Below are positions 1 to 64,000 of a DNA stretch of 64,000 bases, one piece after another; within the stretch, counting starts at the first letter, position 1; every line of letters begins with the position of its first letter. The stretch covers positions 448,001 through 512,000 of the forward strand of contig CAVTRY010000023.1 of the NCBI GenBank assembly GCA_963737265.1, written 5' to 3'. A program made the position numbers and the translations under genes. The notes beneath the pieces are model-generated. The model had not been told where the DNA came from. It did not search any database and worked only from the letters and a program-made list of their open reading frames with translations. The stretch is from an uncultured delta proteobacterium. Lineage in GTDB: Bacteria > Myxococcota_A > Polyangia > Fen-1088.

Positions 1-134
1 CTGTTGGTAGATGGTCCAACTCACCACACAGGTGGCGAGCTGCACCGTCGCAATGGCCTCCTTGTGGTATTTTCGCATAAGCGGGAAACCTATCAGGTGC
101 CAATAACGAAGGTATTCTTTCGGTAAACAGGATT

Positions 135-1460
135 CTAAAGAAGGTTGCTGGCCAAATCCGCCAGCGGCGAGCGTTCGCCCTTGGTCAAATTCACGTGGGC
201 ATAGATGGACTGGCCCTTCATGCGATCGATGAGGTAGCTAAGGCCGTTCGAGTGACTGTTCAAGTAGGGGTGATCGATTTGAAAGATGTCACCCGTCAAA
301 ACCACCTTGGTGCCCTCGCCGGCTCGCGTGATGATGGTCTTCACTTCGTGCGGGGTCAGGTTCTGAGCTTCGTCGACGATGAAATAGATCCCAACCAGGC
401 TGCGCCCGCGAATGTAGGCCAGCGGCGCAATAACCAGCTTTTCTTCTTCGAGAAACTCGTTAATGCGCTTGTGCTTTTGATCGCTATTGGAGAATTGGTT
501 CTTAATAACGCCCAAATTGTCGTAAAGCGGCTGCATATAGGGATCCAGTTTGGACTGGATATCGCCCGGCAAGTAGCCGATGTCCTTGTTGGACAGCGGC
601 ACCACGGGACGGGCCATGAAGATCTGGCGGTAGCTCTTGCGGCATTCAAGCGCCGCCGCCAGCGCCAGCAGCGTTTTACCAGTCCCCGCCTTGCCCGAAA
701 TCGTAACTAGATTGACGTTCGGATTCATCAGCGCGTTCAGGGCAAAGGCCTGCTCGGCATTGCGCGGATTGATGCCGTAGGCGCCGGCCTTGTCCACGCG
801 CCGAAGCTGTTGCTGCTCGCCATCGTAGGTCGCCAGCGCCGATTTCTTGCCGTTGCGAAGAATGACGAACTCGTTGGGCAGAATGGGTGGATCCAATCCG
901 AGCTCGCTCGTGTCCGCCGCATGCGGTGGCGCATAGAATTGGTCGATGATGGCGCCAGCGACGTGCTCTTGCAGTCGCACCCCCTGATACAGAGTCGTGA
1001 TGTCCTTGACGTGATCGTTGCGATAGTCCTGCGCCGTGAGGCCGACCGCCTTGGCCTTCATGCGCAGGTTGACGTCCTTGGTGACCAGAATGACCTGAAC
1101 CCTGGCATTCTTGCGCGCCAGCCGATAGGCGATATTCAGGATCTCGTGGTCGGGCGTGCGTTCGCCGAAGCTCAGCTTGAGGTCGGCGTGGAATTCCTGC
1201 CCTACCTTGACCATCACACGGCCGAGCCCGTCGCCGATTTTAACGCCCCGGTCGAACAGCGGCTCGCCGGTCAGTCCGTCGATGGCGCGCAAAAACTCGC
1301 GCGCGTGGTGGTTGAGCGACTCGTTCCCCTTCTTGAAGTTGTCCAGCTCTTCAATAACGGTGATGGGAATGACGACATCGTGCTCCTGAAACTGGTAAAT
1401 GCACTTGCTGTCGTGCAGAGCGACATTGGTATCGAGAACGAAGATTTTTCGGCTTGCCAT
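135..1460 (-). CDS. PhoH-family ATPase with N-terminal PIN domain (PhoH2/YlaK-like)
   Basis: N-terminal FVLDTNV PIN motif, Walker A GKAGTGKT, and the PhoH motifs GYLPG, RGRS and VDEAQN. Confidence 0.95.
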
Positions 1461-1578
1461 CCGGCGGCCACCGAGGCCTTACTGTTTAGACTAGTGTCAC
1501 ACAGGGCGTCTGTCACGACCTAAATGGCTTGCGCAACAAGCCGCACACGTTAAATCGCCTTTAGTCTATCCTCTCCCC

Positions 1579-2757
1579 GTGTCCGCCGACGCATCCTCCG
1601 TGGCCGCTATCATCCACCTCGACATGGACGCGTTCTACGCGTCAGTCGAGCAGCGCGATCGGCCCGAGTTGCGCGGCAAGCCCGTCATCGTCGGCGGCCA
1701 CCCGCGCCGGGGCGTGGTTTTGGCGGCGTCCTACGAGGTGCGCCCATTCGGCGTACATTCGGCCATGCCCATGGCGATTGCCCTGCGAAAGGCGCCGCCG
1801 GCCATCGTCGTGGCGCCGCGCATGGATGCCTATGAGGCTGCCAGCGAGCGTATTTTTGCTATCCTCGCCAGCGTCACTCCGCTGGTCGAGCCGCTTTCGC
1901 TCGACGAAGCATTTCTTGACGTGGCGGCGTCGATTCGGCTGTTCGGGCCGCCGGTTCACATAGCGGCCAACCTGCGCGCGCGCATCGCCGCCGAAGTCGG
2001 ACTGCCGTCGTCGGCTGGAATCGCGGCGGTGAAATTCGCGGCCAAGATTGCCTCGGATCTGGCCAAGCCCAACGGTCAGAAGGAAGTACCCGCGGCCGAA
2101 ACGCGTGCCTTCATTGCCCCTCTACCTGTTGCGAAACTGTGGGGAGTCGGCAAGAAGACCGAGGCTATCCTGAAAGATCTCGGTCTGCATTGCGTGGGCG
2201 ATCTGGCGGACTCGGATCCCGACTGGCTTGGTCGCAAGGTCAGCGGCGGCCGCGATCTGTGGAAGCTGGCCCGCGGCATCGATCCGCGCGCCGTGGTCCC
2301 GGACCGCGAAGCCAAGAGCATCGGAGCCGAAGACACCTTCGACGAGGATCTTGCCGGCATCGAGGCGATGTTGCCCCACGTGCACGCGCAAGCCTTGCGC
2401 GTGGGCCGCCGGTTGCGAAGCGCAGAACGAAAGGCCGCGGTGGTACAGCTCAAGGTGAAACTGGCCGACTTCACACTGCTCAGCCGACAAACGACCCTCG
2501 CCGATCCGACCGACGACGGCCAGACCATCTACCAAGCCGCATCCGGCCTTTTGCGGGCCGAAAAGATCGTCGGCAAGGTCCGCCTCACCGGCGTCTCGGC
2601 CCACACCCTGGCCAGCGGCGCCCAGCAACTTTCCCTTTTCGGCTCCGACCGCCGCGTGGAAAAGCTCAACACCACCCTCGACCGGATCGCCGACAAATTC
2701 GGCGACGGCATCGTTACCACCGCCGACCTCGCCCATTCCCCGCCGCGCAGACGGTAG
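1579..2757 (+). CDS. dinB: DNA polymerase IV (Y family)
   Basis: HLDMDAFYASVE, ASYEVR and SLDEAFLD motifs, HhH LWGVGKKT, and a C-terminal clamp-binding QLSLF. Confidence 0.96.
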   Translation: MSADASSVAAIIHLDMDAFYASVEQRDRPELRGKPVIVGGHPRRGVVLAASYEVRPFGVHSAMPMAIALRKAPPAIVVAPRMDAYEAASERIFAILASVTPLVEPLSLDEAFLDVAASIRLFGPPVHIAANLRARIAAEVGLPSSAGIAAVKFAAKIASDLAKPNGQKEVPAAETRAFIAPLPVAKLWGVGKKTEAILKDLGLHCVGDLADSDPDWLGRKVSGGRDLWKLARGIDPRAVVPDREAKSIGAEDTFDEDLAGIEAMLPHVHAQALRVGRRLRSAERKAAVVQLKVKLADFTLLSRQTTLADPTDDGQTIYQAASGLLRAEKIVGKVRLTGVSAHTLASGAQQLSLFGSDRRVEKLNTTLDRIADKFGDGIVTTADLAHSPPRRR

Positions 2758-2767
2758 GATGCGAGCT

Positions 2768-3613
2768 CTACGTCTGCTCCGCCCCTGCTGGGACTCTAGC
2801 TACTTGCTCAGCAGCCGCGCCGCCGAGGAGCGCCTGGGCGTTCTTCCAAAAAAGACTGTTCTCGCGCTCCTCGCCGAGCGCCAGCGCACGCGCTAGCCGC
2901 AGGGTTTCCGCTTGGCTGGTCCAGGGAGAATCCGTGCCGAACAGAATCCGATCCGCGGGATGCGCCATCAGCATGGCACGCGCACGTTCGCGTCCGAGCA
3001 GCTCGATGCTGAGGGAGATGTCCAAGGTGATGGGCTTGCCGAGCAGGTGTTTTTCCACCTCGTCCCAGTCGTCCCACGCGCCCATGTGCGTGGCGACGAG
3101 CTTGAGATCGGGCACGCGATCCATCACACGCAGGATGCGCGCGGGGTCGGCCCTTCGTTCGCGAGCGAAGGCAAAGTCGAAGCCGGTGTGGCAGACCACG
3201 AACAGCCCAAGTTCGTCGAGCGCGCGGTAGAGCGGGAAGAGTCTCTCGTCATCGAGATCGAAGTCTTGGTAATAGGGGTGAAGCTTGATCCCGCGAAAGC
3301 CACCCTCGGCGACTTGGCGAGCCTGCCCAACCGGATCCCGCGCCATCGGGTGAATCGACGGCAGCGGCACGATGCGCGGCGAAGCGATTTCCCCCGACCA
3401 TTTCAGGATGGGCTCGAACTGCTCGGGCTTGGTGGCGATGGAACAGACCACAGATGTTTCGATGCCGGCGCTATCCATCGATGCCAAGAGCGAGGTTACG
3501 CGTCCAGCGTGAAAGGCCTTCACGCCGCCGCCGCGTTCCAGGTGGCCGATGGCCCGCGCGGCCAGAGCATCCGGGAATACGTGGGCGTGAAAATCGACGA
3601 TGGCGTCGTTCAT
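2768..3613 (-). CDS. Amidohydrolase_2-family metal-dependent hydrolase
   Basis: DFHAH, GIKLHP, HTG, HMG and LFGTDSP motifs. Confidence 0.9.
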   Translation of the reverse strand: MNDAIVDFHAHVFPDALAARAIGHLERGGGVKAFHAGRVTSLLASMDSAGIETSVVCSIATKPEQFEPILKWSGEIASPRIVPLPSIHPMARDPVGQARQVAEGGFRGIKLHPYYQDFDLDDERLFPLYRALDELGLFVVCHTGFDFAFARERRADPARILRVMDRVPDLKLVATHMGAWDDWDEVEKHLLGKPITLDISLSIELLGRERARAMLMAHPADRILFGTDSPWTSQAETLRLARALALGEERENSLFWKNAQALLGGAAAEQVARVPAGAEQT

Positions 3614-3648
3614 GGCCGCAGCTTCTCGTCAGGCCGCTCGACCGGCCG

Positions 3649-4203
3649 CTAGAATCGGACTTGAATCTCGTAGCGTCGGTTCTTGGCCTTCTTGGCCGGC
3701 GTATTGTCGGGCGTGACGACCGGACGTTCCGATCCCATGCCGATGGAGATGATCTCGCTCTTGGCGATTCCGCGCTTGATGAGCTCGCGCTCGATAACGG
3801 CGGCGCGCTTGCCCGAGAGCTCCTTGTTGTGCTCGGGCTTGCCACTGCTGTCGGTATGTCCCGACACCTCGAACTTGTAGCTGGTAATCCCCGACACCTT
3901 GAGCCTCTGCTTCACCTGCACGAGCGCATCGGACAGCTTCTTGAGCTTGGCATCGCAGCCCGGCGCGAGCTCGTCGCTGTCGCTCTTGAAGCTACATTGA
4001 TTCCTTCGCCCCTCGGCGAGCAGCTTGGCGTTGACTTCTTTCACCGCCTTGTCGCGCGCGGCGTTCCCGGCGCTGCCCGCCGCCTTGCCGGCCAGGCCGC
4101 CGAGATCGAGGGCCACCGCATCGTTGCGCACGCCCATGCACACTAGAACCGTCAGGGTTACCTGCAATGAAAGCAGCCACGTTCGCATCGTCATGTTCCT
4201 CAT
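3649..4203 (-). CDS. OmpA-family peptidoglycan-binding protein
   Basis: Signal peptide, then GHTDSSG...NKELSGKRA and NRRYEI OmpA_C motifs. Confidence 0.9.
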   Translation of the reverse strand: MRNMTMRTWLLSLQVTLTVLVCMGVRNDAVALDLGGLAGKAAGSAGNAARDKAVKEVNAKLLAEGRRNQCSFKSDSDELAPGCDAKLKKLSDALVQVKQRLKVSGITSYKFEVSGHTDSSGKPEHNKELSGKRAAVIERELIKRGIAKSEIISIGMGSERPVVTPDNTPAKKAKNRRYEIQVRF

Positions 4204-4277
4204 GTTTCGAACCTACCTAATTCTTGCAAAGGCAAAGTAGAGCAGGACTGCGACCTCTAGTCCACAGCATTGCCGGG

Positions 4278-5786
4278 TCAGCGAGGCGACGACTCCGCGC
4301 GCTGATAGGCAACGATCTCGGACTGGTTGCAGTCGCAGATGGTCAAGTGTTCGGTCGCGGTTCTGTGCACGGCGCTCCACATCGGATTGCTGCGAATGAA
4401 GGGAACCATCAGGGGAAACCCAACTACGGTACGAATGCGGGACAGCTCGCCCGCCTGTTCCCGATCGCCATGCAAGAAGCGATGGTTGTTGAGGCCGAGC
4501 ATATCGAAGATCCTGCGGTCGCTGAAATAGCGGGCGGCCCCGGCATCCATCACGGCGATCGTCTCGCCAGGCGCGGTGTGGTCGCGCAGCCACCTGCCCA
4601 TGGCGACGTTCAGCTCCTCAATGTTCTGGCAGTTCCAGGCGAACAGGTCGGCGCTTCTGCGCAACGCCGCGGGCAGGCGGGTCAGAGCCGCCAAAACCAA
4701 AATCGCGGCGCAGGCCGCGTAGCCTGGAGCCCAGGCTTGACGGCGCCGCCGCCACGCCCAAGTGGCCGCATGGACGGCGCCTGCCGCGACGGCCAACAGA
4801 ATAAACGGCTGAGCCGGCAGGAGGTAGCGCTGCCAATAGAACGGCCATGGTTCCTTGATGAGTTGCGAGGCTGCCACCGCGAGCAAGTAACCCACGGGGA
4901 AGGCAGCGGTCAGCCCGGCAACGAGGCCACGTCGGCATAGTAGGACGGCCCCGAGCGCCCACAGCGCGAACCCCGTCCCGCGCGCGAACCAGGGGAACGA
5001 AGGAATCACCTCGGCGAAGATGACGACCAGATTGTGGGTGAAGAGCTCGTGGTGGCTGGCGAACTTCGCATAGAACGTGTTTGGCAAGGGGTAGCCAGAG
5101 ACCAGCAGACAGAAGAGAATCCAGCCACCCACGAGCAGAAACGTGGGCACCACGACGAGTACCCGAGTACCCACGGAAGCGTGCAGCCGATGCATCCGCC
5201 ACTGCACCACCGCCAGAACCATCAAGGTCAGCAGCGCCAACTCGGGTCGGGCCAAAGGTGCAAGCGCCGCAGCGAGCGCGGCTAGGCGATAGCGTTCGCC
5301 GGCAAGCTCGCCGAGCGCCCACAGCGCAAGCGCGCAGGCCAGCAACACTTCCATGCCGGACAGACTGGCGAAGGCCAGCGCGGGATCGAGCGCGCAGGCG
5401 AGTCCCGCGGCGAGCTCGACCGCCAGGGAAAATCCCAAGCGAGACGCCAGGCGCGCAGCGGCCAGGCTGGTCCCCAGCGCCGCCGCCAGTCCCACAACCT
5501 TTGCCGGCACCACCACGCTGATTCCGAACAGGCGCGCGGCCCAGCTCGCGGGCACGAGCAGCACCGCCCACAGCGGGCTGGTCGAGCCGGTCTCGAGCTC
5601 TCCCGCGTTGTAAGCAAACCCGTGTAGCCCGGCCAGGCTGCGCGCATACACCATGTGTATCCAGGCGTCGTCGAGCGGGAAACCGACAAGAGCCGCCGCC
5701 GTGCCGGGCGCGCGATCGACCAAAAACAACACTGCGACCGCCACGTGCGCGGCCAAGAATATGAGCGATAACTTCACGAGAGACAT
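4278..5786 (-). CDS. Polytopic membrane protein, GT-C-like glycosyltransferase
   Basis: LDDAWIH...ARSL...GSTSPLW, SGME, ARPE, PNTFYAK and DAGA..YFS motifs with many TM helices. The probable start is MSLVKL at 5786; the ORF extension upstream belongs to the inserted element. Confidence 0.75.
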
Positions 5787-5859
5787 TCGCGGTTCCCAGC
5801 CTGGCGGTGGGAAAGTTTCTATCACAGACGATCCGTCCAGTCTGCCCCGCCGAGTCCTC

Positions 5860-6439
5860 GGGTGCTTCCCTGAAATGGGGGCTGGGGCTTCACCTCGCCC
5901 CGCGCAGGTGGGATCGGAGGGAAAAACAGGGAGGAACGGAGGACCAGAGGGATCACGGGTTGGGTTGACGAGGCGGCGGAGACCCTCGCGAAGTACGGGG
6001 ACGTGGAAATTGACGAGCAGGCCCACCGGCAGTCGTAGGAGCTTGGGATAGGTAATGACCTGTGCCAAGTGGGACAGGAAGCAACTGCTCTACCGTCTTG
6101 ACTTCGACGACCAAACGGCCTTCCACCATGAGGTCGAGGCGATAGCCGCAGTCGAGGTCAATGCCTTTGTACTGCAGAGGAATCGCGACCTGACGTTGCG
6201 TGCGAAATCCACGCAGGCCTAGCTCGCGCGCCAGGCAGTGCTCGTAGGCCGACTCAAGCAGCCCGGGACCGAGGTGACGGTGGACTTCGATGCAGGCGGC
6301 GATAATTTGCCCAGTAAAGTCATCCTGTCTCTGTTTCTCCGTTCCTCGCTGTTCCATATCTGCGTTTTCGGCGGCACTCCGCCAGAAGTTGCTACCTCAC
6401 CGAGCCCCCGGCTGGGGCCCCCGTTTCAGGGAGGCACCC
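5860..6439 (-). mobile_element. GxxExxY-carrying TIR element, copy 1 (580 bp)
   Basis: Left end GGGTGCTTCCCTGAAATGGGGGC; right end (reverse complement) GGGTGCCTCCCTGAAACGGGGGC, 21/23 identical. Flanked by the direct repeat CGAGTCCTC at 5851-5859 and 6440-6448. Confidence 0.95.
5953..6357 (-). pseudogene. GxxExxY protein, frameshifted in this copy
   Basis: HRHLGPGLLESAYE, YRLDLMVEG and VEVK motifs. One extra G near 6071 relative to copy 3 moves the C-terminus (AQVITY..GLLVNF) into another frame; this may be a sequencing error. Confidence 0.85.
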
Positions 6440-6491
6440 CGAGTCCTCGGCCAGCTGTCGAGGACAACCCGCCAAGGAGACGTCGAGCGGT

Positions 6492-7367
6492 TCAGAAGCC
6501 GCCAGCGGGCGGCACACACGTCGCGTTGTAGGCACCCCACCAGTAGATGACGGCGGAGATGTTAGTCCCCGCGCTCGCTTGGAACACGTAGTAGCCATTC
6601 GCCGGCGCGGTGATGGCACCGCCGCACTTGACGGCCATGCCGTTGACCGTGATCGTGCGTCCGTCAAAATTGGCGCAATCCCAACCCTGGATCGCATCGC
6701 AGGTGACGACGCAGAATGCCGCTGTGCTGTTTGCCTGCGGAGAATGACCCTCCGTACCGCTCGACGGTGCCGTACCCGACACGATCGTGCACGTGGTAGC
6801 CCCGGTCTCGCCGGCAGCCACGTCGAGGCCCGCATCCAAACTCACTTCCGGGCCAATGTCCGGCCAGATGTCCGGCCAGATGTCCGGCCAGATGTCCGGC
6901 CCAACGTCGAGGCCATTCGCGCGGTCGGGTGGCAGATCCGGCCCCACCTCCACGAGCGGCCCCGCCACGTCTTTTCCAGCATCGGCATCGATCCGAACAT
7001 CGGCGTCGATGGGACCGTCCTTGACCACCGCCGCGTCGCCATCGGCGCCTGGGCCGTCCGGCACGATCGTGGCATCTGGACCGTCGGGATTGACAGGAGG
7101 GCCATCATCTCCGCGGGCAAGATCGGGGCTGGAATTCGCGTCCGGGTTGGAATTGGCGGCATCGGGGCCAGGCTCCGGTCCTGGATTGTCGAAACAGGTC
7201 GCCGAGCCGCTGGAGCAGTTCCGAACGACGCTTCCCGGCTTGTTCAGGTTCACACATCCCACAAGAAGCAGCCCGGAGAGCAGTGAAGCTTGAAGAGAGC
7301 CTGAAAGAGAACCTGAAAAAATAGCACGAATACGAAATATTGCCGAGAGCCAAGGTCGCGGGTTCAT
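6492..7367 (-). CDS. Putative lipoprotein with Asp/Pro-rich linker and a small Cys/aromatic C-terminal domain
   Basis: LLVGC lipobox, PD-rich low-complexity linker, C-terminal GWDCANFDGRTITVNG...YYVF...YWW. Confidence 0.7.
   Translation of the reverse strand: MNPRPWLSAIFRIRAIFSGSLSGSLQASLLSGLLLVGCVNLNKPGSVVRNCSSGSATCFDNPGPEPGPDAANSNPDANSSPDLARGDDGPPVNPDGPDATIVPDGPGADGDAAVVKDGPIDADVRIDADAGKDVAGPLVEVGPDLPPDRANGLDVGPDIWPDIWPDIWPDIGPEVSLDAGLDVAAGETGATTCTIVSGTAPSSGTEGHSPQANSTAAFCVVTCDAIQGWDCANFDGRTITVNGMAVKCGGAITAPANGYYVFQASAGTNISAVIYWWGAYNATCVPPAGGF
6856..6901. repeat. 12-bp tandem repeat ATGTCCGGCCAG x ~3.8 (encodes PDIW repeats)
   Basis: Read directly from the sequence; in frame within the lipoprotein linker. 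Confidence 0.9.
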
Positions 7368-7578
7368 CTAGCTCTATTTTCGGACGAATGGCTCGATTTG
7401 TGAAGACCCGCTGTGTTGTTTTCCGAACTCTCACATTGCGCACACGTGCTCGGAGTCACACCGTAGCCCTTTGCCGTCACCCAACATTGCACCGCAGCGC
7501 GCCCTGTCGGATCTGTCGGATCCGCTGACGTGCAGTTCCAAACAACTTCTGATAGGCTCATGGTGTATAGGGTGCGCC

Positions 7579-9111
7579 GTGATCGGAAAGCATATCAATA
7601 ACTACGAGGTCGTCTCTCTTCTGGGCGAAGGCGGGATGGGGACGGTGTATCTGGCGGTGCATCCGATCATGGGGCGCAAGGCCGCCATCAAGGTGCTGAA
7701 GCCAGAGCTGGCGCGCGACGAATCGCTGGTCTCGCGCTTCTTCAACGAGGCACGCGCGGCCAACGCCATCCGCCACCCCAACATCATCGACATCATCGAC
7801 GTGGGCTTGTTGCCCGACGAGAACGTTCCGTACATGTTGATGGAGTTTCTCGAGGGCGAAAGCCTGGCGAGCCGACTCGAGCGCGTGCGACCGCTCGCCG
7901 TGGACAGCGCCGTCGAAATCGCGTGCCAAACGGCGTCGGCGCTGGCGGCGGCGCACAGCCAGGGCATCGTCCATCGCGATCTCAAGCCGGACAATCTTTT
8001 CCTCGTGCCGGACGAAATGGTCCACACCGGCGAGCGCGTGAAGGTGCTGGACTTCGGCATCGCCAAGCTGCGCGACGACATGCGCGGCAGCTCGATGAAA
8101 ACCCGAACCGGCGCCATCATGGGCACGGCGTCGTACATGTCGCCCGAGCAATGCCAGGGCCTCATCGAAAAAATCGACAGTCGCACCGACGTCTACGCGC
8201 TCGGGATCATCCTTTACGAAATGCTGTGCGGGGCTCCCCCGTTCGTCAGCGAAGGCTTTGGCGACATCATCATCATGCATGTGATGCGCGAGCCGGAACC
8301 TCCGCAGCGAAGAAACCCGGCGATCCCCGACGCCGTTGCGGCTGCGATTCTGCGCGCACTGGCCAAAGATCCCGACCATCGGTTTGCGACGATGGTTGAC
8401 TTTCAGACCGCGCTGCGCGGACACGGCGTTGCCCACGGAACGCCAGTCCGCGGCGTGCCGGCGGTTGGAACCACGGCGATCCTCGACCAACAGCCATCGA
8501 GCACCGAGCGCCAGCCCTGGCTGGGATTCGATGTAACGATGGCCACGCCTCCGCCGGTGTTGGTATCGGCGGGAACCCGCCCACCTTCCAAGGCACCTTC
8601 GCGACCGCCTTCGCACGTGCCGACGGTGGTCGAGCCAACCGCGAACGTCAAGCAGTCCACGACGACCTTTCGCACCGCCACCGGTGAAGTCTCCGACACC
8701 GACATGCTCATGCCAGGCAAGAGCCGGACCAAGATCGCGGTGATCGGCGGCGCCGGGCTAGTGGCAGTCGGCGTTGCCGCCACCATCTTTTTCACTCGCC
8801 CGTCGCCTAGCAAAGAGGTTCCGGCCGGACCGACAGCGACCGTACCGGCACCCGAGCCAGAACCCGCCAAGCTTGCGATTCCGACCGCGCCCGAGCCCGA
8901 GCGCTCGCATGGGTTTGAACCGCCACCCGATCCCGCGCCCCAGCCAACCCACGCGTTCGTGCCGCCGCCACCGCCGCCGCCCGCGGAAGAGTCGAAGCAC
9001 CACAAGAAGGGTGTTGCAGCCAAGGCGAAGAAAGGCGGCACCGCGCCCGAAGCGCCCGAGCCGCCGCCAAGCCCAGAATCGGCATCGAAGAAAGACAGCG
9101 AACGATGGTAG
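7579..9111 (+). CDS. Hanks-type Ser/Thr protein kinase with TM helix
   Basis: LGEGGMGTVY, AIK, HRDLKPDN, DFG and YMSPE motifs, a TM segment and a Pro-rich tail; probable GTG start at 7579. Confidence 0.95.
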   Translation: MIGKHINNYEVVSLLGEGGMGTVYLAVHPIMGRKAAIKVLKPELARDESLVSRFFNEARAANAIRHPNIIDIIDVGLLPDENVPYMLMEFLEGESLASRLERVRPLAVDSAVEIACQTASALAAAHSQGIVHRDLKPDNLFLVPDEMVHTGERVKVLDFGIAKLRDDMRGSSMKTRTGAIMGTASYMSPEQCQGLIEKIDSRTDVYALGIILYEMLCGAPPFVSEGFGDIIIMHVMREPEPPQRRNPAIPDAVAAAILRALAKDPDHRFATMVDFQTALRGHGVAHGTPVRGVPAVGTTAILDQQPSSTERQPWLGFDVTMATPPPVLVSAGTRPPSKAPSRPPSHVPTVVEPTANVKQSTTTFRTATGEVSDTDMLMPGKSRTKIAVIGGAGLVAVGVAATIFFTRPSPSKEVPAGPTATVPAPEPEPAKLAIPTAPEPERSHGFEPPPDPAPQPTHAFVPPPPPPPAEESKHHKKGVAAKAKKGGTAPEAPEPPPSPESASKKDSERW

Positions 9112-9126
9112 GCGCGCGCAGCAGGG

Positions 9127-9768
9127 TCAGGTAGGCAGCCCATCGAAAAAGTGGACACGGCCGGTCTCGATTTCGTATTCCGCCCCGACTACGGAAACCC
9201 GACCCGCGAGCACCAGTTCCTCGAGCAAGCGACTGCCATGGCGCAGATGATCGGCTGACGCGCGCACATTGACCCGCATCAGCTCGCGCAACAACGCCGG
9301 TTCCAGCGCGTCGGTGCTCGACCGCACCAGGGGCTCGATGTGCGGAGCGATGCGGTCGGTAATCGAACGGATATTCCTCGACTCGGGCCCGTTTCCAGTC
9401 AGCAGGGCATTCACCGTTGCCGCCACGGCGCCGCACCGAGTGTGACCGAGAACGACGACCAGGCGCGTACCAAACTGCGAGGCCGCGAACTCGATCGATC
9501 CCACCACCGATGGCGCGACGACATTCCCGGCGATCCTGACCACGAAGAGATCGCCGAAGCCTTCGTCGAACAGGATCTCGACCGGCGTGCGAGAATCCGA
9601 ACATCCGAGCACGATGGCGAACGGTCGCTGCGGCCGTAGGGCAAGCTCCGCCCTAAAGGTGCGCGCCGCAAGGACGGCGCCATTTTGCAAGAATCGCTCG
9701 TTTCCCTGCATCAGACGCTGCAGAGCCGCTGACGGTGAAAGGGATGTGGGATCCCAGGTGTTTGGCAT
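9127..9768 (-). CDS. Beta-class carbonic anhydrase
   Basis: GCSDSR, GDLFVVRIAGN and GHTRCGAV zinc-ligand motifs. Confidence 0.93.
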   Translation of the reverse strand: MPNTWDPTSLSPSAALQRLMQGNERFLQNGAVLAARTFRAELALRPQRPFAIVLGCSDSRTPVEILFDEGFGDLFVVRIAGNVVAPSVVGSIEFAASQFGTRLVVVLGHTRCGAVAATVNALLTGNGPESRNIRSITDRIAPHIEPLVRSSTDALEPALLRELMRVNVRASADHLRHGSRLLEELVLAGRVSVVGAEYEIETGRVHFFDGLPT

Positions 9769-9878
9769 CCCAATTCCATAGCGCCGCCGGACCCAAAGTC
9801 GAGCAAGAGCTGCGAGCCCGGCGAACGGCGAACTTTTAGCTTCGCGCGCGACTCCCCTTACGGCAGGATTCGCCGCAC

Positions 9879-11447
9879 ATGTCATCGGCCGTACCATTCA
9901 AGCAGGCACCTCTGGCGAGGCCGCTGCGGCCGATCCGGCCGTGGGCGTTTCTGCTCATTGCCCTAGTCTACCTCTACGCTTTTCCCTATTTCGATGCTCT
10001 TCGCAGCGCCGCCGAGATCCCGCGCATCCTGACCACGCAGGAGTTGGTGGACCATGGCCACATGTGGCTGGACAAGCGCCTCGGAGACATGGGGTCGCGC
10101 AACGATCTGTCGAGCGCGCCCAATGGCCACAAGTACGCCAACAAACCGCCGGGGCCTTCCTTTCTGGCGGTGCCGGCCTACCTTTTGTGTAAACTGGTCC
10201 ACGCCACGTCCATGCGTGCTTGCAGCTGGGCCTTTCGCTTTGGCGCCGCCATCCTTCCGGCGCTGATCTTCCTGCCGTTTTTCTACCGATTCGCGCGCCG
10301 GTTCTCGCCCGACGAGACGGCTCGTCGAACGGTGCTGCTCGCCTACGCCGTCGGCTCGCCAGCGTTGATCTACGGCATCCTGTTCATGTCGCACCAACTA
10401 TCTGCCGTGCTCGCCGGCGCTTCGTTCATCGCCGCCGTCGTCGTGGCACGCGACGAAACCTGGCATCCCAGGCGCGACGCCGCGCTGGCGGGATTCCTTG
10501 CCTCCCTGGCGCTGATGATGGACTACCAGTCCTTGATCGCCACGTCGTTCGTCGCGCTTTACCTCGGGCTGCGGGCCGCGCGCAAGATTCAAGCGCTGTT
10601 GTTCGCCGCTGCTGGCGCGTTTCCGCCGTTCTTCATCCTGATGCTGTATCACGTACGCGCGTTCGGCTCGCCGTGGAAGACTGGGTACAGCTTCGCCGAC
10701 GATCCCAACCCCAGAAATTCCTTCGGCGGCATGGTCGGGCTCAGTGCCAAGTCCTTCTGGAATGTGTCGTTCCTGCCGTCGAACGGCCTCTTCGTGCTGG
10801 CGCCGTGGACCTTGCTGGCCCTGGTGGGCTTCGTGGCACTTTGGACCAATCGCGACGCGCGCAAGCGCGTGGGTGCCGAGGCGCTGGTGTGCTTGGCGAT
10901 TTTCGTCGCCTATTTCGTCTTCTTGAGCTCCCTTGGGCCGTACATGTCGCGCGGCGGTTGGTGCGTGGGGCCGCGCTACATGACCACGGCCCTGCCCTTC
11001 GTCGCGTGGCTAGCCACCGCCGGGTTCGCGGCTGCCGACCGCACGGCGGTCACGCGTGCACTGGCGCAGGCCGCGGTTTGGGTCTCGGCCACGATCTTCG
11101 TCGTGGCCGCCGCGACCTATCCTCACTGGCCCGATCCCTTGGCCAATCCACTTTACGAGCTCAGCTTCCGTCTCCTGCGCGACGGGTATGCGGTGCACTC
11201 GCTCGGCACGCTTGTCGGTCTACGGGGATTCCTCGCCGCTGCGCCGCTCTTCCTGCTGGTGGGCGCTCTCCTGCTGTGGATGCTGACCGGCCGCGGCTGG
11301 CGGCGACTTGTGACCAGCCTAGCCGCCTGCGTGTTGGCCGTCGCCATCATCGCCAGCTACCGAGCTTTTCCTCGCAGCGGCGCCTACGCCGAGCGCGCCT
11401 ACGGTTTTGTCACGTCGACCTGGGAACCCAAGCGAGTCGGTCGCTGA
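9879..11447 (+). CDS. Polytopic membrane protein, GT-C/PMT-like
   Basis: About 12 TM segments; YANKPPGPS, FGSPWKTGY and GGWCVGPRY motifs. Confidence 0.7.
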   Translation: MSSAVPFKQAPLARPLRPIRPWAFLLIALVYLYAFPYFDALRSAAEIPRILTTQELVDHGHMWLDKRLGDMGSRNDLSSAPNGHKYANKPPGPSFLAVPAYLLCKLVHATSMRACSWAFRFGAAILPALIFLPFFYRFARRFSPDETARRTVLLAYAVGSPALIYGILFMSHQLSAVLAGASFIAAVVVARDETWHPRRDAALAGFLASLALMMDYQSLIATSFVALYLGLRAARKIQALLFAAAGAFPPFFILMLYHVRAFGSPWKTGYSFADDPNPRNSFGGMVGLSAKSFWNVSFLPSNGLFVLAPWTLLALVGFVALWTNRDARKRVGAEALVCLAIFVAYFVFLSSLGPYMSRGGWCVGPRYMTTALPFVAWLATAGFAAADRTAVTRALAQAAVWVSATIFVVAAATYPHWPDPLANPLYELSFRLLRDGYAVHSLGTLVGLRGFLAAAPLFLLVGALLLWMLTGRGWRRLVTSLAACVLAVAIIASYRAFPRSGAYAERAYGFVTSTWEPKRVGR

Positions 11448-12406
11448 TGGCAATTGAACATTTCCGCGCCGACGACGACTCGCCAGTCGGGTGCGCCGAA
11501 TTGCCGGTCGATGCCGGCGCCCACGCCCAGCTTGAACCTCAACTGCGCGCGATTCGCCCGCGTTCCTTCGAGCCGACCAGAAAGGAGTCCCTCTAGCGCC
11601 GTATCGCTAGAGCCGAAGAAGGACCGGAACGCCGTTGCGCCGTAAACCTCTGGACCCACGACAACCCCCCAATCCGCGCTTCGCCCCACGGGCAACTTCG
11701 CGCCCCCGGCGGCGCCGAAGAGCAATTCGCTGCCGCGCGGGCTGCCGGGAGTTGGCGAGTCGTCGAGCGGCCGAATGTGAACGCCGAGCTGGCCGGCATA
11801 GGCGAAGTGCCCCGCGTCGCCAGCGAGTAGGGCGCGGACCATGCCGCGAAAGGTGTCGTCGGTGTCGTAGTCGGCGCGGTGGCCGTTCGGGATGACAAGC
11901 TGTGCGCTGGCGCCAAGGCGAAATCGCCCGTCCGGTTGGCCGAGGATTCGGGCATCGACACCAACGCGGTAGTCGGACAAGGTGTCGGGGTTCGTCCCCG
12001 GAGTCACCGACGGATGTGTAAACACGTAGCCGCCCACCGTGCCGCCGTCGCCGGTGATGACGAGCGGCATGTCCATATTGAGAGAGAGGCGAAAGCGACG
12101 GTAGGTGACCGCGAAGCCGAAGTCGGCGGATGCCTCGTCCGAGACAACCGCGAGATTCCGCTGGCCCTCGGCGACTCGCAGTGGGTTGCGCGCGTACCCC
12201 AAGGTAAGCGCCATGGCACCACCCAGGCCACCCTGCATGTCGAGGGCGTCCATCACGAACCAACCGGCCCCCGGGGCCGACGGGGAGAAGCGCTCGACCG
12301 CGAACCCTTGGGCTTGCTGCTGGGCCTGTGCGCGCGATGGCGACAGGATCGCCGCCCACAGCGCTGCGAGGGCGAGCGATGCGCGATACCGACTAGAATT
12401 CGGCAT
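11399..12406 (-). CDS. Outer-membrane beta-barrel protein (myxobacterial OmpA-N-terminal-like barrel)
   Basis: Signal peptide, FAVERF.P..G..WF N-terminus, alternating beta strands, GAPDWRVVVG C-terminus. Confidence 0.65.
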   Translation of the reverse strand: MPNSSRYRASLALAALWAAILSPSRAQAQQQAQGFAVERFSPSAPGAGWFVMDALDMQGGLGGAMALTLGYARNPLRVAEGQRNLAVVSDEASADFGFAVTYRRFRLSLNMDMPLVITGDGGTVGGYVFTHPSVTPGTNPDTLSDYRVGVDARILGQPDGRFRLGASAQLVIPNGHRADYDTDDTFRGMVRALLAGDAGHFAYAGQLGVHIRPLDDSPTPGSPRGSELLFGAAGGAKLPVGRSADWGVVVGPEVYGATAFRSFFGSSDTALEGLLSGRLEGTRANRAQLRFKLGVGAGIDRQFGAPDWRVVVGAEMFNCHQRPTRLGSQVDVTKP

Positions 12407-13856
12407 GGATTTTCGCTCCCAGGATGTGAACAGGACCTCGGTCGGCGTTGAACCCGGGGTTCCACAGAAATTGGTAGTCGCCCGCGAGCCAGACCGCCTT
12501 GAGAAGATTCACGCTGTAGAAGCCCTCGACGATGCCCTCGGCGGCCTGGCGAAGGTAGCCGTCGCCGATGAAGCCGTCGACGCCGCCCATGGCCAGGTAC
12601 TTGGCATGGACGGCCGAGATCCAGCTCGCGCCGAAGCCGACGCCGGTGACGTCGAAGGGCCGGTTCCACAAGGTGCCCTTGGCCACAGCTCCAAAGGAGA
12701 AGGATCGGTCGGCTGGATTGTAGGCGTCGACCTCGGTGTTGCCGTCGGAGTACATCGCACGCAAGAACACGCCGACATCTTTGGCGAGGTATTGTTCGAG
12801 GTTGATGCCGATGCCCAACTTCACGTTGGACCTTCGAACCCAGCACATGTCGGGTGCACTGGAATTCTTGGAGCCGTAGTTAAAGCTCGTGATCGGGCAG
12901 TCGGCGGCATTTTCCGCAGGATTGGCCTCGAACGCCGCGATAGCTTCGTCGAAGCGCCCGGTGATCACGTGATTCCGATAACCGAGGAGGCGCACGGCAC
13001 CCGAACGGCCGAAAAGCGAGTGATCGTGCTCGAGCTCCAACTGGTCGCCGTAATGCTCCCAGATCCGGAAGTCCTGCGGAAGCTGGTTCGGGTTCTGCGG
13101 CGGCGTGATGCGGCCGAGCCGAAGCGCCCACTCGTCCAAGTAGAGCTCGGCGGTGCCGCCCCACGAGTAACCTCGTGCGTCTGACGGGAAATCCCACGAC
13201 GAGTGGGTCATGAAGGCCATGTTGAAAAAGGTCTGGCGCGGATCCCCGGTGACCGAGTTCCGGTCGAACACGTCGAGAATGGTGAAGCTGCCGAGGGTGA
13301 GGACGAGCCGACGGCTGTCGACGACGGACCCGAGCTGAAGCGGGTCGGACGCCTTGACGACGTGGTCGCCGCCAAGGCCGAAAGTCTGTCGCAGAAAGAG
13401 GCGAGAGCGATAAAGCTGGGGCGTCTCCGTTCCTCCCTTTTGCAGCTCGAAGTTCTGGATAGCGCCGCCTATGCCGTGCAGCCCCGAGAGTGGCCGCTCG
13501 GCAATGACCTCGGGAACGAAGTAGGCTTCACCCCCCGACCACAGCTTGAGCCCGAAGAACAGGGAAAAGGTGCCAGTGAAGCTGCGCTCGGCACCTGGCA
13601 CGAGCGAGTTGATGCTGCCGTTTGCGTTGGTGTAGGGAGCCTTGAACGGCAGCTTCCAGCTCGAAATGTAGGTGAACTGGCCGTAGACATTCCAGCTCTC
13701 TTTGTCGATGTCGTGCGAGCCATGCTGCGAAAGCAGGGTCATGACGTCGAACGCTGCGTCCTCGTGCGCCGCCGGCGGGCCGGCCTGCGCGTTCGCGCGA
13801 GTGGATGCGAACAAGACGCAAGCGACGAGGCTGGCTGGCAGTAGACGGGACCACAT
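12393..13856 (-). CDS. OprB-family porin, MnoP (Mn2+ porin)-like
   Basis: WNVYGQFTY..FKAPY, RLFLRQTFG, WDFPSDARGY and C-terminal NPGFNADRGPV..HAEF. Confidence 0.85.
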   Translation of the reverse strand: MWSRLLPASLVACVLFASTRANAQAGPPAAHEDAAFDVMTLLSQHGSHDIDKESWNVYGQFTYISSWKLPFKAPYTNANGSINSLVPGAERSFTGTFSLFFGLKLWSGGEAYFVPEVIAERPLSGLHGIGGAIQNFELQKGGTETPQLYRSRLFLRQTFGLGGDHVVKASDPLQLGSVVDSRRLVLTLGSFTILDVFDRNSVTGDPRQTFFNMAFMTHSSWDFPSDARGYSWGGTAELYLDEWALRLGRITPPQNPNQLPQDFRIWEHYGDQLELEHDHSLFGRSGAVRLLGYRNHVITGRFDEAIAAFEANPAENAADCPITSFNYGSKNSSAPDMCWVRRSNVKLGIGINLEQYLAKDVGVFLRAMYSDGNTEVDAYNPADRSFSFGAVAKGTLWNRPFDVTGVGFGASWISAVHAKYLAMGGVDGFIGDGYLRQAAEGIVEGFYSVNLLKAVWLAGDYQFLWNPGFNADRGPVHILGAKIHAEF

Positions 13857-14221
13857 CAGGCGAGCTTGTGGCGAAGCGGGCGCCGACGGTGGGTGATCTG
13901 CATGGTCCTCTCCTCTATTCGGGGATCATCGAGGTTGCAAGCAACGGGTGCGCAAAATCCGTCGCCAAATCGGCACAAAAGCGAAATCATCGGTGCCCCT
14001 GTGCTCCCGCGGCGAACCGGCGCCCGGATCCTGCCCTGCAAAAGTCGGTGGATGGTTTTGCCGATCAAGAAGAAGGGCGATCCCCAGTCGGGTAGAGCGA
14101 GTGGGGAGTTGGGCTTGGGCGTGTTCGTCATGGCGTGCCTCGCTGGTTGGGGCCACAGCAGGTCGGCGAGGGTGCCACGAGCAAGCGGGCTGTATGCGAA
14201 AATATTGTCAAGTATTTCGAA

Positions 14222-15079
14222 TCAAGGTTGCGTCCAAGACTTTCGAGTCGAAGAGAGAGGACCTGCGGTAACAGTCGGCGATTCCGCTCTCTCCCAGAAA
14301 TAGCCCACGATCATCTTCACGGTGAGCGGGTTGCTTGCTGCCGTGAGGCCCTCGCCGATTCCGGCATTGATCTCGACGTGCGGCAGCGAAAGTAGATTGG
14401 CGACTTCATAGAGATAGTGCTCTTGCTGGCGCCACGGAACGAATCCCGAGAGCGGACCGAGATCCCCATAGTATTCGACCCCGATGGAAGCGACATCGAA
14501 CAGCTTGAGAACCGCCAACGCTGCCGGCTCGAACGATGGCCCCGTGTGGCGGTCCGGGCCGGCGAGCGCGATATCGACGATGGGATTGAACGCGAAGAGC
14601 CAGCGACTGTCCTCGTAGGCCGCAATGGGCCGCACCTCCATGCCCCAGCGATTGCGGTCGTAGCGCTCCGGCAGGAGCGAGACCTCGAAGTTGAGGCCAA
14701 GGCGCAGGCGATCGCTGAACGACCGCGACGTCACGACCTTCGAACGCAGCTTCGCGCCCGCGTATTCGAATGTCCCGTCGCCGAGCAGGGCGCTTTGAAG
14801 GTAGCCACCGAGCTCCCACCACGGCAAGAGCCCAAGCGACGGTTCAAGCGTGAAGTGGCTTTGGTGGTTCGAGGGCAGCTCGGGAGCGATCGCTTCGCGG
14901 CGACCGCTCGGAATGGCGTTCGCATGCAGCTCGAGACCAGGCGCGCCGGGCTGGTTGGTCTCGCCGTCGTAGACTTGGACCTCGAACGGATCGACCGCGC
15001 GCGCGGGGCGAGCGTGAAGCACGACGAGGGCCGCGAGCGAAACCATTGCGGCGCGCACGAGGCGCTTGGTCTGAATCAA
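14222..15079 (-). CDS. Putative outer-membrane beta-barrel protein of unknown function
   Basis: Signal peptide, FEVQVYD, LELH and EYYG motifs, beta-strand pattern. Confidence 0.7.
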   Translation of the reverse strand: MIQTKRLVRAAMVSLAALVVLHARPARAVDPFEVQVYDGETNQPGAPGLELHANAIPSGRREAIAPELPSNHQSHFTLEPSLGLLPWWELGGYLQSALLGDGTFEYAGAKLRSKVVTSRSFSDRLRLGLNFEVSLLPERYDRNRWGMEVRPIAAYEDSRWLFAFNPIVDIALAGPDRHTGPSFEPAALAVLKLFDVASIGVEYYGDLGPLSGFVPWRQQEHYLYEVANLLSLPHVEINAGIGEGLTAASNPLTVKMIVGYFWERAESPTVTAGPLSSTRKSWTQP

Positions 15080-15239
15080 AGGTCTAGCCTACCCATCGCG
15101 CGCAGTTTATCGCACCGGCCAGGGGGCGCACGTCGGCGGTTGCGAGTACGTGCCAAGGTGTGGTGCCGGGTGGTGCCGGCACCTGGCTTGACACTCGCCA
15201 ACCCTGGCGCGAGAGTGGCGGTCAAGAATGGAGGCTAGG

Positions 15240-15554
15240 ATGCGTTGGCACCACTACGTCGCGTACTTTTGGGGTGGCGCGTTTCTCGCGAACACGCTGC
15301 CCCATCTTGGAAATGGAATCTCGGGACACGCCTTCCAGAGCCCGTTCGCATCGCCGCCGGGGGAAGGGTTGTCCTCGTCGACGGTCAACGTCTTGTGGGG
15401 CCTGCTCAACCTGGCCATCGGCTACCTGCTCGTTTGCCGCGTGGGGAAATTCGATCTGCGAAACACCAAACACGTGGTCGTTCTCGGCGCGGGCGTTGTC
15501 GCCATTTCGGTCATGCTGGCCCGTGGTTTTGGCCGGTTTCACGGCGGGCTGTGA
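15240..15554 (+). CDS. Small membrane protein (about 3 TM)
   Basis: GGAGG SD upstream; NTLPHLGNGISG..FQSPFA.PPG motif; hydrophobic helices. Confidence 0.75.
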   Translation: MRWHHYVAYFWGGAFLANTLPHLGNGISGHAFQSPFASPPGEGLSSSTVNVLWGLLNLAIGYLLVCRVGKFDLRNTKHVVVLGAGVVAISVMLARGFGRFHGGL

Positions 15555-15625
15555 CCCGAAACCTTCCCCGGGCGCGGATAAAGCCCAAAGGCGTGCGTGC
15601 CGTGATGGCCGGAAAAGACAGAGCG

Positions 15626-16045
15626 ATGCGCAATAGCTCAGGAGAAGCGCTCGTTGAAGTACGAGAATCTGCTATCCATGGCAAGGGAACCTTCGCATCA
15701 GCCTTCCTCGAATCCGATGCCCTGATTCTTGAGTACACCGGTGAGCTGATCGATCGAAAGACCGCGGTCGAGCGGGACCAACCTGACGCACCGGACTACA
15801 GCTGCCATATTCTGCAAGTCGAGGACGACATCTTCATCGATGCGCGACTCGTTGAGCATCCAGCCAAGTACATCAATCATTCGTGCGAGCCGAACTGCAT
15901 CCTGTCATGCGATAAGACCAGAGCCTTCATCCAAACGCTCCGAACCATTAGTCCGGGCGAAGAGCTGACCTACGACTATGAATACGATGCCACGGAGAAT
16001 ATCAAGTGCCGCTGCCATGCGGCGAGGTGCCGGGGAAGAATCTGA
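15626..16045 (+). CDS. SET-domain protein-lysine methyltransferase
   Basis: SAIHGKG, EYTGE, INHSCEPN, GEELTYDY and post-SET CRCHAARCRG; alternative start at 15605. Confidence 0.93.
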   Translation: MRNSSGEALVEVRESAIHGKGTFASAFLESDALILEYTGELIDRKTAVERDQPDAPDYSCHILQVEDDIFIDARLVEHPAKYINHSCEPNCILSCDKTRAFIQTLRTISPGEELTYDYEYDATENIKCRCHAARCRGRI

Positions 16046-16113
16046 GTGAATCCACGACAGCCTCGCTCGCCGCTGCACAGCCAGCTTGTGACGGGCCCAA
16101 ATGCTTCGGTCAG

Positions 16114-16665
16114 TTACCTCGCGACCTGAACCTCGCGGACGACCACGTTCTCAAACCAGATTGGACCTTTTCCGGCCCCCTCGATTGCGAGACTGAATCC
16201 CGTTGGCCTGGTGGACTCGAACGCTAACGTTCCGAAAAAGTCGGTTCCCTTCAGGCTGGTCACGCGGACAAAGTCGCCGTTGAGATCCGTCGGCAGGGGC
16301 TTGGAGGACGGCGAATATTTGGTGACCTGGTTCCTACCGGCAAGGTAGTCCCAGGCCGCCTTGGGGCCCTCGAGTAGCTCCCGGAAGTAGTAGTAGACCT
16401 CTTCCTTCGACATGTCCCGCTTGGCGCCATCCTTGTACTCGATACGCCCTTGCGTCGCCTTTGCATTGGCACCCAGTTGGAACTCGAAGATCCGCGCCAG
16501 GTGCAGGGCGGTCGGAGGATTGGGGTACGACATGGAGGCGATCCGACCGCTGTCGTCAGTGATCACGGTCCATGGTCCAACTTGTTCCTGTGCGGCCCGA
16601 GCAGCGCCAGCGAAGGCCAGCGAACCGAATAGACCGACTATGACTGCGAACCTATTCCAAGGCAT
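16114..16665 (-). CDS. Secreted hypothetical protein
   Basis: AAGGAGG SD before MPWNRF; signal peptide ending ARA. Confidence 0.7.
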   Translation of the reverse strand: MPWNRFAVIVGLFGSLAFAGAARAAQEQVGPWTVITDDSGRIASMSYPNPPTALHLARIFEFQLGANAKATQGRIEYKDGAKRDMSKEEVYYYFRELLEGPKAAWDYLAGRNQVTKYSPSSKPLPTDLNGDFVRVTSLKGTDFFGTLAFESTRPTGFSLAIEGAGKGPIWFENVVVREVQVAR

Positions 16666-16966
16666 GTGGGGTCCTCCTTCTCGGCACGGAGCATGACATC
16701 TATCGGCGTGTTGCACCAGCTTGCGAATGTCGCACGTGTCCCGCGCTATGCGCGGTCGTCCGGTCTTGCCGGGCCTGGCCAGGGCTTTCGGCGTCTGTGG
16801 TTCTCAAAACCTTTTACATTTCAACGGTAGTGGAGCAGAATTCCGTGGTCAAGGGCAATCCTCGCGCACGGGAATCGAGCCCTGTCAAAAGGTCGCCTAT
16901 TGTCTACCCAGGCGAAGACTCGCCCTTTCCCAACTATTTTCGCCACACCAACGATGTTCGATTGAG

Positions 16967-17825
16967 CAGTACGATTCTTGGTTCTCCGTCGAGGCGCGAT
17001 ACCTCTTCGCATTCAACGATGCCTTTCAGCGGCAATTTTTCGGCGACGACGACACGTTCGTCTTCATCAACGGCGTGCTGGTGATCGACCTCGGGGGCGT
17101 CCACCAGCGCCTCCCCGCCAGCGTGAAAGTCGATGCCGCCGGGAACGCGACCATTCAGGAGGGTGGAAACATCTATATGCCGTGCACGAACCCTGTCGGC
17201 CAGACTGGTGACCTCGTGCCCTGCGATGGCAGCGCCAACGCGAGGGCTCCAGTGACGAAGGTGCCGTTCAACTCGACCTGCCCGGCTGGAAACACGACGT
17301 GTGATTGCCGACAGCGGACGCTGACCGCTGCGGCCCTCGGTCTACAGCCGGGCAATACCTACGAGATCGCCATTTTCGAGCGCGATAGACACCCGACGGA
17401 ATCGAACTTCCAACTCACCCTGAGCGGGTTTTCCACGAACGAGTCAGCCTGTCAGACCCGATGTGGTGACGGGGTGATCGCGGGCGGGAAGGAATGCGAC
17501 TGCGGCGATGGGACGCTGGCGGCCCTGCCCGCGGGTTGCGCCGGGCCAAATAGTGACACTCTGTACGACGGTTGCACGACCCAGTGCGTGTGGGGACCCT
17601 ACTGCGGCGACAATATCGTGCAGAGCCCACAGGAACAGTGCGACCTTGGGAGCGCGAACAACAACGCGGGCTACGGTATGAAGGGCGGCTGCACTCCGAC
17701 ATGCCAACTGGCGCATTACTGCGGGGACAGCATCGTGGACACTGCGCAAGGAGAGCAATGTGACATGGGGTCCAACAATGGCCAACCAGGACAAGGCTGC
17801 AGCGCGAGCTGTCAAATCATCTCAC
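16967..17825 (+). pseudogene. 5'-truncated fibro-slime / Cys-rich repeat gene fragment
   Basis: FFGDDDTFVFING.LVIDLGGVH and CGDG..ECD repeats. The sequence upstream lacks the N-terminal domains and looks non-coding. Confidence 0.75.
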
Positions 17826-18188
17826 GGGGCAGCCCTTTCGAGGTGTTGAGAAGCCCGCTACTAAGAACGGGATTTGTTCCCCGGCGGTCGCGTAGCGGGC
17901 ACATCGCCTCTCCCCGCCGCCACGCGGTCGCCACGCGGAAAGAGGCCGCCGCGAAGCGCGGCGGGTGAGGGGCAGAAGAAGCCGGCTTCTCGCCAGCACA
18001 CCCTCACCCGCCGACGCAGACGTCGGCCGCAGTCGTTGAACATCAGGGTCGTGTCGATGCGGAAATTCGACCGCACCACGTGACGCTCGGCATTAAGGAC
18101 GACCAAGGGACAGACGTTGCCCTTGCTGATGCCCAGGTTGGATACCTGGGCGTCGATGTGCATCGTTTGGGTTTCGGCGCCCTCACCC

Positions 18189-20024
18189 TCAGTAGATGAC
18201 GATCGGTGGGATCTTGTAGGCGTCCCAGGAAGGCGTGTGGTTGTTTTCGGTGGCGGGCTGGTTCCACAGGTAGAGCGCGGGGTAGTCAACGCTGACCACG
18301 CCGCCCGTGACTGTCATGGGGCTAACGTAGAGTTGGGGCCGTCCGCTGCGCGTCGACGAGAAAGTCACCCAGTAGTACGTCGTGCCATTCGCCCCGGTGG
18401 TCGCCTCGGGCGACCACTTCGTCCAGTCGTTGGTGACGCCGGGGCTACGCAGCGAGGTCTGACAGGCGGCTGGGTCGTTGGCGGCAAAGCGGAGCGCCGT
18501 TCCGCCGCTGGCGGGAACTACGAAGATCTCCGCCTGCTGATTACTGTACGAGTTGTCGCTCCCTGAAACACGGGTATAGGCGACGAAGGCGTCGTCGGGA
18601 GAGAACGCCGGGTAATACTCGGTGAATGTCGGGTCGGCAGCACCCGCGAGCGGTGCGGCGGTTCCACCGGCGCGGTTGTTGTAGGGAACGACGTAGATGT
18701 CGGCCGGGCCATTGCCAAGGCGCCCATCCGTGATCGAGTTCGCCGAAACGTAGACGATCTTCGTGCCGTCGTGGCTGAAGTTGGGCTCCACCGCTCCGCT
18801 CGAATCTCCCGTGCGCGCGATCGCTCCCTGTTGTCCGTCGGTGTCGAGATTCACCCACAGCAGGTCGCCCTTGTTCTCGCCGTCCATGAGCAAGGCGATA
18901 TAGTCGTCCTTTGCCCAATGGCTGCGCGAATAGGTGGGAATACCCCGCAAGGCGCGTACCGCCGTCATCTGGGCATCCGTCACAAAGGATGGCTTGTTGC
19001 CGAGAGTGGCGACCACAATGTCCGCCATGCTGTCCCTGTACGCGTACGGCGTTCCAAAGGAGAATCCAACGCTAAGTCCATCGGGCGTTGCCGAATGGCA
19101 GCCAATACATACCTCTTGCTTGGCCTGATCGATGGCGGGCGGCACGACCTGGTTACCTTGCAGCACGTCCTCCACGCCTTCCTCGCCGATGCCGAAACCG
19201 CGCAAGACACCGTTGTTCGTTGCCGGAAGAATGGCCCAGTACACGATCTTTCCCGGGGCGTCGACGGGAGCCACCGTAAAGTCCGCGGTCGCGCGCGGGG
19301 TCGGTGGGTTCTGCACGGTACCAGTTCCCGAAAGAGTCAGTCCTCGAACGGTGACAGTGATTGGCTGATCGTTGATCGATGTCCGCAAGCTGTCCCACAA
19401 CTTGGCGTCCAGAGTGTAGGTCATCTGGGTCGTGTACACGCGCAAAGGGTGCGCGAACCCCGAAACCACGAGCTGAATTTCGAATAGATTCTCGTCGGCA
19501 GAGCGCGTGTATTCGAAACGCGGTCGCAGCCAGTTGCGTGGCATCAGGGTCTTCGGTACGGGCGAAACGATACAAGGCGCCCCACTGGTGCGCGGTGTCC
19601 CCTCGAATAGGGTCGGCGCGTTGGCCGGAATGCCGGGATCAGCCAGCACGGGATCCTCCGAGAAATCAGTCAGTGGCGGCGGCGCAGCCACGTCCTCTGT
19701 GAGAAGGCCCGCGTCCCCGGAGATGTAGATGCTGACATCGACTCCGCTGCCGCCAAGAGGGTCGAGGCGAACCGTCGGGGCATCCGGGCCGGCATCCGGA
19801 CCCTGGCCTCCAACCACGCTTGCCTTGGCACAAGCGCCGAGCGCCAAAGCGGACAACGCAAGCGTGAAGACGAGACGCTGGTCCGCGCCCCTTGCGCGGC
19901 AGCCGGCGTCTCCCTGGCGGCCGTCGAGCCAGCGAGATGCCGGCTGCACCGCGTTCTCCCCGGATTTTTCCCGTCGTCCTGTCACGATTCCTCCTGCAAT
20001 GAACCCCGGAGTATATCCGGCCAC
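18189..20024 (-). CDS. TolB-like/PD40 beta-propeller lipoprotein
   Basis: LGAC lipobox, a CIGCH motif, and PNFSHDG, PAFSPDD and KWSP PD40-type repeats; start uncertain. Confidence 0.8.
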   Translation of the reverse strand: MAGYTPGFIAGGIVTGRREKSGENAVQPASRWLDGRQGDAGCRARGADQRLVFTLALSALALGACAKASVVGGQGPDAGPDAPTVRLDPLGGSGVDVSIYISGDAGLLTEDVAAPPPLTDFSEDPVLADPGIPANAPTLFEGTPRTSGAPCIVSPVPKTLMPRNWLRPRFEYTRSADENLFEIQLVVSGFAHPLRVYTTQMTYTLDAKLWDSLRTSINDQPITVTVRGLTLSGTGTVQNPPTPRATADFTVAPVDAPGKIVYWAILPATNNGVLRGFGIGEEGVEDVLQGNQVVPPAIDQAKQEVCIGCHSATPDGLSVGFSFGTPYAYRDSMADIVVATLGNKPSFVTDAQMTAVRALRGIPTYSRSHWAKDDYIALLMDGENKGDLLWVNLDTDGQQGAIARTGDSSGAVEPNFSHDGTKIVYVSANSITDGRLGNGPADIYVVPYNNRAGGTAAPLAGAADPTFTEYYPAFSPDDAFVAYTRVSGSDNSYSNQQAEIFVVPASGGTALRFAANDPAACQTSLRSPGVTNDWTKWSPEATTGANGTTYYWVTFSSTRSGRPQLYVSPMTVTGGVVSVDYPALYLWNQPATENNHTPSWDAYKIPPIVIY

Positions 20025-20096
20025 AAGAAAGCGCGGAGAGATTCTCTTGCCATACGCGACGCACGCCAGCGACGGGAGCGATTGATGGACACGTCT

Positions 20097-20678
20097 TCAG
20101 TAGTTGGTACACGCGGGAATGGTACTTCCGTCGATGCAAGTCCGGCAGCTCATGTCGATCTTTGTACCCGCGGCGAGTTGAGGATCCCCTGTCTTTCTGA
20201 CCACGTTGACGAGCTGGCCGGTTCCCGCGCCTGTCGCCCCTGGACACTTGGTCGTGTCGTAAACCAGCTTCCAGCACGGATCGTTTGGTTGCTGGGCGTC
20301 CGGCAGGGTCGGATCGCACTCGGGGATGCCGGTGCTCTGTTCCTTTGGGATACCGGTCACGGGATCGGGAATAGCATACGCAACATGGCAATCGGGCTGG
20401 AGGCCCGATGTCGCCGTGCCCGTATTCAAAAGCCTGTAGGGCACGCACAGATTTTGCAGTTTTGTCTGCAGCGTGGCGCCAATTTGGGTTAGCGCGTCGG
20501 TGTAGTCAGCCTCGCAAATGCTGAATTTCATACCATTGGCGCCGAATTCATCGATAAACGCCGACTCTCGCAAGCCCGGACCTGCCCCCCATCCCCAAGC
20601 GGTCGGATCGTTTCCGGTGGCTGGATCGAGGTTGGTGGGCATGTGGTTTGGGTCGTAGCAAAGAGACCAGTAGTCCAA
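20097..20678 (-). pseudogene. C-terminal fragment of a myxobacterial vWA-type Cys-rich lipoprotein
   Basis: PGLRESAF...SICEADY..AL.QIG...C and PCWKL motifs typical of the C-terminal half; no signal peptide and no MIDAS N-terminus. Confidence 0.6.
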
Positions 20679-21025
20679 TAGCGTCGGGTGCGCGGTGTCA
20701 GCTGCGTTCGGGTTGGGACGATGACTTCGTTGGGTGGCACTTGTAAACTGACGCGGTCCTCTTTAGGGGGAACAGCCGTGACACTACGTCTTCCCCGGGC
20801 TTCGACTACCTTTCCAGACACAGTGCCGGACGGCATGCAACACCCACCCGCGGAAAATGCGATTGATGCGGTTGATGCGACTGATGAATGGCTAAAATCG
20901 CAGCAGCCCCACACCCGGCGCGATGTCAAGCTTACGGTGTGTCCAAGCAAGCCTCGCTCTAGACTAGTGACAGGCAACCCGCGTTCCTTTCGAGCTTCTG
21001 CACCACGAACCATGAGGAATTTCCC

Positions 21026-23374
21026 ATGACAAGGATCAGGATTCCCTGCGCTATCACCCGAGGCACGCCGCTGGTCGGCTCGTTTGCGCGGTATTGCCCA
21101 ATTGCCATTGTGGTATTTTTGACGACAAGTTGCTCAAACGCATCTATCGTCAACCCAGGAACAGGCGGTATGGGCGGGCAGCAATCGACTGGGACCGGCT
21201 CTGGAGGAACAAGCGGAAATGGCCAGACATCCACCGCCACCAGCATCACCATCACGACTCCCGACGCAGCCGCCGACCGCCCAACCGGCGGCCACTGTGG
21301 GGACGGGATCCTCGAAACGGGCGAGCAATGCGATGATGGCAATACGGTCAGTGGTGACGGATGCAATGCTCTCTGTCAAATTGAGGCCAATTGGATCTGT
21401 CCGACCCCCGGCCAGCCTTGCCAGAATCTCGGGGTTTGCGGAAATGGCATTCTCACATCGAACAAAGCGTGTGACGATGGTAATACGGTCAGCGGAGACG
21501 GCTGTTCAGCCGATTGCCAAGCCGTCGAACCGGGCTACGTCTGCCGTGTCCCCGGAAAGCCCTGCACCGTCTTGTGTGGGGACGGCATGGTAAAAGGAAC
21601 GGAGCAATGCGACGACGGCAACACCGTGAATGGCGATGGCTGTTCCGCCACCTGCAAGGTCGAGCCCGGCTACCAGTGCAAAGGCAGTCCCAGCGTTTGC
21701 ACGGCCACGGTTTGTGGAAACGGCAAAGTCGAAGGCGGAGAGGGGTGCGACGATGGCAACACCATGCCTTTCGATGGGTGCTCGGAGGACTGCCAGATTG
21801 AACCCATCTGCTCGGGTGCTTCCGGGTGTACGTCTCCCTGTGGGGACGGCATCATCATGGGCAGCAAGCAGTGCGACGACGGCAATAGCACGAGTGGCGA
21901 CGGCTGCTCCTCGACTTGTCAGGTCGAGCCCGGCTGGACCTGCACGCAGCCACCCCTCGGCAACAAGATGATGGTGCCGGTCATCTATCGAGACTTCCGC
22001 TTTCACAATCCCGCCGACTTCGAAGCCGGCGTAATGGGGTCGACTACTGCCACCACCGGCATCGTCGAACCGAGCTTGGACGGGGACGGGAAGCCGGTCT
22101 TCACCGGACTCGCCACTGCTCACATCCAGAGCGTCGCCACCTTTGCCGAATGGTATCGCACAACCCCTGGCGTCAACGATCCGACGGCCTCCAAGTTGGC
22201 GTTGTGGGACAACGGCCAAGGCGGCTACGTCAACCGCTACGGTCCCAATGGCGAACAATGGAACGTAACGACAACGGCCAACTGGTGCGGCCAGGTTGGG
22301 GAAGAGCTGCTGAACGCTGCCGGCAATCCCCAGCCCTGCACCTTCCAATACCAGCAATCGGCAACCAATCCGACGGGAGGCCAGACCGATTGCCAGAAGA
22401 TGGACGCTCTTGGCTACACCCAGCTCACATGCTTCCTCAACGGCACGACCTATGCCGCAACCTATGTCGTCGCCAAGGTCGACGGCAATCCCCTCTTCTT
22501 TCCTATCGACAACGACCCATTTTCGGCCGACCAGCTCGAAGGTGCTCAAGTTCCCTCCGCTCCGCTGGGGCTGTACGACGCCACAGGAACCTGGCCGTGG
22601 GATGTGGACGCGAATGGGAACAAGATTCTGCACAACTTCAGCTTCACCAGCGAAACGCGCTACTGGTTCAAGTACGACTCAGCCAAGGCATTTACCCTCG
22701 ATTTCGTCGGCGATGACGACGTTTGGGTGTTCATCAATAGGAAGCTGGCGGTCGATCTGGGAGGCATCAAAACGCCGGTGGAAGGTTCCGTCACCCTGGA
22801 TGCCGCGACCATCGCCAGACTGAACCTCGGGCTGCAAAACGGGAATGCTTACGAAATTGCAGTCTTCCAGACCGAGCGTCAGACCACCGGGTCGACCTAC
22901 AAGTTGACCCTGAATGGATTCGATGCCGCTCCCAGTAGCTGCGTTCCCACCTGTGGCGACGGAATCGCGGTCGCCAGCGAGGAGTGCGACTGCGGCAATG
23001 GCACAGTGGCCGTCCCCGCAGGCTGTCCGGGTCCGAATAGCGATACGACGTACGGCGGCTGCACCACGCAGTGCAAGTGGGGCCCTTTCTGCGGAGATGG
23101 CGTCGTGCAGGGGCCGCCACCCAGTGGCCCAGAGGAATGCGACCTAGGCAAGCAGAACGGAGATACCACCCTGGGCAAGGGCGGGTGTACCTTCGCGTGC
23201 AAGAAGCCACATTTTTGCGGCGATGGAAATGTCGATACGGATTTGGGCGAGGTATGCGACATGGGCGCTCTCAATGGCGTTGCGGTCGACGCGAGCGGAA
23301 ATCCATCGAGTGCGCCAGATGCCCAGGTCCTCTGCACGACAGATTGCGCGATTCCCCCGGGAACTGTCTACTAA
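21026..23374 (+). CDS. Fibro-slime-domain lipoprotein with Myxococcus cysteine-rich (DUF4215) repeats
   Basis: Repeated CGDG...EQCDDGN..SGDGCS..C units, plus YRDF, HNFSFTSE and GDDDVWVFIN fibro-slime motifs. Confidence 0.92.
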   Translation: MTRIRIPCAITRGTPLVGSFARYCPIAIVVFLTTSCSNASIVNPGTGGMGGQQSTGTGSGGTSGNGQTSTATSITITTPDAAADRPTGGHCGDGILETGEQCDDGNTVSGDGCNALCQIEANWICPTPGQPCQNLGVCGNGILTSNKACDDGNTVSGDGCSADCQAVEPGYVCRVPGKPCTVLCGDGMVKGTEQCDDGNTVNGDGCSATCKVEPGYQCKGSPSVCTATVCGNGKVEGGEGCDDGNTMPFDGCSEDCQIEPICSGASGCTSPCGDGIIMGSKQCDDGNSTSGDGCSSTCQVEPGWTCTQPPLGNKMMVPVIYRDFRFHNPADFEAGVMGSTTATTGIVEPSLDGDGKPVFTGLATAHIQSVATFAEWYRTTPGVNDPTASKLALWDNGQGGYVNRYGPNGEQWNVTTTANWCGQVGEELLNAAGNPQPCTFQYQQSATNPTGGQTDCQKMDALGYTQLTCFLNGTTYAATYVVAKVDGNPLFFPIDNDPFSADQLEGAQVPSAPLGLYDATGTWPWDVDANGNKILHNFSFTSETRYWFKYDSAKAFTLDFVGDDDVWVFINRKLAVDLGGIKTPVEGSVTLDAATIARLNLGLQNGNAYEIAVFQTERQTTGSTYKLTLNGFDAAPSSCVPTCGDGIAVASEECDCGNGTVAVPAGCPGPNSDTTYGGCTTQCKWGPFCGDGVVQGPPPSGPEECDLGKQNGDTTLGKGGCTFACKKPHFCGDGNVDTDLGEVCDMGALNGVAVDASGNPSSAPDAQVLCTTDCAIPPGTVY

Positions 23375-23453
23375 CCTCCTGTCTGCACCCCGAAATCGAA
23401 TATTGAGACGGTCGCTGCCTGGGTATGCCAGGGCGCTCTTGACAATTGGTTAA

Positions 23454-25469
23454 TCAAAACGCTGCGTGGATGCGGCCGGCGAAGATCGAGACGGGGCCAC
23501 GGTCGGCATTGTAGCCAGGGTCGACGATGAGCTGATAATCGAACGTCAGCGCGGCCCATTGGAGCGGGCTCAATGCGTAGTAGGTTTCGAGAACCATCTC
23601 TGGACGGTAGTTGAGCCTGCCGTCGCCGATGAGGATTCCCATGCCTCCGGCGGCGAAATACTGACGGGCGATCGCCGACAACCCCTCGCCAACCCACGCC
23701 ACGCCCACGGTATCGCTGGGCCGCCTCCAATACGTCCCTTTGAGCGCGGCGCCCGCCGATAGGCTTTCGTCGCAGTCGGTCCATCCCATGATTTCGACGC
23801 GGCCGGGGCTAAAGCTGGCGCGGGAAAACAGGCCTAGGTCGGCCGTCAGCGCCTGCTCGGCGCTCGCCACGAAGCCGTAATTCGTCCGTTCCTGGCGGGT
23901 CAGGGTGATGTCTGGATAGCCGGCAGTCGCAAGCGGTTCGGCGAGGGCGTCGGAATAGCTGCCCATGTTTCCGTGGCCAAGCCATGCGAAGGCAAGCAGC
24001 TTCCCGGGCTTTGCGAATGGCCAATAGCGCAGCTCCAGTTCGGCCAGATATTGCCCGCGCACGGGGATGTGCGTGTCGAAGTGATTGGAGTTGGATACGA
24101 CCGGGAGCAGGAAGTATCCCGCCCGAAAAGCCCATCGCTTCTGGTCGAGCTCGGCCAAGCCGCCCCACGTCCAGCTCAATTTGTCCATGGTCCAGTCGTA
24201 GGAGCCGCCGCCATACGCATTCCAATTCAGAAACGCCGTGCGGGGCTCGCCGGCATAGGAGTTGAGCAAAAAGTAGTCGAGCACCGCGAATTTGCCGGCG
24301 GTCAGGGTGAGCCGCGAGACGCTGCGTTGGCCGGCAATCTGGTTGGGGCCGTCCTCGACGATCTCTTTCTCGCCGCCCCAGCCGAAGGTCTGGCTCAAGA
24401 ACAAGCGCGCGGCATTGAAGCGCGGAAACAGAAAGCTCGACTTCTGTGCCTCGCCATTGGGAAAGGCGGCCACGCCATGCACGTCGCTCAAACCGAAACC
24501 CTGCATGAATTCCGGATTGAAGTAGATTTCGCCGCCGCGCCACAAGCGCCGACCGAGAAACACTGTGGCGCTCGCGGTGTTGCGTATCTGGCCTGTGCTG
24601 GAAAGGCTGCTTGGGCCTTCGTAGGGCGAATGGAATGCAAAATGGCCCTGCTCAACGTAGGTGAATTGACCATGGAGATTCCAGCCGCGCCCGTCGCCGG
24701 CCGAGGGGAGGACGAGATCCATACGCGGGATATCGGCCTTGGGCCAGGGGGGCTGCCAGCTGAGTGCCAGGCGGACGCCGTGCACCGCCATGGTCGATTC
24801 GGTGCTGGTACCGGAGGCAAAGGTCGCGCTGGCGGTTTCGAGCCGATCGTAGACATATTCGACTCTCGCGCTCCATCGCGGGGCAAAGGCGAGCTCGAGG
24901 CCGGCGCCCATGGTCCAGCCTGGGCGAAAATGAGGACTCTCGTCGTCGGCTTTCATCGCGCCCGGGCTTTGAATGAATCGCCCCAAGGACCACGCAAAAC
25001 CGCCCGCGCCATAGACCAGCCACCGATCGAATGCGTAGCCAAGCCGCCCGCGCGCGCGGCCCACTAGGTCCAGCCTCTCGCTGACGTTGCCGCCGGGCGT
25101 CTGGCGTGATGAAACCAGGTCGTCGTCGTCGAGGAAATCGGGAAAGGAGACATCGGCTTCAAGCCCAATGACAAGCCTCGATCGAAGCACGTGCGCATAA
25201 CCGACGAGCGCTCCGCCGTAGAGACTTCCGGACGAGCTGGTCGAGCTTTGCACCGCTGAATCGTGCAGAGCAACGCTTGCTTTCCCGTGGGCGTAGCCGA
25301 CGTGACCACCGAGATACCACCCGTCCCGAAGAAAGCCCGATGATGCGGCCGCTGGGCCAACTTCAGCGGCGGGCGGTTCGGCCCGGGCCAACGACGTGAA
25401 GGCCGTGATGCCCACGAGGCTGGCGAGGGCGGCTTTGCGTTGGATCAGAGCTCTGCTGGGGAAAAACAC
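23454..25469 (-). CDS. MnoP-like porin: N-terminal 8-stranded barrel fused to an OprB-family porin
   Basis: GWYLGGHVGY...RGRLGYAFDRWLVYG...GWTMGAGLE, then HGQFTY, FPNGEAQK and DPGYNADRGPV..HAAF. Confidence 0.88.
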   Translation of the reverse strand: MFFPSRALIQRKAALASLVGITAFTSLARAEPPAAEVGPAAASSGFLRDGWYLGGHVGYAHGKASVALHDSAVQSSTSSSGSLYGGALVGYAHVLRSRLVIGLEADVSFPDFLDDDDLVSSRQTPGGNVSERLDLVGRARGRLGYAFDRWLVYGAGGFAWSLGRFIQSPGAMKADDESPHFRPGWTMGAGLELAFAPRWSARVEYVYDRLETASATFASGTSTESTMAVHGVRLALSWQPPWPKADIPRMDLVLPSAGDGRGWNLHGQFTYVEQGHFAFHSPYEGPSSLSSTGQIRNTASATVFLGRRLWRGGEIYFNPEFMQGFGLSDVHGVAAFPNGEAQKSSFLFPRFNAARLFLSQTFGWGGEKEIVEDGPNQIAGQRSVSRLTLTAGKFAVLDYFLLNSYAGEPRTAFLNWNAYGGGSYDWTMDKLSWTWGGLAELDQKRWAFRAGYFLLPVVSNSNHFDTHIPVRGQYLAELELRYWPFAKPGKLLAFAWLGHGNMGSYSDALAEPLATAGYPDITLTRQERTNYGFVASAEQALTADLGLFSRASFSPGRVEIMGWTDCDESLSAGAALKGTYWRRPSDTVGVAWVGEGLSAIARQYFAAGGMGILIGDGRLNYRPEMVLETYYALSPLQWAALTFDYQLIVDPGYNADRGPVSIFAGRIHAAF

Positions 25470-25549
25470 GGCGCCCCTGCGTTTAGCACGGAGCCGATCG
25501 AATTCGAGAATTCCACAACGTCAGAAGGCGAGCCGCGCGCAGGCACCGC

Positions 25550-25705
25550 CTACCGCCTGAGCGTCACCAGGGGCTGGGGTTTGCTCGGGCAGCTACACCC
25601 AGCGCAGCCCGACGCGCAGCCACCGGCCTTGCGCTTTCGCAGCAGTCGAAGCCCGCCCCAAATTCCAGCCGCGCCGACGATTGCAAAGACGATGACGTTT
25701 TCCAT
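25550..25705 (-). CDS. FeoB-associated Cys-rich small membrane protein
   Basis: One TM helix then GGCASGCAGCSC; GAGGA SD; directly after feoB. Confidence 0.85.
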   Translation of the reverse strand: MENVIVFAIVGAAGIWGGLRLLRKRKAGGCASGCAGCSCPSKPQPLVTLRR

Positions 25706-25719
25706 GACTCGTTCCTCGT

Positions 25720-27883
25720 TCAGATGAAGAGCCGTCCCACCTGAAACACCAGCGCGGACAGGCCATAAGCAATTCCCGTCAGCCCACCCAGCTGCAACAG
25801 GGCGTAGCCCCACTTCCCCGACTCTCGCCGCGTGACCACGACGGTCGCCATGCACGGGGTTCCCACAAGCAGGAAGAGCATCATGCTCAAGGCCACAAGT
25901 GGACTGTAATCTCGCGCCAAAACCGCCCGCAGGCCGGCGGTTCCCTTGTCGGTATCGGCAATCGAATACACGATGCCCATCTGAGCCACGAAGATCTCCT
26001 TGGCGGCGAAGGCACCCATCATCGCCGTCACGATTTTCCAGTCGAAGCCGAGCGGCCGGAACACGGGTTCAAGCGTGTGGCCGATGCGCCCCGCCACCGA
26101 GTATTCCAAGTTCTCGGCGGCGCGCCGGGCGGCGACCTGATCCTCGGTCAGCTGCGGGGGAGCGTGCCCGGTGGTAGCCACGACGATCTGGCCGGCAGCG
26201 ATCTCGGCGTCGACACGATAGCTGGACGGCTTGGGAAACACTGTCGCTGCCCAAAGCAGGATGGAGATGCCGAGAATCGTGGTGCCGGCTTTGCGCAGGT
26301 ACAGCCCCGCTCGCTCGGCCATCTTGATGGGCACACTGCGCAAGGTGGGCAGGCGGTACGGCGGCAGCTCCATCACAAATGGGGCATCATCCCCGCGCAG
26401 CAGGGTTTTACGCAAAATGAGAGCCAACACCAACGCCAGAATGATGCCCACGGCGTAGACAAACCACAGCATGGGCGCGCGCCATGCCGGCGGAAAGAAG
26501 GCCGGAATGATCAACATCCAGATGGTCAGACGCGCCCCGCACGACATCAGCGGCAACACCAACATGGTGACCAGTCGGTCGCGATGATTCTCGAGCGTGC
26601 GCGTCGCCATGATGCCGGGTACCGAACAGCCGAATCCCGACAGCATGGGGATGAAGCTCTTGCCGTGCAGGCCAAAGCGGTGCATGAGGCGGTCGGTAAG
26701 AAATGCGGCGCGCGCCATGTAGCCGGTGTCTTCCAAGAATGCCAGACCGAGAAAGAGCAGCACGATGTTGGGAAGAAAGACGACGACGCCGCCCACGCCG
26801 CCGATGATTCCGTCGACGAGCAGCGAGCGCAGTAAGGACGTGGAACCCGCAGGCCACAGGCTGGCAACCTGACTCGAAAGGAAATGCACGCCCGATTCGA
26901 TCCAATTCATCGGCACTTCGCCGACCTTGAACGTCAGCCAGAAGATGGCGTACATCACCAGGGCGAAGATGGGCAGACCGAAGATCCGGTGCACCAATAC
27001 GGCGTCGATTCGATCGGTGAGCTGGCGCGCGTCGGCAGTCGATGCCTGTGTGCGCACCTCGCGCAGCAGGCCATCGACAAAACCGAAGTAGCGCTCGGTC
27101 ACGAAGACGGCGATATCCACACCTGTGCGGGCCTCAACAAACTCGCGCTGGCGTTTCGCCTCGTTGAGCGCGGCGTGACCGCCCGGCATCGCCTGCCACG
27201 CGAGCGCCGTACTCGCGATCCCCGGCCAGCAGACGCGTGGCCATCCAGTCGCTGGCAAAGATCTTTTCGGCACGAGTCGGCAGCAGCGGGCGAATGGCGG
27301 CCAGCGCCTGTTCCATCAGCTCGCCGAGCACCAGGCGGCTGCGCCCTACCGGCTGGGCGGTAGCGCGAGCAATGGCGTGCTTCAGATCGGCAACGCCCTG
27401 GGCGCGATGCCCGACGGTCTCGACCACGGGGAAGCCGAGCAGTTTTTCCATCAGCGGAAGATCGATCTTCTGGCCCGCGGCGCGCGCCTCGTCCGCCATG
27501 TTGAGGCACAGCACCGGGTTGGCGCCCGTTTGCATGATCTGGGCGAGCAAGACCAAGTTGCGCGCAAGCTGCGTGGAATCCGCGACCACCACGACCACCT
27601 CGGGCGTGGCGGTCAGCTCGTCCTGCGCCACCCGTTCTTCCGGCGAGTACGAGCTGAGGCTGTAAGTGCCGGGCAAGTCGACTACGCTCACCGTGCGATC
27701 GTCGATCTCGCAGCTGCCACTGCGCTTTTCCACCGTGACGCCGGGATAGTTGGCGACGTGTTGGCGCGCCCCCGTCAGCGCGTTAAAAAGGGAGGTCTTG
27801 CCGCAGTTGGGATTGCCCGCCAGGGCGACGCGGATCTCGGTCGCGGGAAAGATGGAACTGGCGGCGGTTGCTGCGGCGAACAT
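25720..27883 (-). CDS. feoB: Ferrous iron transporter FeoB, split by a +1 frameshift near 27197
   Basis: GNPNCGKT, NYPGVTVE, DLPGTYSL and NMAD GTPase motifs in one frame; LEDTGYMAR, GFGCSVP and FVMELPPY gate motifs in another. Confidence 0.93.
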
Positions 27884-27894
27884 GCTTGGATCCC

Positions 27895-28647
27895 TTAGTC
27901 CGCAGGCCTGACCATGATGGAATTCGCCTCGCTGCGGCGGAGCGCCAGCCGCGCGCCTTGACAGCGCACCCAAAACGGATCGCCACCCAAGCCCACGCGC
28001 TCGATGTCGATGACCGTATTGGGAAGAACGCCCATGTCGAGCAGGCGCTGGCGAAGAGCGCCGACGGCATTGATTTTGGTTACCACCGCGCTCTGCCCGG
28101 GCTTTACATCGCCAAGACTCATGGACGTGCTCTCCTTCTTCGTCGAACAAACCGAACAAGAATCGGGAAGCTGCCCCATGTGCGGGCCACGCTTGCTGTC
28201 CTGAACCATGGGACACTGGCGAAAGCTCTCGACCACCGAAGGACAGGTACCCAAAAACTCGAAGAAACGCACCAGGCGATCCATGGCATCGTCGGTCAGG
28301 CTGTGCTCCATCGCGCAGGCCTGCTCGCCAGCGGCCCCGGCCGGCATGCTCAGCACCTCCTCAAAGAAACGCGTGAGCAAGCGATGGCGGGAAAAAACCC
28401 GGCGCCCCGCCTGCTCGCCCGACGGCGTGAGCGCGATGTATTCCCGCCGTTCGTAGCGCACAAGCGCCAGCTCGGCGAGCCGGCGCAAGGCAATCGACAC
28501 CGAAGCCGCCTTCACGTCACGCGCCCGCGCCACGTCCTTGACCCGGGCGAAGCCCTGCTCCTGAACCAGCAGATAGATCGTCTCGAGGTAGTCCTCCAAC
28601 GACGAGCTGATTTCCGCTTCCGGCGTGTTGTGTGCCATCGCTGTCAT
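27895..28647 (-). CDS. DtxR/MntR-family metalloregulator with C-terminal FeoA domain
   Basis: LEDYLETIY, an HTH, RHRLL and ACAMEH motifs; C-terminal RQRLLDMG...GDP...LALRRSEA. Confidence 0.92.
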   Translation of the reverse strand: MTAMAHNTPEAEISSSLEDYLETIYLLVQEQGFARVKDVARARDVKAASVSIALRRLAELALVRYERREYIALTPSGEQAGRRVFSRHRLLTRFFEEVLSMPAGAAGEQACAMEHSLTDDAMDRLVRFFEFLGTCPSVVESFRQCPMVQDSKRGPHMGQLPDSCSVCSTKKESTSMSLGDVKPGQSAVVTKINAVGALRQRLLDMGVLPNTVIDIERVGLGGDPFWVRCQGARLALRRSEANSIMVRPAD

Positions 28648-28685
28648 TGTTAGTTAACACTAACAACAGAAGCCCGTGCTGTCAA
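28647..28685 (-). promoter_or_regulatory. Sigma70-type promoter with an overlapping palindromic DtxR-type operator
   Basis: Minus strand TTGACA (28685-28680), 17-nt spacer, TAGTGT (28662-28657) preceded by TGn. Palindrome TTGTTAG-N6-CTAACAA at 28647-28666. Confidence 0.8.
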
Positions 28686-28690
28686 CCGGT

Positions 28691-29188
28691 CTACCTGGTT
28701 CGGGTGCTTCCCTGAAATGGGGGCTGGGGCTTCACCTCGCTGGGATCGGAAGGAAAGACAGGGAGGAACGGAGGATCAGAGGGATCAAGGGTTGGGTTCA
28801 CGAGGCGGCGGAGACCCTCGCGAAGTACGGGGACGTGGAAATTGACGAGCAGGCCAACCGGCAGTCGTAGGAGCTTGAGATAGGCAATGACCTGTGCCAA
28901 GTGGACAGGAAGCAACCGTTCTACCGCCTTGACTTCGACCACCAAACGGCCTTCCACCACGAGGTCGAGGTGATAGCCGCAGTCAAGGTCAAGTCCTTTG
29001 TACTGCAGAAGAATCGCGACCTGACGTTGAGTGCGAAATCCACGCAGGCCTAGCTCGCGCGCCAGGCAGTGCTCGTAGGCCGACTCAAGCAGCCCCGGAC
29101 CGAGGTGACCGGTGGACTTCGATGCAGGCGGCGATAATTTGCCCAGTAAAGTTATGCTGTCTCTGATTCTCCGTTCCTCCCTGTTCCC
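28691..29188 (-). pseudogene. GxxExxY pseudogene
   Basis: GPGLLESAYE retained; start ATG changed to AGG; +1 C near 29110. Confidence 0.85.
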
Positions 29189-29270
29189 TATCTGCGTTTT
29201 CGGCGGCACTCCGCCAGAAGTTGCTACCTCACCGAGCCGCCGGCTGGGCCCCCGTTTCAGGGATGCACCC
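28702..29270 (-). mobile_element. GxxExxY-carrying TIR element, copy 2 (569 bp, diverged)
   Basis: Same termini (right end ...CAGGGATGCACCC). Flanks ACCTGGTTC (28693-28701) and TCCGGGTTC (29271-29279) match 7/9. Has a 10-bp internal deletion near the left end. Confidence 0.93.
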
Positions 29271-29277
29271 TCCGGGT

Positions 29278-30711
29278 TCAGGGACGAGCCGCCTGACCAA
29301 AGAGACCGCGGCGCTTGATGATATCGGCCACCTCCTCGGGAACCATGGTCTCCCAGGAGGGATCGCTGGCCTTGAGGCGCCGGAAGACCTCGCGCGAAAG
29401 GATCGGCAGCACCGTGGGGTCGTAGTTCTCGATGGCAACGAGCGAGCCGCGATCGAGGAGGTAGCCGTACAGCTTCGTCAGCCCCGCCGCCACCTCCATG
29501 TTGGACGCGGTGACGAGCTTGGTCGTGTCCGGATCCAACATCGGGTACACGTAGAGCTTCACCTCCTTGCTGAAGAGGCGGCCGATGGCTTCCAAAATTC
29601 CGCCGTCGAGACTGGCGTAGTATTTTTCGTCGAATAGCTGAACCAAGCTTCCGGTGCCGAGCACGATGGCGATGGCGCTGCACGTGCAGCGGCGCAGGTA
29701 GCCTGCCAGCCGGTAGTACTCGAAATAGTCCGACACCAGGACGGTCTTGCCGGCTGCCCCGAGGACATCGGCACGGGCGAGGAAGTCGCGCGGGTCGAGG
29801 GGGCCGCCATCGCTGAGCAGATTGCTCATGGTGATCTCCGCGACCTCGACGATGTCGTTCTCTGATGTCCCCTGCGCCTTGGCGAAGGCCGTCCGCGCGC
29901 ACTTCAACATGTCGATGTTGACCTTGGTCACCGGACGAAAGGTGCCGCGCAGGACAAGCACGGGCTTGCGATGCAACACTTCGGTCGGCTGCATCACGTC
30001 GCCCTTGGAGTCGAACATGGCGGCCTGGGACAGCCCAAGCTGCACCAGCTTCAAGCTCATCAGCCGGTTGTCCACATGGCGAAATTCGATACCCGAGAAT
30101 TCGATCATATCGATCTCGATACGTTCGGTGGACAGGTTGTCGAGCAGCGATTCGACCAGTTGCTCTGGCTCGTGGTGCTGGAAGAAGGCACCGTAAAGGA
30201 GGTTGACGCCCACGATACCCAAGGCTTCCTGCTGCAGGCTGGTTTCGCGGTCGCGCATGCGTACGTGCAGGACGATCTGGCTTTCGTCGTCGCGCGGGTG
30301 GGTTTGAAATTTGAGGCCCATCCAGCCGTGACAGTCCTTGTTGCCGTGAAAACTCTTGGCCGCCACTGTGTCGGCGAACACGAAGAACGCGGTGGTGTCG
30401 CCGCGCGCGGCGCTCAGCCGCTTGACGTTTTTTTCATGCTCGTAGTCGAGCATGCTCTGCAAGCGGTCGCGCGAGACGTAACGTTCGGTGTGACCATAGA
30501 TGGCGTCGCTGACCGCCATGTCATAGGCCGACATGCTCTTGGCAATCGTGCCAGACGCGCCTCCCACGCGAAAAAACCAGCGGGCAACTTCTTGGCCGGC
30601 GCCGATCTCGGCGAAGGTGCCGTAGCGGCGCGCGTCCAGGTTGATAGCCAGCGCCTTGCGATGGGTATCGAGGACTTCCTGGCGGGGGTAGCCGGAGGGT
30701 GGTGTGTACAT
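29278..30711 (-). CDS. Conserved cytoplasmic protein with a nucleotidyltransferase-like C-terminal region (family often labelled nicotinate-nucleotide adenylyltransferase-like)
   Basis: YGTFAEIGAGQEVAR, SMSAYDM and RGTFRPVT motifs; no signal peptide or barrel. Confidence 0.7.
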   Translation of the reverse strand: MYTPPSGYPRQEVLDTHRKALAINLDARRYGTFAEIGAGQEVARWFFRVGGASGTIAKSMSAYDMAVSDAIYGHTERYVSRDRLQSMLDYEHEKNVKRLSAARGDTTAFFVFADTVAAKSFHGNKDCHGWMGLKFQTHPRDDESQIVLHVRMRDRETSLQQEALGIVGVNLLYGAFFQHHEPEQLVESLLDNLSTERIEIDMIEFSGIEFRHVDNRLMSLKLVQLGLSQAAMFDSKGDVMQPTEVLHRKPVLVLRGTFRPVTKVNIDMLKCARTAFAKAQGTSENDIVEVAEITMSNLLSDGGPLDPRDFLARADVLGAAGKTVLVSDYFEYYRLAGYLRRCTCSAIAIVLGTGSLVQLFDEKYYASLDGGILEAIGRLFSKEVKLYVYPMLDPDTTKLVTASNMEVAAGLTKLYGYLLDRGSLVAIENYDPTVLPILSREVFRRLKASDPSWETMVPEEVADIIKRRGLFGQAARP

Positions 30712-30802
30712 GGTTAGACGCCCCATAAGGGGCACTTCCCAATGATTGACGCCCGCGACCGGAAGTCAAGGCGAGGATCTCGCGGCCACGGAGCCGCGCC
30801 GT

Positions 30803-31837
30803 TTACAAAATGAGATCCTTGATGAAGTGCGGGCAGGGCGGCGCCGAAAAGCGCTGGTAACCCCCGCGCAAGAATTCACTGACCGCCCACAGCACGCGCT
30901 GCCAGCGCGACCGGCTTTCGGCGATGGCGAGCCTGCGCCGTTGATGCTCGACCTTGCGATCCATCATGGCGAGAAACCTTCGATCGCGCACCCGAGACGC
31001 GAATACGTGCAAACGCTCTCGCGCCAGGACGAAGCGCTCGTATGCCAACCGGAAATATGGCGGGCCCATCGCACGCGCCAGGTCATAGCGTTCCTTCCAA
31101 CCCAGCTTCTTTCCGCCAATTTGCTGAGCCGCGTGCTGTCGGTATTTCATCGTTGAGCATTCCACGCTGCCCACTCGAGCCATGGCGCCGATGACGAAGG
31201 CAATCCACCCGTCGTGAACCCAATTGTCGGGGATGGGCAAAATGCAGGGCCGGTAATCGACCCTGAACATCATGGTGGCCCCGGTGACGACCCACTGCCG
31301 CAAGAGAACCTCGAAGCCACGCCCCTTACGCACGCGCCGCCGCGCCAGACGGCCGAAGTGGACGGCGTCCCACATGCGGTGGCCGCTCGAACGCAAGTCA
31401 TCGTCGACCACATCGGCGTCGCTGAAGACCAACCCACAACCGTCATCGTCTGCCAGTGCCGCTTGGCTAAGCGCGAGCTTCTCTGGCAGCCACACGTCGT
31501 CCTGGTCGCTCGTTGCGATCAGATCCCCCGTGCAAAGCCCAATGGCCTTCTCGAAGTTCTTGGTCGATCCCAGTCGGGTTTCGTTGCGGAAGATGCGCAC
31601 GGGAAAGGGCGCGCGGTTCTTGAAGCGTTCAAGGATCGTCACCGTATCGTCCGTGGACCCGTCGTCGCAAACCACCAATTCGTCGGGAAGTCGCGTCTGA
31701 GTCGCGAAGCTGTCGAGCTGCGGATCGAGAAATCGCGCGCCGTTGTAAGTGCACAACGCCACCGAGACGCGTGCCGGGGTAGCCGTCACGGCATGGGCCC
31801 GCGCCGGATCGTCCGAGTTAGATAGCAGCATCGTCAT
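30803..31837 (-). CDS. GT2 glycosyltransferase
   Basis: SVALCTYNG, DDGSTD, DQDDVW and HDGW motifs. Confidence 0.93.
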   Translation of the reverse strand: MTMLLSNSDDPARAHAVTATPARVSVALCTYNGARFLDPQLDSFATQTRLPDELVVCDDGSTDDTVTILERFKNRAPFPVRIFRNETRLGSTKNFEKAIGLCTGDLIATSDQDDVWLPEKLALSQAALADDDGCGLVFSDADVVDDDLRSSGHRMWDAVHFGRLARRRVRKGRGFEVLLRQWVVTGATMMFRVDYRPCILPIPDNWVHDGWIAFVIGAMARVGSVECSTMKYRQHAAQQIGGKKLGWKERYDLARAMGPPYFRLAYERFVLARERLHVFASRVRDRRFLAMMDRKVEHQRRRLAIAESRSRWQRVLWAVSEFLRGGYQRFSAPPCPHFIKDLIL

Positions 31838-31976
31838 CGCTTGAATCCGTTGGAGAAGATACACCCAAGCCGCATCGGCGGACTAGCTGCCGGACAAACT
31901 CGCGACCAACCGCCAAATTGGCGTGACGAACACCACCCGCCCATCCCTTCGAAGAAAGGGCACGTAGAACCCTCCT

Positions 31977-32046
31977 GATGACTCCCGATGACTCCGATGA
32001 CTTGACCAACTTGACCAACCAGGGCCGGGATGGTCAAGTCATCGGA
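31977..32046. repeat. Short-period tandem repeats plus a perfect 16-bp inverted repeat
   Basis: GATGACT x3 and TTGACCAAC x2; TCCGATGACTTGACCA (31993-32008) pairs with TGGTCAAGTCATCGGA (32031-32046). Confidence 0.85.
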
Positions 32047-32139
32047 CTTCGAAAGGATTCGTTCTCCACACAATCTTCCGAATCCGCTCCACTGCCTGGG
32101 CCTGGCTGTGAGGCCAGAGGGCGCGCCAAGCTATGTGCA

Positions 32140-32949
32140 CTACGGGGCGACGGCGCCTACCCGTCGGCGTGGCTTGCGGAACTGAAGCAGGACGACCCCA
32201 AGCAAGGTGCCCCAGCTCAAGGCCAACGCCATGGGCACCACAAGAGGTTTGTAGTCCATTTTCACGGTATTGAGCCCCGCCTTGACGGAAACTGCGCGAA
32301 AGTAGAAATTGGCCGGCCTGATCGGCGCGGTGGTTCCATTGACGGAGGCGCGCCAGCCACGCGACCATCGGTCGGTCACTAGGATCCAACCGTCGGCAGG
32401 CGCAGTCACTTGGAATTCTAGGCGCCTCGGGGTGTAAGCAAGCAACTGAGGCTGGAGTGGCGTCATGGCCTCCGCGCTCCGAAGAGAGCTCAGCATCGCC
32501 GCAGTCGGGGAATGATCTCCCTTGAAGTCCCTCGCCTCGTGCAGAATGAGAGGCGCATTCTTCCGTTCCCGCCACCGTCCGATGTAACCGTCCAGTAGCC
32601 CGTCGCTTGGTGGGGCTGCCAGTGCCAGCGTTGAAAACCATATCTTACGATCGCTCAGCATGCCAACTAGGTTGGGACCGAACACGACGACGCCGACCAA
32701 CCCGGCCACGCAGAGACCGACGAAAACCTTACCCAGTCTTCGCAGGACGGGATACGAGGCCCACGGGGAATTCGCCGCTGGCCAGAAACAGCGCCCGAAG
32801 GGCAACCAAGCCATGGAATAGATCATGGATACGTGCTCGGCATTCCCCATGGAAAATCCGGAAAAGATCCATGCGAAACCGAGCGTGGCGGCACCGTACA
32901 CGGGCAAACAAAGGCGACGCCCCAGCAGGAATACTCCAAGACCCGACAA
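32140..32949 (-). pseudogene. Internally deleted YfhO-family membrane glycosyltransferase remnant
   Basis: N-terminal FSGF..AWLP and C-terminal GWRASVNG...FRAVSVKAG...Y.P motifs in only 269 aa. Confidence 0.7.
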
Positions 32950-32989
32950 CCACCAGATGGTCAGGAAATAGAGCCGAAAGGCCAGTGCC

Positions 32990-33946
32990 TCACAGCGGCC
33001 ACCACTCGGTCTCGTTCAGGATGAAATATTGGTAGTCCCGTAAGGGCAGGAACGAGTATTCCGTCCGCGCACGCAAGGTGAAGAGAAGCATGAACATGCT
33101 CATGAGCGCAAGGTTCAGCAGGGAGATCAGCAACAGCCCCACCGCATTGGTCGCCCATCCGGGAATGGCCAATTCCGTGAGGGTTCTGACCAGAACCACA
33201 GCCACGATTCCCGCTGCAATCACCGCCCCGCCAAGGGTCAACATCGCCAGGATGCGCGAGCCGACGACGTCACTGTAGACGGAAATCGCACTTAGCCCAT
33301 GCGTTACCAAGGACAAGATGTTCATCTTGGACCTGCCCGCCAGGCGGTGGGCACGGGGTACCGGAACCATGTCGACGGGCAGGCGGGCATGGAAGACAGC
33401 GGCGGCGTAGTGATTCCACATTTCCGATATGGCCACCAGGCGCTCCAAAATGCACCTTGGCAAGACGCTGAAGTTGCCGACCTCGACCTTTCGACCGACC
33501 AGCAGCCGGTGCACCAGCTTGAAGCCAAAATAGCCAAAGCGAAAAAGCCATCCTTTGGAACGCTTCGCCCGTCGGGCGAAGACCGCCCGGCGCGCTTGCG
33601 CCTGCACGCACCGTTCCACCAGCAAGGGGATGTACTTGGGATCGTCCTCACCATCGCCATCCATGACAACGACGAAGTCGTGATTGGCGGTTTCGTGAAG
33701 ATGGGTCAGGGCCAGGGCGATGGCTCGTTGATGGCCAACATTCCTTCTGAGCGCCAAGACCGAAACGCGCCCGAGCATCTTGAAATGGAAGTCCGCTTCC
33801 GGTCGAAGGTCGGTGGATCCGTCGTCGACGAGCAGGACGTCGACTTGGACCTTCATCGGTTCAACCGCGCTATCGATCCGATCAAGCAACAGGACCGCGG
33901 ACTGCCAGTCGTTGAAGATGGGAATACAGACGACCAAACTCGTCAT
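32990..33946 (-). CDS. GtrB/DPM1-like GT2 (polyprenyl-phosphate glycosyltransferase)
   Basis: IPIFND, DDGS, NVGHQRA and MDGDGED motifs, two C-terminal TM helices. Confidence 0.9.
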   Translation of the reverse strand: MTSLVVCIPIFNDWQSAVLLLDRIDSAVEPMKVQVDVLLVDDGSTDLRPEADFHFKMLGRVSVLALRRNVGHQRAIALALTHLHETANHDFVVVMDGDGEDDPKYIPLLVERCVQAQARRAVFARRAKRSKGWLFRFGYFGFKLVHRLLVGRKVEVGNFSVLPRCILERLVAISEMWNHYAAAVFHARLPVDMVPVPRAHRLAGRSKMNILSLVTHGLSAISVYSDVVGSRILAMLTLGGAVIAAGIVAVVLVRTLTELAIPGWATNAVGLLLISLLNLALMSMFMLLFTLRARTEYSFLPLRDYQYFILNETEWWPL

Positions 33947-34157
33947 ACGCCGGTGACCTTCGCATTCATGGGCTGCGCCCGTCAAAGTGCGCGAGCAAAT
34001 TTAGGTGCTCTCTGCGGCAAGTTGGATCGACCATAGCAGAGACGCAGGTTCGGGACGAAACACAAAAGTGAGGTGGCTCGGGTGGCAGGGCAACGCTTGA
34101 ATGCATCTACGCAGGGTGGTAGTAGGTCGGTGGCGATCCACCCCACGGATCTCGCTG

Positions 34158-34700
34158 ATGTCTCTCGAAAATCACCTTCGCCGCCAGATCGATCATTCCC
34201 AGGACTTCTTCTGGCACCGCATAAGATGGAAAGCGGTCAGACATTTCTTTCCGAACGCAACCGACTTTGGTCTGGTGGACGTCGGGGCCGGTGCCGGGAT
34301 GGTGGGCGAGTACCTGGGACAGGAATTCCCGAGTGCGCGCTACCATTTCGTGGAGCCATTGGAATCGCTGGAGCACACGCTGGAGCAAAGACACGGGCGA
34401 GAGCGCACCTGCGCCAAGCGGAAGGTTCGAGAACATGCAAGTCATCACCCTTCTCGATGTCCTCGAGCACCAGGCCGATGACCGCGCCTTCCTGTCAGAC
34501 CTGCCGGATTCTCTCGTACTGGGACGACGCCCACAGACTCTCGCACGGAGTTTCCCGACTTGCCTGCGCCGATCAATCGGGCACTGCTGGGTGTGGGGGC
34601 CTTGTCGTTGGCGCTGCGCAAGTACGTGCCGCTGGGCACTTCCCTCATCGCGGTGCTGAAGAAAACCAGCCGCCGAGCGACGGCCATCGAGTCGTGATGG
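34158..34700 (+). pseudogene. Degraded class I SAM methyltransferase
   Basis: VDVGAGAG in one frame and LLDVLEH in another; homology is lost downstream. Confidence 0.7.
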
Positions 34701-34981
34701 AGCGTAGTGAGCAGAATTTTTGCTGGTCCTGGCCGGACCGTTCCTTTTCAGGAGCGCGGTTCGGCCCGTCGCGAAGCTGACGGGGTGGAAGTTCGCCGTG
34801 GTCGTGGTGCGCCTCGTAGCCAATCCCATCAACCCGGCGTACACTATTCCGCTCGCGAGCCCGTCTTTCGCTGGATCAAACGAATCCAGCGGATGGTCTA
34901 TCCCGCATCACTCTCGCCCTCGTCGGTTTGCTGGTGCGAAAAAGAAAGCAGGTTTTCTGAACGTTATCTGGCAGCGCCGGG

Positions 34982-35476
34982 TTAACCATCCACCAAAGCG
35001 CGCAACCAGCCCGTCGCCCGTCGTCGGAAACCGTCGCCGTGGCCGCGGTTGATGCGGCGGATGATGGCTTTCTTGTCCAAGAAGAAGGTCGTAGGCAAGC
35101 GGTCCTCGCCCCAGCGCCGGGCGACTTCTCCGGTGGAATCGAGTGCCCAAGCCACCTGTTCGAGACTGGGATGCCCTTTGAGAAATTCGCGAACCTTGGC
35201 GGGTTCGTCCACCGCGATCACGAGGACACGCACGCGATTTCCCAGCTCCCCCTGAATCTCCCGCAAATCATCGAGGTTCTCCCGGCATGGAGCGCACCAA
35301 GTGGCAAAAAATTCGACCGCGGTGACTTGCCCGGAAAGCCAGGCACGGTCGATCGCCTGTCCTTCCGACGTCGCCGACGCCGTCAACCTCGCCAGTGAAA
35401 ACGCTGGCGCCCCGTCACCGATCTTGGGCGGGGCGCTGGCCGCGAGAAGGAAAAGCAGTGCAATAGTTCGAACCAC
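34982..35476 (-). CDS. TlpA-like thioredoxin-fold protein
   Basis: FFATWCAPC and LPTTFFLD motifs, signal peptide. Confidence 0.9.
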   Translation of the reverse strand: MVRTIALLFLLAASAPPKIGDGAPAFSLARLTASATSEGQAIDRAWLSGQVTAVEFFATWCAPCRENLDDLREIQGELGNRVRVLVIAVDEPAKVREFLKGHPSLEQVAWALDSTGEVARRWGEDRLPTTFFLDKKAIIRRINRGHGDGFRRRATGWLRALVDG

Positions 35477-35529
35477 GCAGGCATCTTAGCGCGCTGGGGC
35501 TGGCTCAGGATCAGGTTCGAAGGCTCTCA

Positions 35530-36009
35530 CTATTGGGCGCCGGGATAGCCCTGCTCCGCTCCTGCGTCGAAAGCGGCCCCTTGGCGGCCGGACTTGCCGA
35601 AGTGGCCCGGACCGTGCTGGGCCAACCACGTCCGCTGCGCGGGGGTCAGCACATCGTGCAACTGGAAGAAAAATTCGCTCCAGATTGCCTTGACCTTCAC
35701 CACGAGCCCGTCCAGCTCGGACTGCTTGCTGGCGATCGTCCCGCGATCCAGGGCGGCCGCGGTCCACAGCGCGCGAATGGCCGTACGGATAACGACGATC
35801 TGTTCGTGAATAGGTGCTGCCTGCTGCATGGCCATTGCTTTCAAATCGGCGATCTTCTGTTTCTGATCTGGGGTCAGATCTGGAATCGGCGGCAACCCGC
35901 CTTTGCCTCCGCGGTGGCCCATACCAAATCCGCCCGGCCCCTGCGCGAATGCGCCGGTTGAAACCAGCAACATGGCGGTCACTGCGGTCATCTTGAATAT
36001 CTTTGCCAT
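35530..36009 (-). CDS. Spy/CpxP-family periplasmic chaperone
   Basis: Signal peptide, LTPDQ and LTPAQ motifs, AAGGAG SD. Confidence 0.88.
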   Translation of the reverse strand: MAKIFKMTAVTAMLLVSTGAFAQGPGGFGMGHRGGKGGLPPIPDLTPDQKQKIADLKAMAMQQAAPIHEQIVVIRTAIRALWTAAALDRGTIASKQSELDGLVVKVKAIWSEFFFQLHDVLTPAQRTWLAQHGPGHFGKSGRQGAAFDAGAEQGYPGAQ

Positions 36010-36057
36010 CGAAGTTCTCCTTACTGTTGTTCGCAATCTGCCTATGTCGTGGGAACG

Positions 36058-36073
36058 AGCAAGGGGCATGCCA
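36058..36073 (-). promoter_or_regulatory. Sigma-54 (-24/-12) promoter
   Basis: Minus strand TGGCATG-CCCC-TTGCT fits TGGCACG-N4-TTGC with exact spacing, about 50 bp upstream of the Spy/CpxP start. Confidence 0.75.
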
Positions 36074-36295
36074 CCAACGCCAAACCATCGTCCGATCCGG
36101 CCCAAGCATCCAACCGCCTGATTCTCCCCACCAAATTCTGGAGACAGAAGAGATCCCCGACGTCGCGCCTCGCCTTGTTGTGCACGCTTCGCATCCCCGC
36201 CGCGGATTCCGCAGTCGTCAAGGAGTCATCCTGCCGCCGCTAACGTCAGCCTGGGGCAAAACGCTTGCCATCCGGCGTATAGTCATCCCCGGCTC

Positions 36296-37024
36296 ATGAT
36301 TCAACGCCTGGCCGAGCAAATCGAAGCCGATCTGCGCGCTGTGGGAACGCCCGCGCGGGCCGCGCAGGAGAAACGCTACCTCAAGAGCGACCTCGACCAT
36401 GTGGGCGCGACCGTACCAGCCATGCGCAAGGTCGTCGTCGCTGTCCGGCGAGCGCACCCTGGGCTCAAGCGCGAAGAAATACTGGCGCTGGCCCGCGCGC
36501 TGTGGAAGAAGCCGATCCACGAGCGACGCGCGGCCGCCGTCGAGCTCCTGGAGCAGTTCAAAAAGGAGCTGCGCCCGGAGGACATCGACCTGGTCGAGAC
36601 CTTCCTGCGCGCGGCGCGCGGCTGGGCGCTGGTCGACAACTTGGCGGCGTCGGTCGCCGGCGATCTCGTGGAACGCTTTCCGGCCAAGCTCGCTCCGGTC
36701 CTCGATCGCTGGGCGAAAGACGAAGATTTCTGGCTCCGGCGCTCTGCCCTGCTCGCGTTGCTGCCGCCCTTGCGACGAGGCGAAGGCGACTTCAACCGAT
36801 TCTGTCGCTACGCCGACGCCATGCTAGAGGAAAAGGAATTCTTCATCCGCAAGGCCATCGGCTGGGTCCTTCGGGAAACCGCCAAGAAGACACCGCAGCG
36901 GGTGGTGGATTGGCTGCTGCCGCGGGCCACGCGCGCGTCTGGCCTGACCGTGCGCGAGGCCAGCAAGCATCTGCCCGCGGTGGACAAAAACCGCATCGCG
37001 CAGGCGCACGCTGGGAAAGGCTGA
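36296..37024 (+). CDS. alkD: DNA alkylation repair protein (AlkD-like HEAT-repeat glycosylase)
   Basis: WALVD, WAKDEDFWLRR and EFFIRKAIGWVLRE motifs. Confidence 0.88.
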   Translation: MIQRLAEQIEADLRAVGTPARAAQEKRYLKSDLDHVGATVPAMRKVVVAVRRAHPGLKREEILALARALWKKPIHERRAAAVELLEQFKKELRPEDIDLVETFLRAARGWALVDNLAASVAGDLVERFPAKLAPVLDRWAKDEDFWLRRSALLALLPPLRRGEGDFNRFCRYADAMLEEKEFFIRKAIGWVLRETAKKTPQRVVDWLLPRATRASGLTVREASKHLPAVDKNRIAQAHAGKG

Positions 37025-37051
37025 CGGATTGCACGGCCCGCCTCGAAACAC

Positions 37052-37363
37052 TCAGTTCGACGAGGCAGACTTGGGCGGCGCCGCAGCCCGCGCTCGCTGG
37101 CCGTCGCCGTCCGCGGCCGCTGGAAGCTCGGGTGTAGACATGCCAGGCATTTCGCCGCTCTTGGCGGTGGTACCGACCGCAAAGCCCTGCTCGGCAAGGC
37201 GCTCGGCCTCGCCTGCCAGCCGCCTCGCACAGGTCATCCAGCGCTCGCGCGCGCAGTCCAGCTCGCGACACGATTCGCATGCTTCAAGGTTGGGGGGAAC
37301 GTCTTGAATGATTCCCCCTCGAATTCGGGTCCAGATTGTGCTGAGCCAAGAACCACCGCTCAT
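37052..37363 (-). CDS. Small hypothetical protein with a four-Cys cluster
   Basis: CESCRELDC...WMTC; GAGAG upstream; no family recognised. Confidence 0.45.
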   Translation of the reverse strand: MSGGSWLSTIWTRIRGGIIQDVPPNLEACESCRELDCARERWMTCARRLAGEAERLAEQGFAVGTTAKSGEMPGMSTPELPAAADGDGQRARAAAPPKSASSN

Positions 37364-37538
37364 GTCGTCGGCCTTTGCTGCTCTCTCAAGGTATAGAATC
37401 CACCCAAAAGACCAAAATGACAAGTTTCCGTGACGAGTTTTTGTGGGACGTGTTACAGCGTAGTACATCGTGGCTGCGGAGCCCACCGCCATGCGCACGC
37501 CACCACCGCCCTGGCGTCACGCCATACAGCACCCGGTC

Positions 37539-38351
37539 ATGAGCCAACCCCGGTTCACCGTCGTCACCCCCGTCTTGAACGGCGCCCGATTTCTTGGCGA
37601 CACCATACGCTCTATCGCCTGCCAAACTGAACCGAGCTGGGAATACGTCATTGTCGACGGCGGATCGACGGATGGATCGGCCGAGATAGCACAGCAAGCC
37701 GCCAGGGCGGACTCGCGCATCCGTGTGCTCACGGGTCGGGACCGGGGGATGTACGACGCCGTCCTTCGCGGAATGGCGGACGGTACGGGAGATGTCTGCT
37801 ACTGGATCAACTCGGACGACAAGGTAATGCCGTGGGCGTTCGCTGTCGTTTCGCAATACCTGGCCACCTCGGGTGCCGAATGGGTGACTGGGATGCCCGC
37901 CTTCTGGGACGCGGCGGGGGCATTGCGCCGTACAGAAGTTCCGATGTGGTACGCACGTGCGTTTCTTCGCCGTGGACTCTTCCACGGACGTGCGTTGGGA
38001 TGGGTCCAGCAAGAGAGCACCTTCTTCGCGCGCGCCCTCCTCGACCGCGTGCCGCCGGACCGGCTGGAGGTCATCCGATCGAAGTCGCTGGCCGGAGATT
38101 TCCTGCTTTGGGTTGAATTCGCAAAGCAAACCCACCTGCACACGGTGCCGACGGTGCTTGCGGGTTTCAGAATCCACGACAGCAACGCGTCCGGTGCTAT
38201 CGACAAGTACCTGGCCGAGGTGTCCGAGGCCGGATTCTGGATTCCTCCCCGCGTTATCTGCACGGCTATGCGCTTTGCGTATAGCCCCTTCTCCATTCTC
38301 GTGCAGCGGTACCTCACCGCGTCTCGCTACGATCGATTCTGGAAACCGTAG
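37539..38351 (+). CDS. GT2 glycosyltransferase
   Basis: TVVTPVLN, DGGSTDG, DRGMYDA and INSDD motifs. Confidence 0.92.
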   Translation: MSQPRFTVVTPVLNGARFLGDTIRSIACQTEPSWEYVIVDGGSTDGSAEIAQQAARADSRIRVLTGRDRGMYDAVLRGMADGTGDVCYWINSDDKVMPWAFAVVSQYLATSGAEWVTGMPAFWDAAGALRRTEVPMWYARAFLRRGLFHGRALGWVQQESTFFARALLDRVPPDRLEVIRSKSLAGDFLLWVEFAKQTHLHTVPTVLAGFRIHDSNASGAIDKYLAEVSEAGFWIPPRVICTAMRFAYSPFSILVQRYLTASRYDRFWKP

Positions 38352-38413
38352 CGGCCCAGAACCCGCTGGCTCGGAATTGTGGTTCCACACAAGAATCGGG
38401 TAGGCTGCCGAAA

Positions 38414-39184
38414 ATGAACACGAGGCCACGAGGACTCGCCGATGCGGCAGCGCTCCTCGCACGCGTTGTCAGTCGCCCTTTGAACTCGGCCCTCGGCCGA
38501 CTCGGACTGCAGCTCAGCCGCACGGACGAACGCGCAGTCGCGACCATGCGGGCGGGCCTCGCTAGGGCTGCCAGGCGCGGCCCGCCGGTTGGAACGATGG
38601 TCGACGTCGGAGCCTCAGACGGGCGCTGGTCGGACATTGCTCGGCAATACTTCCCCTCGTCCAACCTTCTGCTTATCGAGGCCAATGAAGCCCACCGCTC
38701 TGGCTTGGAGTCATTTCGCCAGCGCGTCCCACGCTCGGATTTCGTCTTGGCTGCGGCCGGCAACCAGGTCGGCCACCTATTCTTCGACGGAAGCGATCCA
38801 TTCGGCGGTCTCGCCAGCGCCGAAGCCACCGAGCGTTCCTCCCGCCTCCCGGCCACCACCATCGACCACGAAGTCGCCACGCGATCCCTGCCCGGGCCTT
38901 ACCTAGTCAAACTCGACACCCACGGGTTCGAATTGCCGATCCTTGAAGGGGCGAGGACCACGCTGGCCCACACCGACCTTCTCATTATCGAGGTCTACAA
39001 TTTCACCTTGTGTCAGGGGGCGCTCAGGTTCTATGAAATGTGCGCTCACTTAGCTCCGCTCGGATTTCGCCCGATTGACCTATGCGACCCGATGTACCGG
39101 CCAACCGACGAGGTCCTGTGGCAATGCGACATGTTTTTTGCCCGTAGCGATCGGCCCGAATTCCAGAACAGCGCCTATTCATGA
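38414..39184 (+). CDS. FkbM-family methyltransferase
   Basis: VDVGA..G and VKLDTHGFELPILEGA motifs. Confidence 0.9.
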   Translation: MNTRPRGLADAAALLARVVSRPLNSALGRLGLQLSRTDERAVATMRAGLARAARRGPPVGTMVDVGASDGRWSDIARQYFPSSNLLLIEANEAHRSGLESFRQRVPRSDFVLAAAGNQVGHLFFDGSDPFGGLASAEATERSSRLPATTIDHEVATRSLPGPYLVKLDTHGFELPILEGARTTLAHTDLLIIEVYNFTLCQGALRFYEMCAHLAPLGFRPIDLCDPMYRPTDEVLWQCDMFFARSDRPEFQNSAYS

Positions 39185-39196
39185 TGCGCCGTCGCG

Positions 39197-40204
39197 TCAC
39201 TCCGGGGACGATGAGCGAGGGCTCTGCGCACCGCCCACGGCGTGCTGCAATTCCATCTGGGTTCGGACCAGGTGGCCGGCCACTTCGCGCATCATAGTCC
39301 GGGCACGCCATCCAATGGTTTTCGCCGCGGCGGACGGATCGGCGGCGCTGTCCTGAATCTCGGAAGGCCGGAAGAGAGCCGGATCGACTTCCACATGGTC
39401 TCGCATTTGAATCCCGACGCTGTCAAAGGACGCGGCGATAAACTCGGCCAGTGTGTTTGATTGGCCCGTGGCCAGAACCAGGTCGCGTGGCTCGGATGCT
39501 TGGAGCATCAGATGGAAGGCTTCCACATATTCGGCGGCCAATCCCCAATCCCTCCGGATGGAGAGGTTTCCAACCTTGAGCCGGCCGCCCACACCCCGCA
39601 CTATTCCGGCCACGAAGCTCGCTACTTTGCTAGTTACGAACTGGGGCGGCCGGAGCGGCGATTCATGGTTGAACGTGATGCCGGAGCAAGCAAAAAGACC
39701 GTACGATGATCGATAGACGCAGATCAGATGCATGCTGGCGGCTTTCGCGGCACCATAGGGGCTTCTAGGCGCCAGCGGTGTCTGTTCGCTGGCGGGCAGC
39801 TTGGTGTCGCCGAAACACTCACTCGACCCGGCATTGAACAGTCGTGCCTCGGGCGCGCAGGTTCTCACAGCCTCCAGCAGGGCCAACGTGCCCCTTGTCA
39901 CGCTCTCAACCGTTTCGCACGGATAGCGGAATGACGAAGCGACCGATGACTGTCCAGCGAGGTTGTAGATCTCGTGTGGCTTGGTCGCCCTGACCAAATC
40001 GGCTACCGCAGCCAGGTTACACGGGTCCAACGTGGCTAGCTGGATACGATCCCCTAACCCGGCAGCCGCAAGCCGCGTTGTCGGTCCATCATCAAGTCGT
40101 CGCGACGTCCCTGAAACCGTGTAACCCTGGTCCAGGAGATGCCGAGCCAGGAGGATTCCATCCTGGCCCGAGATGCCAACGATCAATGCGGAGCGATTCG
40201 TCAT
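39197..40204 (-). CDS. gmd: GDP-mannose 4,6-dehydratase family protein
   Basis: GISGQDG, SSECFG, SPYGAAK, FNHESP and RDWG motifs; could be an Rmd-like paralog. Confidence 0.8.
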   Translation of the reverse strand: MTNRSALIVGISGQDGILLARHLLDQGYTVSGTSRRLDDGPTTRLAAAGLGDRIQLATLDPCNLAAVADLVRATKPHEIYNLAGQSSVASSFRYPCETVESVTRGTLALLEAVRTCAPEARLFNAGSSECFGDTKLPASEQTPLAPRSPYGAAKAASMHLICVYRSSYGLFACSGITFNHESPLRPPQFVTSKVASFVAGIVRGVGGRLKVGNLSIRRDWGLAAEYVEAFHLMLQASEPRDLVLATGQSNTLAEFIAASFDSVGIQMRDHVEVDPALFRPSEIQDSAADPSAAAKTIGWRARTMMREVAGHLVRTQMELQHAVGGAQSPRSSSPE

Positions 40205-40393
40205 GTAGCTGCCTCTGGCCTCGGTGAAGGTAACTCAACAGGCGACGGCGACCCAACCCAATCGTGCATAAGAATTTCCGCCGTCAAGACGCGATCGGAC
40301 ACCGCTGTCAGCATTGCACCTTCCGAGACGCGCTCCCCACCTAAGTCGGCTGGTGACTCCGCTTGTCTATCGTGCCAACGTGGCAGCGTTCAG

Positions 40394-41506
40394 ATGAGCC
40401 ATTCCCACTCCGAAACGATAAGAGTCTTCTTCGATACCCAGGCCTTCCGCCTCCAAAGGGTTGGGGGCATCTCAAGGTACTATGCCGAGCTAATCCACCG
40501 GCTGCCGGCATTCAACGTGGCTCCTACCCTGCACATGCCGCTGGTGAGCAATGAACACGCCGTCACGGCCGGACTTTCGAGCAAGACCGGGAGCGATTTT
40601 CTTTCCGGCCATTCCCGTGCACGAGGCTTGGTCCATGCAGCGCTCCGATATGGCGACACGATTTTCGGCGCGTTGGGCCGTTTCGACATTCTTCACCGAA
40701 CGTATTACTCAAAGACCCGAGCCGTACGGCAACCGGCCGTCTGCACCGTCGTTGACATGATTCCCGAGCTGTTTCCGGACCACTTCCCGAATGGCAATCC
40801 GCACCAGCAAAAGCGGGAGGTCGTCGCATCCTCCGATCTGGTGCTTTCCATCTCAGAATCCACCAGCCGTGACATCGTGCAGATGTACGGCTGCCCCGCC
40901 GAAAAGGTCGTGACGACCCCTCTTGGGATCGACCTGCAAGCGTTCTCTCACGCGCCCAAGCTGCCCAATCCGTTTACCGTGCCCTATGTACTCTTCGTCG
41001 GGAATCGCGGCGGGTATAAGAACTTTGGCCGCTTCAGCGCCGCCGCCAGCGCCGTACTTGCATCCAACCCGAATCTGTCGTTGGCCGTGCTAGGCGGAGG
41101 CGACCTTCGGCAGGAGGAGGTCGAGGTGTTTTCGCGCACAGGGGTCATTGATCGGGTTCGGCAGGCAAGCGTTCCAGACGCCGCGCTGCCAACTATCTAC
41201 AGCGAAGCCGAGCTTTTTGTCTTCCCCTCCGAGTACGAGGGGTTCGGACTACCCCTTCTCGAAAGCTTTGCCAGCGGTTGTCCGGTCGCTGCGAGCCGAA
41301 CAAGCTCGCTTCCGGAGGTTGGTGGCCAGGCCATCGAATACTTCGACCCCAAATCCGTCGATGACATCGCCCACGCCATGGAAAAGGTCATCGGATCGCC
41401 GGCGCGGGCCGATGAGCTAAAGCGTTTGGGAAACGAAAGGGTCAAGCTCTTCTCTTGGGAACGCACTGCGGAGCTCACGGCGGCGGCGTATCGCCGACTC
41501 CGCTGA
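40394..41506 (+). CDS. GT4 glycosyltransferase
   Basis: GGISRY, YKNF, YEGFGLPLLE and FSWERTA motifs. Confidence 0.93.
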   Translation: MSHSHSETIRVFFDTQAFRLQRVGGISRYYAELIHRLPAFNVAPTLHMPLVSNEHAVTAGLSSKTGSDFLSGHSRARGLVHAALRYGDTIFGALGRFDILHRTYYSKTRAVRQPAVCTVVDMIPELFPDHFPNGNPHQQKREVVASSDLVLSISESTSRDIVQMYGCPAEKVVTTPLGIDLQAFSHAPKLPNPFTVPYVLFVGNRGGYKNFGRFSAAASAVLASNPNLSLAVLGGGDLRQEEVEVFSRTGVIDRVRQASVPDAALPTIYSEAELFVFPSEYEGFGLPLLESFASGCPVAASRTSSLPEVGGQAIEYFDPKSVDDIAHAMEKVIGSPARADELKRLGNERVKLFSWERTAELTAAAYRRLR

Positions 41507-41570
41507 CTCGACGGATCCATGCGGCTTGATTCGGCAGTCCAAATCGGCAATATTTCCCGGTAATTCTGCG

Positions 41571-42410
41571 ATGATCGAACTTCCCTCACAGCATCGGACG
41601 CTGATTCTTCGCCCGACGGCGGCCCTGTCCTGGCAGGACGTCCGAGACACGTGGGACTACCGCGAGCTGCTATGGATCCTGGCCCTACGAGACGTCAGAG
41701 TGCGCTATAAACAGGCCTCCCTGGGGATCGCGTGGGCCCTACTCCAGCCCCTCGTCCAGATGGTGGTCTTCACAGTGCTCTTCAACCGTTTGGCGGGTTT
41801 GCGCAGCGACGGCTCCGTACCCTATCCCGTGTTTTGCCTGGCCGGTCTCACCGTCTGGGGCTTGTTCGCCAGCGGACTGTCGAACGCCAGCGAGAGCCTC
41901 CTCAACAGCGCCAACCTCGTGACCAAGGTCTACTTCCCGCGCGTCCTCATTCCCTTGGCGACCATTTTGGCGGCGGTGGTTGACTGCGCCATCGCTGGCG
42001 TCTTGCTGGCCGGATTGATGATCGTGATGCATGTTCCCTTTCACGCCACCGCCTTGCTCGCCGTGCCGATAGCAGCGATCGCGGCTCTGTGTGCGGCATC
42101 GTTGGGTCTTTGGGCTGCAGCGCTCAATCTGCACTACCGAGACGTGCGCTACGCCTTGCCATTTTTCATCCAAATCCTGGTGTACGCGACGCCGGTCTTC
42201 TACTCGGCCTCGGTCGTGCCCGAAAGATACCGTCCGTTTCTGGCCCTCAACCCGATGGTCGCGGTGGTCAACGGGTTTCGTGCCGCCCTGTTCGGCAATC
42301 CGATCCCGTTTGCGCCCCTCGGTCTAGCGCTGGCCTTTTCCTTGCTCGTCGGTTTGCTTGGCTTCGTCCGCTTTCGGCAGCTAGAGCGAACCTTCGCGGA
42401 TCGGATCTGA
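41571..42410 (+). CDS. wzm: Polysaccharide ABC exporter permease
   Basis: [18 protein letters not shown] and FADRI motifs. Confidence 0.93.
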
Positions 42411-43708
42411 TGGCACAGCCTATCATCGAAGCCCGCGATCTGGGCAAACGGTACTTCCTCGGTACCGGGGGTGGCCAAACGCTGCGAGAGACGATCATCA
42501 GCGGCTTCACGGCGCCCTTCCGCTATCTGGCCGGTCAAAGGACCCCGCAAGAGAGTTTCTGGGCCCTCAAGGATGTCGCATTCGACATCGCGGCCGGCGA
42601 GGCCGTGGGCATCATTGGCCGCAACGGCGCCGGAAAGTCGACCCTGCTCAAGGTTCTTTCGCGTATCACGTCGCCAACCACGGGCGAGGTGCGCATCCAC
42701 GGCAAGGTGGCGTCGTTGCTCGAAGTGGGCACCGGCTTTCACCCCGAGCTGAGCGGGCGAGAAAACATCTTTCTCAATGGCGCCATCATGGGAATGACAC
42801 GCGCGGAAGTGCGCGCCAGCTTCGACGAGATCGTCGCCTTTGCCGAGGTAGACAAGTTCCTCGACACTCCCGTCAAGCGCTACTCGTCCGGGATGTACGT
42901 GCGCCTCGCGTTCGCCGTGGCCGCGCATCTCCAGCCCGAAATCCTTGTGGTCGACGAGGTACTCGCCGTGGGCGACGCTTCCTTTCAGAAAAAGTGCTTG
43001 GGCAAGATGCAAAACGTGGCGTCCGGCGGTCGCACGGTCTTGTTCGTCAGCCACAACATGGCGGCCATTACGCGCTTGTGCAGCCGCGCCATCCTCCTCA
43101 GTCACGGCCAGGTCGCCGCGGAGGGCCCCGTCGCGAAGGTGGCCGGCATCTACGCGGGTGGAACCAACGGCGAGAGCGCCACCGAGATCGACTTTCGTCG
43201 GCGCGGAAAAACCCCGGAATCGGAGCACGTTCGGCTGCTGGCGGCGCGCCTCATCGGCGACCAGCCAGGATCGCCGGCCGTGGACATCCGGCGGCCGTTT
43301 TCATTTCAGTTCGATTTCGAAGTGCTGAACGACCGCTATCCGCTCCACCCCAACTTCCACATTTTCAACGAAGAGGGCAGCTGCGTCTTCGTCAGCAGCG
43401 ACGGCTGCGTGCGCGCGTACCAGCGGCCCAAGGTGCCCGGTGTCTATCGCTCGACGGTCACTATCCCGGGCAACTTCATGGCGGAGGGAATGTTCTCGAT
43501 GGACTTCGCCATCTCGACACTCGATCCTGTCATCGTTCACGTCTTAGAGCGTGGCTTGTTCACGTTCAGCATTCACGACGCGGTCGAAGGCGACTCCGCG
43601 CGTGGCATGTATGCGGGGCCGATGCCCGGGGCCGTGCGACCGATGCTGCCGTGGCAAACCGAAGCGCTGGGCACGGTCGTCAACCTGAGAGAACGGGGCG
43701 AGACATGA
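42410..43708 (+). CDS. wzt: Polysaccharide ABC exporter ATPase with C-terminal carbohydrate-binding (Wzt_C) domain
   Basis: [14 protein letters not shown] and DEVLAVGD motifs plus a long C-terminal domain; TGATG coupling to wzm. Confidence 0.93.
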
Positions 43709-44475
43709 AAGCGGTGATTCTGGCGGGCGGAATGGGAACTCGCATCAGCGAAGAAACGCAGGTTCGCCCCAAACCCATGGTCGAGATCGGCGGGCGACCG
43801 GTGCTCTGGCACATCATGAAGATGTACGCACACCACGGGGTTCGCGACTTCATCGTGTGCCTCGGATACAAGGGGTACGTCATCAAAGAGTACTTCGCGA
43901 ACTACTTCATCCACAATTCCGACGTCACCTTCCATCTCGCCGACAACCGCATCGACGTTCACGAGCGCAAGGCCGAACCCTGGCACGTGACCCTGGTCGA
44001 CACCGGGGAGAAGACCCAAACGGGTGGGCGCTTGAAGCGCGTGCAGTCCTATGTGGGCAACGAAACTTTTTGCATGACCTACGGTGATGGTCTGGCGGAC
44101 GTCGACATCGCCAAGAGCATCCGGTTCCACGAATCCCAAGCCCGGCTGGCGACGGTCACGGCCGTAACTCCGCCCGGACGGTTCGGCATGCTAACCGTCG
44201 AGGATCGCCTGATCACCGGCTTCAGCGAAAAACCACCCGGTGATGGCGCAAGAATCAACGGCGGATTTTTTGTGCTCTCACCCAAGGTGTTCGATTACAT
44301 CGTCGGCGATCATACCAGTTGGGAACGGGAGCCGATCGAACGCCTGGCCACCGAAGGACAGCTTTCGGCGTTCCTGCACGAGGGATTCTGGCAACCCATG
44401 GACCACATGAGGGACAAGGCGTTGCTCGAAGGCCTGTGGAATTCGGGCTCTGCGCCATGGAAGGTTTGGAAATGA
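43705..44475 (+). CDS. rfbF: Glucose-1-phosphate cytidylyltransferase
   Basis: [32 protein letters not shown] and GFWQPMD motifs. Confidence 0.95.
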
Positions 44476-45530
44476 ATCGCGCCTTCTGGCAGGGCCGGCC
44501 GGTGCTGCTGACGGGACACACCGGTTTCAAGGGAAGTTGGCTCAGCCTCATTCTCGATCGATTGGGAGCCAGGGTCACGGGCTATGCCCTGGCGCCGCAG
44601 GGCGAGCGGAATCTGTTCGAATCGGCGCGCGTCGCCCGGCACGTGACATCGGTTTTTGCCGACATTCGCGATGTCAATACATTGAAGGCGACGGCCATTG
44701 CAGCAGCGCCCGAGATCATCTTGCATCTCGCGGCCCAGTCTCTCGTACTGACGTCCTACGGCGCGCCGCTGGAGACGTTCGCCACGAACGTCCTTGGAAC
44801 CGCGAATATCTTGGAAGCAGCCCGTTCCGTGCCGTCGGTGCGGGCGGTGGTCGTGGTGACGACGGACAAGGTCTACAAGAACCAAGAGCGGATCCGACCC
44901 TATCGCGAGGACGACGAGCTGGGCGGGCGCGATCCTTATTCCAGCAGCAAGGCCTGCGCGGAGCTGGTGGCGTCGGCCTATCGCGATTCTTTCCTGAGCA
45001 CGCGCGGGATCGCCTGCGCGACTGCACGGGCCGGCAACGTGATCGGAGGCGGCGACTGGGCCGACAACCGTATCGTCCCGGACTTCGTGCGCGCCGCTCT
45101 GGCCAAGCGCCCGCTGGTGGTTCGGAATCCGGACAGCACACGTCCTTGGCAGCACTTGCTGGAGCCGCTGGAGGGATATCTGCTGCTGGCCGAACGGCTG
45201 GCGGCAGAACCTTCGCGCTGGCAAGGCGCATGGAATTTCGGCCCACCAGCAGACGCCGTGCGGCCGGTGCGCCGACTCGTCGACGATTTGGTGGCGGCCT
45301 GGGGCGAAGGTTCCTCCTGTGCCCATGAGCCCGTGGAACAGCCCCACGAGGCCACGCTCCTGACCCTGGATTCTGCCAAGGCCAGGCAAGAGCTGGGCTG
45401 GGCGCCCAGCCTGGGCTACGCGCGCGGCGTTCAGCTCACCGTGGAGTGGTACAAGGCCTTCACGCGCGGCGAAGATCTCGAAGCGGTGACGCTCGCGCAG
45501 ATAGATTCAGGCCTGCCCAACCGCGTTTGA
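44472..45530 (+). CDS. rfbG: CDP-glucose 4,6-dehydratase
   Basis: [34 protein letters not shown] and RPWQH motifs. Confidence 0.95.
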
Positions 45531-45560
45531 CGTCATGGTTTTTCCCCTGGAACAAGTGTT

Positions 45561-46468
45561 TTGAGAGTCTTTGTCACAGGCGTCACGGGATTCGTCGGCC
45601 GTGCGTTCTGCCAGGCGGCACAGGCCCGCGGTCACCGAGATCCTCGGGCTCGTCCGCAACCCGAGCACACCCACGCGTGACGGATGCAAGACGGTGTGCG
45701 GCTCGCTCGAAGAACATGCCGTGGAAGGAAGTCGAAGCCTTCGCTCCGGATGCGGCACTTCACCTGGCTTGGATTGCCACGCCAGGGGTCTACCTGCAAT
45801 CGCCCGAAAACACCGTGCTCTTGGCGCAAAGTCAGACCCTACTACGTGGCCTCATGGACCGCGGCGTGAAACACATTGCGGGGGTTGGCACGTGCATCGA
45901 ATATGCGCCGTCCGTTGAGACGGCAGACGAGCAACACTCTGCACTCGCCCCCGCCTTCCCCTATTCGCGCGCCAAGGTAGAACTCATGAACTGGTTGCAA
46001 TCCGTGTGCAACCAAAGCTCCATCGCATGGACGTGGTTCCGCATCTTCTATCCTTACGGGGCCGGTGAACATCCTAGCCGGCTACCGAGCTATATGGTCC
46101 TTCGACTTCGACGGGGACAGGAGGTCGTCTTGTCGACGCCTCACAGCGTCAAGGATTTTATCTATATCTCCGACCTGGCGAGAGCACTCTGTCAGGGATT
46201 GGAGGCCAGAATCTCTGGCCCCGTGAATTTGGGTTCAGGGCAAGGTCGTTCCATTGGGCACCTTGCACAAACCATTGCCAGTCTGATGGAGATCGACCCC
46301 GCGCTCATTCGACTAGCCGCCTCGCCCGGCGTGGATCCTGCTCCGTTCCTAGTGGCAAACACATCGAAAATTCGCACCACGGGGTGGGAACCTTCGATGT
46401 CCCTTACCAGCGGACTGCAGAAGCTCATCGCAGTCCTGTCGTCTCCACCAACCTCGTCGCAACCATGA
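45561..46468 (+). CDS. NAD(P)-dependent NDP-4-keto-sugar reductase/epimerase (two +1 frameshifts near 45635 and 45715)
   Basis: TTG start gives LRVFVTGVTGFVG; HLAW, GTCIEY, YSRAK and DFIY follow in shifted frames. Confidence 0.8.
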
Positions 46469-47625
46469 ATCGTTCGCACTGCCCTGGCTGCTGCTCCACA
46501 TCCCTCGGGGACGAACTCTTATTGGAGAGCCAACCGGTCATTCTCAACTACCGCTTCGGCAATGCGAAAGAAGCACAAAGTGTTCCTCGTCGCGATTTGT
46601 GCCTGCGCGAGTGCCGCCAGTGCGGCCTCATCTTCAACGCCTCCACGGACAAGGCCCTCGTCCCTTACGACGAACGGTACGAAAACCGGCAGAACTTCTC
46701 GCCTGCTTTCGTCACGCTCCTCGAGGAAACCGCAGATGCGCTTGGCGAGCGTTATCCGCTCGCCGGCGGCACCATTCTCGAGGTGGGTTGTGGCAAGGGC
46801 GACTTTCTCCGCTTGATTTGTGCTCGATCTCACGCCAAAGGCTTGGGATTCGATACCTCTTATGAAGCCGACGACAAGGATCACGGCGGCGAAGAAAGCA
46901 GCAATGTCAGGTTCTTCCGGCGCTATCTCGGCGCTGACCAGGTGCCCGGCAGGGCGGACCTAGTGGTTTGCCGCCATGTCGTCGAACATGTGCCCGAGAT
47001 CGGGGATTTTCTCCGACTCCTGCGAGACGTGTCAATAGCCGCTGGGAATGCCCCTTTGTATGTAGAAACCCCAGCCTGGGAGTGGATTGTCGACAATCAG
47101 GCATTCTGGGATGTCTTTCACGAACACTGCAATTACTTCGCGACCTCCACGTTGCGCCGTCTGGCCGTGGCGGCCGACTTCTCCGTGCTAGGCCAGCGGC
47201 TGATCTTTGGCGGGCAATACCAAGCACTGGAACTTCGACACGGCCAAGCAGGGCAAGGCGATTCTGCAAGCGCCCCGATTCCATCGCTCGCGCACTTTGC
47301 GAAAACCTATGAAGAATCCCGCCGCAGACTGCAAGCCAGGCTACGCGAACAGGGGGCTGACGCGGGATGGGCCGTGTGGGGCGCAGGCGCCAAAGGTGTT
47401 TGCCTCGCCAATACCCTCAAGGAAATGCGGCCGACGTTTGTGATCGACTCGAATCCCGCGAAGAACGGGATGTTCGTCCCGGGCACGTCCATTCCCATCG
47501 TCGCCCCATCGGACGACCGCGTCCGCAGCGTGCCGCTCATCCTCATCGCCAACTCGGTCTACTACGCGGAAATCGAGCAGTACCTGGCATGCCGCGACCT
47601 CCATCCCGAGCTGCTTACCCTCTAA
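46465..47625 (+). CDS. SAM-dependent NDP-sugar C-methyltransferase-like protein
   Basis: N-terminal CxxC...CxxC, EVGCGKG, HVVEH, HEHCNYF and WGAGAKG motifs. Confidence 0.85.
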   Translation: MNRSHCPGCCSTSLGDELLLESQPVILNYRFGNAKEAQSVPRRDLCLRECRQCGLIFNASTDKALVPYDERYENRQNFSPAFVTLLEETADALGERYPLAGGTILEVGCGKGDFLRLICARSHAKGLGFDTSYEADDKDHGGEESSNVRFFRRYLGADQVPGRADLVVCRHVVEHVPEIGDFLRLLRDVSIAAGNAPLYVETPAWEWIVDNQAFWDVFHEHCNYFATSTLRRLAVAADFSVLGQRLIFGGQYQALELRHGQAGQGDSASAPIPSLAHFAKTYEESRRRLQARLREQGADAGWAVWGAGAKGVCLANTLKEMRPTFVIDSNPAKNGMFVPGTSIPIVAPSDDRVRSVPLILIANSVYYAEIEQYLACRDLHPELLTL

Positions 47626-47637
47626 CAAGCCAAGCCC

Positions 47638-48333
47638 ATGAAGCTTTCACTCGCACGCAACGAATTGTTGAGCTACACACAGCGCCAACTCAGCACCTTC
47701 TTTCCGGACGGTCACGCGACGACTCTGGGCGACCATTCCCCAACCGTCGACACGGCCCTGGACAGGCTCGATCGCTGCTTTAGACACGTGTCCGTGCGGC
47801 GATACTGCGAGAACGCACAGACCTTCATGAACCATCTCTATTCGGACCACTACCTAATGTACCTGTGGTTCCTTTCCAACACCCTGTGGAAGGAGAACGC
47901 CGATCCCGTCCTGCTCAACAAACTCTACTATCTCAACAAGTCCCTGCACGGCTTCGATTGTGTCTATGACACATCGATGCCGGACATCTTTCTAGTCTTT
48001 CACGGCAGTGGCACAGTACTGGGGAAGGCCGACTATTCGGACTACTTCGTGGCATTGCAGGGTTGCACCGTGGGTGCCCATAGTGGCAAGTACCCGCGCC
48101 TCGGGCGTGGCGTGGCGCTGGCCGCGCACAGTTCCATCATCGGCGAATGCATCATCGGAAATCGTGTTTCCATCGGCAGCCAAACCGGTGTCTTCAAGCG
48201 AAATGTCGAAGACGATTGCTCGATCTACCGGAAGGACGACGGACGCTTGGAAGTCTCTCGCAGGGCCAAGTGCTACGCGCAGATGTTCTACAGCGACGAC
48301 TTAGCCGCACCTCTCGTGTCGCCAACCGACTGA
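47638..48333 (+). CDS. Serine acetyltransferase-like left-handed beta-helix O-acetyltransferase
   Basis: HGSGTVLG, QGCTVG, YPRLG and hexapeptide repeats. Confidence 0.8.
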   Translation: MKLSLARNELLSYTQRQLSTFFPDGHATTLGDHSPTVDTALDRLDRCFRHVSVRRYCENAQTFMNHLYSDHYLMYLWFLSNTLWKENADPVLLNKLYYLNKSLHGFDCVYDTSMPDIFLVFHGSGTVLGKADYSDYFVALQGCTVGAHSGKYPRLGRGVALAAHSSIIGECIIGNRVSIGSQTGVFKRNVEDDCSIYRKDDGRLEVSRRAKCYAQMFYSDDLAAPLVSPTD

Positions 48334-48456
48334 AGAGGTTTTGAAGAAGCTCTGCTGGCAGCCCGATCTGTTCTCAAGAGCGGCATTAAGGTTGCTGTTC
48401 TATCACACGATCGGCTGTGCAATTGAAACAACGCCCATGCGGGCCCGCCGAAAATC

Positions 48457-49338
48457 CTAGGAGGGAGTTCTCAATAGTTGCCCCAGGTAGCCCCGCCAGC
48501 GGTTCCATATCCGCCACTTTAGTGCGATCGCGAGCGCAACGCGCGAGGCAAGCGCGACTCTCCCGTGCCGTCCGAGTGGCTCATAGACCGGCGAGCGCCA
48601 GGCGATGTCCGCTCCGACGGCCGACAGAATCGCCTCCGACCAATAGCGTGCTTGCCACTTCGGCAGGCGGAGTGTCGACACGATCGCATCCCAGTTCGCC
48701 GAGGCGCCACCGAGGTGTTTGATAACTTGGGTCGTGGGGATGGTCGCGATCTTCCCGCGGAAGGCGATGGACGCCATCCACAGCCAATCGCCACCCATCG
48801 TGTTGGGCATCCAGGGAAGATCGATCAAAGCTTGGCGTCGGATAATGCCGTGGAAGGCACCATTCTCCTCCACGGTCTTGTAGTAGCGCACGACGCGGTC
48901 GCTGGGCGAGTCGTCGAGCAACTGGGTCGGCGCGGAGGTGTAGCTGAATTCTCCCGCGCGATACATTTGCGATGTGCCGCACACCAAGATCAAATCCGGC
49001 GTGGAAAGAAGCTTTTCGAGGCACGCGCTGACGTAGTTCGGATCGAGCCAGTCGTCGTCGGCCAGAGCGATGTACATCTCGCCCGTCGCGGCCTTGAGCA
49101 CCGCCTGATAGTTTGCGGTGGGACCAATATTGGTTGGCTGTCGAAGACAGCGGATCCGACCGTCGCGTTGGCAAAGGCGTTCACAGACCTGCGGCGTATC
49201 GTCGGTCGAGGCGTTATCGGAGATGACGACCTCGAGGTTCTTGTAGTCCTGCGCCAGAACGAACTCCAGCGCGCGCTCCAGCTTGCGCGCGCGGTTGTAG
49301 GTGGGCAGGCCAATGCTTACGAGCGGTGTGGACGTCAT
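48457..49338 (-). CDS. GT2 glycosyltransferase
   Basis: VSIGLPTYN, DNASTD and ADDD motifs. Confidence 0.92.
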   Translation of the reverse strand: MTSTPLVSIGLPTYNRARKLERALEFVLAQDYKNLEVVISDNASTDDTPQVCERLCQRDGRIRCLRQPTNIGPTANYQAVLKAATGEMYIALADDDWLDPNYVSACLEKLLSTPDLILVCGTSQMYRAGEFSYTSAPTQLLDDSPSDRVVRYYKTVEENGAFHGIIRRQALIDLPWMPNTMGGDWLWMASIAFRGKIATIPTTQVIKHLGGASANWDAIVSTLRLPKWQARYWSEAILSAVGADIAWRSPVYEPLGRHGRVALASRVALAIALKWRIWNRWRGYLGQLLRTPS

Positions 49339-49447
49339 CGCCCGTCGGTACTACCACAGGCGATTTTGACCTTAAAGCGCAACGTGGGGCTCGGTGCAGG
49401 GGATGATGACTTGGCCGCCGTGGCGTCGACGCTATCGATCACCTGCG

Positions 49448-50026
49448 GGGTGCCTCCCTGAAACGGGGGCCCCAGCCGGGGGCTCGGTGAGGTAGCAACT
49501 TCTGGCGGAGTGCCGCCGAAAACGCAGATATGGAACAGCGAGGAACGGAGAAACAGAGACAGGATGACTTTACTGGGCAAATTATCGCCGCCTGCATCGA
49601 AGTCCACCGTCACCTCGGTCCCGGGCTGCTTGAGTCGGCCTACGAGCACTGCCTGGCGCGCGAGCTAGGCCTGCGTGGATTTCGCACGCAACGTCAGGTC
49701 GCGATTCCTCTGCAGTACAAAGGCATTGACCTCGACTGCGGCTATCGCCTCGACCTCATGGTGGAAGGCCGTTTGGTCGTCGAAGTCAAGGCGGTAGAGC
49801 AGTTGCTTCCTGTCCACTTGGCACAGGTCATTACCTATCTCAAGCTCCTACGACTGCCGGTGGGCCTGCTCGTCAATTTCCACGTCCCCGTACTTCGCGA
49901 GGGTCTCCGCCGCCTCGTCAACCCAACCCGTGATTCCTCTGGTCCTCCGTTCCTCCCTGTTTTTCCCTCCGATCCCACCTGCGCGGGGCGAGGTGAAGCC
50001 CCAGCCCCCATTTCAGGGAAGCACCC
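49448..50026 (+). mobile_element. GxxExxY-carrying TIR element, copy 3 (579 bp, intact)
   Basis: GGGTGCCTCCCTGAAACGGGGGC ... GCCCCCATTTCAGGGAAGCACCC; perfect direct repeat TCACCTGCG at 49439-49447 and 50027-50035. Confidence 0.96.
49530..50026 (+). CDS. GxxExxY (PDDEXK_3) nuclease-family protein; the frame stays open through the right TIR to 50735
   Basis: GPGLLESAYE, RLDLMVE, VEVK, AQVITYLK and GLLVNF motifs; the conserved domain ends at about 49925. Confidence 0.92.
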
Positions 50027-50079
50027 TCACCTGCGGCCCGGCCTTGCCCATTCCACCCGGAGTGGTCTAGACATGGAGG

Positions 50080-51313
50080 ATGGGTGTCAAAACATCATGC
50101 CGCTCCTGCGGGGGCAGCGGTCTCGAGTTGGTACTTTCCTTGGGATCCACGCCTTTGGCCAACGCGCTGGTTCGCGACCCAGCAGCGGGCCCCGAGCCTC
50201 GCTATCCGCTCGATCTCGTCTTCTGTCCGACCTGCACCCTGGTTCAAATCACCGAGACCGTTCCCCCGGAACAGCTGTTCAGCGACTACCTGTATTTCTC
50301 CTCGTTCTCCGACACCATGCTAGCGCACGCGCGCGAGTTGGTCGGCCGGTTCGTGGCCGCAGGGCAACTCGGGCCAGGTTCGCTGGCCATGGAGATCGCC
50401 AGCAACGATGGCTATCTCCTGCAGTACTACAAAGAGGCGGGCGTTCCTGCGCTTGGCATCGAGCCAGCGCGGAACGTGGCGCGCGTCGCGGTCGAAGAGC
50501 GGGGGATACCCACCCTCGCCGAGTTTTTCGATCTCGCCTTGGCGTCGCGACTACGCGCCGAAGGGAAGCGTGCCGATGTTTTGCACGCAAACAACGTTCT
50601 GGCGCACGTCGCGGACTTAAACGGTTTCGTCGCCGGCATCCGCGAGGTGCTCAAAACGGACGGCATCGCGGCGTTGGAATTCCCATACCTCGGCGACATG
50701 ATCGACAGGTGCGAGTTCGACACCATCTACCATGAGCACCTCTGCTACTTTTCCATCACCGCCCTCAAGCATCTTTTCGAACGCCACGGCCTCAAGATCG
50801 TCGATGTCGAGCACGTCCCCATCCACGGCGGCTCACTCCTGCTGCAAGTTGGTCACCGCGACTCCCCAAGCAACCCGGGACCATCCGTTGCGGCGCTGCT
50901 CGAACGAAGAGCACCGGCGCGGGTTTGCCACCATCGACTTCTATCGCAGTTTCGCTCGGCGCGTGTTCGAGCTCAAGGAAGAGCTTTTGTCGCTCCTCGC
51001 GCGCTTCAAGCGCGAAGGCAAACGCATTGCCGCCTACGGTGCGGCGGCCAAGGGAAGCACGCTTCTCAACGTCTTCGGTATCGGTGGCGAAACGTTGGAC
51101 TTCGTCGCCGACCGCAGCACTTACAAGCAGGGGCGCTACATGCCCGGGGTGCGTATTCCCATCGTTGCGCCCGACCGACTGTGCGAAGCGAGGCCCGACT
51201 ACACGTTGCTGCTCACCTGGAACTTCGCAGAGGAGATTTTTCGCCAACAGGCGGAGTACCGCCGTTTGGGAGGACGATTCATTCTGCCCCTCCCGGAAGT
51301 GAGAGTCGTTTGA
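50080..51313 (+). CDS. NDP-hexose C-methyltransferase (frameshift near 50905)
   Basis: CRSCG, CPTC, EIASNDG and DTIYHEHLCYF; YGAAAKG, KQGRYMPG and WNFAEEI lie in the next frame. Confidence 0.9.
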
Positions 51314-51843
51314 TCTTTTCGGACACCGCGGTCGCCGGTGCGACCTTGATTCGGCCCGAACGCCTCGATGACGAGCGAGGTTTCTTCGCCCGCACGTACT
51401 GCGTGCGCGAACTGCGAGAACACAACGTGGATCCCCAGGTCGTCCAGCGCAGTATCTCGTACAACCGCGTGCGTGGAACGCTGCGGGGCATGCATTTTCA
51501 GAACGCGCCTTACGAGGAGAACAAGTTCGTCTCCTGCTCTCGCGGATCGATTCACGATGTCGTACTCGACCTTCGGCCAGACTCGGCGACCTACCGAACC
51601 TGGGTCGCGATCACGTTGACGAGTCAAGGTTTCGAAACCCTCTTCGTTCCAAAGGGATGCGCCCACGGGTTCATGACCCTTTCGGACGACACGATCGTTC
51701 AGTACGACATCTCTGATTTCTTCCATCCCGAATCGTCCCGCGGCATACGCTTCGACGATCCAACTTTCGCCATCGAGTGGCCCATGGATCCAGTCGTCAT
51801 CAGCGCGCGCGATCTAGCTCTTCCACCCTACGCCAGTCCATAG
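51310..51843 (+). CDS. rfbC: dTDP-4-dehydrorhamnose 3,5-epimerase family protein
   Basis: DERGFF, TLRGMHFQ, DLRPDS and AHGF motifs; TTGA overlap with the upstream stop. Confidence 0.9.
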   Translation: MIFSDTAVAGATLIRPERLDDERGFFARTYCVRELREHNVDPQVVQRSISYNRVRGTLRGMHFQNAPYEENKFVSCSRGSIHDVVLDLRPDSATYRTWVAITLTSQGFETLFVPKGCAHGFMTLSDDTIVQYDISDFFHPESSRGIRFDDPTFAIEWPMDPVVISARDLALPPYASP

Positions 51844-51877
51844 CGAAAGGCACCGGCCATCGCAGTCGGCGCCTCGG

Positions 51878-52636
51878 TCATCCGCCGCGTCTTCCCGATC
51901 CGGAAATCAGGTACCGCGCCGCGGCCCGCAACCTGCCGGCCCACTTGCGCTTCGTAGCGTTGAGGATGAACACGGGCAGTCGCTTCTGCAACTCCGCATC
52001 CTCTTTCAGGCTGAGCCCGCCGGTGTCGTTGTAGACAGCCACCACAATATCCATGTGGCGAGCTATCAAGGCAGGATTCTGAAAACAGCGAATGTTGAGA
52101 TCCCAGTCCGCCCAAATCGGATAGCGGAGGTTGTACGGACCAATGGTCGAAAAAATCTGCCGCCGGTAGAAGATGCTCTGGTGGCAGATGTTCTTCTCGA
52201 AGAGAAGCTTGTCCACATCGAACACGCCGCCGTAGCGTGAAGAGTTGCTCCGCATCTGCACATCGCCGTAGACCAACTGGCTGGTGGGATGGTCGAGGAC
52301 AAACGCGGCGATCTCTCCCAGCGTCGCGTCTTGGTAGAGGCGATCATCGGCTCCGAGGAAAAGCAGCCACTCGCCCTGCGCCTCGGCGATTGCCCGGTTC
52401 ATCGCATCGTAAACGCCATCGTCCTTCGCCACCTGCACGACGAGGCGAGCGCCCAAACGAGGCTTGAAGGTCGAGATAATCTCCAGCGTCTTGTCGGTCG
52501 AGCCGCCGTCGTGTACGACAACCTCGAAGTCCTGGAAAGTTTGCCGAGCGATGCTGTCGAGGCATACGTGAATCACACGTTCCACATTCAGCGTGGGGAC
52601 GATGATCGAAAACAGGGGTTGCCCGCCCCCCCTCAC
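51878..52636 (-). CDS. GT2 glycosyltransferase (WcaE-like)
   Basis: [26 protein letters not shown] and CHQ motifs; GTGA overlap with the upstream gene. Confidence 0.9.
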
Positions 52637-54294
52637 GCCGCCCCACCATCCTCCGCCCCCGCCCCCTCCAGCAGCTCCCTCGCCATCAGCCGCAGCTTGT
52701 ATTTCTGGATCTTGCCGCTGGCGGTGGTGGGATAGGCGTCGACGAAGAAGATGTGTTTGGGGCACTTGTAGCGGGCGATGCGGCTTAGGGCGTACTCGCG
52801 CACGTCGCCTTCGCCAAGCTCGGCGCCGGGCTTCTTGCGGATGAAGGCACCGACCACTTCGCCGTATTTGGCGTCGGGCACGCCCACGACTTGAACGTCC
52901 TGGATGCCGGGCATGGTGTAGAGGAATTCCTCGACTTCGCGCGGGTAGATGTTTTCGCCACCGCGGATAATCATGTCCTTGATGCGGCCGGTGACGCGGT
53001 AGTAGCCGTGCTCGTCGACGTAGCCGAGGTCGCCGCTGCGCAGCCAGCCGTCGTTGTCGATGGCCCGGGCGGTCTCGTCGGGAAGGTTGTAGTAGCCCTT
53101 CATCACGTTGTAGCCGCGACATTGGATTTCCCCCTGCTCGCCCGTCGCGCATTCCTTGCCGGTGTTGGGGTCGGCGATGCGAACTTCGACCTGTGGCAGC
53201 GCGGTGCCCACCGTGCCGGTGCGGCGCTCGAGATTGTCGTCGGTGCTGGTCTGGGTCATCACGGGTGACGACTCGGTCAGGCCGTAGGCGATGGTGATCT
53301 CGCTGGCGTGCATGTCGCGAATCACCTGTTTCATGGCTTCCACCGGACAAGGCGAGCCGGCCATGATGCCCGTGCGCAGCGACGTCAGGTCGAACATGGA
53401 AAACATGGGGTGGTTCAATTCGGCGATGAACATGGTGGGCACGCCATAAAGCGCGGTACAGCGTTCTTTCTGGACGGCGGCCAAGGTCACCAGCGGATCG
53501 AAAACCTCGATCATCACCGCGGCGGCGCCATGGGTAAGGACGGCGAGCACGCCCAGGACCAGTCCGAAGCAATGAAACAGCGGCACGGGCAGGCACACGC
53601 GATCCGCGTGCGTGAACTTCTGGCGCTCGCCGATGAACCAGCCGTTGTTCAAAATGTTGTAGCTGGTCAACATCACGCCCTTGGGAAAGCCGGTGGTTCC
53701 CGAGGTGTATTGCATGTTGATGACGTCGTGGCAGCCGATGCCCTGGCGCGCCCGCGCGTAGTCCTCGTCGGACGCATGCTCGCCGAGCAGGAGCAGCTCG
53801 GGAATGTTGTACATCCCGCGATACTTTTCGGGTCCGAGATAGAGCAGGCTTTTGAGGCGCGGAAATCCGCCGCTCGCCAGGTAGCCGCGCGGACAGGTGA
53901 GCGATTCGGGCACCAGTTCGCGCACCACCTTGACGTAGTCCACATCGCGAAATCCGTCGACCAGCGCCAGCAGCTTCATGTCCGACTGCTTTAGGACGTG
54001 GGCCAGCTCGTGGCTCTTGTAGGCGGTGTTGATGGTCACTAGCACGGCGCCGATTTTGGCGGTGGCGAACATGAAGGTCAGCCAGTCGGGCACATTGCGC
54101 GCCCAAATGCCCACGTTGTCGCCCTTGCCGATGCCGATGGCCAGCAGGCCCTTGGCCAAGCGGTCGACGCGCTGGTTGAACTCGCCATAGCTCCAGCGCA
54201 GGTTGCGATCCGGGTACACGACGAAGTCGGCATCGGCGCGCGCGGCGACCTGCTGGTCGAAGAATTCGCCGATGGAAAGGCTGGTGTGGGGCAT
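52633..54294 (-). CDS. AMP-binding acyl-CoA synthetase
   Basis: [36 protein letters not shown] and SGKIQK motifs. Confidence 0.95.
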
Positions 54295-54306
54295 GGTCCG
54301 TTACCG

Positions 54307-54879
54307 TCAGGCGGGCGCGTACACCGTGCTGATGACTCGGGCGCTCGCACTGCCCACGGCCTGTGCCCGATGGGGCACGATGGAGTCGAAGTAGATGCTG
54401 TCGCCCACGGCAAGGCTGTAGGTTTCCTTGCCATACTCGACCTCGACCTGACCTTCGAGCACGTAGATGAACTCCTCGCCTTCATGGGCGGAGATTTCCT
54501 GGCTCTGGCCCGGGGTGATGGTGACCAGGAAGGGTTCCATATGGCGGGTGGATTTTCCCGACGCCAAGGCGCGGTACTCCATGGCCGGCTCAATGCCCGG
54601 CTTACCGGCATTGCGGAAGCGCGAGACGCCGGTCGCCTCGTCCCGCCGGGTCACCACCGGTCCAACCTTCTGTTCATCGTCCAGCAGGGTTCCGAGACGC
54701 ACGCCGAGAGCCCGCGCGATCTTGGCCAGCGGCGCCAGCGACGGCGCCAGCTCGCCGCGTTCGAGCTGTTCGACGAGGCCCTTGTCGCAGCCGCTGCGCG
54801 CGGCCAGCTCGTCGACGGTAAGTCCGAGGGTCGTTCGCAAGGTGGCGGTCCTGAGTCCAGCGAGGCCGGCTGCTGCCAT
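54307..54879 (-). CDS. XRE-family HTH regulator with cupin domain
   Basis: HTH with LERG..PSL; HEGEEFIYVLEG...GDSIYFDS..PH; AGGAG SD. Confidence 0.92.
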   Translation of the reverse strand: MAAAGLAGLRTATLRTTLGLTVDELAARSGCDKGLVEQLERGELAPSLAPLAKIARALGVRLGTLLDDEQKVGPVVTRRDEATGVSRFRNAGKPGIEPAMEYRALASGKSTRHMEPFLVTITPGQSQEISAHEGEEFIYVLEGQVEVEYGKETYSLAVGDSIYFDSIVPHRAQAVGSASARVISTVYAPA

Positions 54880-55000
54880 GGCGTGTCTCTCCTGATGGGG
54901 TCTGACCGGATAATCGTATGTTCGGGGCCGAAGCGCGAGTCTCAAGTGAAGGCCAAGCCATCCCAAACCCAATGGTCGACGGAAGACGGCGGTCGCGATA

Positions 55001-56506
55001 GTGTTCCAGGTTCCCGTGGTCAAAACCCGCTGTCTGCTGGCCTTGGCGGCCATCGTGCTCTCCGCGCCCCGCGTGCTCGCGGGACCGCTCGACGATGCAC
55101 ACGTGGGCGACACCGGGTTTTCCGGACCGACCACCGGCGACCTCACCGCGGTGTACTGGAATCCGGCTGCGCTAGGGCTGCTGCAGGGCCCGCAGATCAT
55201 GATTGGCGGAGCGCTGCAGATGACATCGGTATCGGTGGCGCGCACATCGATAGATCCGGCCACCGGCGCCAATCCCGGCGCGACGACGTTCCCGACAGCC
55301 ACCGGCGGCGCCACCCTGCACCCCTTTCGCTTGCCGCCTGGACCGAGCGGTTTCTTTGCCGTGGGGGCCGGCATCGGCCGGCGCTTCGGCATCGCGCTGG
55401 CCCTGTACTCGCCCTATTCGTCCAAGCTGACCATGAACCCGTCGAATCCGGCGTCCGATGGCCAGGCGCCCGCGCGCTACCACCTCGTCAGCATGGACTT
55501 CGAGCAAATCGCAACCGCCATCGGGCTCGCCGTCCACGTGTCCGATTCGATTCAGTTTGGCGTGACCCCCGGCCTGCTCTTTCCCACCGCGCACCTGGTC
55601 TTCGACGAGGACACGGCCTTGAGCGGTCAATTAAACGGTTCCAGCGCCGGTGTCGAGAATCCTGCCAATGCGGCACGCTACGACCTGGCTTCTCACGGCA
55701 TCATCGTTCCGTCCTATTTCATCGCCGGCGGGATTCATTACAGCGGCGGCCGGCTTGCGGTGGGGATCTCTTACACCAGCGCGCCGCTCGGCACGGGCGG
55801 CGCCGTCACCGTACCGATGGACAACACGCAGATCGGCCTGCCGTCCGTATCAGGTCCTGGTTTGTGCGCCGGCGCTACGACATCGACGTGTTTGTTGTCG
55901 GGCCAGGGCCAGTTGATCTATCGCTTGCCGTCCATGTACAACGCCGGTGTCACGTGGCAGGCCACCAAGACCTGGTCGGCCACCGGCATCGTGCGCTGGG
56001 TGCGCAACAGCGCGCAAAACAACATCACGGTGTTGGTCGTCGGCCCGACCTCGCAGAGCAACATCCTTGGCACCTCGGTGCCGAACCAGGTGGTCCTTTA
56101 CCGCGGCCTCGCAGACAGCTTCGACCTGCGCGGGCGCGTTGTCTACACGGCCAAGAACTTTCGCGTGGGCGGCACCATGCGGCTCGAAACCAGCGCGGTG
56201 CCAGCGAGCCATGTCAACGCCGCCGCCATCGACGGCCTCAAGATCGAGCCTTCGCTGGCCGCCGAGGTCAAAGTCTGGCGCGGAATTCGCGTGAGCGCGG
56301 GCTACGCCTTCACCTGGATGTTTCCCGTCAGCACCGGTGCTTCGGTTTTCGATCCCACGGCGGCTTCAGCCTGCACCCAGGCCGGCGGCGACCTGACCAA
56401 CCCCGCCTGCCAAGCGCGCCTGAACGGCCAGGCCCGGCCGAGCGCTGCGGGCGACTATCGGCTATGGCGCCAAACCGTTTCGGTGCTGACCACCTTTGGA
56501 TTCTAA
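55001..56506 (+). CDS. FadL/OmpP1-family outer-membrane beta-barrel
   Basis: Signal peptide, AVYWNPAAL hatch motif, C-terminal Phe. Confidence 0.8.
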   Translation: MFQVPVVKTRCLLALAAIVLSAPRVLAGPLDDAHVGDTGFSGPTTGDLTAVYWNPAALGLLQGPQIMIGGALQMTSVSVARTSIDPATGANPGATTFPTATGGATLHPFRLPPGPSGFFAVGAGIGRRFGIALALYSPYSSKLTMNPSNPASDGQAPARYHLVSMDFEQIATAIGLAVHVSDSIQFGVTPGLLFPTAHLVFDEDTALSGQLNGSSAGVENPANAARYDLASHGIIVPSYFIAGGIHYSGGRLAVGISYTSAPLGTGGAVTVPMDNTQIGLPSVSGPGLCAGATTSTCLLSGQGQLIYRLPSMYNAGVTWQATKTWSATGIVRWVRNSAQNNITVLVVGPTSQSNILGTSVPNQVVLYRGLADSFDLRGRVVYTAKNFRVGGTMRLETSAVPASHVNAAAIDGLKIEPSLAAEVKVWRGIRVSAGYAFTWMFPVSTGASVFDPTAASACTQAGGDLTNPACQARLNGQARPSAAGDYRLWRQTVSVLTTFGF

Positions 56507-56510
56507 GAAG

Positions 56511-57854
56511 ATGCGTCGTTGCTCTTTTCTTCTTCTGTTGCTCGCCGCTTGCGGCTCGGATCAGACGCTGGAATTCGACCTTTATCCCATCCAGCTCGCG
56601 CGGGCGCCGATACAGCCGGGCGGCGCCACCGTCGGGGGCCTCTTGGCCAAGGTGAACACTCCTACTGGCGTTGAACCGCTCCTGGTCGATTCGGCGTCTC
56701 CGCTCAACAGCCTTGGTCAGCAGGGGTGCACCGGCGCCCAGGCTCCCGGATGGACGTATACCGGCAACATCGATTTGCTCAACGGAGCGAGCGGCGTCTT
56801 GCGCGCCTCCTTCGGCAACGTTGGGCTTTTCGACATCTGCCCCGGCCCCGTCGGGGATGCGTCGGTGCAGCCCGCGGGCGTGGTGGGCGGCTCGCTCCTC
56901 GCCAACTTCTCGGTCGGACTCACCCTGCCGAGCGATCCCGCCAAGGCCGCGAGCATGACGTTGTGGCCAAGCTTCCCCGGGACCGACGACCAGCTCAACC
57001 AAGACGGCTGGGCGACGCTGCATTTTAGTCTGCGTGGCAGCGGATCGGTGGCACAAGGCAATGGCGAGGCGTCGGTGACGCTACCCAATTCCCTCGCCGT
57101 GCTTTCTGCCTGCGCCGCCCCGCGCGCCTTCGCCACCACCGATCCACTAGAAACCTGCGCCCTCAGCGAAGTCGCCATCAAGTCGAGCGGCGAGAATCTG
57201 CTGCTCGCGGTCGGCACCGGGGAAGGCCCGCTCGTCCTCAGCCAGTCCGCCTGGGCGCGCATCGCGAATGACACGGGACTTTCACCCGACTCGGGCACCG
57301 CGGGCGATCTTTACACACCCTTTGCGACGACGGCTGTTCAGGCGCTCTTCGTGTCCCTGCCCGGGCTGGCGATTCTACAAGGCACGACCGACAACACTTG
57401 GACCGGCGCCTGCGCCGAGTTGGCCAGCGCGCGCCGGATCGAATGGGTCCTTGCCAACCAAAAGAGCGTGGACAACCCGACCGGCACTGCGTGCTTTCAA
57501 CCCTGCGACGCCAGCGGCGGCCAGGCGCTTACCACCCGCTCGTATCTCGAGCTTGGCGGCCCGTTGTTGGCGGCCGTGGTCAGCGACACCAGCGTTGTCA
57601 TCACCACGCTCAATTCCGACGTGCCCGCCAATCCCGTGGTCGACGGGATCGTCGGCGCCGGCACCCTGGCGGGAACGAACCTGCGGCTAGATTATCCGGC
57701 GCAACCCAATGGGCGGGTCATCGCGGCCTGCGACAGCGCCTCGACCCGCGACACCTGCTGGGCTGCACCCAGTTGCCCGAGCCTGAGCGCGAACGGACAG
57801 ACCCACACCTGCTTCGGGCAAGATTCGCGCGGGCTGGCGCCGGTGTGTCCCTAA
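56511..57854 (+). CDS. Lipoprotein with tandem retropepsin-like lobes
   Basis: LLAAC lipobox; LLVDSAS...GVVGG and LAVGTG...DGIVG...LRLDY. Confidence 0.6.
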   Translation: MRRCSFLLLLLAACGSDQTLEFDLYPIQLARAPIQPGGATVGGLLAKVNTPTGVEPLLVDSASPLNSLGQQGCTGAQAPGWTYTGNIDLLNGASGVLRASFGNVGLFDICPGPVGDASVQPAGVVGGSLLANFSVGLTLPSDPAKAASMTLWPSFPGTDDQLNQDGWATLHFSLRGSGSVAQGNGEASVTLPNSLAVLSACAAPRAFATTDPLETCALSEVAIKSSGENLLLAVGTGEGPLVLSQSAWARIANDTGLSPDSGTAGDLYTPFATTAVQALFVSLPGLAILQGTTDNTWTGACAELASARRIEWVLANQKSVDNPTGTACFQPCDASGGQALTTRSYLELGGPLLAAVVSDTSVVITTLNSDVPANPVVDGIVGAGTLAGTNLRLDYPAQPNGRVIAACDSASTRDTCWAAPSCPSLSANGQTHTCFGQDSRGLAPVCP

Positions 57855-57986
57855 CGTTGGCCCCCACCGGATTCATCCAAGCAGCTTGAAGCGCGCGGCC
57901 TCGAAGATACCTACATCATGCCGCAATGATGTATCCCAGACAAGTCGGATGGCTCCCCACCAGGTGGCGTGTCGCCGCCCCAATAA

Positions 57987-58583
57987 TCAGTCTCCAGCCG
58001 CCGACGCTTCTTCACGGCGAACGCTTTGCACCGCCCGCCAGCTTACCCACGCGAATCCCAAAACAATGAAGAGACAGCGAGACAGGTTCTTCCCCTGATC
58101 CGCGATGAGTCGGTTCAGGTAGAAAGGAAACAGCGAATCATCGGGCTGCGCGAGCACATCGGCAGTGCTGAAAAGCAAGATGAACAGAAGGATGGGGACA
58201 ACCAGGGATACCAGCAGGACAACGTTTCTGTCCTCCACGCGCCGCTGGTCCCGCTCCTCGCGATTCTTCGCCCCGCGGGTCGAAATCTTGTCCATCAACA
58301 AAAAAAGCGGATAGCCGAGAAGTGCGGGTCCGGGCGCCTTGTTCGAGTAGAAGTGTCGGTCGGGCGTCTGCGCCCAGTCGATGGTGTGCTGGTGGTACTG
58401 GTCGATGCGAAAGCTGTGGTCCTCGGTCATGGCGGCAAGTGTCGCCCAGCGGGAATGGGTGTTGGTGAAACCCTCCAGGTTGACCGCACACTGGATGGCG
58501 AGAAAGAGAAGAACCCAATCGCCTGCCGGATTCGCGGCGACGCGCGCGAAAAAGCCCGGCCTCGCCTGCATCTCCTCAGGCAC
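57987..58583 (-). pseudogene. Truncated or internally deleted membrane GT-C-like gene
   Basis: FYSNKAPGP resembles YANKPPGP of the 522-aa protein at 9879, but this ORF is only 198 aa. Confidence 0.55.
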
Positions 58584-58615
58584 GACCCAAACCGCCCACG
58601 TGCGCGCTGCCCAGG

Positions 58616-58906
58616 CTAGCCTTTCGCTACCGCGGCTTTGTTTTCGAGCGTGGCCAGTTGGTCTTCAAGGTGCTGAATGGTGGAGCGCAGGGTGACCACC
58701 TCTTCGTGGGTAGCCAGGCCGAAGGTGCCGGCGGCGAGGCGGCCGGCCTTGTCCAGGTTCGACTTCACCGCGCCGCCCACGCTCATGGCCTTCATCGCCG
58801 CGTTCATCAGCCGCGGATCGCTCACCAGCTTGGACACTCTCGGGTTACCCGCGAGCTTGAACGCCTGGCCAACAACCACATCCTTGATCGACTTCAGAAC
58901 CGGCAT
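58616..58906 (-). CDS. Small helical hypothetical protein (phasin-like C-terminus)
   Basis: GLATHEEV..L...I..LE coiled-coil pattern; strong GC3 bias. Confidence 0.7.
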   Translation of the reverse strand: MPVLKSIKDVVVGQAFKLAGNPRVSKLVSDPRLMNAAMKAMSVGGAVKSNLDKAGRLAAGTFGLATHEEVVTLRSTIQHLEDQLATLENKAAVAKG

Positions 58907-59004
58907 GATGCTCGGGTTCTGCCACGATTAGCGAGTCAGGTCAACGCGCCCCGCCCGCCGTCGTGTCGAGCGCCGTGAATTCGTGTTAGAGCGTGTCTTC
59001 GCGA

Positions 59005-60000
59005 ATGGAGATCCTGAACAGTCCCCTCGGAAAGCTCGCCATTTCGCTCGTGTTGCTCGGTGCAATCGCGCCGGTCGTGGTGTGGTTCTTTCGCGACACC
59101 TGGAAACAGCTCGATGCCGAGGCGCTGGCGACGCGCACCCGGCACGGCAAGTCCGCGGGGCTCGACCGGCGCGTCCCGGTCACCTTCGCCCTGGGGGCGC
59201 TGTCGCTGGTGCTCATCAACTATTACGGCTCGCACGACTTCTACGACGGCACGATCCAGCCGCTCTTGCAGAGCTATGCCAACGGCCATCCCGGCGCGCT
59301 CGACATGGGCGAATATAGGGATCTCTACTGGCGCGTGTACTGGGGCCTTTCGCGCTATGCAGCCTACCTCCTGCCGCTTGCGGTGTGGCCCTGGGTGTTC
59401 AAGGAAAGCCCGCTCGATCTCGGGCTGCGCTTTCGCGGTTTTCGCGAGCACGCGTGGATCTATCTGCTGTGTCTGGTGATCGTGATTCCGACCCTGGTGG
59501 TGGTCTCGTACACGCCCGACTTCAGCCGCTACTATCCCATGTATCCCGACGCCGCCCGCTCGTGGCTCGACTTCTGGGTGTGGGAAATCATCTATGTCGG
59601 CCAGTTTCTAAGCCTGGAGATCTTCTTTCGCGGCTTCTGGCTGCGCGGCGCGCGCACGCTCGGGGTGGGCGCCATCTTCTCCATGGTTGCGCCCTACGTG
59701 ATGATCCACTTCCCCAAGCCCTACCTCGAAGCCTGCGGGGCAATCGTCGCGGGGACCGTGTTGGGTTCGCTATCGATGAAGACGGGTAGCATCTGGGCCG
59801 GCTTCCTCGTCCACTCGACCGTGGCCATCTTGATGGACCTGCTCGCGCTCGACCGGCGGAGCAAACTGCCCACCCGACTCACGCCTTTCGCGCCGGCCTC
59901 GTACAAATTCGCCTACACCGCGTACGCGTTGTGGGGCGTATGGACGCTGGCCCTGGTAGGGCTGGTCATCCTGCTGCGCCGCCGACGCAAGCACCGCTGA
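59005..60000 (+). CDS. CPBP (Abi/CAAX) intramembrane glutamic endopeptidase
   Basis: LEIFFRG, IHFPKP and SIWAGFLVH motifs, multiple TM helices. Confidence 0.9.
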   Translation: MEILNSPLGKLAISLVLLGAIAPVVVWFFRDTWKQLDAEALATRTRHGKSAGLDRRVPVTFALGALSLVLINYYGSHDFYDGTIQPLLQSYANGHPGALDMGEYRDLYWRVYWGLSRYAAYLLPLAVWPWVFKESPLDLGLRFRGFREHAWIYLLCLVIVIPTLVVVSYTPDFSRYYPMYPDAARSWLDFWVWEIIYVGQFLSLEIFFRGFWLRGARTLGVGAIFSMVAPYVMIHFPKPYLEACGAIVAGTVLGSLSMKTGSIWAGFLVHSTVAILMDLLALDRRSKLPTRLTPFAPASYKFAYTAYALWGVWTLALVGLVILLRRRRKHR

Positions 60001-60420
60001 TCGGCTAAGTAACAGGCCAACGACCGCCGGTCAGAAGACCCTGCCTGCCCTCCCGTCCCCGATCACTATCCAAGCGAGATTGTGAGAGAGCCGTTTGCAT
60101 CGAGATCGGGAACGGGAGCGCGGGCAGGGTACTGGGTGGTCGTTTACAACACCTCCGGGATTGGTGCGAAGTGCGAGAAACGCGGCCGGGACGAGAGCAG
60201 CGGCTTGCGTGCGCCACATTGCGGCCCTAGCCGTTCCATCTGACCTTCTGCCACTGCCACGTCCCTCTCCACGGAGATAAAGCTATGAGAAATCATGGTG
60301 ATTGTAACCGTTGCCCTTGCTGATTTGCCTGTCCGCCAGCCACCCAATCGCCCTGTCAGGGTTTGTCCTACATTGGCGACGCGGGCGAGAATAGAGCCGT
60401 TCCGCTAGAATCGGCAAGCT

Positions 60421-61530
60421 TTGACAGCTTTGACAGCCCCACCTTTGGAATCCGGCTCCCTACGCGACCGACTCCTCGCGGCACTCGCCGATCCCGATAT
60501 TGCGGGCAAGGCTGGTCGCAACCCGGCCGCCGTGGTCGCGTACCACGACGCGATCGCTGTTCTCGAGTGGATCGGAATCGGTAAGGGCCTGGTCATCGTC
60601 GACAGCGCGGGTATGGCCGCCTTGGACCTCGGTGCGCACCTCGACCGCATCCTGAGCTCGCACGAGAAGGGACTGCTCTTCGTCGCTGTGGTGGGCGGCG
60701 ATGCGGAGATTGCGCCGGCCCTGGTCGCGGCGGACGCGCGCGCCCGCGATCGCGACCAACTCGGCCTGTACCACATCGACCTGACCGGGAAGGCTCATCG
60801 GGTGGCCGGCAGGCGCTTGCCCGAGCTGGAAAAGGCGTGTCGCGATCTGCCCCCGATTTTTCGCCTGTCGCCCGACGACATCGCCGGAATCATCGAACGC
60901 GGCCGCAAAGAGCGCGCCGAGGCCATGGATTTCGTGCGCGGTTCGGCGCGCCGGTTTCCCCAGGTCACCGTGGGCATCATCGCCATTTGCGTCCTCGTTT
61001 TCGCCCTGACTGCCGGCAACGATCCGCGCGCCCAGTACGCATTTCTGCTTCTATGCAACAGTCCCGACAAGGTTCGCCAGGGCGAGTTGTGGCGCCTCCT
61101 CACCTATGCGGTGCTGCACGATCCGACCAGTCCGACCCACCTCATCGTGAACATGCTGTCGCTCTACAGCCTGGGCGCGTTTCTGGAACCGCTACTCGGC
61201 CGCTTTCGCATGGCCACGTTGTGGGTTGTGTCGGCTCTGGTCGGCGGCGCGGCGAGCGCCCTATTCGGGGGCGGGATTTCCGTCGGGGCCTCGGGTGCGG
61301 TGTGGGGCCTGGTCGGCGCGACCTTCGGCCTTCTGCGCGGCAAGGACTTTTTCCCCGCCTTGATCGCGCGCGGTTTGCGCCAGCGCCTCGTGGTTGTCTT
61401 GGCCATCAACATCGGCATCTCGTTCCTGCCCCACATCGACCGCTACTGCCACTTTGGCGGCGGCCTGGCGGGATACGTCGTCGCTCGCCTGATCCTGGCC
61501 CGACGACCGGTGGTTGGCGAAAACAGGTAA
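60421..61530 (+). CDS. Rhomboid intramembrane serine protease with N-terminal soluble domain
   Basis: WRLLTY..LH, HLIVNM, GASG and HFGG motifs. Confidence 0.92.
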   Translation: MTALTAPPLESGSLRDRLLAALADPDIAGKAGRNPAAVVAYHDAIAVLEWIGIGKGLVIVDSAGMAALDLGAHLDRILSSHEKGLLFVAVVGGDAEIAPALVAADARARDRDQLGLYHIDLTGKAHRVAGRRLPELEKACRDLPPIFRLSPDDIAGIIERGRKERAEAMDFVRGSARRFPQVTVGIIAICVLVFALTAGNDPRAQYAFLLLCNSPDKVRQGELWRLLTYAVLHDPTSPTHLIVNMLSLYSLGAFLEPLLGRFRMATLWVVSALVGGAASALFGGGISVGASGAVWGLVGATFGLLRGKDFFPALIARGLRQRLVVVLAINIGISFLPHIDRYCHFGGGLAGYVVARLILARRPVVGENR

Positions 61531-61555
61531 ATCGAGACCTTGAAAGGGGTGGCCG

Positions 61556-62860
61556 TCAGGGTGCCAAGCTCGCGGCCGCGTTCACTGTCTTCCCGGCGCT
61601 GCTTAGGTTGATGGGTTCGCCGTTGAGCTTCACCTGCTTGAGCATGCCGAGCGACGGGTGCAAGCTCACTTCGACCGTCTTTCCTGCCCGCAAATCGCCG
61701 TCGTCGAGCGCAAAGACAGCCAACTGTCCGCGCTGCGGAATGGCGACGATCTTCTGGATTTGCGACCTGCGCTCGCTTATGACCTCGACGCGGAACCAGG
61801 CCGGAATGCGATACACGAACCCAGAGATCTCTTCGGCCTTGGCGCCGATACTCGCGGCAGGCGCTGCCTTGGCGCCAGCGTCTTTGCCATTGCTCGCAGC
61901 GCTGGGCCGCCCGGCCAATTCGTAAAGCGTGACGGTCAGCTCTGGCAAGGGCGCCTTGACGTCGATTTCGGCTGCCGCAAGCGCAGCTCTGACGGCTGGG
62001 TAGGCCGGACAGTCTCCCTCTGCTTCGGAGATCTTGAAGGCGCTTTTCGACGACGGGTCGAGCAGGCACGTGACGGGCACGCTCACCGTCTTGCAAAGCT
62101 CGGCATCCAGCGCGGCGATCTCGGTACGCAGTTTGCCCTTGAGCGCGAGAATCTTATCGATCTCGGTACTGGCGCCCGCGGCCGCCGGCGTGGCGTTGCC
62201 TGTCGATGCCGCTGATGTCTGCGGCGACTTATCGGCAGGCGTTGCGAGCGCGAGCGGAAGCTCGCCGCTCGCAAGACTGACAATCCTCTCATCCAGCTTC
62301 GCCATCACGGCGTCTAGAGCCACCCGCTGCTTAGCGTTCTCGTGCCGCCGGGTGAGCTCCGGCGTCTCGCCCGCGGTGGCGAAGGCCTTCGCCACCTTGG
62401 CTAGGGTTTCAAGGCCCCAAGTGGCGAAGCCAAGGGACTGGTCGGCTGTCGTCGCCTGCGAGGAAGTCAGCTCGCCCTTCTCGCTGAAATTTGCATTGAA
62501 CGTGGTTTTCATCATGAAGCTGCCGGCCGATCGAATGATGAAGGCGGCGGCAGGATCGGGAATGGCGATGGTATCGAGTTTGACCTGGTCGAGGGTGCTG
62601 TCTGCTTCTGCCAGCTCCAGTTTCGCGCAGCTGGCCGCAGTGGCAGCACAGGTCGGGGCTGGACGGAGGGTCAATTTAAGCGTGAAGTCGGTCTGAAGCA
62701 GCGCTTGGGGCAGCTGATAGACTGCCCCGTTCACGCGTTCGCCATGGCCGGGTACATAGGGCCGAACGCGCACGATCGGCGCACACGCGATCACTCCATT
62801 GGCCAGGCCACCCACTAGGAATACAGCCAAGGTTGTGCATGCAAGATTAGATGAACACAT
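61556..62860 (-). CDS. Putative lipoprotein of unknown function (DUF4831-like pattern)
   Basis: VIAC lipobox-like site; YQLP, AIPDP, VYRIP and IPQRG motifs with a central coiled coil. Confidence 0.6.
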   Translation of the reverse strand: MCSSNLACTTLAVFLVGGLANGVIACAPIVRVRPYVPGHGERVNGAVYQLPQALLQTDFTLKLTLRPAPTCAATAASCAKLELAEADSTLDQVKLDTIAIPDPAAAFIIRSAGSFMMKTTFNANFSEKGELTSSQATTADQSLGFATWGLETLAKVAKAFATAGETPELTRRHENAKQRVALDAVMAKLDERIVSLASGELPLALATPADKSPQTSAASTGNATPAAAGASTEIDKILALKGKLRTEIAALDAELCKTVSVPVTCLLDPSSKSAFKISEAEGDCPAYPAVRAALAAAEIDVKAPLPELTVTLYELAGRPSAASNGKDAGAKAAPAASIGAKAEEISGFVYRIPAWFRVEVISERRSQIQKIVAIPQRGQLAVFALDDGDLRAGKTVEVSLHPSLGMLKQVKLNGEPINLSSAGKTVNAAASLAP

Positions 62861-63353
62861 AGCGAATCCTTTCCACAGAGTCGAGCCAACCGCTTGTTAC
62901 CGTGCCATCCAAGAAGGACCCATCCACTTGGGGCGAGGCCAAGATCTTTTTCGTGCGAACGTCATACAGGTAGGGCAGTTCGTCGGGGTCCACGCCGAAA
63001 TTCAAGACGTGAAGGTCCGTGGCGAGGAAGCCAAAAGCAGGAGGAAGCCGATAGCCGTCGGGCGGCGGCTGGGTCATCAGACGAAAGGCGACGGCCACGC
63101 GCGCGGCGAAAGCCAAATCCTCGCAGTCGTATTGATTCTCGCAATAAAGATTCGGATCGGAACGAGGATCGCTGGCGAGAATCCCCGGAATGCAATCGGG
63201 ATGCACAAGGCGATACTTCCCCGTGTCGCCAAGCTGAAGAGCTCGGTCCATGGCCGTACTTTTCTTTGCGGTACTCTCCTCAGGAAAAGACCGCAAAAAC
63301 CAGCCTCGGACGCACTCCCTCAGAATTCCAGATTCCATGAAGGTCGCAGCCAT
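62847..63353 (-). CDS. Small papain-fold Cys-protease-like protein (Agglutinin_C/MOA-like)
   Basis: YDCEDLA...AFG...HVLNF...YD pattern. Confidence 0.55.
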   Translation of the reverse strand: MAATFMESGILRECVRGWFLRSFPEESTAKKSTAMDRALQLGDTGKYRLVHPDCIPGILASDPRSDPNLYCENQYDCEDLAFAARVAVAFRLMTQPPPDGYRLPPAFGFLATDLHVLNFGVDPDELPYLYDVRTKKILASPQVDGSFLDGTVTSGWLDSVERIRYVFI

Positions 63354-63476
63354 CCGCTCTTGGTCTCCGTGTGGGTGCCTCGACGTGGGCGTTTAGACCA
63401 CGGACAATCCCCGCGTGTCAACGCCAGTACCGATAGACACCGGTCGCGTACGCCTGACGGCGCCTTCGGCGCGCTA

Positions 63477-64000
63477 CTAGCTGGGTGAATCGGGAACCGC
63501 TTCGGCGCGCGCAGCGAAATAGTCGAGGATGGCCGCGGCCGCAGCGTGGTTGATGCCCGGAGCGGCCAGCAGTTGCTCAAGCGACGCTTCGCCGACCTTT
63601 CTCAGACTGCCGAAGTGGCGCAGTAGCGCGCGTTGCCGAACCGGTCCGATGCCGGCAATGCCGGACAACGCTGAACGCAAGGTGCGGCGTTTGCGCTGGC
63701 TGCGATGGAAACCGACCGCGAAACGGTGGGCCTCGTCGCGCAGACGAGCCAGTACGTACATCTCGGCGCTGGTCGGTCCAATCGGAATCGCATCCTTGCC
63801 GTGGGCAAGAAAAACTCGGTCGGGGCGAGTCGTTGCGGCCGCGGCCTTGGCTGGCGCATCTGCCGTAGCCTCACCCGTCGCTGGCTCCGTCGGGGCCTCG
63901 CCCACCAGCGAATCGCGCTCCTTCGCCAACGCAACGATGGGCAGCCCGGCCCCGGGCCGCACGTCCACGCCGGTATCCCGTGCCGCCGCCAGGGCCACGG
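63477..64000 (-). CDS. uvrC: Excinuclease ABC subunit C, 3' part (runs off the window)
   Basis: LAKE, RLRDEAHRFAV.FHR and HhH GIGPVR..LLRHFGS motifs. Confidence 0.95.
   Translation of the reverse strand, partial: VALAAARDTGVDVRPGAGLPIVALAKERDSLVGEAPTEPATGEATADAPAKAAAATTRPDRVFLAHGKDAIPIGPTSAEMYVLARLRDEAHRFAVGFHRSQRKRRTLRSALSGIAGIGPVRQRALLRHFGSLRKVGEASLEQLLAAPGINHAAAAAILDYFAARAEAVPDSPS

Follow-up and report, generated by a model that had tools for sequence, protein, structure and literature searches.

Why does a small gene for a predicted nuclease lie between inverted repeats of its own inside a mobile cassette, and what do these inner repeats do there? The question is raised by a window of 64,000 nucleotides, the whole stretch of DNA that was analysed, from an uncultured delta proteobacterium. 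It contains a GxxExxY gene bracketed by two inner arms, with an outer pair of terminal inverted repeats (TIRs) further out (Table 1). According to the reading favoured here, to which we assign a probability of a little under 0.6, the locus is a nested unit: gene and arms form an inner module that would have been captured by a cassette derived from an ISKra4-family insertion sequence (IS), the arms being candidate sites for the nuclease. Regarding its parts, we regard nesting and capture as highly probable, and we give even odds to the proposal that the predicted enzyme acts on the arms.

Table 1. Position of the cassette, its components, its neighbours and its further copies within the window.
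Feature	Position	Strand	Remarks
Whole cassette	49448..50026	+	579 bp, between divergent genes
Family 2 glycosyltransferase gene	48457-49338	-	flanks the window cassette
Methyltransferase/dTDP-sugar epimerase gene	50080-51843	+	flanks the window cassette
Target-site duplication, left copy	49439..49447	+	9 bp
Left TIR	49448..49469	+	22 bp; agrees with each end of the ISKra4-family IS on C20 at 19/22
GxxExxY gene	49530..49943	+	PF13366 at residues 13-128; TIGR04256
Inner left arm	49534..49558	+	three purine-rich ~8-nt units; codons 2-10 of the GxxExxY ORF
Inner right arm	49937..49961	-	matches the left arm in inverse orientation at 22/25; codons 136-144
Right TIR	50005..50026	-	20/22 to left TIR; 17/22 to IS ends
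Target-site duplication, right copy	50027..50035	+	9 bp
Second cassette copy	5860..6439	-	99.3%; arms 5925-5949 and 6329-6353; 9-bp duplication
Third cassette copy	28702..29270	-	93% subfamily; arms 28757-28781 and 29161-29185 (23/25)

The arms were originally predicted to pair at 22 of 25 positions, and direct comparison of the left arm with the reverse complement of the right one gives precisely this value, with no pairing outside of the arms. The same holds for those claimed in the second cassette copy (22/25), the gene of which is frameshifted as assembled, and the third window copy, absent from the original prediction, also carries them; this copy has lost its start codon and has a frameshift and an imperfect target duplication. 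The description of the arms as purine-skewed and quasi-periodic is likewise borne out, with a purine-rich left arm, units of ~8 nt and 8 nt as best internal period, as is their overlap with the codons on either side of the nuclease domain. Subtracting the inner unit from the whole cassette (579 - 428 = 151 bp) also agrees with the claimed nesting of a ~430-bp unit within a ~150-bp shell. Upon folding, the 579-bp element deviates from 100 shuffles by z = -4.39, and within the 428-nt unit 21 of the 22 complementary arm positions reach pairing probabilities of 0.95-1.0, the outermost one being at 0.55. The predicted fold of the inner unit displays a 25-bp terminal stem that closes an ORF, as do the stems of ~25-30 bp in rRNA intervening sequences.

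Considering that the arms are short, of low complexity and, in the cassette subtype, coding, they might be taken for a meaningless inverted repeat arising by chance from purine-rich codons. Nonetheless, the ungapped inverted repeats in the whole window that reach 21/25 or more and span 300-600 number 24, and every one of them corresponds to arms or TIRs of the three copies, no other such repeat being present. Moreover, of 103 homologue loci entered, 91 were kept (2 at a contig edge, 3 duplicates and 7 partial or unmatched ones being dropped), and inverted arms with a score of at least 32 were found at 57 of them versus none of 1297 shifted windows of equal geometry. The conserved pairing among homologues that the original prediction called for is thus present at 57/91 loci, and the remaining 34 show no clear arms. 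A locus's own right arm was the best partner for its left one in 36 of the 57 armed loci and among the top three in 53, the commonest period being 9 nt (30/57). A stop codon precedes the right arm in 37/57, which makes this arm non-coding in those homologues. The chance reading is refuted by these figures, and its probability is practically nil. Elsewhere in the window, positions 13417-13441 match the right arm partially (72%) outside of any cassette copy, and a 97-nt repeat occurs four times within a long ORF (21296-21935), probably encoding cysteine-rich protein repeats.

The outer layer was then considered at the level of the genome (6.55 Mb), where the cassette gives 37 matches longer than 400 bp at 93-100% identity. 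Both ends are present in 31 of these copies, and the 9-bp target duplication is exact in 30 of the 31. The cassette itself encodes no transposase. The genome has a single ISKra4-family IS (C20:66979-69098; 2120 bp, with a 9-bp duplication of its own), the transposase of which comprises 477 residues and scores 256.8 bits with NF033572 (cut-off 205). PMC3942029 describes inverted repeats of 18-39 bp with a terminal C and duplications of 8-9 bp for the ISKra4 superfamily, and the TIRs and duplication of the cassette fit the features given there for the ISKra4-group p-MULT; mobile insertion cassettes are defined, in PMC3129680, as moved in trans. Because of its TIRs, its 9-bp duplication and the matching end sequences of the IS, the shell is an ordinary IS derivative, and the ends and duplication length suggest that it is likely mobilised in trans by the resident ISKra4 transposase. 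Left-TIR hits with at most 4 mismatches amount to 76 genome-wide, 73 lying in cassette copies, 2 bounding the IS and 1 being a lone weak match; the empty shells envisaged by the original prediction were found at none of these 76 hits. No joint skipping the core appeared in the short-read contigs, which tells against the favoured reading.

Alternatively, the gene might encode the transposase that moves the 579-bp element, its TIRs and the inner arms then acting together as a two-part end. GxxExxY is indeed the only gene in this 37-copy element, whose depth in the short-read contigs (one study, run X1) is ~60 versus ~4 in the flanks, that is, ~15x. Nonetheless, we consider this very improbable, since (i) the ends and the 9-bp duplication match those of the resident ISKra4-family IS, (ii) the cassette TIR is present within 300 bp at 0/91 homologue loci, TIR-less GxxExxY genes numbering one to three per congener genome, and (iii) the frame is broken in 21/37 cassette copies as assembled, some indels maybe being sequencing errors. 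Codons 1-130 are in frame in the other 16/37 copies. Several recurrent 1-bp indels sit in short runs and may be such errors, while a nonsense change and deletions of 4 and 12 bp are not of that kind.

Further observations concern the surroundings of individual copies. Two of them (L004, G000:C20:14118-16133; L005, G000:C23:162554-164571) are interrupted near the TIR by 1.4-kb insertions that share their end sequence and are probably another IS. At G000:C17:62354-63520 two cassettes stand in tandem with one target duplication between them. A second ORF of 144 residues, with no NCBIfam match, lies within the ISKra4-family IS (L001:3028-3462).

Regarding the protein, the window copy scores 140 bits with PF13366 (cut-off 22) and 142 bits with TIGR04256 (cut-off 35). 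Its frame meets no stop within the cassette and, past right arm and TIR, stays open into the flanking DNA, the ORF extending to 50735. Alignment of 52 GxxExxY sequences showed D75, E85 and K87 to be invariant and Q99 and Y103 nearly so, the latter two forming a QxxxY motif that we take to be of the RecB/Cas4 type. The structure model (pLDDT 92.6) has PD-(D/E)XK nucleases as its nearest folds in Foldseek, with Cas4 (SSO0001, Pcal_0546), MGME1, archaeal Hjc resolvase and lambda exonuclease in the top rows and a D-E-x-K core in common; the likeness is weak, with E values of 0.006 or higher, nothing at E 0.001 and TM-scores to the query of 0.3-0.5. A PDB sequence search with the protein gave no match. 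Model and alignment agree with a PD-(D/E)XK fold that has a conserved acidic and lysine core. PF13366 is catalogued as of unknown function in PMC3424549, and no nuclease activity or substrate is recorded for GxxExxY/PF13366 in the literature searched.

Does the inner unit depend on the cassette? The original prediction proposed a search for stand-alone units, and these exist, on C22 of this genome and in two congeners. The sole other GxxExxY gene of the genome, 60% identical, lies on C22 between the YifB/comM gene and recA, with arms of ~55 bp made of CACAGAG-type units and no TIR. In the two congeners, three genes that share 81-91% DNA identity with the cassette core have the identical arm subtype and no cassette TIR, their dN/dS relative to the cassette gene being 0.36, 0.12 and 0.17. 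The comM-recA junction was seen in 12 genomes: 7 have the unit intact there, 3 retain remnants of it and 2 lack it. The gene is open in all 7 intact units, with dN/dS of ~0.09-0.18 (one comparison being saturated), and this TIR-less comM-recA gene evolves under purifying selection. Its tree disagrees with that of recA, the locus being common to 7/12 genomes. A decayed fragment of a comM-recA unit with a right arm is also found just downstream of recA (L002 ~3395-3580; G000:C22:199895-200076). Homologue records for GxxExxY come from many phyla, the nearest named ones being Myxococcales and Deltaproteobacteria. Inner and outer layers have separate distributions, and the inner unit occurs alone.

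Other shells also enclose these arms. A second IS-type shell, found in congeners, has different TIRs and a 5-bp duplication that is exact in 3/5 two-ended elements with an arm pair. It encloses a gene-deleted core of ~180 bp with the cassette arm subtype, and holds unrelated hairpins at four other loci. The third shell contains no gene, has CTAG at its boundaries and measures ~147 bp; it is present in G000 and four congeners. As IS-derived shells of the genus have picked up hairpins repeatedly, capture is the best reading of the nesting. In the window, solitary ends of the second shell lie at 17827-18030 and ~61537, the first with a REP-like hairpin from a different family behind it, and at L219 (G007:C2:58000-58700) what is, to judge by its 5' end and an RT-like ORF, probably a group II intron stands just behind a left arm within the second shell.

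The arms are likewise abundant without the gene. Using CRCAGAGNNCRCAGAG, a motif derived from the comM-recA arms whose counts are matches and not elements, the eight genus genomes with a full gene gave 21, 34, 48, 103, 105, 107, 119 and 281 matches, versus 0, 0, 1, 3 and 7 in the five without it, three of which keep unit remnants at comM-recA. A looser triple motif was applied to 301 genomes of the phylum, 41 with and 260 without a GxxExxY gene. At least 20 matches were found in 22/41 gene-bearing versus 6/260 gene-less genomes, and at least 40 in 13/41 (10 families) versus 0/260, with 19 of the 41 gene-bearing genomes below 20; these counts were read off a table by eye, and the reversed control usually gave fewer than 10 matches, two genomes with 20 and 56 being the exceptions. 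Fisher values overstate the association of gene and repeats because kin genomes are not independent. The genome G049, with a different arm variant at its gene, has 19 matches to that variant, and 4/4 other genomes have 0.

Gene-less arm pairs are thus a dispersed hairpin family whose abundance tracks the GxxExxY gene. Its members are 100-140 bp long and sit at gene junctions, and G049 and G005 also contain arm units arrayed in tandem. At one site four species carry the hairpin and two lack it, no target duplication being present, whereas all five species carry it at another, where the loop is flipped between G000 and G002. Since hairpin sites are old and common to several species, with no target duplication at two empty sites, no recent jump was caught. 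A RAYT as driver of the arm repeats was rejected because the distribution of Y1_Tnp does not follow them, this domain being absent from G003, G008 and G009 and weak in G000. Gene and repeats co-occur, and we infer both the direction of this association and the part of the enzyme in it. Because genomes rich in gene-less arms nearly always carry the gene, the GxxExxY protein likely recognises these arms and helps to spread them. The alternative in the original prediction, that the stem may be a recognition site for the nuclease, gains indirect support from this co-occurrence.

This association could nonetheless be read the other way round. The arm repeats might spread by another route, such as another enzyme, template switching or recombination, or IS-derived shells, and the gene might be a long-standing passenger in one hairpin loop; repeat-rich genomes would then tend to hold the gene because it rides there. 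Consistent with this, the motif gives 114 matches in G044 (91% complete), for which a search that included E 0.1 with an alignment found no GxxExxY gene; arm pairs are carried by three different IS-type shells; and the loop flip between G000 and G002 at an orthologous hairpin reflects arm recombination or a separate insertion. In addition, four-helix-bundle (PF05635) genes lie between inverted tandem arms of their own, with units of 6-7 nt, in 11/25 loci examined, and these analogous arms may point to a general mechanism without a nuclease. On the contrary, purifying selection keeps the gene intact in 7/7 species, which is unexpected for a mere passenger, repeat counts are low in all five congeners without the gene, all 13 high-count genomes (10 families) hold it, and no other small gene was seen between these arms (0 of the 25 four-helix-bundle loci, none of which has the arm motif). 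The passenger explanation appears rather unlikely to us on this balance. Related observations are that the CACAGAG variant is abundant in G009, where all genes found have the other arm subtype, that the cassette arm subtype also occurs in congeners with no found gene of that subtype, largely in IS-type shells, and that at L223, L224, L226 and L243 a PF05635 gene stands between tandem heptamers in inverted orientation, an equal layout made from a different gene and a different repeat.

Whether the arms work as RNA or as DNA was also considered, since the original prediction had suggested that the stem might loop the gene out like an intervening sequence (IVS). According to this proposal, the arms would close a 25-bp RNA stem; cleavage by RNase III would then remove the gene as a loop from operon transcripts, and the cut would silence the nuclease by parting the gene from its start. 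The predicted stem is stable, units and hairpins sit at junctions of co-oriented genes, and the Coxiella IVS (PMC4990558) is alike in its 428 nt, its 28-bp terminal stem and its tandem heptamers before the ORF. However, among 2122 aligned arm columns, mRNA-strand mismatches of the G-U type are not commoner than A-C ones (52 vs 54, p = 0.92), and this absence of strand bias fits a role at the DNA level. The antisense duplex is even the stronger one in the window copy (-38.7 vs -33.4 kcal/mol for the sense one), the rRNA operon (rRNA motifs at C22 ~256-261 kb of this genome) contains none of the cassette copies, and the Rfam search gave no family at threshold. Furthermore, an RNA stem alone leaves hundreds of dispersed, gene-tracking copies unexplained. 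The IVS claim thus found no support, and we judge RNase III processing improbable as the purpose of the arms, although it may occur as a side effect of them.

Returning to the nested-unit reading, the following course of events can be proposed. One copy of the inner unit, a GxxExxY gene with inverted arms that also exists without transposon ends, would have been captured by an ISKra4 cassette and then multiplied as its cargo. The low-copy enzyme would work in trans on arms, as RAYT may do on REPINs, the triple units of 8-10 nt being putative protein-binding DNA sites. The inverted pair might form a hairpin or cruciform nicked by this minimal Cas4/Hjc-like nuclease, after which host repair may complete insertion, inversion or tandem amplification. 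A wider proposal is put forward tentatively, its chances being somewhat below even: a multi-phylum family of hairpin repeats, not described so far, would have its dedicated enzymes in the GxxExxY proteins. Such a counterpart to RAYT-REPIN would employ a minimal Cas4/Hjc-like PD-(D/E)XK nuclease where RAYT employs an HUH transposase, its gene would lie between recognition arms of its own and spread gene-less copies in trans, and one unit would here have been captured by an IS cassette and amplified 37-fold. No link between GxxExxY genes and arms was found in the published literature, in a search covering few subscription journals.

The closest parallel is REPIN-RAYT, in which RAYT is thought to act on REPINs according to PMC5581495. 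Compared with PMC5581495 and PMC6006769, both systems have in common (i) a low-copy, repeat-flanked gene at a fixed chromosomal site, (ii) many intergenic, gene-less hairpin doublets and tandem arrays with an abundance that tracks the gene, and (iii) an arm variant that matches the resident gene, here in the one case tested (G049). They differ in that the enzyme here is a PF13366 PD-(D/E)XK protein and RAYT a Y1 HUH transposase, in that one arm pair encloses the GxxExxY gene, often with an overlap, and in that the arms are triple units of 8-10 nt. The element in the window matches only PF13366 and no Y1 HUH domain, and no GTAG/GTGG tag 5' of a short palindrome was seen by eye in the arms. Given that the enzyme and tag features fail, the GxxExxY unit is not a member of the REPIN-RAYT family.

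The outer layer resembles mobile insertion cassettes and MITEs, as described in PMC3129680 and PMC3942029 (ISKra4 group, p-MULT 4), in having no transposase and a passenger gene, and ISKra4-group cassettes in particular in its 22-bp TIRs ending in C, its 9-bp duplication and the cognate IS in the genome. Unlike usual cassettes, its passenger is a whole unit of nuclease gene plus arms, with 37 copies versus one of the IS. The inner unit also recalls the Coxiella burnetii 23S IVS with S23p (PMC4990558), which shares the length of ~430 nt, a terminal stem of 25-28 bp, short tandem repeats beside the start codon and one small ORF in the loop. It departs from rRNA IVSs in that the cassette is not in rRNA, the ORF has a nuclease fold instead of a four-helix bundle, and there is no G-U bias.

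Altogether, the best reading of our analysis is a REPIN/RAYT-like system with a PD-(D/E)XK nuclease, whose role we infer, captured by an IS derivative of a known and ordinary kind. The large PF13366/TIGR04256 family has no known function, and the arms offer a concrete candidate substrate beside each gene, which opens this function to direct tests. Should the protein spread the hairpins, we would have a second, independent origin of a system made of a domesticated enzyme and its repeats, with a chemistry unlike that of RAYT-REPIN, and an abundant class of intergenic repeats would be explained (>300 motif matches in one sampled genome). A predicted nuclease of 130 residues whose putative target motifs vary in nature could also appeal to tool developers.
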